Positions 1-64,000 of a stretch of 64,000 bases of DNA are shown in pieces. Source of the stretch: Eledone cirrhosa. Lineage: Eukaryota. The translations under genes were made by a program, and so were the position numbers. The stretch is from the NCBI GenBank assembly GCA_964016885.1, contig OZ024744.1:78182001-78246000 (forward strand), written 5' to 3'. The number at the start of each line of letters is the position of its first letter. Within the stretch, counting starts at the first letter, position 1. Below the pieces are notes generated by a model. That model was not told the DNA's origin. It was given only the letters and a program-made list of their open reading frames with translations, and ran no database searches.

Positions 1-55
1 TAGGATGGAAGAAGCTTGTTAACACAAAGGATTTCTCCTTAAGATTGAAATTTAA

Positions 56-255
56 CCCTTTAGCATTTAAACCGGTTGAGTCCATCCAGAATTCTCTCAC
101 CTCTTTCTGTGCAAACCGGCCATAACTGGCCACTCATACTGATGTTAAGGTATTGTTCTCAAAATAAATAATATCAACATCTCATAGATTCGATATTATG
201 TGAGATAATTCTGTGAAAATAGTATTTACCATGAACATACAATAGTAAACAATGG
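56..255 (+). mobile_element. piggyBac-type MITE (about 200 bp family), degenerate right end
   Basis: TTAA|CCCTTTAGCATTTAAACCGG start; internal sequence shared with about 10 copies in window. Confidence 0.7.
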
Positions 256-358
256 TTAAACAGATCAAGAAAAAAAAATAAATAAAAGGAATTAATTAAA
301 TTTTTTAAATTTCAGGTGGCATTTTAATTTATATATTCATTAATTTATTTTTATTTAG

Positions 359-497
359 CGCCAATGGCTTGACATTCTTGAAGATTCAAAAAAGAAGAAA
401 GCTGCTCGAGACAAACAGAAAAAGGAAGCAGCAATGCGTTTAGCAGAGCAGCAAGCTGCTGTTGCTCATACATCAGTCTCAAGTGAACCATCTAATC
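359..497 (+). CDS. EXOC8: Exocyst complex component 8 (Exo84), first coding exon in window (gene continues upstream)
   Basis: ttatttag|CG acceptor, C|gtaaat donor; reads RQWLDILEDSKKKKAARDKQKKEAAMRLAEQQAAVAHTSVSSEPSN(P), resembling vertebrate EXOC8 REWLEVLEDTKR...TNPF; phase joins next exon. Confidence 0.9.
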
Positions 498-894
498 GTA
501 AATATTTACACATTATTGATTATTTATTTCTTCCTTTCCCTTATGCTGGGACTTTCTCTAATCATCATCATCGTGATTGTTTAATGTCCATTTTTCCACA
601 CTAGCATGGGTTAGATTGTTGTGTGATAGCTTGATGACGGCTGAGGGGGTTCTCGCAACATGGCCGAACTAGCCACCCCACTACTGTGTGCAGCAATAAT
701 ATGGTTACTGTTATTACTGTTTATACAGTTGCCATTATAATATTTGTATTGTGTGCCCAAGATCAAACCTTCAGTTTTACAATCAAATCTTCACATAGTC
801 TGGATCAAACTTTTTCATAGGTGCAATGTTATTTAAACAGGTCTAAGATAATCACAACTAGTTGAATTGTTGTTATTATTATTTAGTTTCTGGA

Positions 895-1120
895 GGGCGG
901 TGGATTGGCAGTATTGGTAGAATGTTGGACAATATATTTTGCGGCATATAATTTTGGCCCTTTACTTTCTGAGTTCAAATGTCGCCAAGGTTAGCTTTGC
1001 CTTTCATCCTTACGGGATTGATAAAATAAAGTACCAGTAATGCACTAGGGTTTGATTTAATCGACTTTCCCCTATCCTTAAAAATAGTTGGTTTTGTGCC
1101 TAAATCAGAAACCATTATTA
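895..1120 (+). mobile_element. tRNA-derived SINE family A
   Basis: A-box TGGCAGTATTGG, B-box GAGTTCAAAT, conserved body GCCTTTCATCCTTACGGG..GATAAAATAAAGTACCAGT, (ATT)n tail. Confidence 0.75.
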
Positions 1121-2002
1121 TTTAGTTTCTGGTCAGCCTTTCCCCAGGAGACTCATGATCAAAAGTGTTCCAGCCATAATCACCTTGAACGTCATCTGGA
1201 TATAGTTTATTTAAGAGTACATTATGGCATACAGATTTCTTTTTGCAATTTGAAGGATAGTTGACTATTTGACTGCTATTTTGAATCAGAGGAGTGACCA
1301 TATAGAGGCTTTATAGTTTTCTTTATAAGATTATAAGAGGATAAAAAAAGAACCCATCCATCACCATCATTATTATTTTCATCCACAACTGGAACATGTT
1401 CGTGGTAGTATTGTTTAACCAAATGTATACCCCGATCAAAAAAGTTCAGGCTGCAACCAGCAAGACATTTTTCTCACACACTATATATGTAAAACTAAAT
1501 TATTCAGTGTGTCTTTGCTACTTTAACATTGTGGAATATGATTTGAATGAGATTTGACTGCTATTTTTAGCAGGCAAAGCAATCAATCACATAGAGGCTT
1601 ATGCAGAGATTCATACTATTGTTTGGATAAGCTAGCAAATTTCAGAGACATGCCACAGTTTCTCTCTTGTCTCCAGTACTGTGTTGAGTTTGAGATAAAA
1701 GATACTTAACTGTAAATGGCTTAGTTCAGCAAGCTATAGAATGGTACAATGGTGAAGAACAGTTAATTTCTGTACACAGTCCATATCTAGCTGTAAATGG
1801 ATTCATTGATAGATGTTGTCCACAACTAACTCTAGTAGTTCTACTTACAATAAAGAGATACCATGGGAAAGTACAAATACACTAGTACATTATACTAGTG
1901 TACCGAATACAGTTCACTACTGTACAAGCTACATCTGCCTAGAAATATGTACCATGTTGAGGTATGGTTTATGGATGTATACAGTCCACCTAACTGTAAA
2001 TA

Positions 2003-3345
2003 GACATATTTCACTACTGTACCCTGTCTACCTAGCTGTAAATAGACCATCAGTGGGGTGGGACATATTTCACTACTGTACCCTGTCTACCTAGCTGTAA
2101 ATAGACCATCAGTGGGGTGGGACATATTTCACTACTGTACCCTGTCTATCTAGCTGTAGATAGACCATCAGTGGGGTGGGACATATTTCACTACTGTACC
2201 ATGTCTACCTAGCTGTAAATAGACCATCAGTGGGGTGGGACATATTTCACTACTGTACCCTGTCTACCTAGCTGTAAATAGACCATCAGTGGGGTGGGAC
2301 ATATTTCACTACTGTACCCTGTCTACCTAGCTGTAGATAGACCATCAGTGGGGTGGGACATATTTCACTACTGTACCCTGTCTATCTAGCTGTAGATAGA
2401 CCATCAGTGGGGTGGGACATATTTCACTACTGTACCATGTCTACCTAGCTGTAAATAGACCATCAGTGGGGTGGGACATATTTCACTACTGTACCCTGTC
2501 TACCTAGCTGTAGATAGACCATCAGTGGGGTGGGACATATTTCACTACTGTACCCTGTCTATCTAGCTGTAGATAGACCATCAGTAGGGTGGGACATATT
2601 TCACTACTGTACCCTGTCTACCTAGCTGTAGATAGACCATCAGTGGGGTGGGACATATTTCACTACTGTACCCTGTCTATCTAGCTGTAGATAGACCATC
2701 AGTAGGGTGGGACATATTTCACTACTGTACCCTGTCTACCTAGCTGTAGATAGACCATCAGTGGGGTGGGACATATTTCACTACTGTACCCTGTCTACCT
2801 AGCTGTAAATAGACCATCAGTGGGGTGGGACATATTTCACTACTGTACCCTGTCTACCTAGCTGTAAATAGACCATCAGTGGGGTGGGACATATTTCACT
2901 ACTGTACCCTGTCTACCTAGCTGTAGATAGACCATCAGTAGGGTGGGACATATTTCACTACTGTACCCTGTCTATCTAGCTGTAGATAGACCATCAGTGG
3001 GGTGGGACATATTTCACTACTGTACCCTGTCTACCTAGCTGTAGATAGACCATCAGTGGGGTGGGACATATTTCACTACTGTACCCTGTCTACCTAGCTG
3101 TAGATAGACCATCAGTGGGGTGGGACATATTTCACTACTGTACCCTGTCTACCTAGCTGTAAATAGACCATCAGTGGGGTGGGACATATTTCACTACTGT
3201 ACCCTGTCTACCTAGCTGTAGATAGACCATCAGTGGGGTGGGACATATTTCACTACTGTACCCTGTCTACCTAGCTGTAGATAGACCATCAGTGGGGTGG
3301 GACATATTTCACTACTGTACCCTGTCTACCTAGCTGTAGATAGAT
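2003..3345. repeat. 59-bp minisatellite, about 23 copies, with degenerate flanking units
   Basis: unit GACATATTTCACTACTGTACCCTGTCTACCTAGCTGTARATAGACCATCAGTGGGGTGG recurring every 59 nt from 2003 to 3301. Confidence 0.97.
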
Positions 3346-3949
3346 ATCAGAGGGGTGAGGTGGGCAGGGCATAATTCATTACAGTACCCAGTCTACCTAG
3401 CTGCAAATTGGCATGAATGGGGTGGGATATAATTCTCTACTGCTGTACCCAATCTACAACTACATTACTGCAGCAGCAGTCTAGAATTGATGGCTGTTTG
3501 GGCAGATTGTAGGTAGAGGTCAAGCTACCACCGCCACCACACACACACACACATGCACCACCACCCGTATATATAATCAACCAGATTCATATTCTCTAGA
3601 TATACCAGCAGCACAGACGACCACCCTCCACCTCATCCCCTGCTCCCACCCAATCTCTAACCAAGTTATGGGTTTCTCCAGTCATAATAATGTGTTTGTT
3701 GTCATAATTTCGCTGTCAACAGAATGTCATATTGTTCAAATGATACATTCAGTTGTTGTGAACAGATTGTTAACCAATCCTGTTGTCATTGACGTTGACA
3801 TATTGGGTTTTGATTGTGAAATTATCATCATCATCACCACCATCATCATTGACATCATTACTATTATCATCGTTAACCCATCATCATCATTAACCATTCA
3901 TCATCATCATTAGCCATTCAACATTAACATTACTCAATACATACTATGG

Positions 3950-4230
3950 AAGGAAGCGTGTGGCCCAGTGGTAAGGGTGTAGGACTTACAACCATAATGT
4001 TGTAGGTTCAATTCCTAGACTGGGTTGTATGTTGTGTTCTTGAGCAAAACACTTCATTTCACGTTGCTCTAGTATACTCAGCTGAAAATGAGTACCAGCA
4101 ATGGCTGGGGGTTTAACCCTGTGGTGGACGTCTTGTCCAGGGGGAAGTATTGTACCTTCAGTCGCTTAACGCCATGGAAACTGGGATAAGCACCGGCCTG
4201 ATGAGCTTCCAGGCTTGAGACAGACTTTAG
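3950..4230 (+). mobile_element. tRNA-derived SINE family B
   Basis: TGGCCCAGTGGTAAG A-box, GGTTCAATTCC B-box, TTGAGCAAAACACT...CTCAGCTG central domain. Confidence 0.7.
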
Positions 4231-4651
4231 ATATATACTTTTATATTTTCATGGTAAAGGCTTTTCCTCATATAATTATCTCACATAATATCAAATCTAT
4301 GAGATTTTGATATTATTTATTTTGAGAGCAATACCTTAACATCAGTATGAGTGGCCAGTTACAGCCGGTTTGAACAGAAAGAGGTGGGAGAATTCTGGCC
4401 GGATGCGGCCGGTTTAAATGGCCAGGCTAAAGTGAACTGACAGAGTTGGTAGAGTGTCAGTTAAAATTCCATTGCAGTATTTATTCTGGCTCTTTACATT
4501 CTGGAGTTCAAATCCTATCATGGTCAACTTTGACCTGCATCTTTCTGGTGTCAATAAAATAAAGTACCAGTAAAATACTAGGGTCGGTTTTGTCAACTAA
4601 CCACTTCTCCCCAAACATTGCTGGCCTTGTGCCTAAAATTAGAAACCATTA

Positions 4652-4945
4652 TCTATACATATATATAAAACTGAAATTGTCTGTGTGTGTGTCCTCATTT
4701 TTGCAAAGTCTATACAAATCCACATTTTTACTCCAATTTACTTCAAACTTGCATTTATATATTCCTTGCGGTCTAAAGATATTAACTGCAGCTTTTATTT
4801 TTCAATTTTCTGTTGTTAAAGGGGTGTTAGGCACCGGTTATCGATCTCTCTCTCTTTCTTAGTCTGTCTTTTTAGATAGATACATAACTATAACGTCGCA
4901 CCCTTATAATATCTGTCTGTATGTCTGGCTGTCTGCATTACGACA
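4652..4945 (+). mobile_element. Non-autonomous Helitron, 5' part, interrupted by a SINE
   Basis: A|TCTATACATATATATAAAACTGAAATTGTCTGTGTG start; internal part is similar to the reverse complement of 18870-19000. Confidence 0.6.
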
Positions 4946-4948
4946 TTA

Positions 4949-5148
4949 TGGGTGGTGAATTGGCAGTATTGGTAGAGGGTCAGACATGCTTTCCAGCGTA
5001 GTTACGTCCCTTTACGATCTGAGTTCAAATCCCGCCGAGGTTAACTTTACCTTTCATCCTTACGGGGTCGATAAAATAAAGTACCAGTAATGTACTGGGT
5101 AATTGCTGGCCTTGTGCCAAAAGTAGAAACAATTATTATTATTATTAT
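4949..5148 (+). mobile_element. tRNA-derived SINE family A
   Basis: A/B boxes; near-identical to copies at 7665, 31841 and 58735; (ATT)n tail. Confidence 0.8.
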
Positions 5149-5542
5149 GAGAAAATTATTTACAGCGTTAGACAAAATATTTTGTGGCATCTAGATACAG
5201 TCAGATATGTTCTCAGCACAAACACTGCCGAGGTCAACTTTACCATTTATTGTTCCGGGGCCTGTTAAAATAGCCTATGAGTCCAGTACAGGGGTCAATT
5301 TAATCAATTTTCCATTCTCTGCAAAAATTGACACACTCACACACAAGCTGCCACTAATACACACACATACACACTGCCATACACAAGATGCTATACACAC
5401 ACTGTCACGCATAAGCACACATACACACACACACACACTGTCACACACAAGCTGCCACCAATACACACATACACACGCGCATACACTCACACACTGTCAT
5501 GCATAAGCATATCTACACACACACACACTGTCACATATATGT

Positions 5543-6990
5543 TCACATATTCAGCACAGCATCTCTCCACTCGTCACGGTCCTTCGTCATCTCCACTGTG
5601 AGCTTCAATGATCTGAGGTCTGTTCTTACCACCTCCGCCCATGTTTTTCGTGGTCTACCTCTACCACGTCTTCCTTCAACTGGCATTTCCTGGCACTTCT
5701 TCACCCATCGGTCATCCTCCATGCGCATCACATGTCCATACCACCTCAGTCTCCTCTCCCGTACACTACATTCTATCCCTCTCAGACACAGTTTCTCTCT
5801 CAACACATTTATGCTGGGTCGTTCACGCACATTTACACTGCACATCCAACGGAGCATGCTTGCCTCATTTCTCTCCAGCCGTCGCATATCCTCTGCAGTT
5901 GCTGCCCATGTCTCACTACCATGCAGTATCACGCTCTTCACACAGGCATCATACAACCAGCCTTTCATATGCAGGGAGAAACCCTTCTTCGTCAGCAGAG
6001 GAAGCAGCTCCCTAAACTTCTTCCAACCGGTCCTTATTCTAGATATATGGCCTTAGAACACACTCCGCCCATGCTAATCTGATCTCCTAGGTACCGGAAG
6101 CTATCCACCACTTCTATAGCGCCCTCCTGCATTTGAAAAATGTGTCTATCAATGCGACTTCTACTGTCTAATTTCCCTGTACATCTACTGCATACATATT
6201 TCTCCCTACCTGTTAATTTGCCTGCTATCCCGCTACATCTCTTGTGTACCCAGGATCTGCATTGTGTGCATTTTATAGAATTTATGCCAGTTCCTTTTCT
6301 GCATATCGAACATGGCCATTTCCCTGACGGAATCAGAGTTTTGTCCTCTTTTCTACTCATCAACACTTTTTTCTTAGCTAGGTTCACTCACAGTCCTCTT
6401 GCTTCCAACTGCTGTTTCCATAGCCAGAATTTATTCTCTAGCTCCTCTACTGATTCTGCTATAAGAACCAGATCGTCAGCATAGAGAAGTTCCCATGGAC
6501 AGCAAGTCTTAAACTCCTCTGTTATGGCTTGGAGGGCTATAATGAACAAGAGCGGGCTGAGGACCAAACCTAGATGTACTCCTACTTGTATCTGGAATTC
6601 CTCACTAAACTCCATTCCTACCCTGACTTTACTGACAGTACCTCTGTACAAAGTTTGCACTGTCCTCACAAGCCATTCCTCAACACCTAGCTTCCTTAGG
6701 GACCACCAGATGACAGATCGGGGTACCCTATCAAAGGCCTTCTCTAGGTCAACAAAGGCTAAGTATAGTGGCTTATTTTTCTCTAAGAACATCTCTTGTA
6801 ATTGTCTCACCAAGAAGAGGGCATCTGTTGTACTCTTCCCAGGCACAAAACCAAACTGCATCTCATCTAGTTTGACCCTTTCTCTAATTAGTTGTGCTAA
6901 TATCATTTCTGCCACTTTCATAACCTGATCCATCAGTTTTATACCCCTATAATTGGTCCTCTCCAGAGCATCCCCTTTACCTTTACCTAT
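5543..6990 (-). mobile_element. RTE-clade LINE, 5'-truncated RT pseudogene with PHD-type insert
   Basis: NYRGIKL, QFGFVPGKSTTDA, AFVDLEKAFDRVP, LLYADDL, FRYLG, RRLRWYGHVMRM, GRGRPRKTW; in-frame stop near 6388 and a frameshift. Confidence 0.93.
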
Positions 6991-7225
6991 ATATATCATC
7001 ATCATCATCATTTTACGTCCGCTTTCCCTGCTTGCAAGAGTGGGACTTACATACATACATATATATACGTGTGTGTATATATATATATATATATTGTTAT
7101 ATTTTGGGAGGGGTTTGGTTTGGTTTGGTTAGGATTGATTTTCGCTTCTGTATCTTTTATATCTCCATAAGTTAATTTATCTGGCAATCGATATTTATCA
7201 TTGATTGACCAGCGGTTAAAAATAC

Positions 7226-7270
<45 letters not shown>

Positions 7271-7664
7271 ATGAAAGTTTATTTTTTTTATAGCTGGATT
7301 CCTTTCCTCACATCAAACACTTTACAGAATGTACTGGGTATATTTTATCTTGGCCTGCAGCACAGAATGTACTGAGTACATTTCATCATGACACCAGCAC
7401 TAGTACTTACAAAATGGACTGGGTGAATTTTAACATGAACCTAGCACTGCCACATTACATAATGGACTGGGTGCAATTTATTGTGGCCCCAGCGCAACCA
7501 CTTTACGAAGTGAACTGTGTACATTTTATTGTGGCAACAACTCTACTACATACAGTGTGTACTGGGTGCATTTCATTATGTTATCATCACCACCACCTTA
7601 CAGAGTGGACTGGGTGCATTTTATCATTGCACCGGCATTGCCAGTGTCACTATTATTATTATTA

Positions 7665-7855
7665 TTGGCAGTATCGGTAGAGGGTAGGACGCCATGCTTT
7701 CCAGCATAGTTACGTCCCTTTACGATCTGAGTTCAAATCCCGCCGAGGTTGACTTTGCCTTTCATCCTTACGGGGTCGATAAAATAAAAAGTACCAGTAA
7801 TGCACTGGGTAATTGCTGGCCTTGTGCCTAAAGTAGAAACTATTATTATTATTAT
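7665..7855 (+). mobile_element. tRNA-derived SINE family A
   Basis: TGGCAGTATCGG...GAGTTCAAATCCCGCCGAGG...AAAGTAGAAAC(TAT)n. Confidence 0.8.
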
Positions 7856-7856
7856 G

Positions 7857-8316
7857 GTTGTTATTGTTCTTTGAATCTCAGTCATTGATGTTAGTTAACT
7901 GGAAAGTTTGTTGAAATGAATAACAAGCCACTACCTACAGCCTCAGATATTCAGGATGTATCGGAGGGTTCTTGCTGTTCCCAGCATGCATGCCTTTTGA
8001 AGTGTTCCAAAAAGCGTGGCGGGGTCAATTTTCTTTAACCATCCCTGGAAACTTTTTGAGATAGTACCTAGTGCGCCTATGACAATCGGGACCACTTTGA
8101 CTTCATGGCAGTTCCAAATCCTTTTTACCACCCACTTTAAGTCCTGGTATCGGTTAATTTTCTCCCTCTCCTTTTCTTGCACTCTCGTGTCGAATGGGCA
8201 GGCCACATCCACAATCACGCACGATCTTTTTTCCTTGTCCAAAACCACCAGGTCAGGTCTATTGTGTTCCAGTTTCTTGTCCGTCTGTATCCTAAAATCC
8301 CACAGCACCTTCACCT

Positions 8317-8317
<1 letters not shown>
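7857..8317 (-). mobile_element. R4/Dong-like non-LTR element, 3' end with restriction-like endonuclease
   Basis: VLWDFRIQTDKKLEHNRPDLVV...IVDVACP...KINRYQDL...VPIVIGALG; (TAT)n on both sides. Confidence 0.88.
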
Positions 8318-8351
<34 letters not shown>

Positions 8352-8353
<2 letters not shown>

Positions 8354-8733
8354 GGAAGGTGAGGGTGGAGAGGGTGGAGTGCTGCACCCCAGTACATTTG
8401 CTAAAAGGTGGATGAATGTGGTGAGAATGGCCCGTGTGAATGGGCCTACTCTGACCATGCGCCTATAAGCTAGCTAACTTGAGGAGAGGGGTGCTCTCCC
8501 TGGGTGCCCTAGAAGCGCAGGGTGGTTCAGGATTGGTGGGGTACCTGAGTCACCCCTGAGTCGTCCACCACCTATAGGGGAATTTATTTTGTTATATTTA
8601 TGCATAGTTTATTTTATATTTGTATATCTTCATTGTTAAATTAGTCTTGGCATTGTGTACTTTTACTCCACCTTATTGTCCCTGTCTTTGTATTGACCCC
8701 TATATGTCGGCCCTTGTGGCCAATAAATGAAAT
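8352..8733 (+). mobile_element. L1/Tx1-like LINE 3' end
   Basis: KVRVER..LHPSTFAKRW..VNGP resembles the 29027-29537 copy; ends GCCCTTGTGGCCAATAAATGAAAT. Confidence 0.6.
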
Positions 8734-8818
8734 CATTATTATTGGCAATTCATGGTAGTATTCCAAAATTATAGGCAAAAGGAGTATAACATATATGAGA
8801 AAGGTTTTCTTGCTTTAA

Positions 8819-9031
8819 TCCTTTAAGCATTTAAACCGACTGTATCTGGCCAGAATTCTCTCACCTCTTTCTGTTTAAACCAGCCATAACTAGCCACTCA
8901 TACTGATGTTGAGGTATTGTTCTCAAAATAAATAATATCAAAATTTCATAGATTCAATATTATATGTGAAGTAAAGCCTTTACCGTGAAAATATAATAGT
9001 ATTTATATAGAGTAATGTAAATGCTAAAGGG
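8819..9031 (+). mobile_element. piggyBac-type MITE
   Basis: TTAA at both ends; right TIR TAAATGCTAAAGGG|TTAA. Confidence 0.8.
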
Positions 9032-9110
9032 TTAACTAAAAAAAATAATCCAGTATTGTAATGATTTTATGTTCCACATTTTAACATGAATATTTTTCTT
9101 TATTTGTCAG

Positions 9111-9260
9111 CTTTTGAAGAAAATTGCAGTGTTCTTCAACAACAAAGTGCTATTGAAAACAGTGTTTTCAATACTGATTGGCTCCAAGAACTTCCTGAAG
9201 ATTCAGATATGTGTATTGCTCAAAGAGATTTTGAAGGAGCTGTAGATTTGGTTGAAAGAG
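9111..9260 (+). CDS. EXOC8: EXOC8 coding exon 2 in window
   Basis: tgtcag| ... G|gtaaat; PFEENC...DWLQELPEDSDMCIAQRDFEGAVDLVER, near-identical to the EXOC8 motif WIQELPEDLDVCIAQRDFEGAVDL. Confidence 0.97.
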
Positions 9261-9311
9261 GTAAATACTATAATTGCTTATTTTATCATCATCAACATCA
9301 ACATCATCATA

Positions 9312-9797
9312 CTAGAATTTTTTTCAACACGCTGGCACGTATGTGTATATGTGTGTGCGTGTGTTAATGTGCATATGCATACATTTATATGTATGAGTGT
9401 ATAAATATAAACACGCACACGCTGTAAGGTAACATGGTAAAAACCTCCCAGTCCACACTGTAAATGTGGTTGGTGTTAGGAAGGGCATCTAGCCGTAGAA
9501 AACCCGCCAGACAGTCCTATACGAGCAAGACAACCAATCTTGCCTCATGTGGGACAATTCCTGTCTAAACCCATGCTAGCGTGGAAGATAGACGATGATG
9601 ATGATGATGACACAGACACACAAATACACACTCACAGACATACACATACATATTCACACACATACACACACACACACATACACATACACTATAGCAAATG
9701 GAACACTAGCCGCTGTTTTGCTATAGTTTTTTTCACCATCCCTTTCTTTCCACATTGTGTGATGGATGGATGGAAGTTGCTCAAATTTATATAGAGA
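9312..9797 (-). mobile_element. Non-autonomous Helitron-like element containing an RTE 3'-tail insertion (about 9421-9610)
   Basis: A|CTAG left end, TATAGAGA|T right end; left part matches 30038-30130. Confidence 0.5.
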
Positions 9798-10282
9798 TTT
9801 TCTAATGAGGTGTTACAGACCGAGTCAGTACTCAAGCAAAGCTCCAAACCTCACAGATGGGCCAGGCATCTCCATCTCAAGTGCTCAACTCAGACAAACC
9901 AGGAGTTCATGTCTCATTTACACACATTCCCAAGGGTATTTTATCATGGCACCATCATTGTAGAGGTCGTCATGTCTTTTACACAAATGAAGTATCCTCC
10001 CAACCCTTTCTTTGTCAGGTTTTCTATGGATGAATGCCCTTCCTATCACCAACCAATTGACAGTGTGTGTGTGTATTATGCTATATTTATATATATATGT
10101 GTGCATATATATATATGAGGTTGGTGTTAGGAAGGGCATCTAGCTGTTGAAATCAAGCCAAAATCAGTTCCGTATGAGCAAGATATGGTCACCTGACCTG
10201 GCATTGCCCATAACAGGACAACCTGTCTAACCCATGATAGCATAGAAGAATGGATGTAAAACAGCGATGATGATGATATATT

Positions 10283-10313
<31 letters not shown>

Positions 10314-10500
10314 CATCATTATTTAACGTCAACTTCTCTGCTAGCAAGGATTGAACAGGTCTACATAGACGAAGTCACTACTGAAACAGGGGCTACTGAT
10401 CTTCCAAACAGGCTGAAGTGTCTGTATCCTGCTTACGAACACTTATATCAAGTGCAGAGAAGTTGTGGAAATGAAGTATCGGTTTAGCAGCTTGTATACA

Positions 10501-10669
10501 CCGTATTTCCTGGTGTCGAAGACGCTACTTTTTTCCTAAAATAAATCTCGAAAATCTACCGTGTGTCCTGGAGGCTGAAGGTTGTTTATTATTGTTTTTC
10601 AAATTTTTGGCTGTTAAAATTAGGATGCGTCCTTGAGGATGAGCGCGTATTTGGTGCCAGGAAATACGG
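10501..10669. mobile_element. Tc1/mariner (pogo/Tigger-like) MITE
   Basis: TIR CCGTATTTCCTGG...CCAGGAAATACGG followed by TA; inverted copy at 59475-59641. Confidence 0.8.
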
Positions 10670-11396
10670 TATTTTATTCACCTGTGATGTGTGTTTTGCT
10701 ATTGATCAGCTCAAGCTCCAGTTGCACCTGACTCTGGAATTGATAGTTCATCAAACCTGTGAACAATCAACAGTCTCTGAAACTCAATGCTCTAAGTTAA
10801 TTACTTAACTCACAATGTCCTGTACCACATTAGCAAGACATTCTTGAGAGCTACAGAAAAAAAGAAAAAAAACTATGTTAGCATCACATTAAAATTTGAA
10901 GTTTTGACTCTAATAATATAAATGTTAACTATATGCCCACTAGTAAAGCTACTATAAACACTTTAACTAACAAACCACATGAAACTACATTCGCAAGACA
11001 TTCTTACTTCCCATTAAATGTTGAAGTTTTAATTCTAATACTGCAAATTTTCACAACGATCTATCCTTTAATAAAGATACTATAAACATTTAAATTAACA
11101 TATTTTTAGATATTTTCTGCAAAATCATTACAGGATGTTAAAAGATAATACTACAAATTCTCAAAACAATCTGTCCAGCAGTAAAGATACTATAAACATT
11201 TGAATTAACAAACCTGTTTCTAGATAATTCCTACAAAATCCTTACAGGATATTAAGAGTCAAATAAAATGTGTGAAAGAATTACTAGCTTTTTTTTTTCT
11301 TTTTTTTTTTGATTTTGGTAAATGTTAATTTTTAGTTCTAGATTTTATTTAAAAATTATCACAAATTAAATGATTTAAAAAATTTTTTTTTTTCAG

Positions 11397-11448
11397 TGAA
11401 TGAATTCTTGAAAGATTGTCCAAGAACACCTGAAGTAAAAGAATTCAA
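11397..11448 (+). CDS. EXOC8: EXOC8 coding exon 3 in window (52 nt)
   Basis: poly-T tttcag| ... AA|gtaatt; VNEFLKDCPRTPEVKEF(K); needed to keep frame between exons 2 and 4; not in ORF track. Confidence 0.9.
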
Positions 11449-12422
11449 GTAATTAGGATTGAGTATTGTTTCTTAACTTTTTTTTAAAAACCTTCTAGTG
11501 CAATTTTATGCAAGAACCTTTAAGTTATGTTCCAAACACTTGCTTGATAATGAGAAAGTCACTTATATTATTAAATATTTCTGACATCTTAATTATTTTC
11601 AAAATTATTTGAATACTATGGGCAGTATCTTTCATTAGAAATATTGTAATAAAATGGTTAAAAGAAGGATTACATTTTCTTAGAGCTGATTGCATATATC
11701 CACCATCTTCATTATTATTTTCATCATCAGCATCATCACCACCACCCCCATCATCATTATCATTATCACCATCATCACCACCATTGCCCTTGTCACTGCA
11801 ACTACCATCATTAGACACATTAGATGATATTGTCCTAGTTATGCCTTATCTAAATATAAGATGGGCTAGTCATGGTTGGAAAGTCTAAATAAATAACAAC
11901 AACCAACCAAGAGAGCAACAAATCATTGCGTCACCAACACAATATTTCATCAGTGGCAAAGATTAGTTTAACTGTAAAATGACACAGTCCACTTAGCTGT
12001 AAATAGGTACCACCTATCACTATAATCAGTGACAGCACTTTAAAAATTGATGATTATTTGGGTAGCTTATTGTATTGAGCTCACTTCTTTTTATGCCTTA
12101 AACTGTATATATATATGAATAGATACACTATAGCTTAAACTGTACTATATATAAATAGATTACTATGGTTTAAACTATGTGTGTATATATAAATGTATAC
12201 ACACATACTAGATGTATGTTCCAGCTCTTGCATATGGGAGGGCAGGTCTTCTGTATTACTGCATAGCACCAAAGATCACAATCCTGTATACTAATATATG
12301 TAAAAAATATATATATATATATAAATATTGCTGTTCCGTATAACCATGACCAGTCCGAGCTGAATATCCGCTAAGGTGAAACAATTGTTCTCAGTATGCT
12401 GAACTAACTGTTGTGTTACTAC

Positions 12423-12470
<48 letters not shown>

Positions 12471-12473
<3 letters not shown>

Positions 12474-12862
12474 GGCACATGGATTAGTGGTTAGAGCATT
12501 GGGCTTGCAATCGAAAGGTTGTGAGTTCAATTCTCAGCCCGGGTGATGTGTTGTTTCCTTGAGCAAGACACTCTATTTCACATTGTTCCAGTTTACTCAG
12601 CTGTAGAAATGAGATGATAGGGACTGGGGTCCGTATCATTCCACTGCAAAGTGGTCGTGGCGGTGCCACGGCAAAAAAGCACCCAGCACTCACTGTAAAT
12701 GAGGTTTGTGTTAGGAAGGGCATCCAGCTGTAGAAATCAAGCCAGAATCAGTTCCCGTATTAGCAAGACATGGTCAGCCAACCAGACACTGCCCACAACA
12801 GGACAACCCGTCTAACCCATGTTAGCATGGAAGAACGGACATAAAACGGTGATGATAATGAT
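12471..12862 (+). mobile_element. Full-length SINE family B: tRNA head, central domain, RTE-derived 3' tail
   Basis: TGGATTAGTGGTTAGAGC / GAGTTCAATTC head; tail GTTAGGAAGGGCATCCAGCTGTAGAAA...CCCATGTTAGCATGG...(GAT)n as in the 3' UTR of the RTE at 49456-51499. Confidence 0.78.
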
Positions 12863-12863
12863 G

Positions 12864-13300
12864 ATATATATATGTATATATATATGTATATATGTATATA
12901 TATATATATATGTATATATGTATATATATGTATATATGTATATATGTATATGTATATATATATGTATATATGTATATATATGTATGTATATATATATGTA
13001 TATATGTATATATATGTATATGTATATATATATATATGTATATATATGTATATTATATATGTATATATGTTTATATATATATATGTGTATATATATATGT
13101 ATATATATATGTATATATGTATATATATATATATGTGTATATATGTAAATATGTATATATGTATATATATATATATATGTGTATATATGTATATATATAT
13201 ATATGTATATATATGTATATGTATATATATGTATATATATATATATGTATATATATGTATATGTATATATATGTATATATGTGTATATATATATATATAT
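12864..13300. repeat. Compound (TA)n/(TATG) microsatellite
   Basis: direct reading. Confidence 0.97.
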
Positions 13301-13670
13301 CATCATCATCATCATCATCGTTTAATGTCTATCTTACACGCTAGCATGAGTTAGACGGGAGTTGTCCCACTTGAGGGAAGATTGGTCGGGTGACGATGTC
13401 TCGCTCGTATAGAACTGTCTGGCAGGTTTTCTACAGCTGTATGCCCTTCCTAACACCAACCACGTTTACAGTGTGGACTGGGAGGTTTTTACCGTGTTAC
13501 CTACACAGCCACATTACAGCGTGGACTGTGTTTTTTTGTTGTGATACCTACACGACCTCATTTATTTCGGACTGGATGTTGTGGTACCAACATAGCTTTA
13601 CCAACATAACTTTACAGAGAAAGGGGTGGTGTGGATGGGGTGGGGGTGGAGTTGAGGTAGTGGGATAGGG
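13301..13670 (-). mobile_element. RTE 3' UTR fragment with (CAT)n tail
   Basis: close reverse-complement match to 51170-51499. Confidence 0.8.
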
Positions 13671-13747
13671 GTGTATATGTATATATGTATATATATATAT
13701 ATATCATCATCGTTTAACGTCTATCTTCCACGCTAGCATGGGTTTAG

Positions 13748-14592
<845 letters not shown>

Positions 14593-15214
14593 AGAGTATT
14601 GAAGTTTGCTTGAAGCATTGTGGAATAATAGGTAAATATCTTTAAGTCGTTTGGAAGCCTCGACAATGCAAATGGGTAAATCTCCGGGTAACAAGATCCG
14701 GTGGTGGAGAGAGAGATGTAAGTGGGTGTACGTTGAGATGCGTGGCGTGTATAAGACTGTAACGTGTAGAGGAATGAAGGAAAGAGTATAAAGGATAAAA
14801 TAAAAATAACAACACGAGAAAGAGTTACCTTGGGAGAGATTTAATTGTCCCTATATATTTCGGATTCACATCCATCTACTGGGTTTTTTTTCCGGGGTGG
14901 GGGAAAGGTTGTCTGTCGGAAAGGTGCGAAACGCGTCCTCTGCTGTTTGTTGTTTTGATTATCGGAGGTATTCAGCAGAGCGCGCGTGCACGTGAAATTA
15001 GGTCGGTCGGGCAGAGGTCAGCGGCCGAATGTGGGAGTGGGGTGGCGCTAGCTGTCAGTTTGTGGGAGTGGGGTGGCTTTCTCTGCCTGTTTGTTTAATG
15101 TTACTGTGTGTGTGTGTGCGTGTGTTGTTGTCTCGCTTGAGTGTGTGTGTGCGTGTGTTGTTGCCTTGTTCCTCTATATTGGCAGTTTAGTATGTTCGTA
15201 TGGTGGAATGATAC

Positions 15215-16080
15215 TGTGTATAGGAAAGGTGTAGGTAGGAACTCCATTCTCTGCCCCAAAAGGTGTAGGTAGGAACTCCATTCTCTGCCCCAAATGCAAA
15301 CAATGGGTACACAAGAGATGTAGCGGGATCTCAGGAAGCTTAATTAAGAATGTAGGCTTCACATGCAGCAGCTGTGCTGGGACAGCAAGCAGCAAACAGC
15401 CACAGGAAACAAGTACCACCAATTTCTGGGAGGGCTCTGTAGATACAGTAGACAGCTTCTGTTACCTAGGTGACCGAATTAGCAGCGGAGGTGGGTGTTC
15501 AGAAAGTACAATAACAAGGGTAAGAACTACCACTGCTAGCTGCAAAAGGCTTCTCCCTCAGAATGAAAGGCAGACTGTATGATGCGTGTATCCGAACAGC
15601 GTTGTTGCATGGTAGTGAGACCTGGGCGCTGAAGGTGGAAGACTTACGTAGATTAGAGAGAAACGAAGCATGCATGCTCCGATGGATGTGTAACAGTAAT
15701 ATACGTGAACGACAAAGCATAAATGAATAGAGAGAGAGATTGAGCATAAGAGGAATCAAATGCTGTGTGCAGGAGAGGTGGTTGCACTGGTATGGACATG
15801 TGATGCGCATGAAGGATGACAGCTGCATAAAAAGGTGCAGAGCACTAGAAGTCAATGGAAACCGCGGAGTGGGGATACCCAAGATGACCAGGGATGAGGT
15901 GATAAAAGCCGACCTTACCCAATTACACCTCTCAAATGCAATGACACACAACCGTGACCTCTGGCATCACGCAGTAATACAGAGTACCCGACCTCCCATG
16001 GGTACAAGCTGAAACATATAGACAATATGCCCCCACACCCCCCCACCGCAAGGTGGTCGTGGAGGTGCCACTTTGCAGTG
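15215..16080 (+). mobile_element. RTE LINE fragment (PHD insert and C-terminal RT region), disrupted
   Basis: GVGRNSILCPKCKQWVHKRC, FCYLGD, RWLHWYGHVMRMKDDSCIKRC; internal duplication at 15226-15298. Confidence 0.85.
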
Positions 16081-16102
16081 GAAAGATAGGGACCCCAGTC
16101 CC

Positions 16103-16221
16103 CAGTGGGGTTTATAACTCTCGGAGAAATGGAAAAAGATGAGTGTTGCCGTACGGCAACACTCATCTTTTAAAACAAAATACAGGTAAAACAAAATAAA
16201 ACAAAATACAGGTAAAAATAC

Positions 16222-16254
<33 letters not shown>

Positions 16255-16642
16255 ATTAGAGAAGCAAGAAATTGCTTATTGTGATCCAGTTCTTGGTTAA
16301 GAAAGCCAGTTTCATGGATGGTTTCAACGTACGGTTAGGGGTAACTCCACAGGTTTGTAAGAATTCCGTTCAATCTAGAAGTATAAAAGAGAAAACACAG
16401 GTAAGCATTAAGAGAAGGATTTTATCCAGGTATTTATGACCGTTTCATTGGTAAGTGCAACCTTATATTGCTATACTGCAGCCACTCAATTATAATTGTT
16501 GTTCACAGTCCAAATTTTCAAAATTATATTTGAGTGGCTGCTATTTGCAGTATAGCAATATAAGGTTGCACTTACCAATGAAACGGTCGTAAATACCTGG
16601 ATAAAATCCTTCTCTTAATGCTTACCTGTGTTTTCTCTTTTA

Positions 16643-16680
<38 letters not shown>

Positions 16681-16722
16681 CACTCATCTTTTTCCATTTC
16701 TCCGAGGGTTATAAACCCCACT
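16103..16722. repeat. Nested inverted repeats / foldback region
   Basis: outer IR about 16103-16147 vs 16679-16722; perfect 38-bp palindrome 16134-16171; inner arms of about 115 bp at 16380-16497 vs 16521-16646. Confidence 0.9.
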
Positions 16723-16844
16723 ATCAGGCTAGAAATTTCTTTAGTTTAAAATACTTATATAGCTTATATTTTCTAATTTCTAATTTCAAACTTGCACACC
16801 ATTTCAAAAACATACTTACATGTTTACGTTTATAATTTGCTTGT

Positions 16845-16845
16845 T

Positions 16846-16882
<37 letters not shown>

Positions 16883-16883
16883 G

Positions 16884-16955
<72 letters not shown>

Positions 16956-16981
16956 TGTATATGTATATATATATGTATATG

Positions 16982-17014
<33 letters not shown>

Positions 17015-17073
17015 GTATATATATATGTATATATATATATATGTATATATATGTATATGTATATATATATATG

Positions 17074-17106
<33 letters not shown>

Positions 17107-17119
17107 GTATATATATATG

Positions 17120-17174
<55 letters not shown>

Positions 17175-17231
17175 GTATATATATATGTATATATATATAT
17201 ATGTATATATATATGTATATATATATATATA

Positions 17232-17269
<38 letters not shown>
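16845..17269. repeat. Compound (TA)n/(TATG) microsatellite
   Basis: direct reading. Confidence 0.97.
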
Positions 17270-17270
<1 letters not shown>

Positions 17271-17396
17271 CGAAGGAAAAGTGGTAAGGAACCAGGTGGA
17301 CCATAACGCACCAAAGTACTCAATACTTAGGGTAGTAGAGTGGGTAATAGGAACCAGTAAGATCCCGACCGACGGCTGAGCTCAAGCCGTTTCGAC
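17270..17396 (-). mobile_element. Penelope-like element 3' end fragment with the 3' half of a hammerhead
   Basis: minus strand GTCGAAACGGCTTGAGCTCAGCCGTCGG nearly identical to 44092-44119; sits in (TA)n; related piece at 25598-25685. Confidence 0.6.
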
Positions 17397-17437
17397 ATAC
17401 ATATATATATGTATGTGTTCATGCATATGTGTGTGTG

Positions 17438-17512
<75 letters not shown>

Positions 17513-17550
17513 CTAAATATCTTTTTAAGTGTTTATCATGTTTCAAATTA

Positions 17551-17721
17551 CAGTGAAATTCCGTTGTAACGAAATTCACGGGGCATAAAAAAATTTGTTG
17601 TAACAGAAAATTCTTTATAAGATTGACCTAAAACATTGAGTATGTGGTCAGGGATTGAAAAAATGTTGTTATACTGGAAAAATTTGTTATAATTGTATTT
17701 GTTATAATGAAATTTTACCTG
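17551..17721. mobile_element. Tc1/mariner-type MITE
   Basis: TA|CAGTGAAATTCCGTTGTAAC ... GTTATAATGAAATTTTACCTG|TA imperfect TIRs. Confidence 0.65.
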
Positions 17722-17816
17722 TATTTTGTTTTATTTAAAATTTATTTATTTATTATAATTTTTTTTTTTTTTTTTAAACTAAAGTAATTTACCTAATTCC
17801 ACTTCGTTTTCTTCAG

Positions 17817-17961
17817 AGCTCGCATTGACCATCGGATTAAACAATTAACAGAAGGTTTAATGAGTGAATTACAAGTGACACCAGAACGGTCTCTTCGAGG
17901 TGGTCCAAGAGCTGCAAGAAGAGCAGTGACACAGCTTATTCGTCTCGGAAAATCTGCTCAA
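17817..17961 (+). CDS. EXOC8: EXOC8 coding exon 4 in window
   Basis: cttcag| ... CAA|gtaggt; ARIDHRIKQLTEGLMSELQVTPERSLRGGPRAARRAVTQLIRLGKSAQ matches EXOC8 SPDRSLRGGPKATRRAVSQLIRLG. Confidence 0.97.
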
Positions 17962-18252
17962 GTAGGTACCACCAGTAAAATTCTCTCAGAAATAAAAACA
18001 CCAGTTTTCTCACCCTAATACAGAGGTTCTCAAAGTGGGCGCTACCACCCCACGATAGGCATTGAGAAGGTCCAGGGAGGTGCTGGAATTTAAGGGGGCA
18101 GTCGGGGTGGTAGCAATGATATAATAGTATATTAAATATCGAATGATACATATTATATATAAATATAGTAAAATAAGAAATATATAATATTTATTTATAC
18201 ATAGTATATATTATATTATTTATTATATAAAGATTAATGATTTTATTTATTA

Positions 18253-19158
18253 CTAGCAGTGGTACCCAGCGTTACACGGGATAAGGTATTTCGGAACGCG
18301 GGCCGCCAACAGACCTAATCGTGGAAAAACTGCATGCCTGGACAATATGTAAAAAAAATAAACCGAATACTCTGATGGCTGGATAATCTTTAAGATTTTC
18401 CTCGATGAAGCAGGAAAAATGCAGGTTTTCACCTAGGGGATCATAAAATAAATTTTTTTTATGTGCATAATATGCCTTGAAATTTCGGGAAAATCGGCTA
18501 GACGTAACGCCTCAAAAAAGCCCTAAAAACTGAAAAAATGAAGTTTTTCACCTAATGCGGGCCCTAGGCCATAAAAAAGTTGGATTTTCTTTGCTTACGG
18601 TATGAAGAAGAGACTGACTAATACATAGTTACAATTTCAAGGATTCGGTCTGACGTAATGCCTCAAAAAACCCCTAAAAAGCTTTAAAAACGCAGTTTTT
18701 CACCTAATGCGGACCCTAGGAGATCAAAAAGTTGAATTTTTATGTGCATAACACTCCCTGAAACATAAGTAATACACATGTAAAGTTTGAAAAAAATCGG
18801 TTGGGTACTTCTCGAGTTTTAGGGATTCAAACTCACACACAAACACCGACAGACATCCTCAGAGAAGTGACGTAATGCAGACAGCCAGACATACAGACAG
18901 ATATTATAAAGGCGCGAGATTATATGTATGTATCTACCTTAAAAGAGAAAGACTAAGAATTATAGAGAGAGATCGCTAAATCGCCTAATGCGGTCCCTAG
19001 GGTATTGAAAATTTGAATTTTTTTTTGCTCCAAACACTCCCTGAAACATAAGTATTACATGTCTAAAGTTTGAAAATAGTCGGTTGGGTGGTTCTCGAGT
19101 TTTAGGGATTCAAACTCACACACACAGACAGACATCCTCAGTTTTATATATATATAGA
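18253..19158 (-). mobile_element. Non-autonomous Helitron A
   Basis: minus strand starts TCTATATATATATAAAACTGAGG and ends CCCGTGTAACGCTGGG hairpin ...CTAG|T; internal duplicated blocks. Confidence 0.78.
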
Positions 19159-19535
19159 CTAGCAGAAAACCGCCCACCGGGTGGTTTTCTGCTAGTATAT
19201 ATATATATTACACACACAGAAATGTATATATATTTCTGTGTGTGTATATATATATTACACACACAGAAATGTAAATATATTTCTGTGTGTATATATATAT
19301 ATTTCTGTGTGTGTGTGTATATATATATATATTACACACACACAGAAATGTATATATGTTTCTGTAGCACTCCTCAATTCCCCCCTCTCTCCCTCCCACT
19401 ATCCCCCTCTTGTAGTCTGTCTCTTTCTTTCACTCTCACTCTCTCTCTACGCGTGTGCAAAAAACATTCGCACGCGCGCACGTGTTTCCACTGTCGGACA
19501 GACAGAGAAATTGCTGGTTATATATTATAAGGAGA
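19159..19535 (-). mobile_element. Non-autonomous Helitron B, head-to-tail with Helitron A
   Basis: A|TCTCCTTATAATATATAACC 5' end; terminal hairpin CTAGCAGAAAACC..GGTTTTCTGCTAG at 3' end. Confidence 0.68.
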
Positions 19536-20269
19536 TATATTTTTAACAATTTCGTGTAGGCAGGTCTCTCTGGAAATAGAGGAGTGGGGCACTAAAGGTA
19601 TTATCTGGCCATGAGAGGGGAGTCTTGTACTCAGACATTTCACGCCATATCACTGGGATAAGCACCAGCCTAATGAAGCTTCTATAGTGTTACAATTAGC
19701 TAGATAAATGGAGTGAATAGGAATGCAGACAACAGGTTGAAAGTTCATATTACTACGCTGGACCTTAACATACTTTGGCTCAGTCTGTCTCGCTGTAAAC
19801 ATGTTGTTGCTTAGTCCAAACCTATGTAAAACACTAGATTAGCCCTTTAGCATTTAAACCAGCCATATCCGGCCAGAATTCTCTCACCTCTTTCTGTCCA
19901 AGCTGGCTGTAACCAGCCACTCATATTGGCATTAAGGTATTCTCAAAATAACTAACATCAAAATCTCATAGATTCGATTTAACTAAGATAATTATATAAG
20001 ATAAAGCCTTTACCACAAAAATACAATAGTATATATAAAGTAATGTAAATGATAAAGAGAGAGAAGGGGAAAGGAAGAAGAAAAAAATAAATTGCCCTAT
20101 CTTATGTTTTATATTTATATTTTGTATTTTTACTAAAATATTTATTCTAAAATTACGTGTAAACTGATCTGTTGGTAATATGTTTATGTAAACTAAACCT
20201 GTTTTGAATTGTTTACTAATTGTGTACCCGCCCTCTCTCTCTCTCTATCCCATAATGTCATTGCTTTGG

Positions 20270-20675
20270 CAAAAAGCACAAAGTCCACCCTGTAAGGTGG
20301 TTGCATTGCTGACATAACAAAAATACCCAGTCCACCCTATAAGGTGGTTGTGTTGCTGACACGACAAAAACACCCAGTCCACCCTGTAAGGTGGTTGTGT
20401 TGCTGACACGACAAAAAACACCTCGTCCGCACTGTAAGGTGGTTGTGCTGGTGACACGAGAAAAAGCACCCAGCCAATACTGTAAAGTGGTCATGTAAGC
20501 ACCCAGCATACACTGTAAATGTGGTTGGTGTTAGGAAGGGCATCCAGCCATAGAAACCAAGCCAGAAACAGTTCTGTAGGAGCAAGACACGGTCATCTGA
20601 CTTCGATTTGTCTGAAATGAGGCAACTTGTTTGACCCATGCTGGCATGGAAAATGGATGTTAAAAGATGATGATG
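20270..20675 (+). mobile_element. RTE 3' UTR fragment with an expanded 44-bp internal tandem repeat
   Basis: about 5 copies of CACCCAGTCCACCCTGTAAGGTGGTTGTGTTGCTGACACGACAAAAA, then conserved tail and (GAT)n. Confidence 0.75.
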
Positions 20676-20688
20676 ATTATTATTATTA

Positions 20689-21170
20689 CTAGCAGAAAAA
20701 CCACCCTTCGGTGGTTTTTCTGCTAGCATGCGTAGTGTGTATATTGATATTATACGCAAGTATATATACATGTACATATGATACATCAAATAAAATCATA
20801 ATTGACAATATAAACAGAAATTGAACAAAGACTGTGTTACACTGTCTTATGTAATCAGTAACGTAATCCATGATACATTAAATAAAAGACGATATTATAT
20901 ATAAACTGCATTAGGAGAAAATTAGTGACAGAAATATATGAATGTTTATTTAAACAATCACTAACCGGAAGTGTTGACATTTGAAAATTTTAAAGAAGTT
21001 TATCTTTAAATAAGTAATAAAATATATTTAATCAACATCTACGAAAAATTTAGTAGATAAATTATGTAATATTCATTCATTATTTATTCAAAGTAATCCA
21101 ACTTATTTTTCTAACTGGATTAAAAGAAATAAACCGTACGCAGTCCCACACTCCTTACTTTATTATAGTT
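20689..21170 (-). mobile_element. Helitron-like element with the same terminal palindrome as Helitron B
   Basis: A|CTAGCAGAAAAACCACC CTTC GGTGGTTTTTCTGCTAG; other boundary uncertain. Confidence 0.45.
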
Positions 21171-21189
21171 TAAATTATTATCATTATTG

Positions 21190-21865
21190 TTCTTTGAGTC
21201 TCAGTCATTGATGTTATTTAACTGGAAAGTTTGTTGAAATTAATATGAAGCCACTACCTGCAGTCTCAGATATTCAGGACGTATCAGAGGGTTCTTGCTG
21301 TTCCCAGCAAGCATGCCTTTTGAAGTGTTCCAAAAAGCGGGGCTGGACTAATCTTCTTTAACCATCCTTGGAAACTCTTTGAGATAATACCTAGTGTGCC
21401 TATGACAACAATCGGGACGACCTTGATTTCATGGCAGTTCCAAATCCTTTTTAACTCCCACTTTAAGTCCCGGTATCGGTTAATTTTCTCCTTCTCCTTC
21501 TATTGCACTCTCGTGTCGAATGGGCAGGCTACATCCACAATCAGGCACAATCTTTTTTCCTTGTCCCAAACCACCAGGTCAGGTCTATTGTGTTCCAGTT
21601 TCTTGTCCGTCTGTATCCTAAAATCCCATAGCACCTTCACCTGATCGTTTTCTATCACCGACTCTGGCTTATGGTCATACCACTTCTCAGAATGTGGTAA
21701 ATTGTTAACTTTGCATAGGTGCCAGTGGATCACCCTGCCCATCACATCGTGTCTCCAGCCTTTATAGTGAGTCTGGGCTAGGTGTTTACACTCGGATACA
21801 ATGTGAACCACAGTCTCCTCTCTCTCCACAGATCCTACACAGTGGGCTAGCCTCCTCCTTGTAAA
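21190..21865 (-). mobile_element. R4/Dong-like LINE 3' part (zinc knuckle and RLE), same family as 7857-8317
   Basis: SPLCRICGE(R)EETVVHIVSEC..RHD..IHWHLC, then VLWDFRIQTD..RPDLVV; has stops/frameshift. Confidence 0.88.
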
Positions 21866-21939
21866 AATGGGTGATATGTTGGTGTAATGGTAGCACCAGT
21901 GGTCTGGATAACCAAAGATGTGGATTATTATTATTATTA

Positions 21940-22690
21940 TAGCTGCATTTATCTTGCTTTATGTTCATACGAGTTATCACCAAGTCACAACCAGTGACCT
22001 CAAGAGACAACAAGGTCCGCCATGTTCAAGAAAGAACATACATACTCACACATGTATCTTTAGGTGTTTAGACTTGTGATGTACTTATATTGACAGAATC
22101 TTCCTTAGTATATGGGCAGTTACCATTAGTACTATCTTTTGTATTTCTCCTATACGCGGGTTTCCTGGGATTTGCGATAAGTAATCATTAGACCCCTTAG
22201 GTATCATTCCCAGAGCGCCTACAACCACTGGTATTGTTTTAGTTCTCAATTTCCACATTTTTCCAATTTCTATCTCCAGGTCCTTATACTTGCTCAATTT
22301 TTCAAATGTTTTTGTAGATACATTCTTGTCTATTGGAACGGACATATCAATTAGCAGGCATACCCTCTTTTTAAAGTCCTTCAATATTATATCAGATCTA
22401 TTTGCATCTATTTTTCGGTCTGTTTGGATGCTAAAGTTCCACAACATTGAGATGTGATCTTTTTCAAGTATGGGAGGTGGTTGATGCTCCCACCAATTCT
22501 TTTGATGGGGCAGATCAAAATGCTTACACATTATCCAATGTATGTATTGTGCAGCTCTGTCATGCCTGTTTAGGTATTCGGTTGGAGCTATAGGACTGCA
22601 CATTGAAATTATATGGTCAATGGTCTCTGGTTGTTTTTTACATACACGGCATAATGGGCTGCATCCATTTTTTATTATGTTGGCTTGGTA
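21940..22690 (-). mobile_element. Second R4/Dong-like family, 3' part with 3' UTR
   Basis: SPLCRVCKKQPETIDHIISMC..RHD..WNFSIQTDRKIDANRSDII..IDMSVP..KYKDL..IPVVVGALG; (TAT)n at both ends. Confidence 0.9.
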
Positions 22691-22698
22691 TATTATTA

Positions 22699-22729
<31 letters not shown>

Positions 22730-22817
22730 TAAAAGTGGCTCTTCAGATTTAATAATTTATTGTCTTAACAAATGAGATAAACTATGTATATATGAGTGTG
22801 TTTGTGTCTTTTATTAG

Positions 22818-22998
22818 GCCTGTGAACTGTTTCTCAACAATAGGAGTGCTATCATTAAATATAATATCAGACAACTGAAGTTCGAGGGATCAACAACATT
22901 GTATATAAAACGTCTTTGTACGGGATTTTTCTCCAGTTTGGCTGAAACTGGCAAAGAATTTATGAAAGCGTTCCCACAGAATTATGGCTGTTATTCCG
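22818..22998 (+). CDS. EXOC8: EXOC8 coding exon 5 in window
   Basis: ttattag| ... G|gtaatt; ACELFLNNRSAIIKYNIRQLKFEGSTTLYIKRLCTGFFSSLAETGKEF...GCYS. Confidence 0.97.
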
Positions 22999-23054
22999 GT
23001 AATTCTATTTTATTTGTATTTTCAATTATTTTTAATTTAAAAAAAAATTTTTTT

Positions 23055-23425
23055 TTTTTCTTCGCCCACTTATTCCAGAAGGGGCCGTAGATGCAGAGTT
23101 CTCAAACACTCCTTCTAGTAGGTCCTATCAGAAACAACCGTCTCCAACTGATCCGGCTGGATCCCCAAGCATGATCAGCCAAGCTCATGGATGTTATCCA
23201 TCTTGCTCGGTGTCTACCCTGGCTGTCCTGTCAGTTGGTTTTGCCCATAAAATCTTTTCAACGAATCTTTCCTGAGAATTCTAATCACATTCCCATAGTA
23301 TCGGAACTGTGATCTCTCAATTCGGAGAAGTAGCGACTCTACTTTGAGTGACTTTCTGATCTCCGAGCTACACACTTTATTGAGTAATGCTACTCCAAAG
23401 ACCCTTTGGAGGAATCCAATTTCGG
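23055..23425 (-). mobile_element. RTE-type LINE family 2, 3' end
   Basis: reverse complement of the 27085-27520 family; (GAA)n-like tail. Confidence 0.7.
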
Positions 23426-23756
23426 TTGGTTTTTTTAATTTTCTTTATTTTGTCAAAGTGTTATTGCAATCATGGATTGACATGTGATGTAAATCTGTGG
23501 TAATGACATGATGTGTGAATTGGTTGAGAAAAACAGCCAGACAACTCTCCCATGGTTAATTGATTAAGTAGTTTGCTTTTGCAACCACATGGTTCTGGGT
23601 TAAATGTTGCTGTGTATTAACTTGAACATGTATCTTCTATGTAACCTCCAGTTGACCAATACCTGAAACGATCAAAGTTACTGTATGGGCAGAATGATGG
23701 AAACAAACACAGAGCGAAGTAGAGAAAGAGTAAAACCAAGAAAAAACATGGCTTAA

Positions 23757-24349
23757 CCCTTTAGCATTTACCTCTCAAAGGCGATGACACATGACCGTGA
23801 CCTCTGGCGTCACGCAGTAATACAGAGTACCCGACCTCCCATGGGTACAAGCTGAAGCATATAAACAATATGCCCCACACCCTCCCACTGCAAAGTGGTC
23901 GTGGAGGTACCACAGCAAAAAACACCCAGCCCACACAGTAAAGTGGACGTGTAGGCGCCACGGAAAAAGCACCCAGCACTCACTGTAAATGAGGTTGGTG
24001 TTAGGAAGGGCATCCAGCTGTAGAAATCAAGCCCAAATCAGCTCCTGTATGAGCAAGGCATGGTCAGCTGACCAGACACTGCCCACAACAGGACAACCCG
24101 TCTCACCCATGCTAGCATGGAAGAACGGACGTAAAACGGTGATGATGATGATGATTATTCTGTATCTACTATCATATTTTCACGGTAAATGCTTTACCTT
24201 ACATAATTATCTCAGATAAAATTGAATCTATGAAATTTCGATATTATTTATTTTGAGAACAACCCCTTAACAACAGTATGAGTTGCTGGTTTGAACAGAA
24301 CGCGATGAAAGAATTCTGGCTGGATATGGTCGATTTAAATGCTAAAGGG
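23757..24349 (-). mobile_element. piggyBac-type MITE split by an RTE 3'-end insertion (about 23772-24153)
   Basis: TTAA|CCCTTTAGCATTTAC ... TAAATGCTAAAGGG|TTAA; insert ends in (GAT)n. Confidence 0.85.
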
Positions 24350-25804
24350 TTAAATGAGGGAAGAAGACGTGCAAGTTTGTGAGTGGGTATGCAGACGATA
24401 GGGAAAAGTGAAGCGTGTTGTAATGCCTGTAAGACTGGACCCTGCTTCAAAGAGCCACTGGCCAGTTCTCCATATAATAATATCCTCTTGGGAAGCCACT
24501 TGAGTTCCCAATTCAGTTTTGCTGTGCTGCTCCGTTAAATATTAGCCATTGTGCTGATGTTAACTTCAAAATGTTTAGAAGGTCATAATTTATTTATATT
24601 TTCATTTAATAGTTCTGATGATTCCAATTTTTTGTTTATTTAATTAATTAAGTAATAATTGATTATGTATCTACTTAAAATATGGATGAAACGGTTGTTA
24701 ATTTATTAAAATGAAATATAATTAACTGTTTTTATCTTGTGTATTATCATAATATATAGACAATATATATACAGTGTACCCCCAGTAATCATGGTCCCGG
24801 TTACTCACGGAATTTTCATTAGAACCTAAATAATAATTGTTCGTGGAAACCACCGCATATTTGCGGAATCGTAAATATATTCCACAATTTATTTTGTGGC
24901 AATATATATATATTTTAACACTAAATTATTAATAACAATATACCGTATTTCCTAGTCTATTGGACGCCCCTTTGCATAAGACGCTCCTTCTTTTTTTATT
25001 ATATTTTACATTATATTTTGACGTTTATAGGCATTTTAATGGACCACGTGCAATATTTGTGGTTTTTCACTCTTCATGGGTGCTCTAGGAACGTAACCCC
25101 TGCAAATACCCAGGGACTACTGTGTATATATATATATATAATGAATGAATAAAGATTAACATGGATAAACTGTACAGTAAGGTTTACTCCAAGTATTAAC
25201 ATATTTCATTGGCTAGTATGTGATCGAATGTATTTTATAATCGCTATCTGCAATGTTATTGTGAAATTCAAACACTACATCGAAGTAAACATCTTGTTGA
25301 GTCAACTACGCCACATGTTAAAATCCTCCACTGTACAGATTACTCATAACCTCTACTTGGATTACCTTAAATGATACCTCGTTTATTTTGATATATTTGG
25401 TGGTCGTGTAGGTGCCACAGTAAAAAAAGCACCCAGTACTCACTGTAAATGAGGTTGGTGTAGAAATCAAGCCAAAATCTGTATGAGCAAGACTTGGTCA
25501 CATGACCTGACATTGGCCACAACAGGACAACCTGTCAAACCCAGCATGGAAGAATGGACGTAAAATGGCGATGATGATGATATATATATATATATCAGAT
25601 AGGGTGTGGTAAAAAACCAGGTGGACCATAACTCACCAGAGTACTTGATACTTGGGGTAGTAGAGTTGGTCCTGAATCTTTTCATATATATATCATCATC
25701 ATCATCATCGTTTAACGTCCATCTTCCACGCTTGCATGGGTTTGGACGGGAGTTTTCCCACGTGAGGCAAGAGTGGTTGTCTTGCTCGCATAGGACTGTC
25801 TGGC

Positions 25805-25835
<31 letters not shown>

Positions 25836-27084
25836 CATAATATATAAAATTTGTCATTTATGTTGTATCCCTTTATGTCCTATATTTCATTTATTATAAA
25901 TCTACATATGCATGCAAAGAAGAAGTATTTGATTTGTTTAGACTGGAAGTTCTCAAACTTTTTTGTACCACCACCCCTCTCATGGCAATGCAATACCCTT
26001 GGCGCCACTCCTATATCCAGATAGACCTGCCTACACGCAAATTGTAAATAATATATAATAAATAAAATTGTTCATTTATATATAATAAATAAATATACTA
26101 TGTATAAATAAATATATATTTTTTTATTTTACTATATTTATATATAATATGAATCATTTGATATTTAATATATTATTTTATCATCTCTAACCCCCCCCCC
26201 CCCACCGACCTTCTCAACGCCCTCTTTGAAGACCTCTGCCGTAGACCGAGGAAGAACTTAGTGTGGGTGGCGGTTAGGGGTGTTTGGACAAATGAGTTAA
26301 ACCAAGATATATTCAGTCCCTCTATGTTGCTGATTTAATAGACAAAAGATGTGCAGATGATTATAGTGTTGATTATGATGATGATCATCGTAATCATTAT
26401 TCTGGCGTCGTGCAGTAATACAGAAGACCCGACTTCCCACGGGCACAGGCCGAAGCTGAAGCATATATAGAGTATGCACCATCCTGCCCCACCCACTCCC
26501 ATACATCTCCCATAAGGACATGCTGAAGTATACATCCTGTGAAGCCTCCAGCCCGCACTGTAAAGTGGTTGTGTAGGCATCACGACAAAAAGCCTCCAGT
26601 ACTCACTGTAAACGAGGTTGGTGTTAGGAAGGGTATCTAGCTGTAGAAACCAAACCAAAATCAGTTCTGTATGAGCAACACATGGTCACCTGACCTGGCA
26701 TTGCTTACAACAGGACAACCCGTCTAACCCATGCTAGCATGGAAAAATGGATGTTAAACGGTGAGGGTGATGATGATGTATATATATCACCTATATACAT
26801 CATCATTATGTCTGATTATTCATGTTTGCTTGAGTTGGTAAGGTCCTTTTCGACACATCCTCCCACTACTTGTAGCATTGCCTCTGTGAGGTTCAGTGTT
26901 TTGAGATTAGCTGTAGCCACCTTTGCCCAGATATTTCTCAGTCTTCCTCTTCTACAGCTTCCTACCAATGTCATCTCCCGGCATCCACTGTCACGACCCT
27001 GTCCTCATCATTTGTTTATTGGTTGCTTCACTCTTTTTAGCTTCCATAGATTGCTGTAACTATATTTTCTACATTACTCTGAAA

Positions 27085-27520
27085 GTACCTATGGTCATGA
27101 ATCTTTGGTACTGATCGAAAGAATACGAGCGCGAATACAAGCGACCAAAAAAGGGTTCTTCCGAAGGGTCTTTGGAGTAGCATTACACGATAAAGTGTGA
27201 GCTCGGAGATCAGAAAGTCACTCCAGGTAGAGCCACTACTCCGAATTGAGAGATCACAGCTCCAATACTATGGACATGTAGTTAGAATGTCTCAGGAAAG
27301 AATCGTCACTGAACAGATTTTACAGGCAAAACCAACCAGCAGGAGGCCCAGGGGTAGACCCCGAGCAAGATGGTTGGATAACATCCATGAGCTTGGCTGG
27401 TCACACTTGGGGATCCAGCCAGATCAGTTGGAGATGGTTGCTCTGACAGGACCCATTGGAGGGAGAGTTTGAGGACTCTGCCCCCCCCCCCCCCTCTCAG
27501 AAATAAGTGGGCAAAGAAAA
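27085..27520 (+). mobile_element. RTE-type LINE family 2, 3' end
   Basis: YGHESLVL..IRARIQA, SSEIRKSLQVEPLLRIERSQLQYYGHVVRM, RPRGRPRARWLD; copies at 44275-44580 (-) and 58185-58495 (+). Confidence 0.8.
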
Positions 27521-27911
27521 GAACAACTCTGAAAGTAAAATGATACCTGTGGATAACAAGTAATGGACCATTGATTCATCGGTCATTGACTCCTATCTAC
27601 TATAGATCTTTTGTCCTCACTCTTTCACCCTAAGGTTAAACACTTAATTCAACGTTGATTCAAATGTCTTGGTTATCATTAGGTTGTAGGCCTCCATCTA
27701 AGAAAGATTACCTATAATAGACTATTGGCAATCTTTGTGTGACTTACAAACACCTGTTGGCAACCAACTTTCATAAAGCCTATGTGTAGTGTAAAACATT
27801 TTAGTTACATTGCGAGTCACAATGAACAAGCAGACTATTTTGAAACTCAAATCAAAACATTGTGCTTATTCAATGGGTCATTGTGTTATTACTCTATTAT
27901 ACTGTTTAGGA

Positions 27912-28184
27912 TATTGTTATATTTGGGGAGGGTTATGTTCTAATATTACCAGAAAAATATATAGTAAAACTCACTGACAGTTTGGTTTGGTTTTCGCTTC
28001 AGTATATTTTTATATTTTTAACTGTTAGTTAATCAATGATAAACATTGATTGCCAGATAAGTTATTTATAGAAATATAAAAATATACTAAAGCAAAAACC
28101 AAGCCAAACCAAACAGTGAATGTATTTTACTATATTTTTCTGGCAATATTATAACAACATGACCCTCCCCAAATATAACAATAT
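27912..28184. mobile_element. Foldback/MITE-like element with long imperfect inverted arms
   Basis: ATATTGTTATATTTGGGGAGGG ... CCCTCCCCAAATATAACAATAT; single arms near 7095, 54560 and 59654. Confidence 0.7.
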
Positions 28185-28273
28185 CTGTTTCAACAAACGA
28201 TTTCCTATCAAAAACATTGCAAAACAAATATATTACTGTTTAGGATGTGTTAGGCAAATATATATATGTTATA

Positions 28274-28950
28274 TCTATATTATAATATAAAAGAAAGATG
28301 TTTATTGGTTGGCTGGTTCGTTGAATCACACGCACGCACGCACGCACACACGCACGCACACACACACACATCTAAAGAGAGAGAGGCAGAAAGAGAGAGA
28401 TTGGCTGTTATACAGAAAGAGATACAATTAAAGTGTTAGATATTCAGAGAGAGAGGAACGTCCCACAAAAGTCTAGAAACGGCTTAAACTATAGATACTT
28501 AGGTTCAACAATATTGCGTTAACTTTTATAAATTCGTTTTACAGTCTTTTATTTTACAGAACAAAGAAAAATTGATACTATTTGAAATTAATCTACCCTC
28601 CAGCTTTTATCCATATATTACTTACAGATCATATTAACGAAGCAACACTTCAGAAGCAATGTTATGCGGTACATTGCTGCGTTTTAGATGACTTCCTTTG
28701 GAGCTGAAAAAGATCATACTGACTTTGGTTATTTCACAACATTTAAAATCCAAGGCCAATGCTACCATTTAATCGGCCGTTTACTCCCCCTAATAAGAGT
28801 TTTATGATTTTTTTTTTTTTTATGTCTCTCTCACACACTCACACATTACGGTCTCACCTGATACCAGACAACACATCCAGAACAGTTGTTTTCTCTTTTA
28901 TCCGTCTTCTCTTAACTGTTTTCCTGGGCAAAGCCAGGTACCTCAGCTAG
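28274..28950 (+). mobile_element. Complete non-autonomous Helitron
   Basis: A|TCTATATTATAATATAAAAG 5' end; subterminal hairpin CCTGG-GCAAAG-CCAGG, then CTAG|T. Confidence 0.8.
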
Positions 28951-29026
28951 TACTAAGATATATAACAGACACTAGATACAAACTGTAGATAATTATTTCA
29001 GCTTACAGTCAAGTCACATTTATAGA

Positions 29027-29537
29027 TTTCTTTATTTGCCACAAGGGCGCACAAGAAAAGGGGACAATACAAAGACATGCTGGGGATTTTACATACAGTC
29101 GTGTAAAAAAATATAAAACAAACAATTACAGCAATCGAAATCCCCGATAGGGGGGAAGCGCCACAAATGGGTTGTTTAATACCCCGTCGATAGAACAACC
29201 CTCAACACCAGGAGCGTGTTCTGCAAGTGCTCCTTTCTTCCTTTTGCTCTCTTCTTTAACCTACAGGCTTATTAACAGAGAAGGCCCAATCACTCGGGCC
29301 ATTTTTGCCAGTAAATTTACTGGGGTGCAGTGCCTCTCTCTCCACTCTGATTCTCCTTCTAAAGTGATACTTAAAGAAGGGAATCAATTGTTGTCCAGAG
29401 AGAAAGGCATCTGTCCTCAGTCCTCTCAATCTCGTCCACCATATAACTTCTTTCACCATAGCCACTGTACAGCTGAAAACCGCCTCTCTTTCATTTTTGA
29501 AAGAGGCTGGCGTAACCGACCTGTGGAACTATGCAGA
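29027..29537 (-). mobile_element. 5'-truncated L1/Tx1-like LINE with 22-bp target-site duplication
   Basis: ACAGTCAAGTCACATTTATAGA at 29005-29026 and 29538-29559; ORF remnant MVKEVIWWTRL..RRRIRVERE; AATAAA at the 3' end. Confidence 0.8.
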
Positions 29538-30037
29538 ACAGTCAAGTCACATTTATAGACAGGCAACAATAAGCATTTTAAGGCCATATTGACACTGCTA
29601 AAGCAGGGTTTAGCCTTGTGAGCCCTATGACAGGCCATATTCTTGTTATGGGATCTCTTTTGAAGCATGTTTTACTGCCAGATGTCTTTCTTGGCACCAA
29701 TATTTTTCCCATGCAAAATGTTGAGCAGATTAATGGAGAATTTTGAGAGATTGACTGAAATTATTAATTATTTCATTATTAAGGTGGTATTTGTAAGATA
29801 ACTTAACAAATGGTTCTTATATCAAATTATGTAAGATTTTAATTTAAATCTCTTATTGTCCTGTAGCACATGAAACTGCATTAGTAAGACATTCTTGAAA
29901 AGTACAAAATAACACTATTACTATATCAGATTAAAAATCAAAGTCTTTTCTCTAATACTAATAATAATTTTCACAATGATCTATTCAGTAATAAAGGTAC
30001 TATAAACATTTGAATTAACAAACCCATTTTTTTAATA

Positions 30038-30385
30038 CTAGGATTTTTTTCAACACGCTGACGTGTATGTATATATGTGTGTTCATGTGTGTATGTGCAT
30101 ATGTATGAGTATATAAATATAAACACGCAAACACAGACACACTGACAGACATTCATTCACACAAACACACACACACACACATACATTTACACAAACACAC
30201 AGACACACATTTACACAAACATACACACAGACATTTACAGAAACACATACATTTTCACACACACATACATTTACACAAACACACACATTTACAGAAACAC
30301 ACACACACACATACATTTACACAAATACACTCACACACAGCATTGGGTGACGGGTGGAGAGAAGTCACTGAAATTTATATATAGA
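30038..30385 (-). mobile_element. Short Helitron-like element with internal (CA)n, inserted in another repeat
   Basis: A|CTAG ... TATATAGA|T ends; flanks rejoin to the repeat seen uninterrupted at about 11190-11267. Confidence 0.65.
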
Positions 30386-30699
30386 TATTTTCTGCTATGT
30401 CATTATAGGATGTTAAGAGTTAAATAAAAACATTTTAAAACAAGTGTGGGTTTTGTTTTTAGTGGTGGGTGGGTGAGTGGATGGGTTAGTAACCACCCAC
30501 TATTTATTTATAGAAGGGGAGAAACAGATTCCAATATTTCAATCTCCACTTACTAAACATTGCACGATACAACATGCAGCATGGCATAATGAGGTTCTGA
30601 CACGTTTCTATTCCAGACATGTGTTATGTGTTGTATAACTTAATACAACAAACTATATTTCTCAGATTCTTTTATTTACTCTCTGACAGCTTGTCTCAC

Positions 30700-30881
30700 A
30701 TGCCACCTGTTTACACATTTACACATACTTACATATTCATACTTGTATACAAACACACACATACACACATGTTGACAGACGTCTCACATTGACTTACAGG
30801 CAGGTACACTTTACACACACACACACCTCACAGAGACACACACCGCACACAGTCACATGCCACTCACAGGTACTTTTCACA

Positions 30882-30919
<38 letters not shown>

Positions 30920-31532
30920 ACTCACAGTCAGCCACACACATCAAATAGCCCCATGCCGCACATACACACACACATAAAATGGCACACACCACACACACAG
31001 TCACATACCACGTACAGACAGGCACACATAGGTACACTTCAGACACACACACACACACACCACTCACAGTCAGCCACACACATCAAATAGGCCCTCACCA
31101 CACACAGACACACAAGCACTCAGGCACACCATGCAGAGTCACACATACACACACATCAAATAGGCCCTCACCACATATAGACTCACACCTCTCACACACA
31201 TGTGCACTACTTATAGATATACACGCTTCACACATACACTTTACACACACACCTCACACACACACCTCACATTGGTATACACACACACACATCTCACACA
31301 TACAGCACAGTCACTCACCTTACATAGACACACACACACACACACATACCGCTCGCACATAGAAACACACCATACATACAAACACGCACATGCACATACA
31401 TACAAACACGCACATGCACATACATACATACATACATACACACATACACACACACCTACACATACACAGCTTACACATGCACATACATACATACACACCT
31501 ACACATACACATACACAGCTTACACATGCACA
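30700..31532. repeat. CA-rich low-complexity/compound microsatellite
   Basis: direct reading. Confidence 0.9.
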
Positions 31533-31840
31533 CGTTATTATGTGGTCAGGCAGTGGTGGGCTGGAAAATATAAGTTTTCTGTTTGTTACCAAATAACCAA
31601 TTTAATATACTCTTGGGTCCCAAAAAATAGGGGAGGGTGGGGTGGAATAAGAAGGGTGGTGGTGGTGCTGGACATTTGCTCAAATTCTTATAAGCGGGAG
31701 GGGAGTGGAATATGCGGTGGGGTGTTGGTAAATCAGTAATCGTATAGTGTATGTTTGTAAATATGGGATTTCTTATAATGTTCTTTTCTTTTTGTCGTAT
31801 ATAATGTTTTTTTAATGTAAAATAAAATAATTATTATTAT

Positions 31841-32030
31841 AGGGTGGATTGGCAGTATTGGTAGAGGGTCGGACGCCATGCTGTGCAGCATAGAGTTACG
31901 GCCCTTTACGGTCTGAGTTCAAACCCCGCCGAGGTTAACTTTGCCTTTCATCCTTACGGGGTCGATAAAACAAAGTACCAGTAATGCACTGGGATAATTG
32001 CTGGCCTTGTGCCAAAAGTAGAAACAATTG
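31841..32030 (+). mobile_element. tRNA-derived SINE family A
   Basis: same head and body as 4949-5148. Confidence 0.8.
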
Positions 32031-32327
32031 TTAGATTCTAGATTCGCCAGCTGCTGTATCAATATGAATCACTTACAACAAAATTTCACTAGAGATGCTA
32101 GCGTGGAAGATGGACATTAAACGAAGATGATGATAATCATGATGATGATCATGATGATGATGATAGATTAGCTTAGCAAAATTTAATAAAAGTAGGTGGT
32201 GGAAAATATCTGAAAATTTAATGTAGGGGTGGGCGATTATTCAACACCTGAGACCTGAGAGTGTTTTTTTTTTTAATTAAAAAAATTTCATATTGTTATA
32301 ATGATATTTTTGTATTTCTTGTCACAG

Positions 32328-32458
32328 CTATTGTTGTTTGGTCCCATCAAGAACTGAAAATATTTGTTGATATGTTCAAGCGCCAAGTATTTGGTGGAAA
32401 ATCCAATCTTTCAATTATTGCAGAATGTGTGATGCTAGCAAGACAACACTGCCAAGAG
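32328..32458 (+). CDS. EXOC8: EXOC8 coding exon 6 in window
   Basis: gtcacag| ... GAG|gtaaag; AIVVWSHQELKIFVDMFKRQVFGGKSNLSIIAECVMLARQHCQE. Confidence 0.96.
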
Positions 32459-32689
32459 GTAAAGTTCATTTCTAATATTCTTATATATAAATATTTTAAA
32501 TTAATAAATGAATATTTTAAAATTTTCATCCATTTATTTATTTATTTATTTATTTATTTTTCTTCTATTGAGGTTTTGGATTTTTTCCCATTTCTTCGAC
32601 ATAAAATGGAGTGGGGGTCAACTTATATTCGAGTAATATTCTGTAAATGAAATTTGGTAGAGAAAACTGTGTAGAAGCCCATCATATAT

Positions 32690-32990
32690 CATCATCATCA
32701 TCATCATCATCATCATTTCATTTTACGTCCGCTTTTTCCCTGCCTGCAAGGGTGGGACGGGAACTGATTCTGGCTTGATTTTTACAGCTGGATGCCCTTC
32801 CTAACACCTCCACGACCACTTTACAGTGGAATGAGATCCCTATCATCTCATTTCTACAGCTGAGTAAACTGGAACAATGTGAAATAAAGTGTCTTGCTCA
32901 AGGAAACAACACATCACCCGGTCTGAGAATTGAACTCACAACCTTTCGATTGCAAAGCCAATGCTCTAGCCACTAAGCCATGTGCCTCCA
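32690..32990 (-). mobile_element. SINE family B with shortened RTE tail
   Basis: reverse complement of the 12471-12862 head; (CAT)n tail. Confidence 0.75.
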
Positions 32991-33112
32991 TATATATATA
33001 ATATATATATATAATATATATATATAATATATATATATAATATATATATATAATATATATATAATATATATATAATAAGAAAATGTGAAGTAGTTTTAGA
33101 TGTTAAATTCCT

Positions 33113-33188
33113 TTATTGATACATATTTCAATGACGACAGTGGCCATGTGATTTCACGGAACCAGTGTCGTGATTTCATCAGACAGCT
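33113..33188 (-). ncRNA. Hammerhead-like motif (intact core and stem II, poor stem I)
   Basis: minus strand CTGATGA-AATCACGACA..TGTCGTCATT-GAAA-TATGTA-TC; (TA)n follows on its 3' side. Confidence 0.45.
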
Positions 33189-34375
33189 TCATTACATAAT
33201 AAGGTTATGTTCTCGAGGCAATCCAAACTAAAACGGCAAGGGAATGGACAAAGATATTGTTTGAAGGTGCATGGCTTAGAGATTAAGGTGTTTGGCTCAT
33301 GATCAGTAGGATATTGCTGAGGGGATGCAAGGGTACAGCTGCACCCCACTAAAAAAATTATTGTTGGAAAATTTAGTAATTTTTGTTGATAAATTATTCA
33401 TTTTTTGGGGAAATTATTGAATTTTTGCACCCCCAAAAATGAAAGGAACTATACACTTATGCTCATGATTTGTAACGTCTTGAGCTCAACTTCTGGTGGT
33501 GTGTTGTGTTCTTGAGCAAGACACTTTGTTTCACATTACTTCAGTATACTCAACTGGATAAAATGAGTTTTCCCTGTAATTAAGACACCAGCCTCATCAC
33601 ATACTATATCATGCTAAATCTTCCTGAGAACTATGTTAAGGCTGCACATTTTTCTGTGAAATACTCAGCCACTTGCACATTCATTTTCATGAGTAGATGC
33701 TCTATTGATCGAACAACTGGAACATTTGTTCTAGGAACCTATGGATGTTCAACATCTATATATTTTTGTGTGTGTATATCTGTGTTTGTTTATGTCCTGT
33801 AACTTAGCAGTTCAACAAGAAGGGATTGATAAAATAGGAAGCAAACTTGAAAAAAAATAAGTACTGGGCTCAGTATGATTGATTAAAATCCCTTCAGGGC
33901 AGTTTCCCAACATGGATTTCATTGGAAATATGGTAATGAAAGGATTAATGTGTGACTGTAAGGTAGTGAATTTGCAGCAATGCCATTAGAGTGTTAGATA
34001 CAATGCTTTGTCATGCTTTTTTCCAGCACTTTGCTCTCTGAGTTCGAATCTCACTGAGATCAACGTAGCCTTTTATCCATCTAGGGTCGATAAATAAAAT
34101 ACCAGTTAGGTACTAGAGCTGGTCCTTCCTCCCATTGACCCCCCCTCTCTCTCTCTTCCTCCTACATTTACGAGACCAAGAGATATGAGTTCACATCACA
34201 GCTCTACCAATACTTTCAACAGTAGTCCACTATCCCTGTTTCTTAGATACAAATAACATACTCATGATCCCACATTAGCTGAGTTTGGTACAGACCTATT
34301 GCCAAAAGAGGGTACTGGATAGCATTGATCCCTCCCCCTACTTTTCAAACGCATACACTCAGACTTAGAAAATTC

Positions 34376-34862
34376 AATCATCATCATCATCACCGTTTTA
34401 TGTCCGTTCTTCCACGCTAGCATGGGTTAGACGGGTTGTCCTGTTGTGGGTAGTAGCCGGTTGGCTGACCATGCCTTGCTCATACAGGAACTGATTCTGG
34501 CTTGATTTCTACAGCTGGATGCCCTTCCTAACACCAACCTCATTTACAGTGAGTGCTGGGTGCTTTTTTTCCGTTGCACCTGCACGTCCACTTTATAGTG
34601 TGGGCTGGGTGCTTTTTGCAGTGGGAGGGGGGCATATTGTCTATATGCTTCAGCTTCGGCTTGCACCCGTGGGGGGGGGGGGGTCTTCTGTATTACTGCG
34701 TGATGCCAGAGGTCACAGTCGTGTGTCATCACCTTTGAGAGGTGTAATTGGTTAAGTTCGGCTTTTATCACCTCATCCCAGGTCTTCTTGGGTCTCCCCA
34801 CTCCGCGGCTTCCATCGACTTCTAGTGCTCTGCACCTTATTATGCAGCTGTCATCCTTCATA
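34376..34862 (-). mobile_element. RTE LINE 3' end (end of ORF plus 3' UTR)
   Basis: MKDDSCIIRCRALEVDGSRGVGRPKKTWDEVIK; (CAT)n tail. Confidence 0.85.
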
Positions 34863-36469
34863 TGCTGTATATAAAAAAAGAAAAGAAAATGAGAGATGTA
34901 ACTTTAGTGTTACTTAAGTTATTTAATGCAAGGGAGATTATCAAGAAATGCTTGGCTACGTGATGGCTTGTAAGTGGGGTAGGAAGACATTTAATAATGC
35001 TAAGTGGAGTTTGTATCTGTAGATTATCACTGACATGTCTTGCAGGATTATCACATTTAAAATGTATAGCAAAATAACTACATAGATTTTTAAATGAATG
35101 TATTACTGAAATTAGAATGGGATTGTAATATAAATAATGTGTGTGTGTGTGTATCATCATCATTATCATCATCATCACCGTTTAACGTCCATTTTTCCAC
35201 ACTTGCATGGGTTAGATGGGTCATCCACGCCGGGAGCAAGTCTGGCCCGGGTTGGCCATGTGTCGCACCTTGCGCAGGCAAGGACTGTAAATTTGGCTGG
35301 GTATTTTACAGCTGGATGCTCTTCCTAACACCAATCTCATTTACAGTGTGGAATTATATGTATATATATATATATATATATATGAAGGCACATGGCTTAG
35401 TGGTTAGAGCATTGGGCTTCCAATCGAAAGGTTGTGAGTTCAATTCGCAGACCGGGTGATGTGTTGTTTCCTTGAGCAAGATGCTTTACTTCACATTGCT
35501 CCAGTTTATTAGCGTGTAATGTTAAGTTACTATTGGTTCACCAGTTTCATCATGTGATGCCTAACTGAGTTCAGTTTCTGGTGTAGTATTGTACTTTTGG
35601 TATTACACAGTAGTTGGTCTCCTTAAGAAGCAGTGTTAATAAGTAGTAGTAATCCCTAGAAAGAAACAATGTAGATATTAATAATAAGAATTGAAATTAA
35701 TGCATGCAAGATTTCACAGCACTAGCATCACTCCTTTATAGCCAGCCTATGAACTTTTCAGCTGACCCTTGTGTATATTTATATATATATATATATATAT
35801 ATCATCATCGTCATCATCATTTAATGTCTGCTTTTGCTCCTAGCAAAGGTAGGATGGGTGAAAATAGACAAAGTCAGTACTGAAGCAGAGCCACTGACAG
35901 GCCAGGAAGATCTGTATCCCGCTTACGTACAGTCATTATCGAGTCCCTTTCGTTAAACCACCCAAGAAACCTATGAGATGATATGACTGGACTCCCTATT
36001 ATTAAACCACCCAAGAAACCTACAAAATATAAGCTCATAGGAGGCCATGTTGAAATATTAGGTGTAAGAGCTGTAACAATTGTATGTTTTATGGAAATAG
36101 GATTACAAGTTCAATATCCAACTCTTCTTTCTTCTAAAGAAAAAAAAGGTCATCTGCTCACTGAGGGACTTTGAACTTTGCACTCCATTCCAACATAACA
36201 AACATCAATTTTACAATGGCAAACTGTGATACCTTGTTACAGATAAATGAACTGGATTGCTGGAAGTTATATCATCATCATCATTTAACATCCATTTTCT
36301 TTTTCAGCAAGGGTTGGGCAGGTCTTCAAAGTCCGACTTAGGAACTCAAGTAGGGTTACTAACTTCTCAGACAGGCCAGGTGCCTACATCTCACTTACAT
36401 ATAACCCTGGTGTTCAACTAAGTGCTTTTTATCATGACACCAGCACTAAGGAGGTTGTTATATCTTTAA

Positions 36470-36642
36470 CTCTTTAGCATTTAAACAGCTGTAACTGGCC
36501 ACTCATACTGATGTTAAGTTATTGTTTTCAAAATAAATAATATCAAAATATCATAGATTTAATATTATGAGGTAATTATATGAGGTAAAGCCTTTACCAC
36601 AAAATATAATAGTTTATATAGAGTAATGTAAATGCTAAAGGG
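36470..36642 (+). mobile_element. piggyBac-type MITE
   Basis: TTAA|CTCTTTAGCATTTAA ... AATGCTAAAGGG|TTAA. Confidence 0.8.
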
Positions 36643-37292
36643 TTAAACACAGCTGAAGGGTCCTTCCGACCCTTTGTTTAACGAGCTTTCTACGGCTGGC
36701 CTTGTGTCAAAAGTAGAAACAATTATTATATGCTCTAAATTTATTAAAAACTCTTGACCAAAATTTCTAATAGTAAATTAATTAAACCTTTTTATTATCA
36801 TATTTCTACCGAAATACACTGTATTTCAATTAATTAATGAAGAATTTGGAGAGATCTATTTCATTATTAACATAGCATTTGTAACAGAACTTAATGAAAG
36901 GTTTATATATAAAATTTTGTTGTAAAGTTTAAATTCAAATAGGAGTTCTTTAACTCTTTCATGACTGCATTTATAATGAAATATATTCTATTTTAATTAA
37001 TTAAGGAAGAATTTTGAAGTATTTACTTAAATTATTATTTATTTCATTACTAAGATAGTAACTTAACATATGATTCTTATATAAAATTATGTTGGAAGAT
37101 TTTAATTTAAATTGGAAACCTTTAAAATGTGTGGTTTTATTTCATAGAACCAGAGCTAGTTTTTGCCAGGTTAGTAATAAAAGGGTTGGAATGGATAGTT
37201 TTGTTTGTTCTGTACATAAAGCAAGAGCTGGTTTGGGGTGGGTGGTGTATTGGTATCAAAAGGTTTTAAATTTTGATATTTTTCTTTTTCAG

Positions 37293-37412
37293 CTCCATTC
37301 TATTGGCCTTGACCTTAGCTTCACACTGGACCTGTTTATTAATGATGATATCAAACGTGTTATACAGGAAACAAAGGATCACATCATTGAGGGTGTAAAA
37401 TACAGAGCAGCT
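37293..37412 (+). CDS. EXOC8: EXOC8 coding exon 7 in window
   Basis: tttttcag| ... GCT|gtaaga; LHSIGLDLSFTLDLFINDDIKRVIQETKDHIIEGVKYRAA (IGLDLxF motif). Confidence 0.95.
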
Positions 37413-37530
37413 GTAAGATATTTACCATTGAAATATTTTTTTTAAACAATTGGTTGTTGGATTTAATGTGCAATTTGTGAGTTTTATGAAAGATCATATC
37501 CGTTGACGCACAAACGCACGCACACACACG

Positions 37531-37561
<31 letters not shown>

Positions 37562-38237
37562 TATATATAACAAAAGTAAAGAAGATCGCTGGTATAAATA
37601 CAGCGTCCTCCGGACAAGAGAGAGGGAAGGGTATCTCATAATTAAGGAAACTATGAGTCTGATGAGCTATCAGTTCCAGAGTCGGGCACTATCGCTACTG
37701 ATTGAACCTTGAGCTGATTAAAACAGAAAACAAAAGCAAAATTGAAAGTTTTTTATATCACATTTAAATAAATAGATATCTTCAACAAAAACTTAAAAAA
37801 TTCTTTTTATCCAAATCTGTAAAGTGATTGGGGATAAGAAGGGCATCCAGCCATTGCAATCCTGCCACGGGTTGAGAGGACCTTCAGTTGCGTCAAAGGC
37901 ATGAAAACCTCTCCCGAGCACTCAATGGAATGTGAAACCTTACATAAGCACACAGGTCCCTTTTTTGCTTGGGAGATCAGTAGCTCTGCTTCAGTACGGA
38001 CTTGGTCTATATGGACCCGACCAATTCTTGCTAGCAGGGTAAGATATTTTCAGGCATGAAAACATTTTTGGCACAATTGAGTGAACCAATTTTCTGGTCA
38101 GCAAACCTGGCAATCAATGAGATATATCATTACAGCTCAGATCAGATTATTGATTGAACAACTGGAACACTGGAACACTCATGAAAACGGAGTTAAATTT
38201 GTTCCATTATATACCAGGTTATCACGATAACTTGCTA

Positions 38238-38582
38238 TCATCATCATTATTGTTTAATGTCTATTTTCCACGCTAGCATGGGTTAGACAGGTTGTCACAT
38301 TATAGGCAAGTTGGGTTGTGTCTTACTCATATAGAACTATTTCTGACTGTGTTTCTACGACTGGATTTCCTTCGTAACACCAACCACATTTACAGTGTGG
38401 GCTGGGTGCTTTTTGTCGTGACACCTACACGACCACTTTAAAATGTGGGCTGGGTGCTTTTTTTCATGATACCTACACGGCCACTTTAAAATGTAGGCTG
38501 GGTGCTTTTTGTTGTGACACCTACACGACCACTTTACAGTGTGGGCTGGGTACTTTTTGTCATGTAACCTACTCAACCACTT
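38238..38582 (-). mobile_element. RTE 3' UTR fragment with 44-bp tandem module
   Basis: about 4 copies of GTGGGCTGGGTGCTTTTTGTCGTGACACCTACACGACCACTTTA. Confidence 0.75.
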
Positions 38583-38697
38583 AGTTTCATTTTGATATTT
38601 TCAGGAAAAAAAAAATGTTGTTTACATTCAATGTTCTGGATTCATATTTAAATTTCTTTTCTTTCTATCTTTTTTGTGTCTTTCTTTTTAATAATAG

Positions 38698-38803
38698 GAT
38701 GATTTATGGCGACCAATGAACCATCTGAGTAAAACTGCTTGTGACAGGTTTATAGAAGACATGCAGCACCTCGGTTTCAATCAGATGTCCACATGTGTTT
38801 ATG
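38698..38803 (+). CDS. EXOC8: EXOC8 coding exon 8 in window
   Basis: aataatag| ... G|gtaaat; DDLWRPMNHLSKTACDRFIEDMQHLGFNQMSTCVY (cf. EEMWRRMNL); not in ORF track. Confidence 0.92.
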
Positions 38804-39534
38804 GTAAATGTTGTCTTGTATATTTTTTGTTTGTTTATATATGCTATTGTTGTTATTGTCCAGCATTAGGTCAACCCTTTATGGTGTAACCCTATGATAT
38901 ATATGTTAGTCTGTATATTATTAAAGTGCAACTTATAGATATATCTTCCCATTTATGTCATGTTTTTTTTGTTTGTTTTTGTTTATTGTCCTCCTCTACT
39001 TTCAATCTTTTCTATATTTCATCTGCCTGTCACCTACCTTGTGGATTGTCTCTCTGGCCACTGGTCTCTGTCTTCTGAGGCATTTTTGCCCAGAGCTGTC
39101 TAGGACAGCATTTAGCTGTTTTAACAGCTGTCCTAGCGATGAATTTTCTCATTTTTATACATATTTAATCAGATAACGTTTTTTTTTTGTTTTTTTTTGT
39201 GCCCAGCTGAGCAAAATACTGCACACTGTGACATGCAATGATGAATTATATGGAATATTTAGAACATTATTTAAAAAAAGGTTTTAATCTAAGGATGAAC
39301 ACTTTAATGCTTAACATCCTGTAATGATTTTAAAATATTTATCTAAAACCCAGTTTGTTAATTCAAATATTATTATTTCCTAGTAGATGCAGTTTTTGTT
39401 AAAATTTGCAGTATTTAATTTTTAAACTGATGCAGACTTATAGTGCTGGTACAGGATGTTAAAAGTTAAAATAAACAGTTTTATATCATAAAACCAGCTT
39501 TTGATTTCAGTTAGTTTGGTATCAAAAGGGTTAA

Positions 39535-39735
39535 CCCTTTAGCATTTAAACTGGCCATATCCAGCCAGAATTCTCTATCCTCTTTCTGTTCAAACCAGCT
39601 GTAACCGGTCACTCATACTGATGTTAAGGTATTGTTCTTAGAATAAATAATATCAAAATCTTGTAGATTCCATATTTTGTGAGTAAAGCCTTTACCATGA
39701 AAATATAATAGTAATGTAATGTAAATGCCAAAGGG
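39535..39735 (+). mobile_element. piggyBac-type MITE, complete
   Basis: TTAA|CCCTTTAGCATTTAAA ... GTAAATGCCAAAGGG|TTAA. Confidence 0.85.
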
Positions 39736-39795
39736 TTAAACATTATTCTGCCCAAAATCCACTATAAATTCTATTGTGTTTCCATTGTCTTTCAG

Positions 39796-39986
39796 ATGAC
39801 TGCTTTGTTAATTTGACAATTAATACTGTCCAGTTTACAAAAACAACTCTTATTTTTGTTGATGACACTTTGAAGATGTTCACTCCAGATCTTGGAGTCT
39901 ATATCAACAATGCTATTGCAGATATTTTCAAAGCTCATATTTTACACATTCAAAATTCCTTGAAACGTGCAAAATTTGCAAAAGAT
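39796..39986 (+). CDS. EXOC8: EXOC8 coding exon 9 in window
   Basis: tttcag| ... GAT|gtgagt; DDCFVNLTINTVQFTKTTLIFVDDTLKMFTPDL...KRAKFAKD (cf. DDCWVNLSYTVVAFTKQT). Confidence 0.95.
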
Positions 39987-40142
39987 GTGAGTATTTTTAT
40001 TTTATTTGTTATCATTAAAACTATTTCTGTTTCTTCTTTTCTCTGCCTTCAGCAGATTATTTTTCAAGAGCTCCTTCTGCTCCTGTATATTGCATGTCTC
40101 TATTTGCTAATTCTTTTTGTCAACAGCATCAAGCAACATACC

Positions 40143-40600
40143 TCTAAATGTGTTACTGGCTGAGGAGTCCTTTAACTTCCATATCCTTCTCCTCCAGGTT
40201 GCTCTCTGTTACCAGGTTCATCTAGTCCTAACTATAAGGTCGCTAACTACTAGGTTATGTAGGGAGGTGCATTCTTCACCATAGAGGGATTTTGTATATG
40301 CTACCATCGCTCTATCTCATCATCTGGTGAAGATAAAATCTATATCTATCTAGCTAGCATACTCACCTGATCGATAGGTGATCAAGTGATTGTCTGTTTT
40401 TTAAAGTTTGTGTTACAGATAGATAAATCATTGATGCCGCAGAATTCCAGGAGCCCGAAACTACGCTTCTCGTGCCAAACCTCAATCCTCCATGTACTCC
40501 ATAGAAGCCATCACAGTGTTGCCTAACATCTCCATTAAAGCCACCTGCAATTATTATGAAGTCACTGTCGCTTATTTGGGAAGTAGTGTATATTATGGAT
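40143..40600 (-). mobile_element. RTE APE-endonuclease fragment, degenerate
   Basis: similar to 46130-46600 (IAGGFNG, GFGTR, RLLEFC). Confidence 0.7.
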
Positions 40601-40822
40601 TTGTCAAACCTGTCTTTTAGTTTGTTTGACAGTCCAGATTGATATATATATATCTGTATGTGTGAGAGAGAGAGAGAGAAAAAGAGTTTTCTTGCTTAAC
40701 CTGTTTGCTATCCACTACCTGCCATGATTATACTATAATTATGGCAGATACCTTAGCATCGTCCATGAAGTTCATTTTTTCACTTTGAATTCTCTGTGGA
40801 TTGATAATATTTTGTACCAATA

Positions 40823-40914
40823 TTAGGACGGTCTACTGAAGAAAGCCATCGTCCTAACTTAGCTAATTATAAATTGATAAGGTTTTCCTTGGCTTGAAAC
40901 TGCGAGATATAGTT
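40823..40914 (+). ncRNA. Candidate type I hammerhead with loop II pseudoknot, in the last EXOC8 intron
   Basis: CTGAAGA 40836-42; stem II AAGCCA/TGGCTT; GAAA 40896-99; TTAGGACG/CGTCCTAA pairing; stems I and III weak. Confidence 0.45.
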
Positions 40915-41195
40915 AATGAGAGATTTACTTATTGTAATGTGAATATACTGCGTTTATCTGTTAAATGTTTAATTGCTTACTATGTCTCTGTATTTCTCTG
41001 GCCTAGTTCTATGTAATATGTTACAAGATGAAAGGCAAAGTTAACTTCAAATCCTGCCGAGGTTAACTTTGCCTTTCATCCTTACAGGGTCGATAAAATA
41101 AAGTACCAGTAATTCACTGGGACAATTGCTGGCCTTGTGCCAAAAGTAGAAATAATTATTAAATATTGTTGTTTCCATAATAATATCGTTTAGAG

Positions 41196-41709
41196 CAAGG
41201 GTCAGCAACCCCCAGCCTGCGAAGGATTTCTGTCTGGCCTGCCAACAGGTTTCAATCTTAGGCTAAGTGATCCCTGAAAAAGTGCTCTGAATTATTTTGG
41301 ATTAGAAACCAACTAGACAACATGTCTAGCCACAAGACTCACTTAGCTGAACGTAATGTTTTGTGTGACATTAACAAACAAACTCAAGACAGATAGTATT
41401 TCAATAAATAATTTACCATTTCTGTCAGTATTTTATTTGTTGTGAGGAATGTCATTAAAGTAATGTCACATTGTTCTTCTTTAAATCCCAGGATTAAGGT
41501 GGCTTTCTGGGCAGAGCAGTCTGACGTCAAGTAAATTTATTATATTTTGATGTTATGGCCCGCCATCAAGACACAGCATAGCTATGTGGCCCGCCGATGA
41601 GACACTGCATAGCAATGTGCCGCCGATGAGACACTACATAGCAATGTGCCGCCGATGAGATACTGCATAGCAATGTGGCCTGCACATCCCAAAAAGTTGC
41701 CAACCCCTG
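41196..41709. mobile_element. hAT MITE with internal tandem repeat of about 29 bp
   Basis: TIR CAAGGGTCAGCAACC / GTTGCCAACCCCTG; TSD GTTTAGAG / GTTTAGCA; about 4 x CCGCCGATGAGACACTGCATAGCAATGTG at 41559-41680. Confidence 0.8.
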
Positions 41710-41911
41710 GTTTAGCATATGCTCTGATTAATAGTTTTTTTTTAGTTTTTTTTTTGCATCTAATTTCATTAAGTTGTTATAGTAAAACAAGACCGAAATA
41801 TTGTTAGGGAGAGAAACCGACTGTAGAAACCAAGCGACAATACAGATCTATGTGAACAAGACATGGTCACTGACTTGTCACGTAACATGACAACCAGTCT
41901 AATCCATGATA

Positions 41912-42150
41912 TATCATCATCATCATCATCATCATCTGGCGGCCTCAGCCGAAATGGACTCCACAATTGATCTCCACGTGGGTCTGTCATTCATTGCCGT
42001 TGCCAAGTCCTGGATTTCAATACCAGAATCTCTGGAGATGACATCAGGGTGGGAGAGCTTGTGCCTCCTATTATTAGTGACTGCTTGCAGTTTCCAAAGC
42101 AAGAATGGAGACACAGCCTTGTAGATGGCACAATGGCAGTGGCCAGCAAA
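41912..42150 (-). mobile_element. LINE (RTE-like) extreme 3' end with (TGA)n tail
   Basis: ..LLWK..DVISRDSG..DLATAMNDRPTWRSIV, then (GAT)n. Confidence 0.55.
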
Positions 42151-42588
42151 TCTTACTCTCCTCTCCTCTCCTTACATACAACGACAGATATATACGTGGG
42201 AGGCCCGGCATATATCTTCCATGCTTGTATAGATTAGACGGGATGTCATGGTAGATAAGTAAGGTTAGGTGACCAGAACTTGATCATATAGATCTGTATA
42301 TGTATGTGTGCGTGTGGGTGTGGCCCATCTTTGATTTGACTTGAAAAAAAAATGTGTGTGTGTGTGTGAAGGCACATCGCTTAGTGGTTAGAACATCAGG
42401 CTTGAAATCATGAGGTTGTGAGTTTGATTCTCAGACCAGGCTTTGCATTGTGTTCTTGAACAAAACACTATATTCCAATTAATGATAAAGTCATTATAAC
42501 TACAAATAAAATTAAGTGAATATTTAATCACTGTTTAATTGATTTGCATTACTAATTTACTGATTTTCATTATTTCATTTTATTTCAG

Positions 42589-42747
42589 CAATCTTTCATA
42601 ATGAAGAATGCACAGTTCATCCTTGAAGAGTTTCTTGGAATTGTTGAAACATTCTACCGTGATAAAGATATTGTATTTCCCAAAGAACTGATTTCTGTAA
42701 ATAATGAATTTAGACGCTTGAAAACACTTGCTAAAAGTCTTAGCTAA
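42589..42747 (+). CDS. EXOC8: EXOC8 terminal coding exon with TAA stop
   Basis: tatttcag|CAA; QSFIMKNAQFILEEFLGIVETFYRDKDIVFPKELISVNNEFRRLKTLAKSLS* (cf. KAFIRQNASFL); the ten exons total 1374 nt = 457 codons + stop. Confidence 0.88.
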   Translation, partial: QSFIMKNAQFILEEFLGIVETFYRDKDIVFPKELISVNNEFRRLKTLAKSLS

Positions 42748-42788
42748 AATGGAAATTGAAAATTTGTGTGTGTGTGTGTGTATATATA

Positions 42789-42859
<71 letters not shown>

Positions 42860-43071
42860 ATATGTATGTACATGTATATCATTGTGTTTTGATGCCTGCT
42901 TTCACTGCTAGCAAATATATTTTAAATAGATAGTCCCCAACAGCTGAGCTCATGCCACTAGGCACTAATTGTTTACTATACCTAGACTCTACTTTCTCAA
43001 GTATCAAGTAGTTAGCTGAACATGTTTTTACTTGTCTAAACTAGTAACTCCCAATATATATATATATATAA

Positions 43072-44135
43072 CAAACTACACTTTCTGGCCACATCTGGGA
43101 CCTCCAAGATAATAATATAACCTACAATCTCACTTGGAGCTTACTGTCCAGAGCTAACTCTTACACGGGAGGACGCCGTCCGTGTAACTTATGCTCGGAG
43201 GAAACATTACAAATGCTGTTTTCGAAGGACCAACTCCTAAACAAGAAAGACAAACTGGTAACCGCATGCAAACACAGATTGCGTATGACTTACCTCGCCC
43301 TCAAACCCCCTAACGACCCGGGTGGATAGACAAGGGTTGATAACCCCCCACTTGCCAAATAAGTTAGGGGAAACCCCAGCTTACATAGGTAGATGGATCT
43401 CTTTTCTTTTCCTCTTTGTCTTCTTCCCCCTGTCTCATCCTATCACTTCCTTCCACCCCCTATTTTCTTCCTCGTCTGCTTTTCCCCTTTCGCCTACCCC
43501 GATGCAGCCCATCAGGCCTCTGTAGCATCAGTTCCCCCACCCCTGTAATTTTAAGATAGTAAAACGTATTCGGCCAATTCTAACTACTTATGGCAGATGT
43601 GTTAAAACTCCTTTAATTCTGTATCAGTTTTGTTACTACTTATTCTACAAGTTTTTTTCTATTCTCAACTTATTAACCTGTAATTGTAAGATAGCATTGT
43701 GATTTTTTTTATTCATTTCTCACTATCTAATTTTATATTTTTTTTTCTTTCTTTCTATTATCTTTTATTGTCTCCTACTCTCATTCGATTTACCTATTCT
43801 ATAACCTCCCTCCTATACTATATAACCTCCCTACACTATCCTTAGAATCTGCTGTATACATATCACCTTCAATGCTTGACCTGAACGCTCCACTCACTCC
43901 CTCATTGTTCTACAGGCAAGTTCAGCCACCTCTACCTCCCACCAAATGCATGATAGACTTATTTGTATTTACAACAAATTTTGACCAATTCTCTTGACAA
44001 CTACAATGTTCCCATATAAGGAAGTACCCCCTTGACAAGTTCGGCTATTTATTCACCAGGCTAAAAATTCTAATTTAGTCCAGAAATAGCCGTCGAAACG
44101 GCTTGAGCTCTGCCGTCGGGGTCATACTTTTTCCT
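43072..44135 (+). mobile_element. Penelope-like element 3' portion: GIY-YIG endonuclease C-terminus (43072-43329), 3' UTR and hammerhead
   Basis: open frame QTTLSGHIWDLQDNNITYNLTWSLLSRANSYTGGRRPCNLCSEETLQMLFSKDQLLNKKDKLVTACKHR..*; bounded by (TA)n on both sides. Confidence 0.8.
44027..44121 (+). ncRNA. Type I hammerhead ribozyme candidate with U3-A8 core
   Basis: CCCC-TTGACAA-G..CGGCTATTT/AAATAGCCG..C-GAAA-CGGC/GCCG-TC-GGGG; predicted cleavage after C44117. Confidence 0.65.
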
Positions 44136-44649
44136 ATATATATATATATGTGTGTGTGTATATATATATATATATAAATATATATAAAATAGGTGAATTG
44201 CCAATGTATATCTGGAGGTGACCATAGTTAAAAAAGGTACTCAATATAGGCATCTTTATTTTATTATAGAAATTTTCTTCTTCTTTGCTCACTTATTCAT
44301 GGGAGGGTCATGGCAGCAGAGTCCTTAAATGCTCCTTCCAGCAGGGCCTGTCAGAAGCAACCATCTCCAATCGATACACCTGGATCTCCAAGCGAGACCA
44401 GTCGAGCTCATGGATGTTTTCCAACCATCTTGCTTGGGGTCTCCCTTCAGATGGTTTTGCCCGTAAAATCTGTCCAGTGATTCTTTCCTGAGGCATTCTA
44501 ACCACATGCCCGTAGTATCGGAGCTGTGATTTCAATTCGGAGAAGTAATCGCTCTACCTGGAGTGACTCTGATCTTGGAGTTTCGCATCGTTTAATGTCT
44601 ATTTTTTCCACGCTAGCATGGCTTAGATGAGTTGTCTTGTGAGAAATGT

Positions 44650-46820
44650 CAGGTCAAGCTAGATGCCCTTCCTTTTTATACAGCTATCATTCTTTATACG
44701 CATCACATGTCCATACCAACGCAGTCTCCTCTCCTGCCACCTGCACACTGCATCCAATTCTCCTTATGCCTAGCTTCTTTCTCAGTTTATTTATTTATTT
44801 ATGCTTTGCCATTCACGTATATTATTATTACACATCCATCGGAGCATTCAGGTTTCATTTCTTTCCAATCTTCACAAGTCTTCTGCTCACAACACCTGGG
44901 TCTCACCACCGTGCAACATTGCTGTTGATATGCTCACATCATACAATCTGCCTTTCATATTGAGGGAAAAGCTTTTTGTAGCTAGCAGTGGTTGAATCTC
45001 CCTGAACTTCTTCCATCCCATTCTCACTCTGGCTACTGTACTTTCAGAACACCCACTTCTACTGCGAATTTGGTTACTCAAATGGCTGAAGCTGTCTACT
45101 GCTTCTACTGAACCTTCCCGGGATTTAATAGCACTTGTTTCCTGTGATCATTTGCTGCTTACCACTCCGGTTCAATGGCTACATTTAAAACCTACATTCT
45201 TAGGTAATCTTCCTGAGATCCCACTACATCTCTTGTGTACCCATAGTTTGCATTTGGGACAGAGATGGAATTTCTACCTACACCTTTCCTTCAAGCCACT
45301 CACAAACCACTCATCTACTAGTTTTCTAAGAGCCCACCAGATTATGACACTGGGCACTGTGTCAAAAGCTTTCTCCAGATCAACAAATGCCAAGTAGAGT
45401 AGCTTACTTTTAGCTAGGTTCTTTTCCTGTAGCTGCTTCACCAGGTAGAGAGCATCTGTGGTGCTTTTACCTAGTACAAATCTGAACTGCATCTCATTTT
45501 GCTGCACTATAAGTCCTTCTCCTTACCTTAATGACCTGATCCATCAACTTGATGCCTCTATCGTTTCCTCTATCTTATGCATCTCCTTTACCCTTGTAGC
45601 AGTTGACAATGATCTTGCTGTGCCCATCATTTGGTGTGACACCATTTAGTATTACTTGGTTTACAATACATGTGGTTACGGTGTGACCTACTGACCCAGA
45701 TGCTTTCTGGCTTGTTTCCTGGTCTTCATAACCTTAATTGCTCTACTTACTATAGTGCTGTCTTGTATGGCTGAGCCCTCTGTAGGATCCCCTTAGGGTA
45801 GGGTCTCTTTCTCCCTAGCATTCTCCTCATTCAGTAATCTTTCATAATGGCTCTTCCATACAGCTTTCTTTTCAGCATCTGTGAAGGCAAGTGTGCTTTT
45901 ATCATCACAGACACACTTCTCACCAATGACATAGCAATTTTCTCTAACACACTGTGCCTCGCAATCCTGAACACTTCATGTTTCTGGTCCTCACGCTGCA
46001 AAACTTACTTAAATTTTTTATCTTCTTCTTCCCTCCTTGCTAAGTATACTTGTCGCTTAGAAACTCCCAATGCTCTTCTATATTGAATGTCTCTATCTGT
46101 TCTTCCTTACTGTCATAGGCATTGAGCAAAATATCTCTAAATCTGTTACTGGCTGAGGGCTCTTTCAGCTTCCATATCCTTCTCCTCCAGGTTGCCCTCT
46201 GATTCCAGGTTTATCTAGTTCTGACAACGAAGGTCACTAACTACCAGATTATGTTGGGAGATGTATTCCTCGCCAGGGAAGGATTTCGTGTTTACCACGT
46301 CACTCTATCTCGTCCTCTGGTAAGGATAAAATCTATCTGGCTAGCATGTTCACAGATCTATAGGTGACCAGGTGGTTGTCAGGTTTTTTGAAGTTTGTGT
46401 TACATATCGATATGTCATTGGCATCACAGAATTCTAGGAGCCTGAAACCTTCTTCATTTCTTGCGCCAAACCCGAAACCTCCATAAACTCTGTAGAAGCC
46501 ATCACAGTGTTTTCCAAAATGTCCATTAAAGTCCCCCGCAATGATTAGGAACTCAGTCATCCATTAGCGCAATAGTATGCATTAGGGATTCGTAAAACCT
46601 ATCTTTGCGTCCATCTGTCAACTTAGATTGGGTTGCGTATGCAGATATAATTGTTGTCATCGTTCTATTTAGGACTAGTCAGAGTTTAATGATTGTGTTC
46701 ACTCTATTTACGGAGATTACATTAGCTACCCATTTGTCAGCTAATAAGATACCTAATCCCTCCAGTCCGTTGTCATTTCCCATCCAGAAAAATTTGTAGC
46801 ACTGTTTTTTGCCTACAAGG
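44650..46820 (-). mobile_element. Degenerate RTE LINE spanning APE endonuclease to RT C-terminus, with deletions
   Basis: FFWMGNDNGLEGLGILL, IIAGDFNGHFG, LLEFCDAND, AFVDLEKAFD, STVARVRMGWKKFRE. Confidence 0.88.
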
Positions 46821-48004
46821 AGTCTAGTTGACTCTCCTACCCACAATATAATTTCAATATAATTGTGTTGGTGAGGTTTTATGTTGTTCAGTAACTTATT
46901 CTCTAATTCACTAATATAGCATTTGGAAACAAACACATGCAGAAGACTAGAAAACTAGCTAGGGATTGCTTCTCATATCTATAATTTCATCTCTTCTTTC
47001 AGGCTATAGTTTGAAGATAAACGTTCTTGGTTTGTATTCTCATGTGAGTGTGCACTAGGAGGTATTTTATTGCACCAGCACTACTGTCTTACACGATAGA
47101 CTAGGTGCTTTTTCTTGTTGCCCCAGTACTACCCACCTTACAGAGTGGACTGGGTGCTTTTTGTCGTTGCCCGACTATGACTGCATTAGAGGGTAGACTG
47201 GGTGTTTTTTGTTGTTTCCACCTAAAAACATTTAATTCAACAAATGTTTCTATATCAATATCTGTTATAATAATGCCAATATCTGTTTTATGATGATGAT
47301 GATGATGATATATATATGTGTGCAACCAGTGCTTTGAGAAAACAACACCAAACTTCAGCACTGAGCATATAAAAAAAATCAAAATAACAGAAATAAGCTC
47401 TATTCCATCGTTATATTTTTCTGTTTTTTTTTCTGTTCAAATTCTAGCTGTCTAATGAAGTCATAGCTGTTGCATAATGGTTATCACCGAAATATATATA
47501 ACACCGAATATGAATAACCTATTGACTTACACTTCTTGTTTTTATATTTATTGAATTAGTAACTTCACTGTAGTTTTGACTACAGAAAATTAAAATACGG
47601 CAAAGTTGCTATTAAATCAATTCACTTTTAAAATTCCATCGCATTCTTCTTATCACATGATGTTTACACGCGCACACACATATCAATTCCAATCGGATTT
47701 TAAGCTTTGATAATAAATTATTTCTAAAGTTTTGTTATTCAATGTTGAAAATTAAGTACGATTTGTTCATTTGGAATATATTTATTTGATTTATCTTCTT
47801 GAATTATTTATATTGCGATTAAAAAATTAAATACTTAATTCTAATGGTTAATTAAAAAAATAATGCATTTACATTTTTGTGTGTTTCGTTGGTTTTTTTT
47901 CTTTTTGATTTTTATTGTAAAATAACAGGAAAATGAAACAAATTATATTTTTTGTCAGTTGTTGTAGAAAAATATTCATGTTAGCTTGCCAAATAAAGAG
48001 TCAG

Positions 48005-48700
48005 AAGGATCCTTCAGTCATGTCAAAGACACAACAACCTGTTTGGTGATCTACTCAATAAACCGAGCAAGTACATGCTGTAAAGTGGTTGGTGATAGGA
48101 AGGGCTTCCAGCTATAGAAAGCTTGCAAAACAATGGGTTGGGAGGACCCTTCAGCCATGTCAGAGACACAACAGCCTCCCTAGTTTTTGGTGATCTACAC
48201 AATAAACGCACTCAGTACATGCTGTAAAGTGTTTGGTGATAGGAAGGGTATCCGGCCCTAGAAAGCTTTCCAAACAAAGGGTAGGGAGGATCCATCAGTC
48301 ATGTCAAAGACACAACAGCCTCCCTAGTGTTTGGTGATCTACTCAATAAACCGAGCAAGTACATGCTATAAACTGGTTGGTGATAGGAAGGGCATCCAGC
48401 CCTAGAAAGCTTGCCAGACAAAGGGTAGGGAGGCTCCTTCAGTCATGTTAGACACGACAGCCTTCTAGTTTTTGGTGATCTACACAATAAACGCACCCAG
48501 TACATGCAGTAAAGTGGTTGGTGATAGGAAGGGCATCTAGTCATAGAAAGCTTGCCAAACAATCTCGTGTCAAGGAGATGGCAACCACCCTAGTGTTGGT
48601 GATCTACACGATAAATGGGCCCCTAAACATAAAATTCTTGCCAAACAAAGGGTTAGAAGGATGAACAGTTGTCAGAGACATGACAGCTTTTCCTGTGCTT
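48005..48700. repeat. Tandem repeat of about 143 bp (4-5 copies) containing RTE/SINE tail sequence
   Basis: CCTTCAGTCATG-like anchor near 48011, 48148, 48292 and 48436; each unit carries GGTTGGTGATAGGAAGGGCATCCAGC. Confidence 0.85.
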
Positions 48701-49455
48701 TCAGGTGTATGTGAGACCATTCATAAGCGAGACACTGACCCCTGGCCTGTCTAGGAGATAAGTAGCCCTGCTTCAGCACTGACTTGCTAATGATGTTAGC
48801 ATAGGATAGAGAAAGCTCTTTGGTCAAGTGAATGACCTGATAAAACCTGTAGTGCTACTAGCATAATAACCCCACAACCCCACCTCCATTTCACTCAGTA
48901 TGGTGGTAGATGTTAGAAAATGCATCCAACTGTGGATATCATGCCTATAGCCGAATGTATGTGAGACATAGCCTGTCTGGGATGACATCAGTTCTGATTA
49001 AGTACTGACATGGTTTCAAATACCCCCATCATCCAACCCATGCTAACATGAGAAAATGAATGTAAAATAATGATGATGATGATGATGATGAATTCTCTCA
49101 GCACTACCATCATTATCATCACCAACTATAATATGCATACCAATCTCCCCCCTCCACGCCACCGAAAGGAAAGCCAATGGCCATTACAGCTTGGCAACAG
49201 TAATGTCGCAAGTCATTTCTACATTTGAGTGAACTGGAGCAACATGAAATAAAGTGCCTTGCTCAAGTACACAACACATTGCCTAATCCGGGAATCAAAC
49301 TCACAACCTCATGATTATGAATCCAACTCTCTAACCACTAAGCCACATGCCTTCACACTGGCAACTCTAGAGAATATCAAATGCAGCACAAACCTATGAC
49401 ACACACACACAACAATCATCACCTCCAGTCTTACCAATGTTAAATGATGATGATG

Positions 49456-51499
49456 ATTTACATATAGAGGGACCAGCAGTGTTAGTCAAAGGTAGTATAA
49501 TAAGTAAGGCAATCAAAGATATGAAGACGGGTAAGGCGGCTGGGCCTTCGGAAATAGTTGCTGAGATGCTGAAAGCCTCTGGAACGGTGGGACACACCAT
49601 GGTCACCCGGATAGTAAACCAAGTCATACAGAATGGGGTTGTTCCGAAGGACTGGCGTAGCAGCATCATCATTAACTGCTACAAGGGTAAAGGAGATGCC
49701 CTAGATAGGGGTAACTATAGAGGCATTAAATGAATCGACTAGGTCATGAAGGTCACAGAAAAAGTAATAGCGCAACTAATCAGAGAGAGAATTGATCTAG
49801 ATGAAATGCAGTTCGGGTTTGTGTCAGGCAAAAGTACCACAGACGCTCTTTTCATTGTACGACAACTACAGGAGAAGTACCTAGCTAAAAGTAAAGCCCT
49901 ATACTTAGCTTTTGTCGACTTGGAGAAAGCCTTCGACAGAGTCCCCCGTTCCATTATCTGGTGGGCTCTTAGAAAACTAGGTATTGATGAATGGCTTGTG
50001 AGAACTATACAAGCCATGTATAAAGAAACAGTCAGCAAGGTTAGAATTAACAACAAATATAGTGAAGAGTTTAGCGTAAAAGTTGGTGTTCATCAGGGCT
50101 CCGTTCTTAGCCCCCTATTATTTATTATTGCCCTTCAGGCTATAACAGTGGAGTTCAAGACCGGCTGCCCATGGGAACTCCTATACGCAGATGATCTAAC
50201 GCTCATAGCTGAATCAATGGCCGAACTAGAGAAGAAATTCCAAACATGGAAGCACGGCCTAGAATCAAAAGGCCTTAAAATTAACCTGTCTAAGACTAAA
50301 GTTGTAGTTTGTAGGAAGGAAAATAGGGCGCCGGTCCCATCCGGGAAATGGCCATGCTCAGTGTGTAGGAAAGGAGTAGGTAGAAACTCCATTTTATGTC
50401 CCAAATGCAAAGTATGGGTGCATAAAAGATGTAGTGGGATGACAGGTAAGCTAACTAAGAACATAGATTTTACATGTGGCCGGTGCTCTGGTGCAATAAG
50501 TAGCAGCAAGTGCCCACAGAATACTAGCTCTTTCAATTGCACAGAGGGTTCTATAGAAATAGTGGACAGCTTCCGTTACCTGGGTGACAAAATCAGCAGT
50601 GGGGGAGGGTGCTCTGAAAGTACAGTAGCTAGAGTCAGAACGGGATGGAAAAGGTTCAGAGAGCTTATACCACTATTAGCTGCTAAAGGGTTCTCCCTAA
50701 AAATGAAAGGCAGGTTGTATGATGCCTGGCAGTGAGACCTGGGCATTGTGTGCAGAGGATATACGCAGACTAGAGAGGAACGAAGCTTGCATGCTCCGCT
50801 GGATGTGTAATAGTAATATACGTGAACGGCAAAGCATTAACGAACTAAGGGAAAAATTAGAAATAAGAGGGATCAGATGCTGTTTACTCGAGAGAAGACT
50901 ACGTTGGTACGGTCACGTGATGTGCATGAAAGACGACAGCTGTATAAAAAAATGCAGGGCAATAAAAATAGACGGTAGCCACGGAGTAGGCAGACCCAGA
51001 AAAACCTGGGACGAGCTGATAAATTCCAACCTCACACACTTACACCTCTCCAAGACAATGTCACTGGACCAAGATCTTTGGCGCTACACAGTAATACAGA
51101 AGACTCGCCTTGCCTCAGTACAAAGCGAAACCTACAGTCAGTAGGCACCTCTAACAAAAATACACCCCCCGTCCAACCACTCCCACCCCATCCATACCAC
51201 CCCTTTCAATGTAAAGTTATGTTGGTGCCGCGCCATCCAGGCCGAAACAAATGAGGTCGTGTAGGTGTCACAACAAAAAACACACAGTCCACGCTGTAAT
51301 GTGGCCGTGTAGGCAACACGGTAAAAACCTCCCAGTCCACACTGTAAATGTTGTTGGTGTTAGGAAGGGCATCCAGCTGTAGAAAATCCGCCAGACAGTC
51401 CTATGCGAGCAAGACAACCACTCTTGCCTCGAGTGGGAAAACTCCTGTCCAAACCCATGCAAGCCTGGAACATGGCCGTTAAACGATGATGATGATGAT
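49456..51499 (+). mobile_element. RTE LINE, 5'-truncated, with RT, PHD insert, 3' UTR and (GAT)n tail
   Basis: GKAAGPSEIVAEML, NYRGIK, QFGF, FVDLEKAFD, GVHQGSVLSP, YADD, FRYLG, RLRWYGHV; stops near 49731 and frameshift near 50728. Confidence 0.95.
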
Positions 51500-52805
51500 A
51501 TATGGTGATGGTTATCATCATCATTTTTACATCTGTTTTTCCACACTTCTATGAGTTAGATAGGTCCTTTTCAGCATTGATATCTCTTTCTGTGAGTCTC
51601 AGCAATTTGAGATCAGCTCTTACCACCTCTCCCCAAGCCTACCTTGGTCTACCTCTGCAGCAGCTTACTACCACTGTGATCTCCTGCTACTTCTTCACCC
51701 AATCATCATCAATGTATCAATGCAGTCTTCTTTCTTTGCTACCACTTTGGATTCCTCTTAAACCCAGTTTCTCCCTCAGTTCATCGTCCAAGTTCTGCTT
51801 TTCTCACACATTTACATTGCACATCCAACAAAACATTTCTTTCCAGCCTACATATTTCCTTTGAAGTCACTGCCCATGTTTCAAATTGAAATAAGGTTTT
51901 TGGTAAGCCCAAGTATACAATGTTGATTCCAGTTTTGGTTTAGGCTTCTTTATACCAGGGGTCGCAAACAAGTGGTCCGTGAACTACTTTTCTATGTCTC
52001 TCAACAGAACATTTGAAACTTCTGACCCTTTTAAAAAAAAATTTATTGTTTCCTTTTACAAATATATCATAAACAGTAATGTACTTGGGAGTAGCTTCAT
52101 CAGCACAGGATACTATCCCCCCCCCCTCCAAAACAAAAAAAATAGTATACTTTGTACCCACTAAACAAGAAAATAACAAATAATATAAGAGCTAGTTCAC
52201 TAATGGGAAAGGCATGAATACTCAACATTCCATTTCCCTCTCCCCAGAAATTCTGAAATATTAGAGATTTCCTGTTAACAACAATGGGAAAGCATTACAT
52301 TTTACAATTGCAATTATATTCAACCTATATCTGAATTGATAAATATAAATAAATAACTAAAGAAATAAATAAAACTTTCTTGTCAATCAGATTAGAAAAG
52401 AATTAACTTCCTTAACAATAGTAAAATTTAAACTTTAGTTTAAGAATGTCCGGGTTAAAAATCACTAATGATAAACATGTATAGGTTTTATTGATAACAT
52501 TAGTGGTAGTGGTAGACCTTCCCAAAGAGTAAATCCTTAAAATGCAGTGAATCATTAGACCGTGAATTTATTATATGATAATTAATCTTGCAGAATTTCA
52601 GTGAAAGTATTTAACAATAACTAAGCATAACTCTGTCTCTCTCTCTTCCACACACACACTTTCTCCCCGCCCCCTCTCTCTCTCTCTTCCATTCACTCTG
52701 TCATCTATTAAACATAAGATAGATAGAAAGTTATCATTTCTGATTTTTGCGTTTCGCTTCGCTTTTCCTGCCCGCCGAAAATGCGATTCTTGCTGAATCG
52801 TTATT

Positions 52806-52844
<39 letters not shown>

Positions 52845-52907
52845 TGAATTTCCAACCGATTAAGTATGATTTTCATGGGTATGTCTCTATTTATAAAACA
52901 AACTTTG

Positions 52908-52972
52908 TATTTTATCTGATGAAAGCGTACCAGTGTGGTCTTGGTTGCCCTTGAAATATATATAATAAAATA
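52908..52972 (+). ncRNA. Minimal type I hammerhead motif, copy 1
   Basis: TATTTTAT-CTGATGA-stem II-GAAA-TATATA-TA-ATAAAATA; perfect 8-bp stem I, palindromic minimal stem III. Confidence 0.65.
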
Positions 52973-53360
52973 AATATGGTTTTATAAATATAGTTTCCAT
53001 TTATTTAATATCATTGTATATATATATATATATATGTTTTTCCCAGATTCAATCGGCAGTAACCACAGTAAGTAAAGTACTCAATACATAGCAAAGTATA
53101 AATATTTATAGAAATGGTTTCTACAGGACTAGAACTGTTTCTGGAAGCCTGATGATTTCTCCCGAATGAAACAGTCCTAGTCTTGTAGAAGCCATTTCCA
53201 TATTATATATATATACGTCTGGATCGGTCGTCAGACAGAGATGTTATATATATATATAAAAGCAAAAGGGATATTCAATTTGTTGTTAATTCAACAAATA
53301 TATATGTTTATAACTGATTCAAAGCACGCAACAAGTTTTCTGGAGTATAATATTCAATGA

Positions 53361-53421
53361 TATTTTATCTGATGAGAGCGTACCAAAGTTTCGGTACCCT
53401 TGAAATATATATAACAGAATA
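53361..53421 (+). ncRNA. Minimal type I hammerhead motif, copy 2
   Basis: TATTTTAT-CTGATGA-GAGCGTACC/GGTACCCTT-GAAA-TATATA-TA-ACAGAATA. Confidence 0.62.
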
Positions 53422-54164
53422 AATATGGTTTTATAAATATAGTTTCCAATTATTTAATATCATTGAATATATATATATATAACCTTATATATATAACCTT
53501 AAACTTTTTTCAATTTTTTAATTTTTATAATTTCATCCTATAAGTCTAAACATAAGTTTAACGTTCCAATTTTCTGTTCACACATTATACCATACAGATG
53601 CCCACTATATATGCCTCTGTTAAGATATAGGTTCTTTGGAAAAACTTTTTTCTCTGCAATTTCTAGTCTGATTGTAGCATGACCTTAACACTGACTTTTC
53701 TTCTTTATTTCTTTCTTCTTTTTTCTCTTTGACGGGGAGGTAGTAGTACATTATAAGCTTTCACCCCCTCACCAGATGGTCATAAGTAGACCGAATAGCC
53801 AACACTTGAGGGCGACCAACTAAGGTAGAAGATGGTAGATGGTCAGTCGTCCTCTTGTCTATGATTTTCAACCCCATAGATTTTATCTGTTATACTCCTT
53901 TGTTATATTTCGAATACATGATGATATCACCGGATTCATAAGGAACCCAATCATTGAAATGATCATAGTATAATAAACCTTTCAAGGATTTACACAAGTC
54001 CAGCCTCCTGTTATTTTATTATAATAATTAACTCCGTACACGCACCACCAACTACACAAACGAAGATGGGTGAGCTGCATTACGTTGAGTACTCTCCATA
54101 ATATTACATCGAGATTGACCATACGGAATGATCAATTTTATCCAGTGGTGAACCAACAAACCTA

Positions 54165-54208
<44 letters not shown>

Positions 54209-54235
54209 GTCTGAATCGGTCGTCAGACAGAGATG

Positions 54236-54291
<56 letters not shown>

Positions 54292-54636
54292 CTATATATA
54301 TATATACTATATATATACACACACACAGAAACAAGATGGCATAGGACAGAACAAAGGAGAGGCACAAAAACAAAGAAAAGAATCCCCAGTCACTGAAGAG
54401 GTCACAGAATGTGTGACGAAAGAACTTTGACAATATATAAACAACCATCTGGTTGTGGAACCAACCAACCAACCGGAAATTTATAAATTCCTAAATTTAT
54501 AAATTTATTATAATAAATTGAAGTGAAATAACTGGTGCGTGTGTTTCTTATTGGCAACATGACCCTCCCAAAGTATAACAATATCGGTTTCAACACACGT
54601 TTTCAGATAAAGAATCTTGCTAAACAAATTCAGAAA

Positions 54637-54682
<46 letters not shown>

Positions 54683-54738
54683 GTAATAAAATGAAAACGA
54701 AATTTCATTTCTCACTCTTATATATATACATACATACT

Positions 54739-54792
<54 letters not shown>

Positions 54793-55127
54793 AGCAATTA
54801 TAATCAAGTTCTATGTAAACTTCAAACGAGCTGCCATATATATTCGTGTATAAGTCACACCTGTTTTATTTTACATATGGCATTTACAATAAACCTACCA
54901 TATATTTTGAAATGACGTTTTGTAAGTCCAGCGGATAAGTTGCATGGTGATTTTTCATTCCATCTTATACAAGGACATATATAGTGTATGAATAGCCGGT
55001 AAACCCTAAAGGGTCGCAACATACATATCGCTATAGTAATTCACCAGCCCCTTACTTCCCCAATCATTCATAGATGTGTATGTAATAATTATTTTGGATA
55101 ATGTGTCTATTTATGAATATGTATGAG

Positions 55128-55525
55128 TAGATGTGTGAGTGTGTATGTGTGGGTTTGACTTCTGATGTCTGTATCTGTTTATGTATTTACGTGTAGATGT
55201 GTGTGTGTGTATGTGTGGGTTTGACTTCTGTTGTCTGTATCTGTTTATGTATTTACGTGTAGATGTGTGTGTGTGTATGTGTGGGTTTGACTTCTGATGT
55301 CTGTATCTGTTTATGTATTTACGTGTAGATGTGTGTGTGTGTATGTGTGGGTTTGACTTCTGTTGTCTAAATCTGTTTATGTATTTACGTGTAGATGTGT
55401 GGATTTGACTTCTGTTGTCTATATCTGTTTATGTATTTACGTGTAGATGTGTGTGTGTGTGTGTGTGGGCTAGCACTTCTGTTGTCTGTATCTGTTTATG
55501 TATTTACGTGTAGATGTGTGTGTAT
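55128..55525. repeat. Minisatellite of about 66 bp, about 6 copies
   Basis: GGGTTTGACTTCTGWTGTCTGTATCTGTTTATGTATTTACGTGTAGATGT(GT)n recurring. Confidence 0.92.
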
Positions 55526-56063
55526 ATAACTAAAGCGTAACGTACGTTAAACAATTGATGGTGGAAGAAAAGATTTCAAATTGTCTTAACTCAGACCGTA
55601 AAAGGCGGCAACTCGTGGTGTCTGACACTCTTACCGGCTACATAGCCTGGGAGTCTATTTTACCGAGACCGGCTGTATAGCCTCTTCCTATAGTATACAC
55701 ACACACACGCACGCACACTCATACAAACACATGTGCCGCCATATGTGCGTGTGTGAATGCCATACATATTCCTGTATAAGTCGTGTTTTGTCACTCACGA
55801 ATTGGCAGCGTCGCTAAGAACGTCGAATAGAATGCTTGGCAATGCGATATTCGTTCTAACTCACTACATTCTGAGTTCAAATCTCGCCGAGGTCAACTTT
55901 GCCATTTACCCTTTCGAGATCGATAAAAAAAAAAAGTACCAGTCTACTACTGGTCGATTCTTCTTCCCCTTGCTCTCTCTCTTCTCTGGAAGAAATCGGC
56001 TCGTGTGAAGACAGTCCGGCGCCCCTAGGATTCAACCAGGAGTTCTGGACAAACATGCAAACA

Positions 56064-56225
56064 CAGGGGACGTCTTAACAGCATTATAGGCCCCCGGGCA
56101 AAGCAGAGCACTGGGGCCCCTACCTACACAGCCACTCACAGGAATAAAAAAACAAATGGGCCCCCCCTATCCTCGTGGGGCCCCCGGGCAACTGCCCAAC
56201 GTGCTCATGCGTTAAGACGGCCCTG
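56064..56225. mobile_element. GC-rich hAT MITE with 8-bp TSD
   Basis: TIR CAGGGGACGTCTTAAC / GTTAAGACGGCCCTG; TSD TGCAAACA / TGCATACA. Confidence 0.85.
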
Positions 56226-57134
56226 TGCATACATACGTTTACAACGAACCATATATTTTGAAATGAGGATTTATAGGTTCAAAAGATCGGTCATATGCTT
56301 GTTATTCATATATTTAGATAGTTGGCTTTTTAACAAATAGGCGCAGTGAATTAGCTGAGCAGTAGACAAAATAATGTAAATACACATATAAAGTCGCACT
56401 TTTTTGTTTTGTTTATTTTGTTTTTGTTATTTATTTTTTTAACGAAAAACAAAATAAAATGTCATTAAAACCGACGTGCGTTTGTCTACTGGACCTAGAA
56501 AATCTTTTATGTGAGTCATGTAAAATGATGTGACTACCTGGCGCTACCATTAACTCGTAACGTCCTGTACCGCACGAAACCTCATTAACAAGAGATTCTT
56601 GAAAAAATAAAGGTACAAAATAACACTAGGCTTGCATAACATTAAAAATCAAAGTCTTTACTTTAATAATGTAAATTTTCGTAACGATCTTTCTTCTGAC
56701 TGCTATATTTTAAGAGTTAAAAGCAATTTGGCAGCTGCCTAAAGCACAAACCTCAGAAAGCCATATTACTAAACCTTAAAGGATCGCAGTTTTATACAAA
56801 TCTGTATGATTAAACTAAATATATAATTTCCTGCGGTCAATAAATCAGTAAACGTCTTTGATGTGTAGCAATTACATAAATTGTCAAGTCAAGAGTTCCC
56901 AAACTATATGGTCATATAAAAAGATCAACTCGTTGTATGAGTAAGTTATGCCTGGAAGGTTGGCTGGTAACAGAAGCAGAAGCCGGCAGCCAAAACGATG
57001 GCTTGACAATGTCAACTTATGGACTAGACTTGATCTTTGCTCTTTAAACTCTGCTGTTGGTGATCTAACTTTGTGGAGAGAGATATCTCATGTTGATGTG
57101 AAGTTTAGGGCCTCATTTGTCCTAAATCCTGCAC

Positions 57135-57680
57135 TTATAATAATAATAATGAAAATATTGTGTACAGTGCTCAGGTGCACTACAACTCATCAAAAGTGTA
57201 TGTATAGTACAGGAAAATGAACAGAGCATGAGTCATGATATACACATGTGTGCATGCGTATGGAAGGTGGACATCAGGTGAAGTTTTGGATAATTTCGGG
57301 AAGCATGAGGGTTTTAAAGGATGCAGTGTCTCGGTAGCTAACAACTATAGCAGGCAGTTTGTTCCATGCTTCAGCAACTCTAAGAGTTTCCGAAAGTCAT
57401 GGGAGCTGTGCTGTTTTCTGACTTTGTAGGCATGTCCATGTGTGTTAGACACAGGGAGATCAAAAAGGTGCTCAGGGTTGTTGTTGGCGAGATGGTTAAT
57501 AACTTTGTGGGTGTTTACCAAGTCCATTGCCAGACATCGGAGCTTCAATGAATCCATGCCCAGGGAAGCAAGGCTTTCAGAGTATGGTAGGTGTCTGATG
57601 GAGGGTATGCGCTTGGTTGCTCGTTTCTGAACAGTTTCCAGGTGGTCAATGTTCTGAGCAAGATAGGGGTTCCAGACTTC
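57135..57680 (-). mobile_element. CR1/L2-type LINE 3' end
   Basis: WNPYLAQNIDHLETVQKRATKRIP..LPYSE.L..LGMDSLKLR..DL..HK..THGHAYK; (ATT)n tail. Confidence 0.8.
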
Positions 57681-58734
57681 TCATCAGCTTACCTAATTGT
57701 AAGTTGAAATTATTTTATTTGAAAGAATGGAGTGCAAAGCTAGAAGGGGGCATACATTGTAGCATTAGCTACGGACATTATTTACCCAGATGCTAGTTCT
57801 GGGTGTGACTTGAGCCTTTAGCATTTAAACCGGCCGTATCTATCCAGAATCCTCTCACCTCTTTCTGTTCAAACTGGCTGTAACTTATCCCAATGTTAAG
57901 GTATTGTTCTCAAAATAAATGATATCAAGATTTCATAGATTCAATATTATGTGAGATAATTATATGAGGTAAAGCTTTTACCATGAAAATATAATAGTAT
58001 ATATAAAGTAATGTATTTACATTACTTTATATATACTATTATATTTTTATTAAAGGGTTAAACTACTAGTGTTACTTACACTCTTCTAATATATATGGTA
58101 TACATTTTAATAATTAGCAATAACACTAACATAGCATGGTTCATAATAAAGATGTATATGAAGGCATGCCTATAGTGTGTATCTGGAGATCAGAGAGTCA
58201 CTACTTCTCCAAATTGAGAGATCACAGCTCTGATACTATGGGCATGTGGTTAGAATGTCTCAGGAAAGAATCACTGGATAGATTCTGTGGGCAAAACCAA
58301 CAGGAAAGAGACCCAGAGGTAGACTCTGAGCAAGATGGTTGGAGGTTGGATAACATCCCTGAGCTTGGCTGGTCCCGCTTGGGGATCCAGCCGGATCAGT
58401 TGGAGACTGTTGCTTCTGACAGGAACCTTTGGAGGGAGTGTTTGAGGACTCTGCCCCCACGACCCTTTCAGGAATAAGTGAGTGAAGAAGAAGATGAAAG
58501 CATATACAATATATTTATGTACAATAAACATACAAGAGTCTCACTGTGAATGTTTTAAGCTGTGATGTTTTATTTTCCACTATATGAAAATGAGCATCAC
58601 CAGTCGATATTTCATATGCAAAAAAAGCATATAAGTTTATTCATAAACCAGAGGTCTCCAATCTTTTTTATACCACGGACTGGCTTCACATCAGACAATC
58701 TTTCTGCAAACTGGTTGTTGCACATATGTGATGA

Positions 58735-58910
58735 TTTGGCAGTAGAGGGTCGGACGCCATGCTTTCCAGCATAGTTACGTCCCTTTACGATCTGAGTTCA
58801 AATCCCGCCGAGGTTGACTTTGCCTTTCATCCTTACGGGGTCGATAAAATAAAGTACCAGTAATGCACTGGGTAATTGCTGGCCTTGTGCCTAAAATAGA
58901 AACAATTATT
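58735..58910 (+). mobile_element. tRNA-derived SINE family A
   Basis: near-identical to 7665-7855. Confidence 0.8.
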
Positions 58911-59151
58911 GTTTAACGTCCACTTTCCCTGCTAGCAAAGGCTGGACAGGTCTACATAGATCAAGTCAGTACTGCAATGAGGCTACTCACCTTTCTATCA
59001 GACAGATCGGGGGTCTGCATCTCACTTACCTATGGCCTCACTCACATTCTATTAAGAGCATTTTATTGTGGTGCCAACCTAAGAGAGGTTGTCATGTCTT
59101 TGACACAACTGATGGTTCTCCAAACCCTTTGGCAAGCTTTTTATAGTTGGA

Positions 59152-59265
<114 letters not shown>

Positions 59266-59413
59266 CTTTTACTTGAATCATCGCTTTGATTTAATTGATC
59301 ATATCGATGCCAGTATTTATTTTTTTCAAGTCTAGTACTTATTTTACTGATCTTTATGTTGTCAAACTGTTAAGTTATAGGACAATGTAAATATAAACAT
59401 GGACAGATACATG

Positions 59414-59444
<31 letters not shown>

Positions 59445-59939
59445 GTTACATATGTGCATATACATATATATATACCGTATTTCCCGGCGCCGAAGACGGT
59501 TCATCCTTGAGGACGCACCCTAATTTTGACAACCCAAAATTTGAAAAAAATAATAAACAACCTTCAGCTTCCAGAACGCATGGTAGATTTTTGAGACTTA
59601 TTTTAGGAAAAAAGTAGCGTCTTTGACACCGGGAAATACATTATATATATATGGTTATACTTTGGGAGGGTTATGCTGCCAATAAAAACACATTCACCTG
59701 TTGTTTTTCACTTCAATTTATTATAAACTTCCAGTTGGTTAGTTTAATAATTGGATGGTTTTTTATTTGTTTATTGTCAAAGCTCTTTCGTCCCACATTG
59801 TGTGACCTCCTCAATGGCTAATTTGTTATTCTGTGTCTCTCCTTTGTTCTGTCCTACACCATCTTGTTTTTGTGAGCTGTTCATTTATATATATATACTC
59901 ACATATATAATACATGCTATATATGTGTGTATATATATA

Positions 59940-60196
59940 TATCATCATCATCATCATCGTTTAACGTCCATGTTCCAGGCTTGCATGGGTTTGGACGGGC
60001 GTTTTCCCACTTGAGGCAAGAGTGGTTGTCTTGCTCACATAGGACTGTCTGGCGGGTTTTCTACAGCTGGATGCCCTTCCTAACATTTACAGTGTGGGAC
60101 TGGGAGGTTTTTACTGTGTTGCCTACACGGCCACATAACAGCGTGGACTGTGTGTTTTTTTGTCGTGACATCTACACGATCTCATTTGTTTCGGCC
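59940..60196 (-). mobile_element. RTE 3' UTR fragment
   Basis: near-identical reverse complement of 51240-51499. Confidence 0.85.
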
Positions 60197-60461
60197 TATA
60201 TATATATATATATTGTTATACTTTGGGTTGGTTAGTTTAATATACACTCACATATATAATACATACACATCTTACATCAGTTTTGATGATGAGTTCCATC
60301 AACTGAACTACATATTCAATGAATTATAGTGAAAGTAGCTGAGTAGGTACTTGTAACTTTAATGTATAATATCTGCAGGCAGATTCTGTGTGATGGTTCA
60401 CTAATTTTTTGTCTGTTGAGTAAACACAACATTCCAGTTCAGAAAGAGACATTGTTGAAAT

Positions 60462-60860
60462 TTAACCTTTTAGCATTTACATTACTCTATATATACTATT
60501 GTATTTTCACATAATATCGAATCTATGAGATTTTGATATTATTTATTTTGAGAACAATACCTTAACATCAGTATGAGTAGCCGGTTACAGCCAGTTTGAA
60601 CAGAAAGAGGTGAGAGAAATCTGGCTGAATATGCCTGGTTCAACCCTTTAACATTTACATTACTCTACATTTACTATTATATTTTCTCGGTAAACACTTT
60701 ACCTCACATAATTATCTCACATAATATCGAATCTATAAGATTTTGATATTATCTATTTTGAGAACAATACTTTAACATCAGTATGAGTGGCTGGTTACAG
60801 CTGGTGTGAACAGAAAGAGATGAGAGAATTCTGGCAGGACACAGTCGGTTTAAATGCTTT
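60462..60860 (-). mobile_element. Two tandem piggyBac-type MITE copies
   Basis: two consecutive reverse-orientation copies of the roughly 200-bp family. Confidence 0.75.
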
Positions 60861-61150
60861 TTATTGAACTGATCAATAGTTTCTAACAACTTTACTCTGT
60901 CTCTTACTTGAAATACTAATTAACAGAAACTGAAATTAATTGGTAACATGTTTTGCAATTTAAGGGCAGCTGGTGGAACTGAATATAATTAAATCCCTTA
61001 TATGCTGTCATTACATTTCTCAATGTCATTATAAACATTACATTTCATCTCTGATGAATTGTCCGTGTTGCTCAACCCCCTCCAACCCTATATATATATA
61101 AAACTGAAATTTTCTGTGTGTGTGTGTCCTAATTTTTGCAAAGTCTATAC

Positions 61151-63206
61151 CAGGGGTCGGCAACCTTTTGGAGAGAGAGAGATAGCCAAACAGCTATGCA
61201 GTGTCATGGAGGAGGGTCATGTTATTAAATATGTAAATAAATTTTCTGGAAGTTTAAAGCAAAACAAGGAATTTAATATAATTTTATTTTAACAAGTCCC
61301 CTGCAGGAATAACAAAGAAAAAGAAAAAAAAAACTACAAACACATTCAAAAAAAAAAAAAAGCAAATTCATTATTTTACTGCAGGAATAACAGAAAAACA
61401 ACTACTATCAGAATCAACAAAAAAAAAAGCAAATTCCTTGATACAAACGAAATACAGTTAGAAATGGTAAATGATTTAATGAGACACTTGTTTCTGCTTA
61501 TTGTGTGATAACTTCTCCACATCAGGTGAAATATTTGTCGATGACAGGAGCAAAACATCATCCAGGTGGTCGTCACGCAACCTTGTTCTTAAATGACTTT
61601 TAGTATATTTCATTTTGGAAAAAAGTTGTTCACAAGCATATGTACTTCCAAATAATGATATCATCAGTTTCGCATTAGTCAAGATGTTTTTATATTTTCT
61701 GCTTGGCAATATATATATCTTGTAGAAGTCAGCAGTGGATTCAAACTGAAATTCGATTTCAAAGATTCGTCGCACTGTAAGTCAATTAACTCCAATTGAT
61801 ATTCTTCTGCCACTTGCTCCACATCTGTTTCGTAAGGAGTACCAAATAACTTAAATAGAGTTCCATATTGCCGGAAGTCAGCAAAACGAGAGGAAAGTTC
61901 GCTTCTCAAATCCTTAATAGAGCTCACAAAGATGTCTGGTATTGTATCTCTGTTGTGATTTTGGAGACTTGGGAAATGAGAGTAGTTTCCTTTTTGAAGT
62001 TGTGATTCCCACAGTCGAAGTTTTCTCTCAAAAGCAGTAATTTGACCAAACATCTCAAATACAATCTTGTTCTTTCCTTGAAGCTCAAGATTCAAAGTGT
62101 TCATGTGGGTCGTGATGTCCACTAAAAAACTTGACAACCCACTGTGGATCCTGAAAGTAAGAATTATCTTTGTCTTTGCTCTCTAAAAATTTAAAAATCT
62201 CTTCTCTCAATGCATATATACTTGTTCTATCATTTTTCCGCGGCTAAGCCATCAAACATTTGAAAATATGTAAGGTCGCCATACTCTGCTTCAATTTGTT
62301 TTGAAACAGGCGGTGATTTAGTCTTCTTGACAGTATAAAATTCACTGTTTTCACGACCACTGCCATGATGTCCTTAAAATTCAGTGACTTTGCACATAAT
62401 GCTTCTTGATGAATAATGCAATGAAGTTTGATTAATTTTTGATCAATACCGATGTGGTTTTGGAGCAATGCAACAAACCCCTTTTTCTCTCCGACCATTG
62501 CTGGTGGTCCATCTGTGATTACTCCAGAAAGCTTTCATAAATCCAGATTCATTTCGGTAATCCATTTTATTATGCTTTCCAAAATATCTGCTCCAGTGCT
62601 AGTGTCCTTCATAAGAATCAATTGTACAAATTCTTCCACAATATCAAATGTTGGTGTTACACCCCTCACAAACACTGCAAGTTGACAAGTATCCTTCATA
62701 TCTGTGGTTTCATCGATAACAATGGAATTATACTCCAGATTATTTAAAATGCCCTTCAAGCCACTTCTGACATTTGCTGCCAGCTCTTCAATTTGCCTTG
62801 TTACTGTTCTTGCTGATAAGCTGATCGCAGAAAATAATTCCCTTTTATCTGGACAAACAACATCTGCTACCTTCAACAATAATTCTTTTTTCATCCTTTC
62901 TGCAATTAGTTTTGACACCTCGTAGCTAGCACGAGTGTTTCAGTCACTTTCTTCAACTTTTCTAGTGAAAAAGGATGATTGCTTTGTTACATTATTTCTC
63001 AGCCATGCAACTTCGTTTACTCGTGCTTTTCCAGTAAAACTGTTGTAATGATTATGACGAGTTTCATAGTGCCGTTTCAAGGCAATGGTTTTTTGATAAA
63101 TTAAGCAAACACATTTTCCGAAGTGCTCAATGAAAAAATAGCTAAGTGTCCAGCCATCGTTAAAAGTTCGGCACTCCAAATCCACTTTTCTTTTCTTAGC
63201 TTCCAT
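61151..63206 (-). mobile_element. hAT (Buster/Charlie group) DNA transposon; one TIR visible, other end not found
   Basis: TIR CAGGGGTCGGCAACC preceded by TA-centred 8-mer GTCTATAC; contains a transposase remnant. Confidence 0.85.
61476..63206 (-). pseudogene. Frameshifted hAT transposase (GTF2IRD2/EPM2AIP1-like)
   Basis: five ORF pieces: MEAKKRKVDLECRTF..CVCLI..LKRHYETRH; SLSARTVTR..IDETTD..QLAVFVR; LHCIIHQEALC; LNLELQGK; FGSTYACEQLFSKMK..RTRL. Confidence 0.93.
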
Positions 63207-64000
63207 GGGCTTGTTTTTGTTCAAACAAAAAAGATTTATGGAAAGGAAAAAGAACAAAAAGTATAATAATCAGAATGAAGAAATAAGAAACAATGAAAAC
63301 AAATGTAAATGCAAATACAGTAATACGATAAAATATGATAATTGTGAATAAATTATATAAAACCAGGTTTCTAACGACGTTGTTAGATCAGGGTTGCCAT
63401 TTGTTTTTTTAAACCACTTTTGGCCTAATTCTAATAATAATAATTCACACAATTTATCACAAATAATTAAATAACCGTTATTATCGAATAAAGATACCTA
63501 CTGTATAGTTATTATACCACTAGACAACAAACTCAAATGAAAATACTCTGGAGAGGAGGGAACGAAGTAATTTTTCCAAGGACAACTTTACCTTGTACGG
63601 GGGGCACAGGTAAGGTCAGGCAAACGAAGACGACAATAATTCACGAGTGATTTTATTGAATGACAAAATGGGTATAAAAGCGAGTCATGTGAAACGTAAG
63701 GTAGTATACCTTCCAGTCGCTGACGAAAATTCATACTTCCAGTCAACATTTCTGTTTGCTGACTGGAACAAAAACACATACATGAAATCACAGGAAATAA
63801 TAATACAGGTGATATAATGCTTGGCGGAGAGTCCAGAAAAAGATGGATAAGAGGAAATAATAATAAATGGAAAATATAATAAGGTTTAAAGGTATCTGTA
63901 AATATATACGGTATGAGCAGCGATTTGTGATGGGTATCAGGTCGGCACAACCTTGAAGTGAACTACTGTATCTGTATTCGATACTAATTAGATAATTAGT

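Follow-up and report, generated by a model that had tools for sequence, protein, structure and literature searches.

Behind the last exon of the EXOC8 gene of Eledone cirrhosa lies a hammerhead motif with U3-A8 at the place of the canonical C3-G8 pair, at the end of what had been described as a remnant of a Penelope-like retroelement. Is this motif a functional ribozyme, what does its variant pair record, and does it concern the host gene or only the element? The window analysed here, i.e. the whole stretch of 64,000 nucleotides from contig OZ024744.1, was therefore considered together with related copies across the genome. Taken by itself, the single copy behind EXOC8 is ordinary. The explanation we regard as probable is that it belongs to a high-copy Hydra-type family of Penelope-like retroelements and was inserted, truncated at its 5' end, in (TA)n, and that its hammerhead is likely a conserved but conditional ribozyme, the cutting of which is likely dispensable for insertion.

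The features of the locus are collected in Table 1. The neighbouring gene was correctly named in the preliminary description: its last exon corresponds to the C-terminus of Octopus EXOC8, another exon is 97% identical to Octopus EXOC8 proteins, and one exon matches Exo84_C (E 3.5e-6, below the curated cut-off). The distance from the stop to C17 is 1,370 nt. The element copy spans 43075-44137, is 5'-truncated at 43075 and is bordered by (TA)n at both ends, as had been claimed. The 85-codon frame reported at 43072-43329 is present as a stop-to-stop frame; its first codon belongs to the flank, and identity to the element starts at 43075. A fixed 5' boundary at 43075 among siblings was considered and rejected, as this is the query's own edge and the siblings continue upstream. 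About 700 nt of non-coding DNA separate the frame from the hammerhead. Compared with the majority of ten siblings, the window copy differs at 5/255 ORF, 46/667 UTR and 0/126 hammerhead positions.

Table 1. Positions of the host exon, the element copies and the hammerhead parts in the window.
Feature	Position	Strand	Remarks
Stub copy of the same element family, other subfamily	17268..17396	-	lies within (TA)n and has the 80-nt tail; truncation 3 nt before G12
EXOC8 of the host, last coding exon	42589..42747	+	stop 42745-42747; C-terminus matches P0122 (exocyst complex component 8) at 50/52 residues
(TA)n target, 5' part	43056..43070	.	read from sequence
Last 84 codons of element ORF, C-terminal half of GIY-YIG endonuclease	43075..43329	+	77/84 identical to residues 634-717 of sibling L061
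Endonuclease motifs	CNLC 43183, EE 43198, LN 43237, CKH 43267	+	located on sequence
3' UTR / pLTR body of element	43330..44011	+	end-to-end alignment with sibling copies, 87-91%
Type I hammerhead fold	44012..44137	+	U3 (44032), A8 (44037); stem II long and in two parts, stem III of 5 bp; cleavage predicted to follow 44117
Stem I, CCCC/GGGG	44028-31 / 44118-21	+	as previously described
Core UUGACAA	44032-38	+	U3-A8
G10.1-C11.1 pair	44039/44094	+	located on sequence
Stem II, 9-bp helix	44042-50 / 44084-92	+	located on sequence
Hotspot of 5' truncation in the family (distal stem II, 3' arm)	44069..44083	+	56/84 short copies; window copy reads through
GAAA	44095-98	+	located on sequence
Stem III arms	44099-102 / 44112-115	+	located on sequence
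Palindrome GAGCTC in loop III	44105..44110	+	predicted dimerisation site; 0/6 columns vary over 12 subfamilies
GUC site, C17	44117	+	predicted cleavage site
Proximal 3' end, into (TA)n target	44134..44150	.	~20 nt past cleavage site; sequence and sibling alignments

Other repeats are found in the window as well. Three fragments of non-LTR reverse transcriptase (RT) elements (44308-46954 and 5543-7128 on the minus strand, 49371-51144 on the plus strand) are presumably RTE-like, as far as their motifs tell. The first of them is antisense and lies directly behind the hammerhead, within the possible EXOC8 UTR. Two frames at 61679-62939 (-) resemble a decayed hAT-type transposase.

The identity of the element was established through its siblings. 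The 3' end gave 41 scored matches at 95-100% (1,942 candidates) and the window peptide 150 scored matches at 90-100%; siblings were examined in 20 stretches, 18 of them around copies with long open frames and 2 around inverted pairs. In sibling L061 the order is inverted pLTR, pLTR, ORF, pLTR; the ORF is intact and encodes 719 aa, and 2,054 relatives of this ORF were found at E<=0.001 among 8,000 candidates scored. The ORF contains the RT motifs FIQFD (250) and YRDD (348), a C-terminal endonuclease (VIY 591, YIG 606), RWR at position 37 (RWK in most relatives), SDKT at 116 (DKT instead of DKG) and the CxCx5C linker CNCPDRSIC at 572. GxKF/Y and CCHH are absent, with one Cys and no His between VIY and YIG. 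The CxxC/CxH residues surround a conserved E and N (CNLCSEE 670, LLN 687, CKH 698) and are also present in the window copy. The match of the window peptide to an ORF bearing both RT and C-terminal endonuclease bears out the earlier claim of a Penelope-like remnant with a GIY-YIG tail. The last 160 residues of L061 match GIY-YIG clusters at 0.95-0.96 by features (PF01541 covers 59% of one). Apart from 7 single weak matches, the Pfam scan was blank for the peptide, for the intact ORF and for 20 aligned relatives alike. None of 20 Hydra-type proteins matches an RT or GIY-YIG family in the Pfam copy used, so the clade is missed by that scan. Sequence searches of PDB returned chance matches only, and the 85-aa peptide as query found no longer homologue.

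The CxxC/CxH tail had been taken to recall Naiad/Chlamys-type elements. These share with our element the (TA)n bias, pLTRs, inverted truncated copies and tails, but their endonuclease is N-terminal and Naiads are without canonical hammerheads; an endonuclease preceding the RT is not found here, and the domain order excludes this identity. The CxxC/CxH tail, (TA)n targeting, hammerhead and C-terminal endonuclease are instead marks of the Hydra clade, as given in the available part of PMC8557442. The protein fits this clade in its C-terminal GIY-YIG domain, RWK-type motif, DKT, CxCx5C linker, lack of CCHH and CxxC/CxH around E and N, as does the element in its (TA)n targets and 3' hammerhead. 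Judging from its sequence, it is a high-copy Penelope-like element fitting the Hydra clade. Protein P0064 (41% identity, E 8.8e-170) is by eye near letter-for-letter like the part of Hydra-2_Amil displayed in that paper; L061 also resembles by eye Hydra-1_Obim of Octopus bimaculoides (PMC8557442, same portion), from which, again by eye, the present element is a distinct family. Two marks differ. The unit, ~3.1-3.5 kb from sibling coordinates, exceeds 3 kb, which is a soft feature in the text seen of PMC8557442, and the core is a variant one, C3-G8 occurring in 12/7,375 young-group matches and in older relatives. In supplement S2 of PMC8557442 each of the 26 Hydra rows, which were found with a canonical-core descriptor, has C3-G8, a short stem II and a loop III of 1-3 nt. 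In the present element, by contrast, positions 3 and 8 are U3-A8 or mismatched, stem II measures 56 nt and loop III 9 nt, the tail has 80 nt, and stubs number in the tens of thousands. A non-LTR retrozyme, defined in the accessible part of bioRxiv 10.64898/2026.07.22.740005 by short non-coding head-to-tail repeats each with a hammerhead, was rejected: here a single copy is joined to the end of an ORF, and the stubs are inverted pairs lacking the 5' core. Two other frames adjoin family copies: L077:5834-6751 (+), the end of a second, more divergent Hydra-like ORF lying back to back with its neighbour, which served as outgroup, and L068:7367-9211 (-), a 614-codon frame with RT and C-terminal endonuclease from a different Penelope-like family.

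All parts of the hammerhead claimed before, including the UUGACAA core and GUC, are where they had been placed. The motif has three stems around the core, closure through stem I and an NUH site, as a type I hammerhead does, along with an internal loop in stem I and the long stem II. A strict hammerhead descriptor recovers 1 site in the window vs 0 in 200 block-shuffled windows, and the stability of the fold has z = -2.4 (2/200 shuffles as stable). The Rfam scan of 42000-46000 failed to support the assignment, with 0 hammerhead families among 14 matches at E<=10. The 3-8 pair is of the Watson-Crick kind in the window copy (U3-A8) and not in 1,886/7,375 young-group matches. In the window subfamily five Cs (44027-44031), not four, precede U3, with a lower predicted probability of the stem I register (0.48 vs 0.92).

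The fold is conserved in a pattern expected of a hammerhead. Among 12 subfamily majorities, none of the 10 other core columns varies, as is the case for 0/8 columns of stem I and 0/6 of the palindrome; 1/8 vary in stem III, 7/18 in proximal stem II, 24/33 in distal stem II and 12/14 in the 3' flank. To lessen ascertainment, the core was also left as N in the search pattern: in the 83 family rows among the first 100 listed (hand count), U4 was found in 83, G5 in 81, A6 in 83 and A9 in 81, position 7 was G in 43, A in 18, U in 13 and C in 9, and position 3 was U in 65 and C in 18. Positions 11.1-15.1 are intact in 85/100 first matches listed, with scattered changes. In 23 distinct representative copies 90.2% of cells pair. 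Two-sided changes in stem II include A-U/G·U/G-C, G-C/U-A and A-U/U-A; three measures beat all 500 shuffles and two of five did not (197 and 337 of 500), related sequences inflating the other measures. Selection on the hammerhead had been proposed from a paired change at positions 3 and 8. The fold is real and under long-term constraint, given the invariant core columns, but the paired change does not stand.

This can be seen from the 3-8 states of the young group: U3-A8 5,477, C3·A8 1,830, U3·G8 56 and C3-G8 12, counted as exact patterns in one shared context, with reversed-pattern controls at 0. Independence of positions 3 and 8 predicts about 17 C3-G8 copies against the 12 seen, so the positions do not covary, and the change described as compensatory is unpaired. 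It would rather seem that single steps led to U3-A8, via mismatched states which were amplified in their turn. As U3-A8 is the commonest state and a recurrent one, the pair may nevertheless be mildly preferred. C3·A8 as a slipped C-run or a late mutation was considered and rejected: the run length is unchanged and C3·A8 copies cluster. One small subfamily has U3·G8 in 18/18 matches. An older group gave 455 matches; the first 100 listed comprise 88 U3-A8, 9 U3·G8, 3 C3-G8 and 0 C3·A8, and all 9 with G7 carry G8 (hand counts). A search with G8 fixed, which by design shows no A8 forms, returned more divergent relatives, five C3-G8 and four near-identical U3·G8 on one contig. The latter are old hammerheads at 38329, 64751, 91115 and 117976 of contig C440, ~26.4-26.9 kb apart, which suggests a large tandem array.

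The order of these changes was traced with trees of the 3' end in which positions 3 and 8 were masked. Both the first (116/164 rows kept) and the second (105/177 rows; 44 dropped for non-element sequence upstream, 28 subsampled away) give a ladder of subfamilies. A tree of the ORF only (34 chosen rows) gives the same ladder and separates the old group plus the U·G subfamily from the rest at 100/100. Along it the copies lie closer to the majority of their own subfamily, the median divergence being 13% at the old end and about 2-3% at the young end (n = 4 to 43), with subfamilies labelled by the author's diagnostic motifs (11 rows without label, window subfamily biased low). From old to young we infer the path C-G, U·G, U-A, U·G, U-A (the branch of the window copy), C·A, U-A; its direction rests on the divergence and the older relatives, and the older subfamilies were found with patterns fixing part of the core. 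A tree with a distant outgroup is contrary, as it roots the young group at the opposite end. This rooting with a distant family was rejected as being at odds with the 3'-end tree, the ORF-only tree and the subfamily divergences, with two long branches involved, and stands as evidence to the contrary. Against a selected preference for U3-A8 it may be said that chance would give three arrivals at U-A with no arrival at C-G about 1 time in 8, and that AT-biased mutation points the same way.

Predicted folding offers a possible reason for the preference. When positions 3 and 8 were swapped in silico, U3-A8 had the highest open-core probability in 12/12 backgrounds and C3-G8 had <=0.03 in 10/12; the G8 core pairs with loop III in 5/6 of the predicted folds printed. 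With loop III shuffled, the C3-G8 probability rose in 5/6 backgrounds and that of U3-A8 was still higher in 6/6, so its folding advantage is partly generic. In its own context the window copy has a predicted open-core probability of 0.07-0.12. Pairing of two copies through the palindrome is predicted to gain 13.9 kcal/mol (5/1,000 loop shuffles as low), in line with the dimeric Penelope hammerheads of PMC6765202, as far as its available text goes. Stem III of 5 bp is long enough for a monomer, which counts against a requirement for the dimer.

Most copies of the family are stubs. The 3' half of the ribozyme has 66,229 matches vs 8,408 for the 5' half, the latter count including an unrelated high-copy repeat (~16-17 of the first 100 matches listed) that shares the flanking pattern and not the core. 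Stretches from the beginning of contig 1 contain 60 copies; the whole ribozyme is present in 6, and 40 stop 31-50 nt before C17. Among the 84 short copies of all loci, 56 break off within the distal 3' arm of stem II, at 35-49 nt before C17, and none begins at the cleavage site. The summed depth of public-sample contigs steps up about 19-fold at this hotspot, with loose ends at 44070-44078; this step is not a copy number and comes from one public sample, possibly the assembly's source, the DNA runs of which give no cover across 42870-43077. Two fixed 3' ends lie about +20 and +100 from the cleavage site; 26/30 tails end at +100, into TA, and the stubs are often head-to-head pairs, one ending at about +20 and the other at +100. 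Among 24,333 tail-bearing matches, 99 of the first 100 listed read through the cleavage site, and the exception also extends 40 nt. The ORF begins 190 nt past that site. As most copies stop inside stem II and none of the 84 starts at the cleavage site, the template is likely an uncut or re-joined RNA.

A precedent is the Poseidon element PAc of Anolis carolinensis. According to the part of PMC11167929 available, unprocessed RNA is its template, hammerhead mutants have no effect on insertion in vitro, cleavage required protein, and the tail is made by two internal RT starts. The present element is like it in AT-rich targets and the lack of ends at the cleavage site, and probably in two RT starts defining the tail and an uncut RNA template; its features match those of PAc in vitro. 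Unlike it, PAc belongs to another clade and has canonical C3-G8 and an ORF starting inside the hammerhead.

In the mechanism that would join these findings, the element protein would nick (TA)n and prime, at two internal sites, the reverse transcription of an RNA left uncut or joined again. As the enzyme would usually come to a halt in the long stem II, most insertions would be stubs, many of them in head-to-head pairs. Cleavage would be confined to hammerheads that are paired with each other via the loop III palindrome or are helped to fold by the element protein. This would relax selection on 3:8 enough to let master copies with U·G and C·A amplify, and U3-A8 would be mildly favoured as it keeps the pair and avoids the misfold predicted between the G8 core and loop III. 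From a single copy within an EXOC8 transcript, only poor cutting would be expected. The four 3:8 states among relatives suggest that self-cutting is likely weak or conditional and likely unneeded for jumping. Against an uncut template it may be said that read-through copies fit re-ligated circular RNA equally well, and that run-off products from a cut 5' end might simply fail to integrate.

A wider claim can be put forward only tentatively: that one genome keeps, in the order given above, a stepwise fossil series of the catalytic tertiary pair of a ribozyme, that mismatched cores amplified to as many as 1,830 copies, that misfolding of the canonical core against the dimerisation palindrome led to renewed selection of U3-A8, and that the same fold, by stalling the RT of the element itself, leaves close to nine in ten insertions as ribozyme stubs.

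It is also conceivable, if rather unlikely, that the ribozyme is active and needed. Tandem transcripts would then be cut to unit RNAs and ligated to circles serving as template, all copies would cross the joined site, and U·G and C·A would keep residual activity as dimers. A circle model has been proposed for such elements (PMC4209133, in the part available), more-than-unit partial tandems exist (L061), and ten core positions, stem I and the palindrome have not changed along an extended lineage; occupation of the palindrome in the predicted dimer would remove the G8 misfold. These points have to be set against the amplification of a mismatched core in the 1,830 C3·A8 copies and against PAc, in which breaking the 3-8 pair ended cleavage and left insertion in vitro unaffected (C3G and G8C, not C·A; PMC11167929, in its available part).

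That the motif no longer cuts, and is kept as a protein-binding or RT-positioning structure beside the two priming sites while 3:8 drifts neutrally by transitions, we consider improbable. All inferred changes at 3 and 8 are indeed single transitions, the two positions are independent in the counts, no short copy has its 5' end at the cleavage site, and the predicted open-core probability of the window copy is low. The constraint is nevertheless that of a hammerhead, with position 7 free and 4-6, 9 and 12-17 fixed, and the majority state U3-A8 is reported active in other hammerheads in the accessible text of PMC3088659.

Least probable of all is an action on the host, in which EXOC8 transcripts running through the copy would be cut at 44117 with altered mRNA stability or 3' end formation: its sense orientation and intact fold agree with this, as does the lack of AATAAA/ATTAAA on the plus strand from the EXOC8 stop to 46525, which makes a long UTR possible, but the weak signals AATATA (42914) and AATAGA (42925) lie upstream of the element, the window holds no second full hammerhead, the copy is one among thousands of full copies, and its ORF part is about 2% diverged like its siblings, so that 0/126 is no clear sign of host selection.

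The kind of element, the hammerhead and U3-A8 as such are already known. Natural U3-A8 hammerheads with the same C3-G8 to U3-A8 exchange, cited as covariation and as active in vitro, appear in PMC3088659 as isolated examples, its available text giving no lineage within a genome. Cercyon of Schistosoma mansoni (PMC4209133, part available) has a U3-A8 core within a Penelope-like pLTR, with about 1,300 hits there, a G10.1-C11.1 pair and a palindromic helix III/loop 3; its hammerheads are minimal and, unlike here, form no stable helix III, and that part describes no succession of intermediate or mismatched states. What is new is the family history of 3-8 states within one genome. The literature search, in the portions of papers available, found for Penelope-like families neither a succession of 3-8 states along a lineage nor amplification of C3·A8 cores, nor stubs ending in stem II; the supplements of PMC4209133 and PMC11167929 and work on 3-8 exchange or Penelope dimers may bear on this. 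As Rfam misses the motif and Pfam the protein, a family with >66,000 genomic ends is invisible to both scans.

For one Penelope-like element cleavage is dispensable in vitro, and yet the hammerhead is conserved in these elements. The present family offers natural 3-8 variants, each with a copy count as a record of its past success in one genome, and therefore cleavage rate and amplification can be set directly against each other. The family may also be a case in which compensatory evolution at a catalytic pair passed through observable intermediates.
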